Part shown: piece by piece, positions 1-25,902 of the stretch
Layout: each line of letters opens with the position of its first letter
Numbering within the stretch: position 1 is the stretch's first letter
Source of the DNA: a virus
Lineage: Duplodnaviria > Caudoviricetes
Strand: one strand, 5' to 3'
Length of the DNA: 25,902 nucleotides
Virus record (IMG/VR): IMGVR_UViG_3300048631_000255
Location: 1-25,902 of that record
Translations under genes and position numbers: made by a program
Notes under the pieces: generated by a model
Told to the model about the DNA's origin: nothing
The model's input: the letters and a program-made list of their open reading frames with translations, nothing else
Databases searched by the model: none

Positions 1-17
1 AGATAACCGCTCAAGAG

Positions 18-1445
18 ATGCAAGAGAACGGTGTAGCTCAGTTCTTTTTAGATAACCCAACTAAGAAATTTACACAGAAAGAAGTTTTAGATCTTATAGA
101 AAGCAAAAGACTTAAGACTAATCCAGACTTAAGGTCCGATATAGGCAGTCCGTTAAAAATGCCTGATGAGTTTGTAAAGAGCTTCCAAACAAAGAAAGGA
201 TGGACAAACGTTAATTATCAAGAGGTTGATCAAGCTCGCGCATTGAGTGATTTTGTTGTACCGGGTCAGTCGTTAGCTACTATTAGAAAAATGGCTGAGA
301 ATGGCGTGATCGTTAAAACGGAATTTACACCTGAAGGCGCTGCCGGAAGCGCAGGCTATGGCTCATTTAAAATCTACCACAATCAAGATGCAGACACCTA
401 CATTGTAGAAACTCCTGACGGGGCTAGACGCTGGAATAGAGATCCAGAGCAAATTCAAGAGTTTATTTATGAAACTGATACATTCCTGCCAGCAGGGGAC
501 AGAATAACAAACACTAAGAATTGGGCACACGCACAACCAGGTACAGATTTAGCAACCTACGGTGAAGATATTATGCGGTTTGATGACAAGCAGCTTGGCC
601 TGTTGGGTACGAATATGGTTTATGGGACAAACGCGCATTACGGAAGAAGCGGACCTTTCGCTAGATTTAATCTAACTAAAGATGCGGATGGCAATAAAGT
701 TCTTCATACTCAAGAAATGCAATATGATATGAAATCCTCAAGAAGAAAAGCAGGAGCAGAGTTAAAGGCATACGATGAGGGATTAGAATATTTAAAAGAA
801 TTAGAGGGGAAGAAGGACTTAACTAAATTTGAATACGAGCAAATGAGAAATATTCAGAACTCCATAGCTCGCAAAAACGATGCTAATATCGTTGATGTAA
901 ATATGCAACAGAAACAACTAAACTTTGATTCAGTTAAAGATACGAAGGTCCCTTTAGGAGGGGGTAAGAATCAATTCCTTACATCTACAATATATAACTC
1001 TATAGAGAATGCTATTAAGAACGGAGTGACAAGACTTACTTTCCCTACCTCCCGAACAAGCTTAGATATGAGTAACCCTGGGCTAGGCGGAAGCGGTTTG
1101 ACCAAGATGGACGGAAAAACTCCAGAAGGCTACAAAGGATATTTGAAAACAGATACGGAATTAGAAACAGTAGAGGCTAAGGGCGAATGGACAAAGCCTA
1201 TAATGAATGAAAAAGGACTCCAACAAGTTTATGATATAGATCTACCCATCCAATTACAGAAGATCATTGATAAGTTTAATCTTAAGAGCGGTAAAACTAC
1301 AATTGAGTACGGCCCTAAGAATAAGCCGATAACACGAGAGGTGCCTTATATTGATATTACTCCGGAATTGATTGAAGAGATATTACTTAAAGGTAAGCCT
1401 TTATACTCAAAGAAAAAAGAAAAAGGATTACTAGATTACGCATAA
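18..1445 (+). CDS. Large polyvalent-type internal virion protein, probably 5'-truncated
   Basis: Frame is open back to position 3. Motif series ARF..KVLHTQEMQYD..AIKNGVTRLTFP..GLQQVYD..LP..IDITPEL..GKPLYS resembles the 'IEEIQSD' domain of large phage internal proteins. Ends in KGLLDYA. Confidence 0.55.
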   Translation: MQENGVAQFFLDNPTKKFTQKEVLDLIESKRLKTNPDLRSDIGSPLKMPDEFVKSFQTKKGWTNVNYQEVDQARALSDFVVPGQSLATIRKMAENGVIVKTEFTPEGAAGSAGYGSFKIYHNQDADTYIVETPDGARRWNRDPEQIQEFIYETDTFLPAGDRITNTKNWAHAQPGTDLATYGEDIMRFDDKQLGLLGTNMVYGTNAHYGRSGPFARFNLTKDADGNKVLHTQEMQYDMKSSRRKAGAELKAYDEGLEYLKELEGKKDLTKFEYEQMRNIQNSIARKNDANIVDVNMQQKQLNFDSVKDTKVPLGGGKNQFLTSTIYNSIENAIKNGVTRLTFPTSRTSLDMSNPGLGGSGLTKMDGKTPEGYKGYLKTDTELETVEAKGEWTKPIMNEKGLQQVYDIDLPIQLQKIIDKFNLKSGKTTIEYGPKNKPITREVPYIDITPELIEEILLKGKPLYSKKKEKGLLDYA

Positions 1446-1453
1446 ATAATTAA

Positions 1454-1461
1454 GGTATAAT
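1454..1461 (+). promoter_or_regulatory. Candidate -10 element GGTATAAT for the adaptor/tail block
   Basis: TATAAT at 1456-1461 in the 22-nt intergenic gap, 6 nt before ATG 1468; no clear -35. Confidence 0.5.
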
Positions 1462-1467
1462 AAAGTT

Positions 1468-2097
1468 ATGGCTATAAATACGTTTACAAACCTTAAGTCT
1501 GCAATCGCGGATTTTCTTAATCGAGACGACTTAACTTCTGCAATTGAAAATTTCATTGCATTAACAGAATCTCAAATAAACCGAGATGTTCGGCATTGGA
1601 AGATGGAGACACGTTCCAGTGGACAACAAAGCGCAGGTGATGAATATTCACAAGTCCCGAACAATTGGATGGAGACGATTAGATTTCATGTAACAGATAA
1701 TGGAACTTCACCACTCGATCTAATGTCGAGAAAAGCAATGGAAGATAAGCGAGCAGGTGCGGAAGATACTACCGGTACACCTAGATACTATACACATGCA
1801 GATGGGCAATTCCAGTTATATCCAACCCCCTCGGCAGAAACGAACACAGAATTACTATACTATGCTAAACCAACGGCACTAAGTTCAAGTAATGCTGATA
1901 ATTGGCTTTTACTAGAAGCACCTGATGTATATCTCTATGGAGCGTTATTACATTCAGCACCGTATCTAGGCGAAGACGAGAGGCTTGTTATATGGGCGCA
2001 AATGTATGGCGCAGCAGTAACACAATTAAATCAATCGTCTGAAAAAGCTAGATATAGCGGATCGGGCTTAACACTTAAAATACGAGGCTTAGGTTAG
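1468..2097 (+). CDS. Head-tail adaptor / tail tubular A-like protein
   Basis: MAINTFTNLKSAIADFLNRDDL, GTPRYY, LYPTP, NWLL..APDVYLYGAL are typical of podovirus adaptor proteins. Confidence 0.8.
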   Translation: MAINTFTNLKSAIADFLNRDDLTSAIENFIALTESQINRDVRHWKMETRSSGQQSAGDEYSQVPNNWMETIRFHVTDNGTSPLDLMSRKAMEDKRAGAEDTTGTPRYYTHADGQFQLYPTPSAETNTELLYYAKPTALSSSNADNWLLLEAPDVYLYGALLHSAPYLGEDERLVIWAQMYGAAVTQLNQSSEKARYSGSGLTLKIRGLG

Positions 2098-2115
2098 TCT
2101 CAATAGGAGAAAACA

Positions 2116-2505
2116 ATGTCATTTTCAAACTTTTTAGAAACAGAAATACTAGACCACGTATTTGCAGGTGCGGCTTACACTGCTCCAACAACTAAATACT
2201 TGGCTTTGTTCACAGCAGCACCAGGCGAGACAGGTGGTGGTACAGAAGTATCTACTTCAGGTACAGCTTACGCACGAGTATCAGTTGCATTTACTACAAC
2301 AGGTAACACTACATCAAACTCAGCAGCAGTTGAATATGCAACAGCAACAGGCTCAGGTTTTGGTACAGTAACTCACGTAGGTGTATTTGATGCTTCAACA
2401 TCAGGCAACCTAATGGCTTATGCAACATTAACGTCTTCTAAAGCAATTGCAGCAGGCGATGTGTTCCGTGTACCTACAGGTGACTTAGATATTACGCTAG
2501 ACTAA
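2116..2505 (+). CDS. Small virion tail-associated structural protein
   Basis: SNFLE..ILDH, YLALFTAAP, YARVSVAF, VTHVGVFDA..GN pattern of a widespread phage structural family; SD AGGAGA. Confidence 0.7.
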   Translation: MSFSNFLETEILDHVFAGAAYTAPTTKYLALFTAAPGETGGGTEVSTSGTAYARVSVAFTTTGNTTSNSAAVEYATATGSGFGTVTHVGVFDASTSGNLMAYATLTSSKAIAAGDVFRVPTGDLDITLD

Positions 2506-2526
2506 TAGTCCTACAAAGGGTTAATT

Positions 2527-3450
2527 ATGGCTTTTGAATATGGTGAATCGTATTATGGATTAAGGACTTTCGGTTCTAGTCTTGGTGAGGTAAAAGATGC
2601 TTCGGCTACGGCAACCTCTACGTCTAGTGTTCCTAATGTAAATTGGGAAGTTCATATTGGTAGTGGTCAATTAACCATAACCTCTACAACCTCAACTACT
2701 TGTTCAGGTGAGAGTTTCATACTTGAAGAGACAGATAAGTTTTCTTATGGCTCAGGCTTGTATGGTCTGAACGAATATACCCAAGGTGATTTACAAACCG
2801 TTGTAACTGCTACATCCTCTGCAACAGCATCATGTATTAAGATACGACTTGGTGAGGCAACAGTAAACGCAGTTTCTACTGTAAGCGCTAGTGCTAGAAG
2901 AGTTCCTGAAGGAAGTGCGCTTGTAAATGGTACATCCACCACAACAGCTAATACTACAGCTAATGGTGCAAGAGTAAGAGAAGCAAGTGCTATATCTAGT
3001 TCAACCTCTAGTTTATCTAACCCTAGTGCTACTAGAGTTAGAGAAGGATATGCTAACCCTTCTGCTAGTGCTACAATAACTGCAAACAGTGTATTCATTG
3101 TAAGTGGAAGTGCTACTGTAACTGCCTCAGCAACAATAGCAGCAATATGCAATAGGGTTAGATTTGGCTCAGGTACACCAACAGCCTCAGCATCGATAAC
3201 CGTATTAGGATATGCGATTAGAGGTGGCATTGCCTCAACGACAAGCACCGCATCAATAACATCAGATTCTGAGAAGATCTGGCAAGGAATCGCTATATCT
3301 TCTCCTATTGCAACAATTACAGCAACGTGCAATAGAGTACAACATTCAGGTGCAGCAATAAGTACAACATCAGGTACGTTGGCAGTAGGCAGAGAGAAGT
3401 GGGAAGTTATAGCACCAACATCAACTACTTGGACGGAGATAGCAGCATGA
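2527..3450 (+). CDS. Ala/Ser/Thr-rich repetitive virion (fibre/whisker-like) protein
   Basis: Imperfect ~20-aa repeats punctuated by RVR/RIR; two YGxxxYG motifs; C-terminal REKWE...TWTE. Confidence 0.65.
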   Translation: MAFEYGESYYGLRTFGSSLGEVKDASATATSTSSVPNVNWEVHIGSGQLTITSTTSTTCSGESFILEETDKFSYGSGLYGLNEYTQGDLQTVVTATSSATASCIKIRLGEATVNAVSTVSASARRVPEGSALVNGTSTTTANTTANGARVREASAISSSTSSLSNPSATRVREGYANPSASATITANSVFIVSGSATVTASATIAAICNRVRFGSGTPTASASITVLGYAIRGGIASTTSTASITSDSEKIWQGIAISSPIATITATCNRVQHSGAAISTTSGTLAVGREKWEVIAPTSTTWTEIAA

Positions 3451-4925
3451 GTTTAATACCACTACAAATACCACCGGGCATTCATAGAAACGGTACAGAT
3501 TTTGAATCATCTAATAGATGGAGAGATGCTAGTTTAGTTAGATGGCATGACGGTTCTATGCGCCCTGTGGGCGGATGGACTGTTAGAAAAACCTCAGCAT
3601 TTGCATCAGCACCTAGAGCAATGATTTCATGGGAGGATAATACGGGGGGGACTAATCTAGTAGCAGGAACGTATAACAAACTATATTATGTTAATGTGTC
3701 TCACACAGTAAGTGATATCACTCCTTCCGGATTAACAGTAGGAGATTTAAGTGCCTCACTTAATGTTGGCTATGGTGGTGGTTTCTACAGTAATGATAAT
3801 TATGGCGTAGCTACAACATCCTCAGGTGTATATTCCGAAGCAACAACATGGGCATTAGATACATGGGGCGAATATCTATTAGCTTGTTCATCCAAAGACG
3901 GTAAGATTTATGAATGGCAATTAAACACATCAGTCTTACCAACAGCATTAACGAACGCGCCTGTCTCTAATAACTCTATGCTAGTTACAGAAGAAAGATT
4001 TGTCTTTGCACTAGGTGCAGGTGGAAATCCACGTAAAGTAGCTTGGTGTGATAGAGAAAACAACACATCATGGACTGCAGCAGCAACAAACGAGGCAGGT
4101 GACTTCGAGCTACAAACACAAGGCCAAATTATGTGTGGGATTCGCATGAGAGGCAGAACACTTATATTGACAGATCAAGACGCACACATTGCATCATATT
4201 CAGGACCACCATTTGTATATGGATTTGAAAGGGTTGGTACAGCTTGTGGTATTGCTTCAAGAAAAGCTATTGTGGCTGTAGATGAAGGCGCATTTTGGAT
4301 GGGGCACAAAGGCTTCTATACATTTAACGGTTCAGTGGCTACAGAGATTAATTGTGATGTTTTAGATTATGTTTTCGATGATATTAACCGAAATCAAATT
4401 AGTAAAGCCTACGCAGTTCATAATTCACAGCATGGAGAGGTATGGTTCTTCTACCCTTCAGGCTCTTCTACAGAGAACGACAGGTATGTGTCTTTAGATT
4501 ATAAAGAAAGTCATTGGTCTACAGGAACATTGGATAGAACAGCAGCTATTGACAGAGGCGTCTTTTCTAATCCTATTTGGTGTGATGGTAGTGGTGATTT
4601 GTACAACCATGAAACAGGCCATACGCATGGTTCTGTTAAACCTTATGCTGAGTCAGGACCTATTAGTTTAGGTAATGGTGATACAATAATGAAAGTAAAC
4701 AATCTTATCCCTGACGAAATAACACAAGGTGAAGTTAAGGTTACATTTAAGACACGATTCTATCCTAATGCAGCAGAAACAACACATGGACCGTATACCC
4801 TGACAAATCCTACAGACGTTAGATTCACAGGAAGACAGGTTAGAGTGAAGGTAGAAGGTGTGGGTAATACTGATTGGCGTTCAGGCATTATGAGGATTGA
4901 AGCTAGATCTGGCGGTAGAAGATGA
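3447..4925 (+). CDS. Tail nozzle / DNA stabilisation protein (P22 gp10 / tubular B-like)
   Basis: Start reassigned to ATG 3447 (ATGA overlap, GGAG at 3435-3438): MSLIPLQIPPG. Beta-propeller-like W/G motifs (VAWCDREN, YSGPPFVYGF, EVWFFYPS), C-terminal RFTGRQ. Confidence 0.75.
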   Translation: MSLIPLQIPPGIHRNGTDFESSNRWRDASLVRWHDGSMRPVGGWTVRKTSAFASAPRAMISWEDNTGGTNLVAGTYNKLYYVNVSHTVSDITPSGLTVGDLSASLNVGYGGGFYSNDNYGVATTSSGVYSEATTWALDTWGEYLLACSSKDGKIYEWQLNTSVLPTALTNAPVSNNSMLVTEERFVFALGAGGNPRKVAWCDRENNTSWTAAATNEAGDFELQTQGQIMCGIRMRGRTLILTDQDAHIASYSGPPFVYGFERVGTACGIASRKAIVAVDEGAFWMGHKGFYTFNGSVATEINCDVLDYVFDDINRNQISKAYAVHNSQHGEVWFFYPSGSSTENDRYVSLDYKESHWSTGTLDRTAAIDRGVFSNPIWCDGSGDLYNHETGHTHGSVKPYAESGPISLGNGDTIMKVNNLIPDEITQGEVKVTFKTRFYPNAAETTHGPYTLTNPTDVRFTGRQVRVKVEGVGNTDWRSGIMRIEARSGGRR

Positions 4926-5131
4926 TTAAGCCTCCTCCACCTTTAGGTACTGATTGGAAGAACTGGGGTGAACGACTTGTTTCTTACTTGACTACTAATA
5001 CTGACAAATTAAGATACTTAACGTCAGGTGACTCAGCAGCAGAAGATGGCATCTTGATGTGGGATAGAGCTAACCAAACACTAGTCGTTTCTAAAAGCGG
5101 TGTCTGGGTAAAAGTTAAATTAGATCCATGA
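4922..5131 (+). CDS. Small hypothetical virion protein
   Basis: ATGA-coupled on both sides, 69 aa; DGILMWD..LVVSKSGVW. Confidence 0.65.
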   Translation: MIKPPPPLGTDWKNWGERLVSYLTTNTDKLRYLTSGDSAAEDGILMWDRANQTLVVSKSGVWVKVKLDP

Positions 5132-5493
5132 TTATACCTGAAGAAATATTAAGATGTAGAGACTGGATTGAATCAGCTCTAAAGAAGGGCGGAGGTACAC
5201 ACAGTTTTCTTGATGTTGTAGAAGGTATTTTAAGTGGTCACATGCAATTATGGCCAGGTAAAGAAGGATGTGCAGTAACGGAGATCGTGGTTTATCCTAA
5301 CAAAAGAGTCTTGCATGTTTTCCTCGCCGCAGGCAAGCTTGAACAAATTACAAATATGCATTCCGACGCGGTAGAATGGGGTAAAGGGCAGGGGTGCGAA
5401 GGCATGACACTCGTGGGACGAAAAGGCTGGAAAAAAGTACTAGGAGATAAGGGTTGGGAAGAACAACACACAGTTTTAGCAAAGGAGTTTTAA
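5128..5493 (+). CDS. GNAT-like small protein of the tail/ejection module
   Basis: AVTEIVVYP..LHVFLAAG and GC..MTLVGRKGW motifs; typical position between nozzle and ejection genes. Confidence 0.6.
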   Translation: MIIPEEILRCRDWIESALKKGGGTHSFLDVVEGILSGHMQLWPGKEGCAVTEIVVYPNKRVLHVFLAAGKLEQITNMHSDAVEWGKGQGCEGMTLVGRKGWKKVLGDKGWEEQHTVLAKEF

Positions 5494-5862
5494 ATGAGTA
5501 GCAAAGGCGGAAGTACAAACCAATGGACAGATATACCAGATTGGGTTAAAGACCCCACGGTAAGAAACATAGCCAGGGCGGAAGATGTTCAAAACATCGG
5601 GTATATGCCTTGGCAAGGACCGGATATTGCAGCAATCAACCCGAATCAGCAAGCAGCAATGCAAGCTAATATCGGTGCAGCGGAAGCCTTTGGTTTAATG
5701 CCAACAGGATCATTAACACCAATGCAGGGTATGCCCGCACCAACAACTTATGCAGACGGAACGCAAGGTTATTCAGGTATGCCTCTTTTTGAACAAGCTA
5801 AAGCCGATTTAGCAGCAAGTCAACCAGGCGACGTAGCTAAATATGACGCTTTATATTCTTAG
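5494..5862 (+). CDS. Putative internal virion/ejection protein
   Basis: N-terminal SSKGGST..IPDW, Q/A-rich; SD AAGGAG. Confidence 0.55.
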   Translation: MSSKGGSTNQWTDIPDWVKDPTVRNIARAEDVQNIGYMPWQGPDIAAINPNQQAAMQANIGAAEAFGLMPTGSLTPMQGMPAPTTYADGTQGYSGMPLFEQAKADLAASQPGDVAKYDALYS

Positions 5863-5871
5863 GAGATAATT

Positions 5872-6855
5872 ATGGCAGGTGGACCACAACCAGGCGGGAT
5901 TACAACTAATCCGAACATTAATCAATTAGCTGCTCAAGGCATCGCCGGGTCGGGAATAGGCTCTGCAGCAGGTATGGGGTATAACCCTAACTCTGTTACA
6001 GCAGGTCAATTAGCCGGCAACGATATGTCCGCTTACATGAACCCTTATACTCAACAAGTTATTGATACTAATCAATCAGATATTTTAAGAGGTGCGGATA
6101 TTGGGATGGACGCCTTAGGAGCACAAGCTCAAGGCGCTTCTGCCTTCGGTGGAGCTAGACATGGTATTGCCATGGGCGAAATAGGACGTAATACATTAGA
6201 TCAACTCGCTAGATCTTCAGCAGGATTAAGACAGCAAGGTTATCAACAAGCACAACAAGCAGGGTTATCCGATATTAGTAATAAAATGGCAGCAGATCAA
6301 TTCAATGTGCAATCTGGATTACAAGGCGCACAACAAAGATTAGGTGCAGCAGGTCAATTAGCAAACATATCAAATCTAGGTTTTGGCATGGGACAACAAG
6401 TTACAAATAACTTAGCTATGCAAGGTGCACAACAACAAGCAATGCAACAAGCATTAATTGATTCAGGTAAAAGTAGATATGAAGGTTATGTTGGACATCC
6501 TGGGCAAGGCCTGGCTTACCCAACTGCTGCACTAGGTGCTTCTCCTGTTCCTACATCTACAACGAAATCGAGAGATCCAGGTTTATTCGATTATCTAACT
6601 CTTGCAGCTACTGCAGCAGGACCAATAATGGCAGCATCTGATCTAAGACTTAAAACAAATATCACGAGATTAGGTAAGCTTAAATCCGGCTTAAATATTT
6701 ATCAATGGGATTGGAAGGAAGGCGCTAAAGAGTTTGGTGCTGATATGAATCATACAATAGGCGTAATTGCACAAGAGGTTAAAGAATTATTCCCTAAAGC
6801 AGTTATGAAGATGGATAACGGCTATTATGCTGTTGATTATGCACAACTAAGGTAA
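5872..6855 (+). CDS. Gly/Gln/Ala-rich ejection (pilot-like) protein with C-terminal intramolecular chaperone (peptidase S74) domain
   Basis: YMNPY..QVID, AFGGARHG, QQGYQQA. From nt 6637: SDLRLKTNI..IYQWDW..GVIAQEV..P.AV..YYAVDY. Confidence 0.75.
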   Translation: MAGGPQPGGITTNPNINQLAAQGIAGSGIGSAAGMGYNPNSVTAGQLAGNDMSAYMNPYTQQVIDTNQSDILRGADIGMDALGAQAQGASAFGGARHGIAMGEIGRNTLDQLARSSAGLRQQGYQQAQQAGLSDISNKMAADQFNVQSGLQGAQQRLGAAGQLANISNLGFGMGQQVTNNLAMQGAQQQAMQQALIDSGKSRYEGYVGHPGQGLAYPTAALGASPVPTSTTKSRDPGLFDYLTLAATAAGPIMAASDLRLKTNITRLGKLKSGLNIYQWDWKEGAKEFGADMNHTIGVIAQEVKELFPKAVMKMDNGYYAVDYAQLR

Positions 6856-6857
6856 AT

Positions 6858-7418
6858 ATGGCTCAACATGATGAGGCGTTCAGTGATTACTATAAGTCCA
6901 TGGCAGATCTTGGTTATAGTCAACTTGAGGCTGCTAATAAGTTAGCAGCCCAATATGATATTGAGCCCATCGAACCTTTAGAAGGTCTTGATGAAACGAA
7001 ATCATTCCTTGGTAAAGACCACAACTGGAACGACGGCTCTTCTCCTGTAGTTTACGGGGATCAACCTGTAGTAGAACCAATAGCAGATAATTCAACGAAT
7101 CTACCGGATAATTGGTTTACTAATTTAGGACCGGGTGGACTAATGGACACTGTTGCACAGCATTATGTTCCTGCTTTTGGCATTATGCGGAACCTTGATG
7201 CTATGACCGACGATACCAAACGTCCGGGTACGTTATTTGGGATTTGGGATAAAGTGAGCAACTGGTATGATACAGAAGATCCTTTGGGTCTGCTTGGTAC
7301 GACAGAGAATTCAGGATTATTCGACGAAGCGCCTTGGGACGAAGGAAGTTATACCTCTGTCCCAGGAGGTTATAGTTATGGAACAATTGATGGTATCGGG
7401 GTAGAAGACCCTAACTAG
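6858..7418 (+). CDS. Acidic hypothetical protein in the ejection gene block
   Basis: 186-aa ORF tightly packed between ejection-like genes; several GL[LMF][DG] motifs. Confidence 0.6.
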   Translation: MAQHDEAFSDYYKSMADLGYSQLEAANKLAAQYDIEPIEPLEGLDETKSFLGKDHNWNDGSSPVVYGDQPVVEPIADNSTNLPDNWFTNLGPGGLMDTVAQHYVPAFGIMRNLDAMTDDTKRPGTLFGIWDKVSNWYDTEDPLGLLGTTENSGLFDEAPWDEGSYTSVPGGYSYGTIDGIGVEDPN

Positions 7419-7426
7419 GAGAAATT

Positions 7427-8761
7427 ATGGCAAGAATTGATGATATTTTACAAAGCTTAGGCGGATTATTAGGCATGGGAGGAGAAGATAAACAAAACCA
7501 AGCCATGTCTTTAGGTCAGGGCCTAATCGGAGGTCAAGGACCTTATGAAGAATTAGATTCCTTTAATTTTTCTCAACCTGTTAATGTGCAACCGGTAGAT
7601 CCTCTTATGCAAGACTTTAAAAAGTCACAGGATTTCTCGATGACAGACCCTGATGCTACTGCTGGTGAGGTTATCACCGGACACCCCTCGTTAGTCGACC
7701 CTGATGTAGAAATAGCCCCTGACCGCCGCACAGATAAGGACAAGCTTTCCATCTTAGATGCAGCAACAAGAGCGAAGGTCTTAGCTGGTGATTTAACATT
7801 AGCCGACGCAATAGCCCCACCGGGAGAGTTTTTAAAAGGCCCCGACGGTCAAATGCAAACTCTTTTGAAGAAATCTAAAGACTTAAAGGGTAAAGATAAG
7901 GAAGGATTTCTAAAGAAATTATTTAATAACAGAGAGTCTATGATTCAATTAGCTTTAGCTTTTAATACAATGAGATTAGAACCTGATGCAGGTCTTGCTA
8001 AAGCATTAGGTACAGAATTAGCCTCTATACGTAAAAATAGCGCAAAGAGTAATCGAACATACGAGATACTTAAAAAGACGCACCCTAAGCTTTATGCAAT
8101 GGTTCAAAGCGGCGAGGTATCATTAAAAGAGGCAATTAATATTGCTAAACTTGAAAAACGGGATATTAATGTTGGCTCTATACCTAAAGACTATCAATTG
8201 ATTCAGAAAGACGGAAAATCTTATATGGAGGTTATCCCAGGAAGTAAAACAGCAAGAGAATTAGAAGCACAAGAAGGTCAACAGGTTCGTAAGATAGGAA
8301 GTCAACAAGATAAAACGAATCTTATCGGCAGTGAGGTTGATAAAGCGATCGAGATGCTTAGCTCAGAGGAATGGGCGTCAGGAGTTAAAGGCGCATTCGT
8401 TAGAGAACACGGAGGCTTCTTAGCAGCCTCAAGTCCTGCGATCAATTTAGAAGCGACAATTACTTCTATTAAGGCTAACATTGGTTTTGATAGATTACAA
8501 GTAATGCGAGAGGAATCACCTACCGGCGGTGCATTAGGTCAAGTGGCTGTTCAGGAATTAGTAGCATTACAAGCTACTCTTGGTAGTTTAGACCTTAGAC
8601 AAAGTCCAGAATTAGTCATTGCAACATTAAAGAACGTCAAAGCTACTTATGATAAAAACATGGCTATTGTCTTGCAACAATATGGTGCAGAAGAAATGAG
8701 GAAATACGGCGTTCCTGTACCAGGGGAACAAAATAACAATGATCCATTAGGAATTAGATAA
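7427..8761 (+). CDS. Putative DNA ejection / internal virion protein
   Basis: SD AGGAGA; C-terminal IKANIGFDRLQ.MREESPTGGALGQV..EL..LQ..LGSL; ends DPLGIR. Confidence 0.65.
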   Translation: MARIDDILQSLGGLLGMGGEDKQNQAMSLGQGLIGGQGPYEELDSFNFSQPVNVQPVDPLMQDFKKSQDFSMTDPDATAGEVITGHPSLVDPDVEIAPDRRTDKDKLSILDAATRAKVLAGDLTLADAIAPPGEFLKGPDGQMQTLLKKSKDLKGKDKEGFLKKLFNNRESMIQLALAFNTMRLEPDAGLAKALGTELASIRKNSAKSNRTYEILKKTHPKLYAMVQSGEVSLKEAINIAKLEKRDINVGSIPKDYQLIQKDGKSYMEVIPGSKTARELEAQEGQQVRKIGSQQDKTNLIGSEVDKAIEMLSSEEWASGVKGAFVREHGGFLAASSPAINLEATITSIKANIGFDRLQVMREESPTGGALGQVAVQELVALQATLGSLDLRQSPELVIATLKNVKATYDKNMAIVLQQYGAEEMRKYGVPVPGEQNNNDPLGIR

Positions 8762-10356
8762 TGCAAATAAAAGAATTCAGAGAACAGAATCCACAATATG
8801 AAGATATGTCTAATGCCGATCTAGGCTTTGGATTATGGAACAAACATTATAAAGACGATATGAATGCTTGGGAGTTTGCAGAAACTTTCGGTTTAAATGC
8901 TGATGATGTTGCATCAATGCGTCAACAAGGCTTAGGTCAAGGTCTTTCCGAAGTTGATATTGCAGGTGAGTTAGCTGAAACGGATGTAGATGTGGCGCAA
9001 CCTACTGCTGTTTTAAATTCACAGACTTTAGGTTTAGGCGATGTTGTTAGTGGTGCTATAATGGCTACACAACAAAAGCTTTCCGATCCAGATAAGGATT
9101 GGTCTGACTTATATTCTAAGAACAAGCAATACGCAAGGAGTCAATTAGAATCATACAGAGAACAATATCCGACTGACGCATTAAAGGCTGAGGTAATGGG
9201 TGCATTTGCTAGTCCAGCAGCAGCGATAAAGTTACCTGGCTTTTTAGGTTCATTACCAACGAGTATGCAAGCAATGATACGTGGCTTTACAGAAGGAACA
9301 ATCTATGGCGTAAACGAAGCACAAGATAACAAGATGGCAAGAGGTTTAGAAACAGGCGTGGTCTCAGCATTTATGACAGGTGGAATGGATAAGCTAATCC
9401 GAACACTTAAGCCTGCATCAAAAACAGTTAAGAGTTTAATGACTCTTAGAAAGAACCCAACTGTTGCAAATCTTAAATCAGCAAAAATAGCAGCTTACTC
9501 GGAAGTAGATAAGATGGGAGGTATCTTTGGAGTGAAGGACATTAAGTCTATTTGGAAAGCGGGTGATACTGCTGCTGCCAGTGGTCTCGCTTATAACCCT
9601 ACTATTGATAAGACAGTAAAAACGATTGAGAAAACATTTAGAAAATATGTAAATAAAAAGCAAGCATTTACTCTTTCCGAGTTAGACAATATAAGAAAAG
9701 ATCTGTTCCGGAGACAAAGTAATGCAAACGCAAACGAAAAGCTTATTATCGGTAAGATGATTGACCAACTCGACAATGTGATACATAGCAAGCCTATTGA
9801 AGGTGCAGCAATGAAGCTTGCTAGAAACTTGCATGGGAAATACATGAAGACCAAACAATTAGACGATGCTTTCAATGCAGCAAGACGTAGTGCGGATGCT
9901 ACAGGTTCAGGCGGTAATATATTTAATCTATATAAGCAATCTGTTAAAAACATTTTAAATAGTCCCAAAAAGATGAAATTCTTCGATGAGGTAGAAACAG
10001 CTGCAATGGAGGGTTTCTTAAAAGGACCTCCAACTGAGAAAATGATGCGCATCTTATCTAAGGCTTCTCCTACAGGTAACGGATTAATCTTTGTTTTGAC
10101 CGCAGGTGCGGCAACCCAGAATCCTGCAGCATTAGCTCTATCAGCAGCAGGTTATGCCGCAGATCGTAGTTTGAAAAAAGGCATACAGAAAAAAGCAGGA
10201 CAGCTCATCGACGACATTGGAACAGGATTTGCTAACACAGCACCGGCGGCGCCTCTACCAGGAATACCTACATTGATGTCCGTAACCGCAGGATCGCCTG
10301 CAGCTTTAAACAACCCGGCAGAGGGATTAATCGATACAATGCCTGCAACAGAATAA
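8761..10356 (+). CDS. Putative DNA ejection protein (membrane-interacting)
   Basis: TAATG overlap; N-terminal FREQNPQYEDMS..L; Ala/Gly-rich hydrophobic stretches and a basic helical central region. Confidence 0.65.
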   Translation: MQIKEFREQNPQYEDMSNADLGFGLWNKHYKDDMNAWEFAETFGLNADDVASMRQQGLGQGLSEVDIAGELAETDVDVAQPTAVLNSQTLGLGDVVSGAIMATQQKLSDPDKDWSDLYSKNKQYARSQLESYREQYPTDALKAEVMGAFASPAAAIKLPGFLGSLPTSMQAMIRGFTEGTIYGVNEAQDNKMARGLETGVVSAFMTGGMDKLIRTLKPASKTVKSLMTLRKNPTVANLKSAKIAAYSEVDKMGGIFGVKDIKSIWKAGDTAAASGLAYNPTIDKTVKTIEKTFRKYVNKKQAFTLSELDNIRKDLFRRQSNANANEKLIIGKMIDQLDNVIHSKPIEGAAMKLARNLHGKYMKTKQLDDAFNAARRSADATGSGGNIFNLYKQSVKNILNSPKKMKFFDEVETAAMEGFLKGPPTEKMMRILSKASPTGNGLIFVLTAGAATQNPAALALSAAGYAADRSLKKGIQKKAGQLIDDIGTGFANTAPAAPLPGIPTLMSVTAGSPAALNNPAEGLIDTMPATE

Positions 10357-10365
10357 GGAAACGAT

Positions 10366-12468
10366 ATGCCAGAAGAACTTAAACAAATGACAGAAGATGA
10401 TATACAAAGTATCGTAAGTGATGCTATAAAAGATGCTGTTGATTTCGTAGAAAGTGAAATTGCAGAGTCAAGGATCAAAGCTCAGCGTTATTTTGATGGG
10501 GAAGTAGATATTGGTGAGGAAAAAGGTAGATCTAAAATAGTATCTACAAAGGTTAGAGATACAGTAAGAGCAATTAAACCTAGTTTGATGCGTGTATTCC
10601 TATCCTCCGAAAATCCAGTCGAATATATCCCTGCTAATCAACAACAAGTAGAAATGGCAGATCAAGCTACTAAATTTGCTCATTACGCCTTCCAAAGAGA
10701 AAATGGCTATAAACTAATCAATGAAGCTATACATGATGCTTTAGTTAAAAAGACAGGCGTACTTAAAGCTTATTGGGAAGATACATCCGAATCAGAGATT
10801 TTTGATTACTCTCATTTGACAGAAGAAGAAATGACAGCCCTGGTAGGTGAGAAAGAGATTACCGTTGTTGAGCAAGAGGTTGAGATGCATCCTGTAACAA
10901 ACGAAACAGGAGAATCTGTAGATAAGCCTTATTATTCTTTGAAAGTAAGTAGGGTTCAAACTAGTGGCAAGTTATCCATTGAATCCGTACCTCCCGAAGA
11001 ATTCTTTGTCGATCGGAATGCAAAAACCATCGAAGATGCTTATATTGTAGTTCATCGTACAGAAATGAGAGTCTCAGATTTAGTTTCAATAGGATATGAT
11101 TTTGACCAAGTCTCAAAACTTTCAGGTTTAGCCTACGAAGATACATTTACTGATGCAGAGAAATACGAACGTTCAAATTACTCAGAAGATGCTAGTGAAG
11201 ATATAACTGATCCTTCTATGCGATTAGTTGCTATATCGGAAGCCTATATGAGAATCGACGTTTATGGTACAGGCGAGGCAGTTATGCATAAGATTGTATT
11301 AGGCGGAGCATCTTACGAATTATTAGATCATGAACCGTGGGGTGACGTTCCTTTTGCAGTATTTGAAATTGATCCTGAACCACATACTTTCTACGGACGT
11401 TCTATTGCAGATTTGATTATGAACGATCAAGATGCATCTACAGCAATGATAAGAGGCTTATTAGATAATATTGCATTAACTAATAATCCTGCAATTGACG
11501 TAGTTGAAGGACAAGCGAATATCGATGATGTATTAAATAATGAAATCGGTGCTATACGACGAATCAAGTCACCTGGTGCGATTACGGTTAATGCCGTACC
11601 ATTTATTGCAGGCCAAACTTTAGGCGCTGTTCAATATATGGATGAGCAAGTAGAGAATAAGACCGGTATCACTAGAGCTTCTATGGGATTAGATCCTGAT
11701 GCTTTACAGAATACAACAGCAACTGCAGCACAGATTACTGCTCAACGAGGATCAGGACAAATCGAGGTAATCGCTCGAAACCTTGCAGAAGGAGGCATGA
11801 AACGCTTATTTAAACTGATATTACATCTATTAGTAGAAAACTCTTGTGAAGAGATGATGATGCGTTTAAACGGACAATATGTTCCTATGGATCCTCGCAG
11901 ATGGAACGCAGATATGGATCTTACGGTTAATGTTGGTTTAGGCACTGGTCAGGAAGATCAAAAGCACATGGCTTTATCACAGGCCTTACAAATGCAAATG
12001 CAGATCTGGCAAAACTACGGTCCAACCAATGGCTTAGTAACGATGGTTGGGATTCGGAATACTTTAGGCGATATGCTAGGATTAGCAGGAGTACGCAATG
12101 TTGATAGATACTTTAGTCCTATGACACCAGAACAAGAACAACAACTAGTACAACAAGCACAACAAGCACAATCACAACAAACATCCCCAGAACAGGAATT
12201 AGCAAGAGCAACAGTCGAAGCAGAGACAATCCGAGCACAATCTAAAATGCAGACAGATAGCATGAAGATAAAAATTGATGCTCAAAAAGCTATTGCAACA
12301 GACGACAGAGAACGTGATAGAATGGATCAAGACCTACTTATTGAAGCAGCTAGGATATTGGGACAATGGGGACAAAAAATTGATGTTGAAGAAATTAAAA
12401 AGATGCAAGATAAGCCAAGATACGACCAAACTGAACCGACACAGGCGGTTACTACTGGTAGATATTAA
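10366..12468 (+). CDS. Portal protein
   Basis: 700 aa; RSKIVSTKVRDTV, DALVKKTG, VPPEEF, PEPHTFYGRS, TGITRASMG, VNVGLG, Q-rich C-terminal coiled coil (P22-like portal). Confidence 0.93.
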   Translation: MPEELKQMTEDDIQSIVSDAIKDAVDFVESEIAESRIKAQRYFDGEVDIGEEKGRSKIVSTKVRDTVRAIKPSLMRVFLSSENPVEYIPANQQQVEMADQATKFAHYAFQRENGYKLINEAIHDALVKKTGVLKAYWEDTSESEIFDYSHLTEEEMTALVGEKEITVVEQEVEMHPVTNETGESVDKPYYSLKVSRVQTSGKLSIESVPPEEFFVDRNAKTIEDAYIVVHRTEMRVSDLVSIGYDFDQVSKLSGLAYEDTFTDAEKYERSNYSEDASEDITDPSMRLVAISEAYMRIDVYGTGEAVMHKIVLGGASYELLDHEPWGDVPFAVFEIDPEPHTFYGRSIADLIMNDQDASTAMIRGLLDNIALTNNPAIDVVEGQANIDDVLNNEIGAIRRIKSPGAITVNAVPFIAGQTLGAVQYMDEQVENKTGITRASMGLDPDALQNTTATAAQITAQRGSGQIEVIARNLAEGGMKRLFKLILHLLVENSCEEMMMRLNGQYVPMDPRRWNADMDLTVNVGLGTGQEDQKHMALSQALQMQMQIWQNYGPTNGLVTMVGIRNTLGDMLGLAGVRNVDRYFSPMTPEQEQQLVQQAQQAQSQQTSPEQELARATVEAETIRAQSKMQTDSMKIKIDAQKAIATDDRERDRMDQDLLIEAARILGQWGQKIDVEEIKKMQDKPRYDQTEPTQAVTTGRY

Positions 12469-12692
12469 TGGCTAGTGCAGCTAATATAAAGAGATTGATG
12501 AACGATGAAACATTTAAAGATGTTATATCTGAAGTCATAGAACGACAAGCGAATGTGTTTTTGACTCCAGATTCTTCGACGGAAGAAAGAGACGATGCAC
12601 ATGATATTGTTCGTGCAATAGGGAAGATTAGTGATTACATGGATTCCGTTCTGGATGATGAGGTAATTAAGAATCGTCGAAATAATAAATAG
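12468..12692 (+). CDS. Small hypothetical protein between portal and scaffold
   Basis: TAATG overlap; 74 aa, helical; position conserved in this phage type. Confidence 0.7.
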   Translation: MASAANIKRLMNDETFKDVISEVIERQANVFLTPDSSTEERDDAHDIVRAIGKISDYMDSVLDDEVIKNRRNNK

Positions 12693-12704
12693 GAGAACAG
12701 CACC

Positions 12705-13715
12705 GTGGCAACGACTGAAACCAAGAGCATCACAATAGATGATGCAGTAGAGAGCTTATTAGCTCCAGTGGAAACTGAAGAAGAGATTGTAGAGGAAGAA
12801 GCTCAGACAACAGAAGAAATTACCGATGAGGTAGAAGAATCTGCTGAGACCGAAGCAAGCGAAACGGAAGTTTCTGAAGAAGACGAAGATCCAGATATCG
12901 AAGGATCTTCTGACGTTACAGAAGAGGACGACGACGAAGCAATAGAAGACGCCGGTCAGGAAGAGCTTGAAGGCTATTCTGTCAAGATTGATGGACAGGA
13001 AGTACAAGTAACCTTAGATGACCTAAAGCAAGGCTATAGCGGACAACAATATGTCCAAAAAGGAATGCAAGAAGCAGCACATCAGCGTAAAGAAGCTGAG
13101 TCAGTCTACGAAGCATTACTTAATGAACGCCAGCAGGTACAACAACTGTATCAGCAATTACAATCAGGCGAATTGGGTTCACCTCCCGTATCACCATCTA
13201 GAGAAATGTTTGAAAATGATCCTTTGGGTTATATGGACGACAAGATGAAATACGACGAGGCAAAAGAATCTTACGATAAACAGATAGCAGGCTATCAGCA
13301 AGTTGTTCAGCAAAATGCAAAAGCTGAACAATTGGCAAAGCAAGCTTATATGAAACGTGAGATGGAGCAACTTCAAATCGCTATCCCTGAATTCTCTGAC
13401 TCGTCTAAAGCGAAAGAGATCAAGAGTAAACTGGTTAATATTGGTGGTAAGCATTATGGTTATACAGCCGAAGAAATTGGGCAAGTTATGGATCATAGAG
13501 CACTTAAGGTTTTAAACGATGCTATGAAATATCAAGAGATCATCGCTGGAAAATCTAAAGCAGTTAAAAAGACTAGAAAAGCTAAACCCGTCTTAAAGGC
13601 AGGTGCTAAAAGGTCGAACAAAGTACAACCTGGCAAAGTTCGTGACCGCCAACAGGCGAAACTTAGAAATTCTGGAAGTATCGAAGATGCTCTAGGATTA
13701 ATTTTAAATGCTTAA
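12705..13715 (+). CDS. Capsid scaffolding protein
   Basis: GTG start with SD AGGAGA; very acidic N-terminus, VKIDGQE..VTLDDLKQGY, coiled coil, basic C-terminus ending GSIEDA. Confidence 0.88.
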   Translation: MATTETKSITIDDAVESLLAPVETEEEIVEEEAQTTEEITDEVEESAETEASETEVSEEDEDPDIEGSSDVTEEDDDEAIEDAGQEELEGYSVKIDGQEVQVTLDDLKQGYSGQQYVQKGMQEAAHQRKEAESVYEALLNERQQVQQLYQQLQSGELGSPPVSPSREMFENDPLGYMDDKMKYDEAKESYDKQIAGYQQVVQQNAKAEQLAKQAYMKREMEQLQIAIPEFSDSSKAKEIKSKLVNIGGKHYGYTAEEIGQVMDHRALKVLNDAMKYQEIIAGKSKAVKKTRKAKPVLKAGAKRSNKVQPGKVRDRQQAKLRNSGSIEDALGLILNA

Positions 13716-13730
13716 CATAGGAGAACTATA

Positions 13731-14687
13731 ATGGCACAACCATCAAATACATTTGATAGCTATGATATAAATGGTATTCGTGAGGACTTGGAAAACGTAA
13801 TCTACGACATTTCCCCTGAGGAAACACCGTTCTATTCATCATTAAAGAAAGTAAGCGCATCTAACACTTATCATGAGTGGCAAACCGATGCATTACGTTC
13901 ATCAACAACAAACGCTCACATTGAAGGTGACGAGACCGCAGGCGAAGCACGTACAGCAACAGCTCGCTTAGGTAACTACACTCAAATCTTTAAGAATGCG
14001 GTAATCATTCCTGACACGGATCAAGGCATAGATAAAGCCGGTCGTTCTGCGGAAATGGCATACCAAACGCTTAAGATTGCTAAAGAGCAAAAGTTAGACA
14101 TCGAGAAAGCTTTGTTTGACAATAACGCTCGTGTGGCAGGTTCAGCTACTGCAGCTCGTGAATTAGCAGGTGTACCAGCGTACATGACTACTAACATCAC
14201 TAACACAGGTAGTGGCGGTGCAGATCCTACAGGTTCAGTTCCCGGTGCTACAGCTCGTACCGACGGTACTGCAACTGTGTTTTCACAAGCAGACTTTGAC
14301 TCAGCAATGCAAGCATGTTGGGAAGCAGGTGGTCGTCCAGACACTGTTTACCTATCTGCATTCCAGATGAACAAAGCGTTAGGCTTCACTGGTAACAATA
14401 ACCAACGATCTACTGTTAAAGCAGAAAGTGAAAAGGTTATTAAGCACCTAGACGTTTACGTTACTCCATGGGGAACGGTAGAATTTACTCCTACTCGTGA
14501 AAACCGTGGTCGTGACGTATTTCTTATGCAATCTGATATGTGGGCCGCAGCAGTTCTACGTCCTACTAAGAACTCAGAGTTAGCTAAGACTGGTGATTCA
14601 ACGAAACGTCAAGTTGTTACTGAGCTTACGCTTGTTTCTAAAAATGAAGCAGCATCAGGCGCAGTTGTTGACTGTACTACTTCTTAA
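13731..14687 (+). CDS. Major capsid protein (SU10/DUF5309-like)
   Basis: REDL..IYDISPEETPF, HEWQTD.L, NYTQIF, ELAKTGDS; follows the scaffold and is followed by a terminator. Confidence 0.92.
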   Translation: MAQPSNTFDSYDINGIREDLENVIYDISPEETPFYSSLKKVSASNTYHEWQTDALRSSTTNAHIEGDETAGEARTATARLGNYTQIFKNAVIIPDTDQGIDKAGRSAEMAYQTLKIAKEQKLDIEKALFDNNARVAGSATAARELAGVPAYMTTNITNTGSGGADPTGSVPGATARTDGTATVFSQADFDSAMQACWEAGGRPDTVYLSAFQMNKALGFTGNNNQRSTVKAESEKVIKHLDVYVTPWGTVEFTPTRENRGRDVFLMQSDMWAAAVLRPTKNSELAKTGDSTKRQVVTELTLVSKNEAASGAVVDCTTS

Positions 14688-14700
14688 TAGAAGTTGATTT

Positions 14701-14735
14701 AAACCCCCATTTTTTGTGAACACGTGGGGGTTTTT
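14701..14735 (+). terminator. Rho-independent terminator after the capsid gene
   Basis: AAACCCCCAT (14701-14710) pairs with GTGGGGGTTT (14724-14733); T-run 14731-14735. Confidence 0.8.
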
Positions 14736-14762
14736 ATTATTCTCAGCAATGATTTTTTATAG

Positions 14763-14771
14763 TGATATAAT
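14763..14771 (+). promoter_or_regulatory. Extended -10 promoter TGnTATAAT
   Basis: TGATATAAT just after the terminator, 29 nt before ATG 14801. Confidence 0.65.
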
Positions 14772-14800
14772 AGAAGAAAAGTTTTAAAAAAGGTATACAG

Positions 14801-15091
14801 ATGAAAACGGGCGAAAAAGTCACTTTTGATGCAACCAAACAAGAAATCATTGTTGAGAATACTTACGATAACCAATACTATCTCGATCGAGTGGAAAAGA
14901 TTCGGAGAGAAGGTTTAGGTGTTCATGGCGAGAATAAACTCGTTGGGAGTCTTCCTATACACCTGATAAAGGAAGTTTGTAATAAACTAGGTGTTAAATG
15001 GGGTGACGTTGAAGCACGCAAAGATGTTGTTAAAAGAATGATATTAAGCGGCGATTTTGATAAACTACGAGTGTGGAAAGGCACTTTTTAA
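14801..15091 (+). CDS. Conserved hypothetical protein after capsid
   Basis: 96 aa; VGSLP..L and C-terminal DFDKLRVWKG. Confidence 0.7.
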   Translation: MKTGEKVTFDATKQEIIVENTYDNQYYLDRVEKIRREGLGVHGENKLVGSLPIHLIKEVCNKLGVKWGDVEARKDVVKRMILSGDFDKLRVWKGTF

Positions 15092-15106
15092 TATAGGATA
15101 TAAACT

Positions 15107-15625
15107 ATGGCAGATACAACTACAACAACGTATAGTCTGACTAAACCTGAAGTAGGTGCGTCAGCAGATACATGGGGTACTAAGATAAACACTAACTTAG
15201 ATACTCTTGATAATTTATTAGACGGTGGAGTACAAATATCACCTGACTTAACAGACTTAGAGATTGACGGTGTTATCGTAACAGCAACACCTGCTGAATT
15301 AAACATCTTAGATGGTGTTACAGCTTCTACCACTGAGTTAAATTATACAGATGGCGTTACATCTAATATTCAAACACAATTTAATGCTCAGTCCGATACT
15401 ACTTACTCAGCAGGTACAGGTCTTGATATATCGGGCACTACATTCTCAATCGAGCCTGATTTAAGAGATGGTATTACCCATGTTGGTAGAGACGCTAATG
15501 ATTACATTGAGATAGCAGCAGATAAGATTAGATTCTACCTAAACGGTGTTAATGTAATGAGTTGCGATACTTCAGGGAATATCATTGCTAAAGGCAATGT
15601 TACAGCTTACGGAACACCTACATAA
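15107..15625 (+). CDS. Short tail fibre protein
   Basis: N-terminal anchor [27 protein letters not shown]; tandem ELN[IY]xDGVT repeats; ends [16 protein letters not shown]. Confidence 0.8.
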
Positions 15626-15638
15626 TAAGGAGTAAATT

Positions 15639-16619
15639 ATGGCAATAACAGGCTCAGGAGTAATAAGCATACAAAGTATTGTTGATGAATTTGGCGGTAC
15701 AGCACCCCACGGCTTAAGTGAATACTATAGCGCTGCAGCAGGTATTCCTGCCTCAGGAGTAATTACAGTATCTGATTTTTATGGCGCATCAGCCGCTCTT
15801 AGTTTGACTGTTACAAGTAGTCAACTTAACTTTGATCTATATGATGCTTTAGTTGCAGCAGGGCATAGTTCGAGTGCTATAGCAGGTGTTGCCATTTTTA
15901 ATCTAACTATCAACGGTGGTGTCACTATGAAAGGCTCTAATACTCAAGGTAGTAATACTAGATTAGGAGATTACTCTTACAATACAAGTTATACTACGTC
16001 AGACCACGGTGATACTGCTGCAGGTGCATTTGGAAACCCAAAAGTACCAATGGGTTCGAGTAGTTCACAAAGAGCAGGAACGTCTGTTGGTGGTGTTGTG
16101 ATAGAAGGATTACCTAATGGTTGTACAATTAATATTACAAATGCAGGAACGATTGAGCCAGGCGCAGGTGGTGGCGGTCACGGACCATGGAATAATCATG
16201 GGCCTTGGCATGGACATTATCAGCATTGCGGTGGCGGAACAGGTGGTGCAGGAATAACAATTATTGATGTTGATAGTGCAACTGTCAATCTAACCAACTC
16301 AGGCACGGTACGAAGTGGCGGTGGCGGTGGTGGCGGTGGCGGCTGGGGCGCAGGTCATAGTAGTTGTTGTCCAAAATGGGGCGGTGATGGTCAAGGTCAT
16401 AACCGCTCGAACCAAGGTGGTGAAGGCGCGTCACATGGTGGAAACTCAGGCGGCTCGGGTGGATCTTGGGGAAATAGTGGATCAACCGTTACATCTCAAG
16501 GCGGCTTAGGTGGAACAATATTTGAATTAAGGTCTTGCTCTAGTACTTCTGTGAACCTTACAAATACAGGAACAACCACAGGCACTACCTCTAGAACCAC
16601 AAGCAGTTGGAGAGCTTAG
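15639..16619 (+). CDS. Glycine-rich adhesin / fibre tip (T-even gp38-like polyglycine architecture)
   Basis: N-terminal SG.IS..I..EFGG..P..LSEYY module; repeated xTNxGT followed by Gly runs (ITNAGTIEPGAGGGG, LTNSGTVRSGGGGGGGGG) separated by H/W/C-rich loops. Confidence 0.7.
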   Translation: MAITGSGVISIQSIVDEFGGTAPHGLSEYYSAAAGIPASGVITVSDFYGASAALSLTVTSSQLNFDLYDALVAAGHSSSAIAGVAIFNLTINGGVTMKGSNTQGSNTRLGDYSYNTSYTTSDHGDTAAGAFGNPKVPMGSSSSQRAGTSVGGVVIEGLPNGCTINITNAGTIEPGAGGGGHGPWNNHGPWHGHYQHCGGGTGGAGITIIDVDSATVNLTNSGTVRSGGGGGGGGGWGAGHSSCCPKWGGDGQGHNRSNQGGEGASHGGNSGGSGGSWGNSGSTVTSQGGLGGTIFELRSCSSTSVNLTNTGTTTGTTSRTTSSWRA

Positions 16620-18097
16620 AGGTAAAATCTATTGTAATAGTTGGGGGCGGTAGTTCAGGATGGATGTCCGCTGCTCATTTAATAAATGAGTTTCCCGATA
16701 AAAAGATTACCGTAATTGAGTCTCCTAATTTCCCCACCATAGGCGTTGGAGAAAGCACTATCCAATACATCCGACCGTGGATGTACAATCTAGGTATTAA
16801 AGATGAAGATTGGATGGACGCTTGTAATGCAACATATAAAGTATCTATCAGGTTTGAAAATTGGGATGGAAAGGATGGTCATTTCCATTATCCATTTGGT
16901 CAACCTATCTATAATAATGATATAGACTTCGATTATTATAATTTTGCTCGATTAAAAGACGATATTCCTAGCAGTGAGTGGGCAGAAATATTTTTCCCTG
17001 CGGCTCTTATGGCAGAAAACGATTGCTTAGTTGATAAAATGGAAGGTTGGGATTTAAGTAAAAATTCAGCGTACCATTTTGATGCTATAAAGTTTGCTCA
17101 ATGGTTAAAAAATGAATATTGCATACCTAGAGGTGTTGAATTAATTGCTGACACAGTAAGTAGCATAGATGTGGAAGGTGAAGGAATAATTAAAATTCAT
17201 TGCGAAGAGCCTGAACATAGAAATGAAAACGCTATTGTTGGTGATTTATACATAGATTGCACAGGTTTTAAAGGAATGTTAATAGATGCTGTTGGCTGTA
17301 AGTTTAGAGATTATGGTTATGGACTTATTAATGATAGTGCCTGGGCAACACAACTACCAAAGACACAACCTAATAGGTTTTATACAAATTGTACTACTCT
17401 CAAAAATGGGTGGGTATGGAACACCCCTACTAAGGAACGCACAGGAACGGGATATGTTTTTTCTAGCAAATATACAAGTGCAGAAGAAGCTCGAAAGGAG
17501 TTTGAGAAACACCTAGGAGTCGATGAGAACGAATTAACTATGAGACTATTAACTTGGAAACATGGTCGTAGAGAGAAATTTTCATACAAAAATGTAGTTG
17601 CTATAGGTCTATCTGCAGGGTTTATCGAGCCATTGGAGTCTGGTGGATTATTTACTACACATGAGACACTGAAGGAGTTATCCAAATCTTTACAAAGAGG
17701 CGTATTTGGTGGTGCAGAAAAAGAGGGTTTTAATTTTGCAATGACCAATAGGTTTGATGACTTTGCAGATTTTGTAGTAATGCACTATCAGTTTGCAACG
17801 AGGTGCGATACTAAATATTGGATGGACGCTTCAAAAAGAAAACTAAATAATAACAATGCCTTAAATGAGTTCTATACCTCATCATACAAAGACTCAAGGA
17901 CTATACCTAGTAATGCACATTATAATTCAATAGCATTCGGTTTAGGGTTTAACCCTGTGTCTCAATATGATGTAAGCTATGAAAAACTCTTTGCAAACGT
18001 AGACATGGTTGCAGATGGTGTGAAGTTTAGAAAATGGTTAAAAAATCGTCAAAGTAAGTGGTTAGATTATATTAAAGAAAATGCTATTAATAGATGA
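16607..18097 (+). CDS. Flavin-dependent halogenase, tryptophan halogenase (PrnA-like) family
   Basis: IVGGGSSGW FAD motif, IGVGEST, ATYK (catalytic Lys position), AYHFDA, IDCTGF, GWVWNTP (WxWxIP variant), FIEPLES. TTG start overlaps the adhesin stop. Confidence 0.92.
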   Translation: MESLEVKSIVIVGGGSSGWMSAAHLINEFPDKKITVIESPNFPTIGVGESTIQYIRPWMYNLGIKDEDWMDACNATYKVSIRFENWDGKDGHFHYPFGQPIYNNDIDFDYYNFARLKDDIPSSEWAEIFFPAALMAENDCLVDKMEGWDLSKNSAYHFDAIKFAQWLKNEYCIPRGVELIADTVSSIDVEGEGIIKIHCEEPEHRNENAIVGDLYIDCTGFKGMLIDAVGCKFRDYGYGLINDSAWATQLPKTQPNRFYTNCTTLKNGWVWNTPTKERTGTGYVFSSKYTSAEEARKEFEKHLGVDENELTMRLLTWKHGRREKFSYKNVVAIGLSAGFIEPLESGGLFTTHETLKELSKSLQRGVFGGAEKEGFNFAMTNRFDDFADFVVMHYQFATRCDTKYWMDASKRKLNNNNALNEFYTSSYKDSRTIPSNAHYNSIAFGLGFNPVSQYDVSYEKLFANVDMVADGVKFRKWLKNRQSKWLDYIKENAINR

Positions 18098-18665
18098 CAA
18101 TATTTTAACTAAAGAGGAAGTCAAGATCGTTGATGACGCGATTATCAATAATGATTTTTTCCCGTGGCACTATATGCCTTATTCTAGTTCGGCAAGTTAC
18201 CCCTTCTATGGGCATATCCTAGTAACCCGACACAGTGAGGAAGAACCTCCTGTCGCTAGTTCGGACTGGTTCTTCTTTTTTAAAAAGATCATGAATAGGT
18301 TTATGATTAGGAATGATTTACTTATGGATGGGTACAGTGTTTTAAGGGCTTGTCTAAATGATTCCTTATCTTTCAAGGAAAAAAGTTGTGATATACATGT
18401 TGATTATCCGGAAAAACACATAGTTTTTATATTATACTTAACAGAAAGCACGGGCAATACGAATATCTATGCTGAAAAATGGGAAGAATCTAAGCCTACA
18501 ACTTACTTGAATAAAGACGGGAGTAAAGATTTAAAATTACTAAAAAGTGTAAAGCCAAAGAAGGGTAGGTTATTATGTGTGGATGGTTTACATTATCATA
18601 GTATAGATTTTAAAAAAGAACTTGATAGAAGAATAATTTGCATTTTTGCTTTAAAGGAGAAATAG
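18081..18665 (+). CDS. 2OG-Fe(II) oxygenase
   Basis: HVD (HxD), ILYL..STGNT, PKKGR..DG..YHS, RRII. Confidence 0.85.
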   Translation: MLLIDDNILTKEEVKIVDDAIINNDFFPWHYMPYSSSASYPFYGHILVTRHSEEEPPVASSDWFFFFKKIMNRFMIRNDLLMDGYSVLRACLNDSLSFKEKSCDIHVDYPEKHIVFILYLTESTGNTNIYAEKWEESKPTTYLNKDGSKDLKLLKSVKPKKGRLLCVDGLHYHSIDFKKELDRRIICIFALKEK

Positions 18666-18667
18666 AT

Positions 18668-19186
18668 ATGGCATGGTTTTATAACGGAAAACAAATATAC
18701 GGAACATGGATAGATTCGGAGGGAGCTAATCACCCTTCTACGTGGGATGAAGATTGGTCAGAAGAAGAGAAAAAAGCTAAAGGATTAATTGACAAAGGTG
18801 AAATTAACGCAAGGTTTTTTAATGATGATGGGACGAAGAAAACTTCGGATGAAATAAAAGCCAACGAGTTAGCTAGAATGGATGGACTAAGCACATTTAT
18901 ATTAGGTGCAACATGTAGTGACGTAATTAGTGAAGTAGATGGATCTCCTTTAGAAGAAGACATTCCCGAAAGCATATCCTCATCTAGAGCAGAGACGGAA
19001 GCCTCTCGTTTACAAGCACAATCTCTAATCTTAGAGAAAGATAACTTTGATGGTTTGTATGATTTAATTATGAATAGTAATAAGATGGTGCACGGGATTC
19101 ATGTTCCTTCTGGCTCAGGAAGTTGGGGAACAGAAGCTATATCAGAAGATGCATTACACAGAAGACCTCCCCTAGGGACAGAGTGA
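18668..19186 (+). CDS. Tail fibre assembly/chaperone-like protein (divergent)
   Basis: Start reassigned to ATG 18668 after AAGGAG; W..EG.NHP.TW...WS.EEK.AKGL N-terminus and IP..I...RA resemble fibre-associated small proteins. Confidence 0.5.
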   Translation: MAWFYNGKQIYGTWIDSEGANHPSTWDEDWSEEEKKAKGLIDKGEINARFFNDDGTKKTSDEIKANELARMDGLSTFILGATCSDVISEVDGSPLEEDIPESISSSRAETEASRLQAQSLILEKDNFDGLYDLIMNSNKMVHGIHVPSGSGSWGTEAISEDALHRRPPLGTE

Positions 19187-19698
19187 ACTCTATTAGTCAC
19201 ATAGGTGATATAGAACGGTGGAGTTTAAAAACACCTACGTTCTATTTGAAAAATATAAATAATAAAAAATTATCAGATGAGCTATTAACTAACGCTAAAC
19301 GAAAAACGGAAGATACTACCTCAACTTTTTTTGAAGATTTTGAGGCTAACATTAAAGACTGCCCAACAGCATTAGACTTACTAGATTCAGTTCAAGATAT
19401 AGCAACTGAATATTATGGAAATGTAGAGATGGTTGAGTGGTGGGCGCAGATACACCAACAAGGCGAAAGCACAAACCAACATCACCATCATCCTGCAACT
19501 ACATCTTGGTGTTATTGGGTAAATATCCCAGTAGGCGCAGGTAAGTTTGTTTTTGTACTGAATGATTATGCAAGTGTTATGTCTGAGGTTGATCCTGTAG
19601 AGGGAATGTTAATGTTTTTTCCAGGATGGGTTTCGCATAAAGTTACTAGAAATTTATCGAAAGATTACCGGATCTGCATTTCAGGAAACATAAGATGA
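19183..19698 (+). CDS. 2OG-Fe(II) oxygenase (TIGR02466-like)
   Basis: Probable GTG start at 19183 (GTGA overlap); WAQIH..G....HHH, PVEG.L.FFPGW..H.V..N....RICISGN. Confidence 0.85.
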   Translation: MNSISHIGDIERWSLKTPTFYLKNINNKKLSDELLTNAKRKTEDTTSTFFEDFEANIKDCPTALDLLDSVQDIATEYYGNVEMVEWWAQIHQQGESTNQHHHHPATTSWCYWVNIPVGAGKFVFVLNDYASVMSEVDPVEGMLMFFPGWVSHKVTRNLSKDYRICISGNIR

Positions 19699-19925
19699 AT
19701 AATCGGGATATGTTTTGGTATTTAAAATACATAAGCGCCATCATTGTTCTTATAGCGATTGCACTACATACGATACCGGAGGCTTATCCTATAAACGTGG
19801 TTGTACACTTGATTGGAGCAATCCTTTGGACTATAGTAGGATATAAGATGAAAGAAGGCGCTATCCTGCTCAATTTTACTCCTCAGATTCTTATTTTGGG
19901 TGGTGGATTAATATACTTTGAATAA
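19695..19925 (+). CDS. Small three-TM membrane protein (DUF6552-like)
   Basis: WYLKY..., YP.N...HLIG..LW..VG..., three hydrophobic segments. Confidence 0.6.
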   Translation: MNNRDMFWYLKYISAIIVLIAIALHTIPEAYPINVVVHLIGAILWTIVGYKMKEGAILLNFTPQILILGGGLIYFE

Positions 19926-19938
19926 AAGAGGATTATGA

Positions 19939-20199
19939 ATGGATTTAGCAGACATTATATTAACCGTCATAGGATTAGGTACTACCGTTATCATTGCTGT
20001 TCTCAAGTCTATAGTAACGGACGTTAAAGACTTAGAAAGCTCGATGAATCATTGCCAATCGAATATGCCAAAGGATTATCTATTAAAGCAAGAATATAGA
20101 GAAGATCAAAGGTCACTAAAATCAGATATTAAAGAAGATATTACAGAGATCAAACATCTGATAGGTAAGTTATTTGATAAGGTAGAGGGTAAGAAATGA
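19939..20199 (+). CDS. Putative holin/antiholin-like protein (N-terminal TM + coiled coil)
   Basis: One N-terminal hydrophobic helix, then MPKDY..K.EY..D...IK...KLFDK; first gene of the membrane cassette. Confidence 0.5.
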   Translation: MDLADIILTVIGLGTTVIIAVLKSIVTDVKDLESSMNHCQSNMPKDYLLKQEYREDQRSLKSDIKEDITEIKHLIGKLFDKVEGKK

Positions 20200-20261
20200 T
20201 CAACGTCCCACAATGCATAGGTGATTGTTGGATTTTGTGGCCCTATTTAATGTGTGCATAA
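20196..20261 (+). CDS. 21-aa micro-ORF MINVPQCIGDCWILWPYLMCA
   Basis: ATGA overlap with the upstream stop; its TAA runs into the next SD (TAAGGAG); fills the gap exactly. Confidence 0.4.
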   Translation: MINVPQCIGDCWILWPYLMCA

Positions 20262-20270
20262 GGAGACGAG

Positions 20271-20390
20271 ATGAGAACAGGTAAAATCATTAGAGGACGA
20301 AACGGAAGATTCTTAAAAGTAACAATACTTAATAAGATCAAATATTTTTGTAATTTCTTTATGACCAAGATAGAGACTTGGTTAAAGTGA
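20271..20390 (+). CDS. 39-aa basic amphipathic peptide
   Basis: SD AGGAGA; MRTGKIIRGRNGRFLKVTILNKIKYFCNFFMTKIETWLK; TGATG overlap with the next gene. Confidence 0.65.
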   Translation: MRTGKIIRGRNGRFLKVTILNKIKYFCNFFMTKIETWLK

Positions 20391-20776
20391 TGAGCTTCTT
20401 CATCAGAATATTATTATTAATATCTTTGATTGTTGCTTTTATGTTATCAGCAGGATGTAACTCACTCGAATTTAAGAATATAGCTAAGACAGGTGCAACT
20501 ACTGCGGTTACTTATGCGATAGCTGGCCCATTACCTGCTGTTGTTAACTTAGCCACCAGTGTAGCTGTAGATGAGGTCTTACCTGACGAACCCAAGATAA
20601 AAGATGTAAAAACTAAAACACAAGCTGTAGCTCTTGTCGCTACTTCTTGGGGTATGAACGCTTTATATGCCTTTATAGCGTTCTTATTGATAACTAATAT
20701 ATTAACCCCTTTGTTGACTAAAAAATGGGGTTATAATGAAGCTAAGAACAAATACAGGAGAAAAGAAGATGAATGA
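20390..20776 (+). CDS. Putative unimolecular spanin (lipoprotein with C-terminal TM)
   Basis: Start ATG 20390; hydrophobic signal and lipobox LSAG-C; C-terminal TM ALYAFIAFLLITNILTPLL and basic tail; 128 aa. Confidence 0.55.
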   Translation: MSFFIRILLLISLIVAFMLSAGCNSLEFKNIAKTGATTAVTYAIAGPLPAVVNLATSVAVDEVLPDEPKIKDVKTKTQAVALVATSWGMNALYAFIAFLLITNILTPLLTKKWGYNEAKNKYRRKEDE

Positions 20777-20879
20777 GTTATTAGATAAAATTAGATCAAT
20801 GAAGAAATCTACACTAGCAGTGATAGGCATATTCACGATTATTATTATTGCTAATCTACTTGGCTATGGTGGTGGTTAA
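20769..20879 (+). CDS. 36-aa single-TM protein
   Basis: MNELLDKIRSMKKSTLAVIGIFTIIIIANLLGYGGG; overlaps the upstream stop and abuts the next ATG. Confidence 0.6.
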   Translation: MNELLDKIRSMKKSTLAVIGIFTIIIIANLLGYGGG

Positions 20880-21023
20880 ATGAATAGAAAGTGTGTATTG
20901 GTATTTCTATTAGGAGTAGCCCTTTCTACTTCAACATACGCTTTCTTTCAACAGTGGATGGGTATGCCGCAACAAATGATGCAGCAAATGGTACAACCTA
21001 AATGTGAGTGCAAAGACGATTAG
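20880..21023 (+). CDS. 47-aa secreted Gln/Met-rich peptide
   Basis: MNRKCVLVFLLGVALSTSTYA|FFQQWMGMPQQMMQQMVQPKCECKDD; signal-peptide-like N-terminus. Confidence 0.6.
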   Translation: MNRKCVLVFLLGVALSTSTYAFFQQWMGMPQQMMQQMVQPKCECKDD

Positions 21024-21029
21024 ATGGTA

Positions 21030-21035
21030 TATAAT
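21030..21035 (+). promoter_or_regulatory. -10 element for the candidate small RNA
   Basis: TATAAT 6 nt upstream of the first base of the hairpin; no + strand ORF of note follows. Confidence 0.5.
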
Positions 21036-21041
21036 TAGATC

Positions 21042-21098
21042 GTCTGTTAGGCCCCTAATACTCTCCTCGTATTTCCTCTAACAGACACCTCTATTTTT
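21042..21098 (+). ncRNA. Candidate ~55-nt hairpin sRNA with an anti-Shine-Dalgarno loop (may also act as terminator)
   Basis: GTCTGTTAG 21042-21050 pairs with CTAACAGAC 21078-21086; AATAC 21057-21061 pairs with GTATT 21069-21073; loop TCTCCTC 21062-21068; T5 at 21094-21098. Confidence 0.55.
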
Positions 21099-21264
21099 CT
21101 GGCTCTCTCAATAATTTATTACACAAATCGATAGCTGCTTCGCAAGTATGATGCCTTGTAGAGTTATCTTCAATCAGATCAATTCGTTTGATCAATTCTT
21201 TTAATCCCGAAACTACAGTTTGACATTCCGTATGAGTGTGTTTAACTTTTAATATGTCTTGCAT
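21091..21264 (-). CDS. 57-aa hypothetical protein (His/Cys-containing)
   Basis: SD GGAGG; MQDILKVKHTHTECQTVVSGLKELIKRIDLIEDNSTRHHTCEAAIDLCNKLLREPEK. Confidence 0.65.
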   Translation of the reverse strand: MQDILKVKHTHTECQTVVSGLKELIKRIDLIEDNSTRHHTCEAAIDLCNKLLREPEK

Positions 21265-21422
21265 CTTTTTTGCGCCTCCAAGCCTATAATTTTACTGACA
21301 TGTTCTCTTGTCATTTTTTGCATGCCCCTTCTCTCTGCTGCAGTTTTACCTTCGAGATCTTGGAGCTTAATAATCCTATCTTTCAATCTTTGTATTTCTT
21401 CTTCTATTGCATTTCTTTCCAT
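21249..21422 (-). CDS. 57-aa hypothetical coiled-coil protein
   Basis: SD AAGGA; MERNAIEEEIQRLKDRIIKLQDLEG...KRCKTY; starts 2 nt after the upstream stop. Confidence 0.65.
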   Translation of the reverse strand: MERNAIEEEIQRLKDRIIKLQDLEGKTAAERRGMQKMTREHVSKIIGLEAQKRCKTY

Positions 21423-21424
21423 AA

Positions 21425-21766
21425 CTATTTTTCCTTATAATAACCTAAAGCATCCGACAAATGATCTTTCGCATAAGTAATAAAGTTATAAGAAAATTCT
21501 TCATCATAATCCCCATATTTCCCCGGGATCTCAGTAGTATAAACAAAGCCCTGTCCTTGATTTAAAACCCAGTCGATCACTTTGGCGACTCGCTTGTTCT
21601 TATTATAAACCTTTTCCCCTTCCAGGTCTTTAGGAACCAGGTGTTCTACTTGCATAGTCTTTTTAGTAATTACTCGATAGAATTCTTCCAATGCATCTCC
21701 CCTATTGTAATCCCTCTGATTATCATAGTCTTCGCCTATTTGAAAATCGATTAATGTTTCGCTCAT
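21425..21766 (-). CDS. Hypothetical protein
   Basis: 113 aa; strong SD GAGGAGAG. Confidence 0.7.
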   Translation of the reverse strand: MSETLIDFQIGEDYDNQRDYNRGDALEEFYRVITKKTMQVEHLVPKDLEGEKVYNKNKRVAKVIDWVLNQGQGFVYTTEIPGKYGDYDEEFSYNFITYAKDHLSDALGYYKEK

Positions 21767-21779
21767 ATTGTCTCTCCTC

Positions 21780-23105
21780 TTATTGTTTTAAATATTCTAA
21801 TAGCTCATTCTGGTTTTTTGCTTTTGAAGCAAGAGCCTTCATGACCTTTTCGTCCATACCGCCTTTAGCGACGATGTGCATAATCTTAACTGGTTTCTCT
21901 TGACCTTGTCGATGTAATCTAGCATTAAATTGTTGATACAATTCCAATGACCAATTTAAACCGAACCAGATGATAGATGAACCGCCTTGCTGCAGGTTAA
22001 GCCCATGACCTGCACTAGCAGGATGAGCAAATAGCAGTTTTATCTTTCCTTCGTTCCATAACTGTACCTCTACGCCCGATTTAGATAGACTAACACCTTG
22101 CGGAAAAGCTTTAGAGAGGCGTACGCGATCAGATTTATAGTTATATGCGATCAAAAACGTCTCATTTGGGTTATCTTCGATAATATCTTTGATTGCTTTA
22201 ATCTTTAAATCATGTATGATGTGCGTTGCCCCTTCTGCATCATAGACTGCACCATTACATATCTGCAGTAACTTGTTTGCTAACGTCGCCGCACTTAATG
22301 CCTCAATGTCGCCTTTCTCCAAAGTGATCAAGAATTCTTTCTCAAGTTCTTTGTACTGTTCCTTAACCTTTTCAGGAAAATCAATATATTCAGTAAGGTC
22401 AATTCTTTCGGGTAGTTCTAGATAGTCCTTGGATGACATAGTAATACATACGTCCTTGATTAACTTCTGGATTTCTTTATCTGCTCCTTTGTTTGGTTCC
22501 CAGTTGTAACCCATGTAGCCTGATGGGTGTAGAAATCTAGATCTAAAGTTACTAATCGTGCGGCCAAGTCTTCGACCGTTATCAATCAGATACATCTGAG
22601 ACCAAAGATCAGTGATGCTATTTGGACTAGGCGTTCCAGTTAATAGAACAACGCTCTTGAAATATTTGGTTACTTTTTTCAATGCTTTGAACCTTTGACT
22701 CTTCTGAGATTTGAACGAGGATGACTCATCAACAATAACCATGTCCCATTTCCATTTTCGTGTACGTACAAGCCAAGGAATGTTCTCCCTATTGATAACA
22801 TGTATGTCTGAATCAGAATCAAGTGCTTCGATTCGTTTCTTCTCTGAACCAGTAGCAATTGAAATAGTTAAGTGTTTGAGATGTGACCATTTGGTTGCTT
22901 CTTGTTTCCAAACTGTATTCGAAACTCTGAGTGGTGCAATAACCAGAACATTCTCAATTGCGAAATCTTCTAACATATCTGATGCGGCAGTTAAAGTCGT
23001 AACGGATTTACCTAATCCCATATCCAGAAACAAAGCGCACTTACGATTGTCTTTAATGAACGCAAGTGCTTTGTTTTGGTAATCGTGTAGGTCAGACCTA
23101 TCCAT
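21780..23105 (-). CDS. SNF2-family (SF2) helicase/ATPase
   Basis: LHDYQ, LDMGLGKS (Walker A), IVDESS, LTGTP, GHGLNLQ, QFNARLHRQGQ; likely start ATG 23105. Confidence 0.95.
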   Translation of the reverse strand: MDRSDLHDYQNKALAFIKDNRKCALFLDMGLGKSVTTLTAASDMLEDFAIENVLVIAPLRVSNTVWKQEATKWSHLKHLTISIATGSEKKRIEALDSDSDIHVINRENIPWLVRTRKWKWDMVIVDESSSFKSQKSQRFKALKKVTKYFKSVVLLTGTPSPNSITDLWSQMYLIDNGRRLGRTISNFRSRFLHPSGYMGYNWEPNKGADKEIQKLIKDVCITMSSKDYLELPERIDLTEYIDFPEKVKEQYKELEKEFLITLEKGDIEALSAATLANKLLQICNGAVYDAEGATHIIHDLKIKAIKDIIEDNPNETFLIAYNYKSDRVRLSKAFPQGVSLSKSGVEVQLWNEGKIKLLFAHPASAGHGLNLQQGGSSIIWFGLNWSLELYQQFNARLHRQGQEKPVKIMHIVAKGGMDEKVMKALASKAKNQNELLEYLKQ

Positions 23106-23553
23106 TTGCGGTAAGCATCTCATAAACGGCTTTGACTCTAGAGCGCCTTTTAACTTGTTTATCTTTAATCGAAACTATTGTTTGGGTTATGCCGCAAACA
23201 TAACGTCTTCCGGATATGACTTGATAATGATTTCCTGCGACGATTAGAAAGACTCTTCCTTTGCTTCTTTCTTTGACTGTGTTCTTTAACCATCTAGCTA
23301 AGGTTGGGCGTTTGTTGGTATCTTCGCCTCCTCCCCAATATTGCATTTGATAGTCTATGTTGTAATTGTGGAAGAGCACATCTAACAGATCGCCTTCTGC
23401 AACGCCTGTGATCATTCTTCTTCCCGTATATTCCCTAAGGGCTTTTGCAGTATCTGCAGTATCGACGTTGGTTAATGCTGAGATGGCCGAAGGTCCACAG
23501 AATCGATTTGATCTGCGTCCTTGTTCTTTTTTAACATTATAGATCTTCATCAT
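23098..23553 (-). CDS. Hypothetical protein with papain/C39-like Cys-His signature
   Basis: FCGPSAISAL and FLIVAGNHYQVISG; own promoter and SD AAGGA. Confidence 0.5.
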   Translation of the reverse strand: MMKIYNVKKEQGRRSNRFCGPSAISALTNVDTADTAKALREYTGRRMITGVAEGDLLDVLFHNYNIDYQMQYWGGGEDTNKRPTLARWLKNTVKERSKGRVFLIVAGNHYQVISGRRYVCGITQTIVSIKDKQVKRRSRVKAVYEMLTANG

Positions 23554-23567
23554 TTTATCCTTTTATT

Positions 23568-23591
23568 AACATCTTCAAAATTGTTGATGTT
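23568..23591. repeat. Inverted repeat in the 5' leader (operator or RNA hairpin)
   Basis: On the - strand: AACATC-AA-CAA-TT-TTG-AA-GATGTT, between the -10 and the SD. Confidence 0.55.
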
Positions 23592-23597
23592 GAGCCC

Positions 23598-23626
23598 ATT
23601 ATACCGTACTCTTGACTATTTGTAAA
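23598..23626 (-). promoter_or_regulatory. Near-consensus sigma70 promoter
   Basis: TTTACA (23626-23621), 17-nt spacer, TATAAT (23603-23598). Confidence 0.85.
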
Positions 23627-23628
23627 TC

Positions 23629-23895
23629 TTATTTGACAAATATATTCTTACCTTTTTCAATATCATCAATAATATACACCTCAAGATCTTGCTCTCTGAT
23701 GCGGCTAATAATTTTCTCTTGTAACTTCGTAGGCTTCTTTTTAGGAGCTTTAAATTCTATGAATATGCATTTACCTGACTTGAGGTATATTCGGTCCGGT
23801 ACGCCGCGATTTGACGGTGAGACAAACTTATAACTTAACCATCCTTGTGTCTTTGCGTAGTCACTTACTTTCTTCTCGATCGTTGACTCTCTCAT
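23629..23895 (-). CDS. VRR-NUC domain nuclease
   Basis: MRESTIE, KFVSP..RGVPDRI, FIEFKAP, LQ; 88 aa. Confidence 0.93.
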   Translation of the reverse strand: MRESTIEKKVSDYAKTQGWLSYKFVSPSNRGVPDRIYLKSGKCIFIEFKAPKKKPTKLQEKIISRIREQDLEVYIIDDIEKGKNIFVK

Positions 23896-24316
23896 ACTTT
23901 ATTTGTATCCCCAATTTCGTTAACATATCTATGCCTGACTGATCAGCATAGCCTTCCGAATATATTACCGTCTTGCAACTAGTGTTTGCAATTAATTTTG
24001 CACAGGTAATACAAGGTGCTGTAGTTAAATAAATTGTATCAATATCCATCGTATTATCACATTGCAATAATGCGTTTTGTTCCGCATGTGTTGCCATACA
24101 AAAATTTAGATTCATTCCTGACTCTTCGTCCTGTCCGCCGCAAGGGGTATGAATACAGTGAGGAAATCCTTTCGGTACTCCATTATATCCAGTAGCCTTT
24201 ATGTGACCATAAGGGTTTATGATGACACAACCAACGGATCTACGGGGACAAGTTGATCGTGTAGATACTAATCGTGCAATCTTTAAAAAGTATTGGTTTC
24301 TGCTTTCTCTTCTCAT
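23861..24316 (-). CDS. dCMP deaminase family protein
   Basis: Start reassigned to ATG 24316 (ATGA overlap); RSTC.RR.VGC, TGYNG.P, HAEQNAL, PCITC zinc motif. Confidence 0.93.
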   Translation of the reverse strand: MRRESRNQYFLKIARLVSTRSTCPRRSVGCVIINPYGHIKATGYNGVPKGFPHCIHTPCGGQDEESGMNLNFCMATHAEQNALLQCDNTMDIDTIYLTTAPCITCAKLIANTSCKTVIYSEGYADQSGIDMLTKLGIQIKYERVNDREESK

Positions 24317-24462
24317 TTTATAAAATACACACAGACTAAAACAATTGCTAAAGTCACAAGTGGTAATCTTACAAAACACGTATGGCAATTGTCCCACTTA
24401 TCAAACATGTCTTTTTCAAATTCTTTTAACGAACGGCTAAGCTCTTTAATTCTTACTAACAT
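24313..24462 (-). CDS. 49-aa membrane protein
   Basis: SD GAGGAGAG; MLVRIKELSRSLKEFEKDMFDKWDNCHTCFVRLPLVTLAIVLVCVYFIK; stop overlaps the deaminase start. Confidence 0.65.
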   Translation of the reverse strand: MLVRIKELSRSLKEFEKDMFDKWDNCHTCFVRLPLVTLAIVLVCVYFIK

Positions 24463-24473
24463 TTTCTCTCCTC

Positions 24474-25817
24474 TTATTTAAATTCTTTATTAAAAATTTT
24501 GATATTTTCTAAAGTGTTATCCCTAACGCTTTTACTTCTAACCTCTTCTGACTTTAAAGCTAATTTGTCTCTATTGATAATCTCATCAGGTAAGACGTCC
24601 TTAAACAGTTCTTTTAGCACCTTTTTTCCTTTCCTAAGTTTAAAGCTTAGACCCAATGCATGCTTAACGATATAGGAAGCCATGAAAGGTGCTCGTAGTT
24701 CTACGACTGAACCCATCATGATGCGGTCTAATCTTGGATTGTGATAATAAGGTAATTCCTGAAACACATCTGAGTGTTGACTATCATAGTGATTGTTTCG
24801 TTTATAACCAGAGAAGAGCTCGTCTGCGCCATCTCCAGAAAGTACTACGTGAATTCCTTTATCTTTCAATGCGTTAGCTAATTGTGCCTGGGGTATAACA
24901 CTGCCTAAATCTACAGGCGTTTGATTGCGGCGGATAGCTTCTTCTTTAGTAACGGAATAATCTTTAAGATCAATCTTTTCATAATCATCTGTCAAAAGCT
25001 TAACATATTCCTCTTCCCCGTTTTCAACATGAAAAGCTTTAATGTCTGGATCATGTCGAGTAGCAATTTCATAGATGATAGAACTATCCAATCCGCCTGA
25101 TAGTAGTATCGCTGGCTTTCTCTTACCTCCCATTCTTAACTTTACTGAACGGAATAAACCTTCTTCAAGATCTACGTCTTCCACTTCTTCCCAATCCCAA
25201 TAAGGCTTAATCTTTCCATCAACATAATAAGATCCGATTGGCATTTGTTTAATCTCTAGCCAAGGCGTCATTCCACCAATGTCATAACCAAACTTAGGTA
25301 TAGCCGAAAAGAAAAGTTCATCCTTATTTGTTTTCCCTAATAAGCTTAAAGGATAAGGTTCAGAACAAAGAGCCTGCATATCTGTACGATAATACAAAGG
25401 CTTTTGAGATAAGTAATCAACGATGCCAATTAAACGTCCGTTATCAATTGCTGCAAAGTTCCAGAATCCATCGATCTCATGCAAACGTGATGTGGTTTGT
25501 TGTCCCATAACAAAGTCTGTAAATAGTTGGGAATCATTTTCAGATTCTAAATTGTATTTTTCCTTCAATTCTTTCCAATTAAATATCTCCCCTGAGAAAG
25601 CACCAGTAAAGTTTTCACCCCATCGCTTATTCCTTAAGGGTTGTTCGTACTTGGACTTTTCTAATGAAGTCATAGGTAAAATGTTATGAAGAACAAAAGC
25701 TCCATTCTCATTGTATACCGACGTCTCAAGACCACGATGAGACAAAGACTCTGTTAATTGTCTCACTTGATCCTTCCATAAAGGTTTTTCTGTTTTATAA
25801 ACTAAAAATCCGCACAT
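24474..25817 (-). CDS. Asparagine synthetase B-like amidotransferase
   Basis: N-terminal MCGF (Ntn Cys), HRG, GEIFN, QKPLYY, LLSGGLDSS PP-loop, LSGDGADELF.GY, LDR..M...VE.RAPF. Confidence 0.93.
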   Translation of the reverse strand: MCGFLVYKTEKPLWKDQVRQLTESLSHRGLETSVYNENGAFVLHNILPMTSLEKSKYEQPLRNKRWGENFTGAFSGEIFNWKELKEKYNLESENDSQLFTDFVMGQQTTSRLHEIDGFWNFAAIDNGRLIGIVDYLSQKPLYYRTDMQALCSEPYPLSLLGKTNKDELFFSAIPKFGYDIGGMTPWLEIKQMPIGSYYVDGKIKPYWDWEEVEDVDLEEGLFRSVKLRMGGKRKPAILLSGGLDSSIIYEIATRHDPDIKAFHVENGEEEYVKLLTDDYEKIDLKDYSVTKEEAIRRNQTPVDLGSVIPQAQLANALKDKGIHVVLSGDGADELFSGYKRNNHYDSQHSDVFQELPYYHNPRLDRIMMGSVVELRAPFMASYIVKHALGLSFKLRKGKKVLKELFKDVLPDEIINRDKLALKSEEVRSKSVRDNTLENIKIFNKEFK

Positions 25818-25818
25818 C

Positions 25819-25902
25819 TTACTCTCCTATAAGTTTAGCTAATGCATATTTGTCATTTTGAAAGCAATGAAAAGAAGTAGAGGTAAACATGATTGCTCCT
25901 GG
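25819..25902 (-). CDS. C-terminal 27 aa of a thymidylate synthase / pyrimidine hydroxymethylase-like protein (truncated by window edge)
   Basis: PGAIMFTSTSFHCFQNDKYALAKLIGE*; matches the terminal PG..h....S[LF]Hx[YF]..D motif of the TS fold. Only 27 residues are visible. Confidence 0.55.
   Translation of the reverse strand, partial: PGAIMFTSTSFHCFQNDKYALAKLIGE

Follow-up and report, generated by a model that had tools for sequence, protein, structure and literature searches.

Cuckoo RNAs, which occur in Alphaproteobacteria, consist of two to four adjacent hairpins, each carrying CCUCCUCCC (PMC4615179). The csRNAs of Streptococcus are regulated by CiaRH, contain sequences complementary to both the Shine-Dalgarno (SD) sequence and the start codon and have been proposed to block initiation; limited similarity to them has also been seen in phages and in a plasmid (PMC3091779). 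The C/U-rich loop of LhrC in Listeria first contacts a G-rich SD sequence, whereupon the stem opens and the ribosome is excluded (PMC4132741). Two phage-encoded RNAs, c4 (P1/P7) and sar (P22), block translation of an antirepressor (PMC12197685). These descriptions are taken from extracts of the four sources.

Most known phage sRNAs come from a few laboratory phages, each RNA being specific to one phage group. The locus described here lies in a 25.9-kb fragment of a tailed-phage genome (25,902 nucleotides, analysed at full length and hereafter called the window), and all 22 rows listing sequencing runs that contain it are labelled hydrothermal vent metagenome; none of the rows is an RNA run, which says nothing about expression. 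Its + strand gene block encodes portal, major head and other structural proteins, and its - strand block an AsnB-like protein, a dCMP deaminase, a nuclease and an SNF2-type helicase. The hairpin found between these blocks appears to be a real RNA element, apparently undescribed, and one instance of a loop motif common to unrelated phages that likely share one marine host. The Rfam 15 covariance models gave no match at gathering score in 11 sources including the window, and none at E <= 10 over the hairpin. Among the papers listed by literature searches, none described this RNA, and the motif was absent from seven supplementary files of PMC10690425 (files 1 and 2, which possibly list candidate RNAs, lay outside that search).

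A predicted small RNA in the gap between two converging gene blocks

The hairpin occupies a 67-nt gap between a + strand gene for a 47-aa protein (stop at 21023) and a - strand gene for a 57-aa protein (stop at 21091). The features of the region are as follows:

20880..21023, + strand: 47-aa gene with CxC at its end, last gene of the late block; the type-1 RNA (see below) follows it in 5/5 cases
21030..21035, + strand: TATAAT, predicted sigma-70 -10 box, no clear -35 (from sequence; spacing to the stem is kept)
21042..21098, + strand: predicted small RNA of ~57 nt with putative ends (fold; four homologues)
21042..21051, + strand: outer stem, 5' arm (covariation in the type-1 set)
21057..21073, + strand: inner 5-bp hairpin with the 7-nt loop UCUCCUC (UAC/GUA helix in 5/5 type-1 sequences)
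21061..21068, + strand: invariant 8-mer CUCUCCUC, predicted seed (one copy outside ribosome-binding sites, RBSs, per contig, 12/12)
21077..21086, + strand: outer stem, 3' arm (fold and covariation)
21094..21098, + strand: U5 tail, weak candidate 3' end (from sequence; absent in G006, G011 and G012)
21091..21264, - strand: 57-aa gene, which closes the DNA-metabolism block and overlaps the 3' tail of the RNA with its last codons

An earlier note on this DNA had placed TATAAT at 21030-21035, and it is indeed there in the sequence. The two-tier hairpin that the note had drawn folds as described, except that the outer stem comprises 10 bp instead of 9 when its closing G-U pair is counted. The folding energy of 21042-21098 is -15.1 kcal/mol (z = -7.36; 0/200 shuffles as stable) and the loop is unpaired with a probability of 1.0. 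The U5 run proposed to follow the hairpin is present, but it sits 7 nt past the stem, inside the last codons of the 57-aa gene (stop codon 21093-21091). A consensus scan called neither a terminator nor a -35/-10 promoter at the hairpin, and the 7-nt gap departs from the intrinsic-terminator arrangement, in which a U tract directly follows a GC-rich stem. Cis-antisense phage RNAs of the sar or OOP type cover the RBS or coding end of their target; the window RNA has just 8 nt, at the end of the 57-aa gene, in common with that gene, besides the 3' UTR. Its complementarity to the 3' UTR of the early operon is complete, and the early-operon transcript could titrate it here, although such titration cannot be general.

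The 47-aa CxC gene matched no PHROG or Pfam family. The 128-aa gene located ~270 nt upstream of the hairpin matched only Lau218 records among the 50,697 phages searched. Since Lau218 is listed as a SUP05 virus (extract of PMC5224470), the sulfur-oxidising SUP05 bacteria are the likely host of the window phage, an assignment which rests on one shared gene. DsrC was carried by 0/5 related contigs, and a genome scan for a prophage or host found none; one weak 25-residue match in an unrelated MAG was disregarded.

Several other features of this neighbourhood can be mentioned. The 128-aa and CxC genes (20390-21023, + strand) form a cassette common to phages of very different architecture and usable as a host-group marker. 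Just upstream, a 21-codon ORF with a CIGDCW-like motif (20196-20261, + strand) overlaps the stop of an 86-aa gene; it is recognisable in G001, G005, G007, G008, G016 and G017, and in the last two the loop motif comes after it. A terminator-like hairpin with a U tract lies 3' of the major head gene (14700-14750, + strand). On the - strand, a strong sigma-70-type promoter (23626-23598; 11/12 consensus) precedes a 151-aa gene and the helicase gene, and an AsnB-like glutamine amidotransferase gene adjoins that for dCMP deaminase (25817-23861), possibly forming a DNA base-modification module.

Homologous hairpins and a loop 8-mer common to unrelated phages

Flanking-protein searches and one stem-plus-loop pattern (four hits, all four real) identified four homologues of the hairpin (L001/G001, L061/G006, L115/G011 and L116/G012), which constitute type 1 together with the window copy. 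In the 9-bp outer stem, 45/45 cells of the five sequences are paired and two pairs are compensatory; 8/500 shuffles scored as high, in a control that takes no account of relatedness, and slid controls were 31-42% paired. Only the outer stem was counted, because the MAFFT alignment misaligns the loop between subgroups. This covariation is modest evidence, since there are only five sequences and they form two subgroups; contigs from four sequencing runs showed listed differences at the hairpin that were too few to add covarying pairs. A spacer of 6-7 nt separates TATAAT from the first stem base in 5/5 type-1 sequences, and also in the 3/3 type-2 relatives checked, whose hairpins are otherwise different. 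One stem pair is U-G in 4/5 type-1 sequences; it would read C-A on the opposite strand, which favours a + strand RNA. G-U counts and energies fail to separate the two strands across the 15 exposed copies described below. The kept spacing (5/5) and the covarying stem agree with the prediction, made in the earlier note, of a + strand small RNA that starts at about 21042 and exposes its loop, and the covariation expected in relatives was found together with a conserved loop motif.

Type 1 is an accessory element at this junction, being carried by 2/44 loci of the 128-aa gene. In G006, G011 and G012 it lies outside the early/late junction, with a same-strand gene following it, no opposite gene nearby and no U tract. 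A conserved ORF of 48-51 codons with no SD sequence begins 41 nt downstream of the motif's first base in these three contigs (G006:14173-14319, G011:36348-36494, G012:366-521); no PHROG or Pfam family matched it. Because it lacks a U tract and leads into an SD-less ORF, the hairpin in these phages may be an mRNA leader.

Other structured elements were noticed in these regions. The same junction may carry, on the late strand, the type-2 element (L002:4734-4845, L003:3091-3195, L004-L006), in which TATAAT is followed after 6 nt by a csRNA-like hairpin showing anti-AUG and anti-SD sequences and then by a terminator-like hairpin; the 5' arm of this second hairpin matches the window loop region at 16/18 bases by eye. 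A metagenome scan with the 113-aa protein gave two loci, both of type 2. A second conserved structured block of ~100 nt, with no Rfam match for L003 or L009, lies by helix-turn-helix-type genes in different phage types (L003:3660-3760, L009:6724-6830, G011 near 6310-6370). Two short hairpins, the second with a CUCCU loop, are located directly 3' of the CxC gene in three phages (L009:6780-6890, L084:1521-1580, L102:308-370).

The loop word extends beyond type 1. A single, non-RBS copy of CUCUCCUC is present in 17/26 related phage contigs, G010 included (blind, 8/17; near-complete, 4/5). Exactly one intergenic non-RBS CTCTCCTC was found in each of 12/12 whole contigs (the window, G001-G009, G011 and G012), where 0.38 would be expected in total; eight of the 12 were known carriers or close kin beforehand, and G004, G005, G007 and G009 were blind. 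In a second blind test, the motif was present in G015, G016, G017 and G018 and absent in G013, G014, G019-G024 (8-56% complete) and in the complete Lau218. A 73-codon open frame covers the G016 copy and is missing from the homologue in G017. In an unbiased 8-mer count of intergenic, RBS-masked DNA from eight lineages, the word ranked first (7/8 lineages, the G008 copy being masked by a short antisense frame) and no other 8-mer reached seven. The carriers differ in architecture, as judged by gene content. The check on conservation of the loop in relatives was thus positive, in that the same motif is common to unrelated phages.

The motif is mostly unpaired in 15/16 folded copies, and in 13 of those 15 a stem encloses it at P >= 0.9, vs 3/16 RBS or coding controls; in the G002 copy, identical in G003, it forms part of a stem. 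For G007-G010 and G016-G018, the local folds were no stabler than shuffles (z from +1.0 to -1.4). All 15 exposed copies lie 15-117 nt downstream of a same-strand stop codon; a -10-like box is found upstream of 10/15, and on the opposite strand in 4/15. The bases flanking the 8-mer vary between phages, a variation not accounted for by a single fixed target. Run over 549 kb at E < 0.01, a covariance model of type 1 recovered only its five training sequences and no other scaffold. Among viral contigs, the exact stem and loop of the window gave no hit, TATAAT plus loop gave 13 (12 judged to be due to chance, the other being the L001 contig), and a G016/G017-type pattern gave three (two already known, one unrelated).

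Ribosome-binding sites as candidate targets and competing explanations

The sequence CTCTCCTC (21061-21068) recurs at 21772-21779 and 24466-24473, each time as the complement of a - strand RBS, and TACTCTCCT (21059-21067) recurs at 25820-25828 as the complement of the RBS of the AsnB-like gene. The complementarity claimed for three - strand RBSs was therefore confirmed, in every coordinate and match. The candidate targets in the window are:

21772..21779, - strand: GAGGAGAG RBS of the 113-aa gene (21766-21425); -12.3 kcal/mol, P = 0.34-0.38
24466..24479, - strand: RBS of the 49-aa gene (24462-24313), best in-window candidate, with 13/14 bases complementary to the RNA; -15.6 kcal/mol, energy P = 0.14
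25820..25828, - strand: AGGAGAGUA RBS of the AsnB-like gene (25817-24474; PF00733); -11.4 kcal/mol, P = 0.20-0.46

No + strand RBS contains GGAGAG, as had been stated, but 8/24 contain AGGAGA and could pair with six loop bases, so that - strand genes are favoured by a margin of 1-3 bp. Matches to RBSs are to be expected of any anti-SD-like loop and are weak evidence taken alone; the support for a role of the RNA comes from comparative data. In 11 contigs, with early and late classes assigned by hand, the RBS word AGGAGAG was found at 0/33 late vs 11/54 early AGGAGA sites (P = 0.006), GAGGAG at 1/147 late vs 16/141 early sites (P = 7e-5) and GGAGAG alone at 14/70 early vs 3/44 late sites (P = 0.06). 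Relative to spacer composition, the skew owes more to depletion in late genes (P = 0.008) than to enrichment in early ones (P = 0.06), and this depletion fits late genes evading the RNA. Three cultured Vibrio or Pseudoalteromonas phages, in which these words are rare, displayed no early/late bias (0/58 vs 1/41). In six further contigs, GGAGAG or GAGGAG occurs in four RBSs, none of them among the structural genes of the complete G017. Lau218, which has no motif, provides evidence in both directions, with two early GAGGAGAG RBSs and also a late AGGAGAG RBS.

Beyond the fold, the stem covariation, the -10 spacing, the one-copy 8-mer shared by unrelated hairpins and the avoidance at late RBSs, all of which were observed, we consider it probable that the RNA pairs with the RBS of some target. 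We favour more tentatively, from sequence comparison, the reading that 21042-21098 is a small RNA whose CUCUCCUC loop would block GAGGAGAG-type RBSs, its main target being a shared host message; a host target is suggested by the constancy of the 8-mer across unrelated scaffolds and in phages with unrelated early genes. A short RNA would be transcribed from its own TATAAT box and its exposed CUCUCCUC loop would make a kissing contact with a GAGGAGAG site; the weak A/U-rich inner helix could then melt and let the pairing extend, so that the 30S subunit would be excluded and translation blocked. The main target would be a host message common to many phages of one host, likely SUP05, and some phage early genes may be dampened too, those of one lineage appearing tuned to the RNA. 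It is a rather doubtful extension of this proposal that unrelated podo-, sipho- and T7-like SUP05 phages built different scaffolds on one seed against the same host message. If it were true, that message could be an anti-phage defence gene, the RNA acting as a host-specific counter-defence across phage families, and the target could be recognised by its sequence, being a SUP05 gene whose RBS reads GAGGAGAG(UA). The recurring seed in any case yields a precise target-site prediction for an abundant sulfur-oxidising marine bacterium.

The earlier note had cast the RNA as an early-to-late switch that silences DNA-metabolism or host mRNAs. As such a switch, it would be a timer whose main effect is to silence early or DNA-metabolism genes of the phage itself. 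Among 32 hand-picked TIRs of the window, the best four all belong to - strand genes (-15.6 to -11.4 kcal/mol; best + strand TIR, -10.4), in a ranking that ignores target opening and in which the fourth is ahead by 1 kcal/mol. Cognate matching was found in one lineage (G006/G011/G012; P = 0.006-0.05), where two early RBSs of G011 match the RNA of that phage perfectly over 12 nt and the orthologue of a G011 match in G012 is kept over 14 bp through G-U pairs. The G007 RNA can form 11 and 13 bp with two of its own RBSs, a borderline result (P = 0.04-0.11). However, given a fixed core, the window RNA shows no excess of pairing with its own three RBSs (lineage P = 0.09-0.49), and the values for five other lineages range from 0.12 to 0.98. 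The outcome over all eight lineages depends on the measure (P = 0.022 by energy, 0.07 by helix length, 0.23 with Watson-Crick pairs only), and permutation values of 0.023 (energy) and 0.065 rise to 0.055 and 0.21 when the best lineage is left out. The weakness of early enrichment and the early GAGGAGAG RBSs of Lau218, a phage with no motif, also count against an own-gene timer. As to location, the G008 and G009 copies are on early strands and, as described above, three homologues lie off the early/late junction. A consensus sigma-70 box is usually expected to fire early; with two copies on early strands, a late switch sits poorly with this expectation. The switch is supported in part, and as the main function of the RNA it is unlikely.

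Slightly less likely again is that the loop is bound by a host protein, for which it would be a decoy or else, in the 3' region of the transcript, a signal for processing or stability. Such binding would suit an 8-mer that is fixed on variable flanks and scaffolds, always shortly after a stop codon on the coding strand, with 5/15 copies having no nearby -10 box. It would not predict the depletion of the complement from late RBSs, though, nor does it sit well with a motif that is SD-complementary and present as one copy per genome instead of one per operon end.

The longest match of the window RNA (14 nt perfect, 15 with G-U) is to an early RBS in another phage, that of a 69-aa putative DNA-binding gene (G008:23535-23547, where the 14-nt perfect complement is located), and it exceeds any match to the window's own genes. 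The RNA could accordingly pair with early RBSs of co-infecting phages and so exclude these from the shared host. We regard this as improbable: it is one case among 11 RNAs x 19 RBSs, with multiplicity uncorrected, and a phage would hit its own similar RBSs too.

We hold it to be just as improbable that the hairpin is only a terminator or 3'-end stabiliser where gene blocks converge, the fallback named in the earlier note. It does sit in the 67-nt convergent gap, the L001 stem is lengthened by 8 bp into a U-rich tail, and the G004 and G005 copies adjoin true terminators. But 3/5 type-1 copies lie between same-strand genes with no U tract, which argues for more than a terminator of converging genes; L008, L018 and L021 have the same junction with no hairpin; and the loop sequence is conserved across scaffolds, while no terminator was called.

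A single-stranded DNA hairpin acting as a replication, packaging or recombination signal would account for one intergenic copy per genome, but the U-G pair kept in 4/5 sequences, the kept -10 spacing and the widely varying genome position make it very improbable.

The least credible possibility is that the - strand works, its loop GAGGAGA serving as the CsrA/RsmA site suggested earlier: GGA does occur in a hairpin loop of the - strand fold, that strand ends the early operon in the window and the loop partly resembles the SELEX consensus RUACARGGAUGU, but the invariant ACA of the consensus (extract of PMC7652899) reads ACG here. Moreover, on the GGA strand only 4/15 copies have a gene end within 100 nt, vs 15/15 within 117 nt on the other strand, and the conserved U-G becomes C-A on the - strand.

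Two further candidates were rejected. The loop is not the RBS of a lost - strand gene, given that no opposite-strand ORF of >19 codons starts within 14 nt in the 11/11 copies checked, and it does not mimic an anticodon loop: such loops have U33 and a purine at 37, and it has neither.

Relation to described small RNAs

That unrelated phages, apparently sharing a host, carry one seed on several scaffolds suggests that a single RNA contact is under strong selection. Such RNAs might be searched for through one-copy loop words common to phages of one host, which covariance models miss.

As in cuckoo RNAs, a fixed C/U-rich loop motif is borne on stems of variable sequence (extract of PMC4615179); unlike in cuckoo RNAs, the window loop is UCUCCUC and not CCUCCUCCC, and a single CUCUCCUC loop is present per contig, on scaffolds of different architecture, in phages. 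The anti-SD sequence lies in an unpaired region, as it does in csRNAs (extract of PMC3091779). In contrast to these, the window RNA has no anti-AUG, reading AAU where L001 has CAU; L001 and the type-2 RNAs, for their part, have CAU beside the anti-SD.

The loop-first mechanism proposed here is the same as that of LhrC, RNAIII, RsaE, SprD and FsrA (extract of PMC4132741). LhrC and the UCCC-motif sRNAs differ, so far as that extract describes them, in being host-encoded, from Firmicutes and equipped with several redundant UCCC sites, and they are not homologous to the hairpin. The predicted pairing of a phage RNA with phage or host mRNAs has parallels in c4, sar, OOP, PreS (lambda) and VpdS (VP882). 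In the extract of PMC12197685, each of these belongs to one phage group and has its own target, none being described with a seed common to unrelated phages or from marine sulfur oxidisers; unlike sar, the window RNA overlaps none of its candidate target RBSs. The hairpin RNA is therefore predicted to act like the C/U-loop anti-SD sRNAs, while it departs from their defining motifs and is not a member of any of these families.

Follow-up and report, generated by a model that had tools for sequence, protein, structure and literature searches.

A thymidylate synthase-fold and AsnB-like gene pair in uncultured phages, a candidate pathway to an amide-bearing DNA cytosine

The cassette and its genomic slot

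The contig of a hydrothermal-vent phage encodes, all on its minus strand, a thymidylate synthase (TS)-fold enzyme, an AsnB-like amidotransferase and a deaminase (Table 1); by the window we mean the whole 25,902-nucleotide stretch that was analysed. What remains of the TS gene translates as PGAIMFTSTSFHCFQNDKYALAKLIGE*; the truncated frame reported by the initial annotation is real, although its ending had been read 10 residues too short. A single base separates the TAA of this gene from the ATG of the AsnB-like ORF, whose ribosome site, GGAGAG, sits within the 3' end of the TS gene. The earlier picture of three packed, co-oriented genes holds for strand, order and this one-base gap, but a 49-residue ORF splits the AsnB-like gene from the deaminase gene and overlaps the start of the latter. 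It has a homologue in 6 of the 8 related loci examined, and two loci (L003 and L031) have no AsnB-deaminase gap. Promoter and terminator scans stayed at chance level.

Table 1. Genes of the cassette and its downstream border (window coordinates)
Feature	Position	Strand	Evidence or remark
TS-fold gene, 3' end	25819-25902	-	cut by contig end; A3 profile E 3.8e-8
AsnB-like amidotransferase, 447 aa	24474-25817	-	PF00733 E 1.5e-33; GATase_7 E 5.9e-10
49-aa ORF, hydrophobic C-terminus and ribosome site	24313-24462	-	optional passenger in the AsnB/deaminase interval
Zn-dependent dCMP/dCTP-type deaminase, 151 aa (HAE, PCxxC)	23861-24316 (from ATG)	-	PF00383 E 3.6e-20
VRR-NUC nuclease	23629-23895	-	downstream border of the cassette slot; outside the pathway

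Two assemblies support this arrangement: an independent contig (L001) matches positions 23102-25902 at 99.86% over 2801 nt, and a single Logan contig from run X2 spans 23562-25902 with 4 differences. In near-identical contigs, primase, SSB and DNA polymerase genes lie upstream, placing the cassette inside the replication block and not, as had been proposed, at its head. The cassette occupies a swappable slot. In phage AL the slot is empty and the VRR-NUC nuclease gene directly follows that of the polymerase; in the close relative G029 (polymerase 77% and helicase 81% identical) it holds a T4-gp42-type cassette, made up of a TS that shares 43% identity with T4 gp42, a gene of PLP fold and a HMUDK_hel/AADT look-alike.

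Linkage of the genes across phages

One viral collection contains 350 stretches that match the TS clade and 253 that match the AsnB query. AsnB is present at 72 of 80 TS-clade loci; 5 others end less than 700 bp past the TS gene, and 3 have room for AsnB but lack it. Reciprocally, 71 of 80 AsnB loci carry TS, adjacent in 60, and the remaining 9 have less than 800 bp upstream, so that none of the 80 has room for TS and lacks it. The predicted linkage of this AsnB clade to TS-like genes across phages is thus borne out, and among ordinary cellular AsnB loci none (0/76) has a TS match. A deaminase gene follows no more than 2.5 kb downstream of AsnB in 79 of 80 loci, the last ending too early. For 51 non-redundant pairs the TS and AsnB trees agree closely (Mantel rho 0.89, with 0 of 500 permutations as high). 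Part of this agreement may come from common descent of the genomes: the deaminase tree also follows that of TS (rho 0.83) and, of 26 TS splits with good support, only 16 reappear in the AsnB tree.

The module is widespread in uncultured phages, many of them unrelated, its carriers including both small and T4-like phages, and we did not find the TS-AsnB pair in any cultured phage. A MazG/PRA-PH family gene occurs near 54 of 86 loci and Nmad1/DUF1599, a "nucleotide modification associated domain", near 27; a carbon-donor enzyme was sought among the conserved neighbours and none was seen. A 2OG-Fe(II) oxygenase gene that separates those for AsnB and deaminase was considered as a core step and set aside, since it occurs on a single contig only (L002/L024), and a 330-aa gene of L178, considered as a T4 beta-glucosyltransferase, gave no significant match. 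In MetaGPA data, enrichment of Asn_synthase in modified contigs was not significant (6 vs 255, p 0.059, corrected 1).

Among cultured phages, Muddy, Zuko (a Streptomyces phage), Serbin (a Serratia phage) and Strzyga encode TS of the same clade, with its characteristic Arg163 (below), and no AsnB, and TS of this clade without AsnB is also noted for Gordonia cluster CT phages, which implies that the TS product is usable without amidation or that another enzyme processes it. By eye, the uncharacterised gene upstream of TS in Muddy, Zuko, Serbin and Strzyga shows an R-x10-D spacing. That gene was also considered as a second TS fold, a reading that hhalign did not bear out (probabilities 2.9% and 0.2%).

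Two divergent active sites and a candidate pathway

The full-length TS, taken from L001 (435-1169), has 244 residues. A PF00303 match on the extended gene and the fold match of its model (pLDDT 95.7; best Foldseek match the CMP hydroxymethylase MilA, TM 0.79) confirm the initial assignment of the upstream ORF to the TS fold. The catalytic Cys166 is present in 100 of 100 aligned homologues, as is Asp197, which aligns with T4 Asp179 and occupies the site of ThyA N177. Asp at this position marks dCMP use (PMC8670742; PMC13326640). Because of Asp197, the enzyme should act on dCMP, not dUMP: judged by its sequence it should be a dCMP-type TS, with Asp where canonical ThyA has Asn177. The specificity residue that the initial annotation had singled out for checking therefore speaks against its own dUMP argument.

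Elsewhere the active site is unusual. Arg163, which faces the C5 substituent, replaces T4 Asp145 and E. coli Leu143 and is invariant (100/100). The folate-side segment reads RHFHND, invariant or nearly so across 100 sequences; its counterpart is LGVPFN in E. faecalis and LGLPFN in E. coli. Asp189 is found in 100/100, the D169N change of the 5-hydroxy-dCMP synthases being absent. The site of T4 Glu60/Glu58 falls on Ala70, Phe66 or His73 in an alignment of unstable register, none of them Glu, and in that same unstable register an invariant Glu76 or Asp/Glu71 could stand in for this methylene-THF-opening residue. Judged by Arg163, RHFHND and Asp189, the enzyme carries none of the residue signatures by which known methylases, hydroxymethylases or hydroxylases are recognised.

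The AsnB-like protein combines an Ntn glutaminase domain (Cys2) with a PP-loop adenylation domain (SGGLDS at 240-245, SGDGADE, Lys418). Cys2, Arg28, Asp95, SGG-DS and Lys418 are conserved in 38/38 members of the compact AsnB clade, which stands apart with support 100. The model (pLDDT 91.7) best matches E. coli AsnB (1ct9, TM 0.80). The DITTVRAS segment of human ASNS, which contains the TTxRA motif and has a role in aspartate activation, aligns with DLGSVKP in the window's protein; PxDLGS is invariant in the clade, and TTxRA before the TPM helix, a mark of asparagine synthetase B, is missing from it. A role in making a DNA base is far likelier than asparagine synthesis, in keeping with the original suggestion. 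A structure prediction of the TS dimer with AsnB scored 0.01 and speaks neither for nor against binding.

What might such a pair make? We regard it as an evenly balanced proposition that, through the cassette, a C5 derivative bearing an amide takes the place of cytosine in the DNA, TS adding a carboxylated C5 group that AsnB amidates. The TS-fold enzyme would put a group that contains a carboxylate on the C5 position of dCMP, its presumed substrate in view of Asp197, and Arg163 would bind the carboxylate, as Arg350 does in CmoX; this carboxylate step is likely, on the basis of that one residue and the analogy. By analogy with CmoY, the AsnB-like enzyme would then use ATP to adenylate the carboxylate and glutamine-derived ammonia to form the amide, either on the nucleotide or on finished DNA. 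Instead of feeding TS, the deaminase would probably drain dCMP or surplus modified dC nucleotides to the uracil/thymine pool, while an upstream MazG-like pyrophosphatase may clear unmodified dCTP. A phage or host kinase would make the triphosphate, the phage polymerase would insert the modified nucleotide, and the resulting amide-cytosine would shield viral DNA from host nucleases.

A more specific version, which we hold only tentatively, is that the TS fold has been turned to a new carbon-carbon chemistry: TS would couple C5 of dCMP, via the Cys-C6 adduct, to a carboxylated two-carbon electrophile, glyoxylate, free or folate-bound and held by Arg163, and AsnB would turn the product into a 5-carbamoylmethyl-type cytosine replacing C throughout the genome. 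Glyoxylate as a folate-bound donor comes from general chemical background, and a literature search on glyoxylate-folate adducts gave nothing relevant. If true, this route would be a nucleotide-level, carboxy-SAM-independent path to the handle that CmoX makes on DNA, and the cultured Gordonia, Streptomyces, Serratia and Mycobacterium phages of the TS clade would carry an unrecognised modified cytosine.

In line with the amide-cytosine reading, each of the two complete T4-like carriers has genes for ThyX and for a gp1-like dNMP kinase, so that the TS-fold enzyme is not needed there for dTMP. Palindrome counts give evidence on both sides. For hexamer palindromes with inner C/G, the observed/expected ratio spans 0.73-1.01 across 10 carrier sets and 0.63-0.73 across 4 controls lacking the module; T4 gives 0.98 and RB49 0.59. 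The hosts of carriers and controls are not the same in this comparison, and several of the carriers are closely related. The window's ratio (0.73, 162/223) is the lowest of the carriers and level with the top control, and GATATC is avoided (2 observed vs 12 expected). T4 (0.80) and RB49 (0.87) do not validate a 4-mer version of the test.

Several other chemistries would also account for parts of the cassette. TS might make 5-hydroxymethyl-dCMP, whose hydroxyl AsnB would adenylate for displacement by ammonia, giving 5-aminomethyl-cytosine that an optional N6/N4-methyltransferase-like gene may methylate. The best fold and profile matches of TS, to the CMP/dCMP hydroxymethylase class, favour this scheme, as do a PF01555-like gene, which 30 of 86 loci have close to TS, and the ready ionisation of 4-amino-5-hydroxymethylpyrimidine after hydroxyl activation, familiar from thiamine chemistry. 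We nevertheless consider it unlikely: AsnB-family reactions, to our knowledge, activate carboxylates, not alcohols; the methyltransferase-like gene is absent from the window's lineage (L001, L002, L008); and hydroxymethylation needs T4 Asp145, even D145N being dead (PMC6400193), whereas every homologue here has Arg. A quite improbable alternative is an Xp12-like dCMP methylase that produces ordinary 5-methylcytosine; dT would come from a methyl-selective deaminase, and AsnB would serve as an auxiliary asparagine synthetase or in a non-nucleotide role. The layout described for 5mC is an Asp-type TS with deaminase and PRA-PH, and 5mdCMP was the product of 5 of the 7 synthases tested (10.1101/2024.12.05.627091); E. 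coli AsnB, moreover, is the best fold match of the amidotransferase. Against it stand the roughly 21% identity of the Xp12 TS, which retains a hydrophobic VGLPYD, the occurrence of an AsnB clade of its own never without TS where room exists, and the invariant PxDLGS in place of DITTVRAS.

Kinases enter a further scheme, more doubtful again, in which the deaminase yields a modified dUMP, host thymidylate kinase acts on it and AsnB re-aminates uracil C4 in the manner of GMP synthetase. It would explain why no recognisable dNMP kinase was found in the complete genome G015, which has the module, or in the window and L002, and why a kinase lies beside TS in AsnB-free cultured relatives and L049/L051/L052; however, the window's genome is incomplete (71%), and kinase and AsnB coexist in G001, G002 and G013 and in 5 of 80 AsnB loci (L098, L099, L100, L109, L133), weakening the idea that AsnB replaces a nucleotide kinase. 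Least probable is the route first suggested for this locus, in which TS would act on uracil, with dUMP coming from the deaminase, and AsnB would elaborate a thymine analogue. The near-constant position of the deaminase after AsnB (79/80) agrees with it, but Asp at the N177 site in all 100 sequences speaks against a dUMP supply to TS, and both complete T4-like carriers retain ThyX for normal dTMP.

Relation to known modification systems

The initial annotation knew of no characterised pathway with this combination. As for the pair itself we likewise found no paper, in a search of mostly open-access papers; the AsnB chemistry, however, has its nearest precedent in CmoY, an AsnB homologue from phages which forms an amide on 5-carboxymethylcytosine in DNA, a glycine amide in Synechococcus phage S-B43 (PMC12783734). 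Ammonia use was predicted there for a glutaminase-bearing CmoY cluster, which could not be expressed (PMC12783734). The amide-cytosine reading proposed here shares with CmoA/CmoX/CmoY an AMP-forming asparagine-synthetase homologue that adenylates a C5 carboxylate and forms an amide (here predicted), and an Arg that binds the carboxylate in the installing enzyme (here Arg163, by analogy). CmoX differs in being a C5-methyltransferase homologue that uses carboxy-SAM and acts on finished DNA at GC sites, where the window has a TS-fold partner. TurkishDelight gp123 (CmoX-like) and gp125 (CmoA-like; tblastn, E 1e-3) had no match in 9 carrier sets, the gp125 query recovering its S-CRM01 homologue as a control, and a host CmoA could still contribute. 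PF00145 occurs in 2 of 30 records and, among the 4 complete carriers, in a single one; the G015 protein reads HDDCG instead of the SPPC motif of CmoX. TurkishDelight gp124, which we take to be A0A7T0Q3R0, is 23% identical to the window's AsnB and falls outside its clade on a long branch (FastTree only).

The T4 hydroxymethyl-dC pathway (gp42, gp1, gp56, cd) resembles the module in its Asp-type TS fold of about 245 aa with a Cys nucleophile, its nucleotide pyrophosphatase, deaminase and kinase, and its position near the polymerase. It differs in that a glucosyltransferase takes part there, whereas here an amidotransferase follows TS; the two TS proteins are 19% identical, Asp145 giving way to Arg and FGFRND to RHFHND, and the Asp/Glu that T4-type enzymes have three residues before the catalytic Cys (PMC6400193) is Arg163 in 100/100. 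The Xp12 5-methyl-dCMP synthase and mSCD likewise pair an Asp-type TS with a PF00383 deaminase and PRA-PH/MazG (10.1101/2024.12.05.627091, which describes the methyl-selective deaminase trait as polyphyletic), but RHFHND replaces VGLPYD here, the deaminases are 27% identical, and Xp12 gave no AsnB match, nor is such a gene among the annotated features of its first 50 kb. The flavin-dependent 5-hydroxy-dCMP synthases (RB69 gp48, DLP3 gp80, HY126 AfhB; PMC13326640) are TS homologues with non-folate dCMP chemistry and share a C-terminal H-x-F-x-x-D pattern with the window's TS; they have D169N and Glu at the L143 site, in contrast to Asp189 and Arg163. Glutamine-dependent asparagine synthetase B (E. 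coli 1ct9, human ASNS) has the same two-domain fold, Cys nucleophile, PP-loop and catalytic Lys, but the window's enzyme is about 100 aa shorter, 21-22% identical and part of a separate, TS-tied clade, in which the Asn74 of NGEI is replaced in 36/38 and Arg340 and His359, like PxDLGS, are invariant.

If the base is new, it would matter for how marine phages evade restriction, for the annotation of "asparagine synthase" auxiliary genes and for enzymatic DNA labelling. In the literature surveyed, nucleotide-level cytosine replacement gives only methyl, hydroxymethyl and hydroxy groups; the TS-AsnB module points to a further cytosine product, to a TS active site still to be explored and to a substrate new to the AsnB family.

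Gene layout and population variation

The window is a 25.9-kb podovirus fragment, 71% complete, whose plus strand encodes an SU10-type portal and capsid and whose minus strand carries the replication block. The initial annotation placed the TS-fold gene (TS), AsnB-like gene and deaminase gene correctly; the part of TS missing from the window was supplied by the viral contig L001 (99.86% identical over 2801 nt). The order in this lineage is SSB, family-B-like polymerase, MazG/PRA-PH, DUF6378, an optional N6/N4-methyltransferase-like gene, TS, AsnB, deaminase, VRR-NUC and helicase. The window or part of it occurs in 21 public runs, 20 from hydrothermal-vent metagenomes and one marine.

The 151-aa FCGPSA gene varies within the population: the near-identical contig L002 lacks it, and about 450 bp at that gene are skipped in contigs of all four sequencing runs compared, with 194 other letters instead in three. 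The PF01555 gene occurs in podoviruses and T4-like phages and is missing from the window's own lineage. A cytidylyltransferase-like gene, seen in about 26 loci, is found mostly where Nmad1/DUF6378 is lacking. Of 30 records, 2 contain a gene of the C5-methyltransferase family, and the PF00145 copy of the complete carrier G015 is without the PC/SPPC motif.

Features of the window, and of related viral loci (L handles)
Feature	Position	Strand	Remark
Truncated TS ORF	ends 25819	minus	
AsnB-like ORF, 447 aa	begins one base past TS ORF end	minus	
49-aa ORF	fills AsnB-deaminase gap	minus	
Deaminase	begins 24316	minus	
151-aa gene, FCGPSA motif	23098-23553	minus	no known family; between VRR-NUC and helicase
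Tryptophan halogenase (PF04820, E 6e-103), then 2OG-Fe(II) oxygenase-like genes	16607-19698	plus	past capsid module
2OG-Fe(II) oxygenase gene	L002:11014-11616		replaces 49-aa ORF in one contig
PF01555 N6/N4-methyltransferase-like gene, 285-337 aa, conserved PYP motif	L003:1219-2079; L011:3677-4609		near TS; 28 further loci
PF00145 C5-methyltransferase-like genes	L153:11247-12404; L051:8076-9278; L187:4740-5990; L188:7373-8791		near module, minority of loci
Cytidylyltransferase-like gene	L039:7580-8137; L041:477-917		directly 5' of TS; also related T4-like loci
Large radical-SAM and 2OG-Fe(II) oxygenase gene arrays	L157-L164, e.g. L159:8902-18035		complete T4-like carrier G001
Arg/His TS-clade loci of Muddy, Zuko, Serbin and Strzyga	L019:6033-6926; L020:5823-6884; L021:5168-5977; L022:6114-6953		cultured phages
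Alternative cassette	L178:10480-14275; L179:4856-6527		L178 from relative G029

Linkage of TS and AsnB

AsnB is present in 72 of the best 80 of 350 TS-clade loci; five others end within 700 bp of TS, one with an AsnB start visible at the contig end, and three (L051, L052 and L079, two lineages) have room but lack AsnB. Conversely, among the best 80 of 253 AsnB loci, TS is found in 71 (adjacent in 60), a co-occurrence that the initial annotation had set as a check; the other nine have under 800 bp of upstream sequence, and the deaminase lies downstream in 79. A TS match was sought around 76 ordinary cellular AsnB loci, which belong to the 80 best among the matches listed, and found at none. The loci are partly redundant, 115 TS-AsnB pairs reducing to 51 at 90% identity, and across these 51 the TS and AsnB trees agree (rho 0.89), partly through shared descent, because the deaminase also correlates (0.83). 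Carriers include T4-like phages and small phages with differing polymerases and virion modules.

In a FastTree phylogeny of 57 AsnB-type proteins (13 chosen among those aligned, 4 from MAG contigs, 32 cellular, 7 other viral and TurkishDelight gp124), the 17 module proteins form a single clade with support of 100. The MAG-contig members came from a scan of genome contigs in which the best 80 loci among the matches listed comprised these four and 76 ordinary AsnB; TS adjoins two of the four, and the other two contigs are short, with a kinase-like neighbor.

No TS-AsnB pair was found among the cultured phages searched, where the only full-length match of the module AsnB is TurkishDelight gp124 (23%). 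Members of the TS clade that are 35-45% identical occur in many Gordonia phages as well as in Muddy, Zuko, Serbin and Strzyga, beside kinase, dUTPase/MazG and deaminase genes and with an unknown gene instead of AsnB. Just 5' of TS in the four named phages lies a gene of no known function whose Cys and R-x10-D spacing resemble a second TS. Literature listings yielded no account of the DNA chemistry of these TS-clade phages; the DNA of the four may contain an unreported modified cytosine.

Active sites and candidate products

Full-length TS (244 aa) matches PF00303, and its predicted model (pLDDT 95.7) has the CMP hydroxymethylase MilA as top fold match (TM 0.79), upholding the earlier TS-like assignment. 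Across 100 aligned proteins (that of L001 and 99 of 120 listed homologues), Cys166, Arg186, Asp189, Asp197 and His229 are invariant, as are His73, Glu76, Arg77, His107, Arg192 and His193. The protein departs from three published product signatures: the Asp or Glu that hydroxymethylases require (PMC6400193) is Arg163 here, Asp189 is kept where 5-hydroxy-dCMP synthases have Asn, and the segment before residue 177 reads RHFHND, against hydrophobic LGVPFN in E. faecalis TS and VGLPYD in Xp12. The counterpart of Glu58/60 differs between alignments. We infer a polar, cationic pocket ill-suited to ordinary methylene-folate chemistry.

For the AsnB-like protein, the predicted structure (pLDDT 91.7) resembles that of E. 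coli AsnB (TM 0.80). Glutaminase and adenylation functions both look intact from the sequence, because 38 non-redundant homologues show no change at Cys2, Arg28, Asp95, the SGG-DS loop, GDG-DE or Lys418. Arg340 and His359 are clade-specific invariants, and the DITTVRAS segment of human ASNS is replaced by an invariant PxDLGS.

The cassette very probably makes some modified DNA cytosine. But which one? In the simplest joint reading, to which we give an even chance, TS would make a carboxylated dCMP that the AsnB-like enzyme would then amidate. Aminomethyl-cytosine as the product seems unlikely. Plain 5mC, with AsnB unrelated, is improbable.

Kinase-bypass amination is a little more doubtful still. 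Four carriers have terminal repeats and are complete. In the T4-like G001 and G002, genes for ThyX and a gp1-like dNMP kinase lie elsewhere in the genome, which means that dTMP supply does not need the module TS; in the carrier genome G013 a kinase sits between TS and AsnB, and in G015 neither ThyX nor a recognizable kinase was found. A uracil route is the least probable reading. Asp197 aligns with T4 gp42 Asp179, a site where Asp marks dCMP use according to PMC8670742 and PMC13326640, and since TS carries this residue, invariant in the 100 homologues, the deaminase probably does not feed it, contrary to the initial annotation.

An exchangeable slot and known systems

In G029, a close relative without the module (SSB 84%, polymerase 77%, helicase 81%), the slot after MazG and DUF6378 holds a T4 gp42-like TS (43% identical), an unknown gene, a gene with a PLP fold, and a protein that comes closest to HMUDK_hel/AADT clusters in feature matching. 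The last assignment is a lead, 31-92% of cluster members carrying that family. Because this set occupies the module's position, the same slot houses alternative base-modification kits. In Pseudoalteromonas phage AL the slot is empty, VRR-NUC and helicase directly following the polymerase. PLP-fold and HMUDK_hel/AADT-type enzymes are described for thymidine hypermodification, and the alternative cassette, with its cytosine-type (Asp) T4 gp42-like hydroxymethylase, thus gives a hint that hydroxymethylcytosine is hypermodified with an amino acid.

Hexamer palindromes with inner C/G score 0.73-1.01 in carriers (10 sets; the window, at 0.73, is the weakest) versus 0.63-0.73 in four relatives without the module (references: T4 0.98, RB49 0.59), although hosts differ between sets and the 4-mer form fails the T4/RB49 check; this weaker avoidance lends weak support to a module-linked modification. 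GATATC is strongly avoided (observed/expected 2/12 in the window, 0/17 in G015, 3/11 in G013 and 0/5 in genome G017) and GATC is not, which would be consistent with restriction enzymes insensitive to C5 modification.

We found no description of the TS-AsnB pair in the literature searched; both halves have known kin, and new enzyme chemistry is a serious possibility. The window's analysis adds the swapped and empty slots, a complete carrier without a recognizable kinase, and the palindrome comparison. In PMC12783734, CmoY, an asparagine-synthetase homologue of Synechococcus phage S-B43, activates 5-carboxymethylcytosine in DNA by adenylation and joins glycine to it, and ammonia use is predicted for a glutaminase-bearing CmoY cluster. 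TurkishDelight gp123-125 shows such a layout. The module AsnB is likewise a glutaminase-bearing type of ligase, whereas CmoX (a C5-methyltransferase homologue) and CmoA (a carboxy-SAM synthase) were not found in the nine carrier sets searched, their place taken by a TS with an invariant Arg beside C5.
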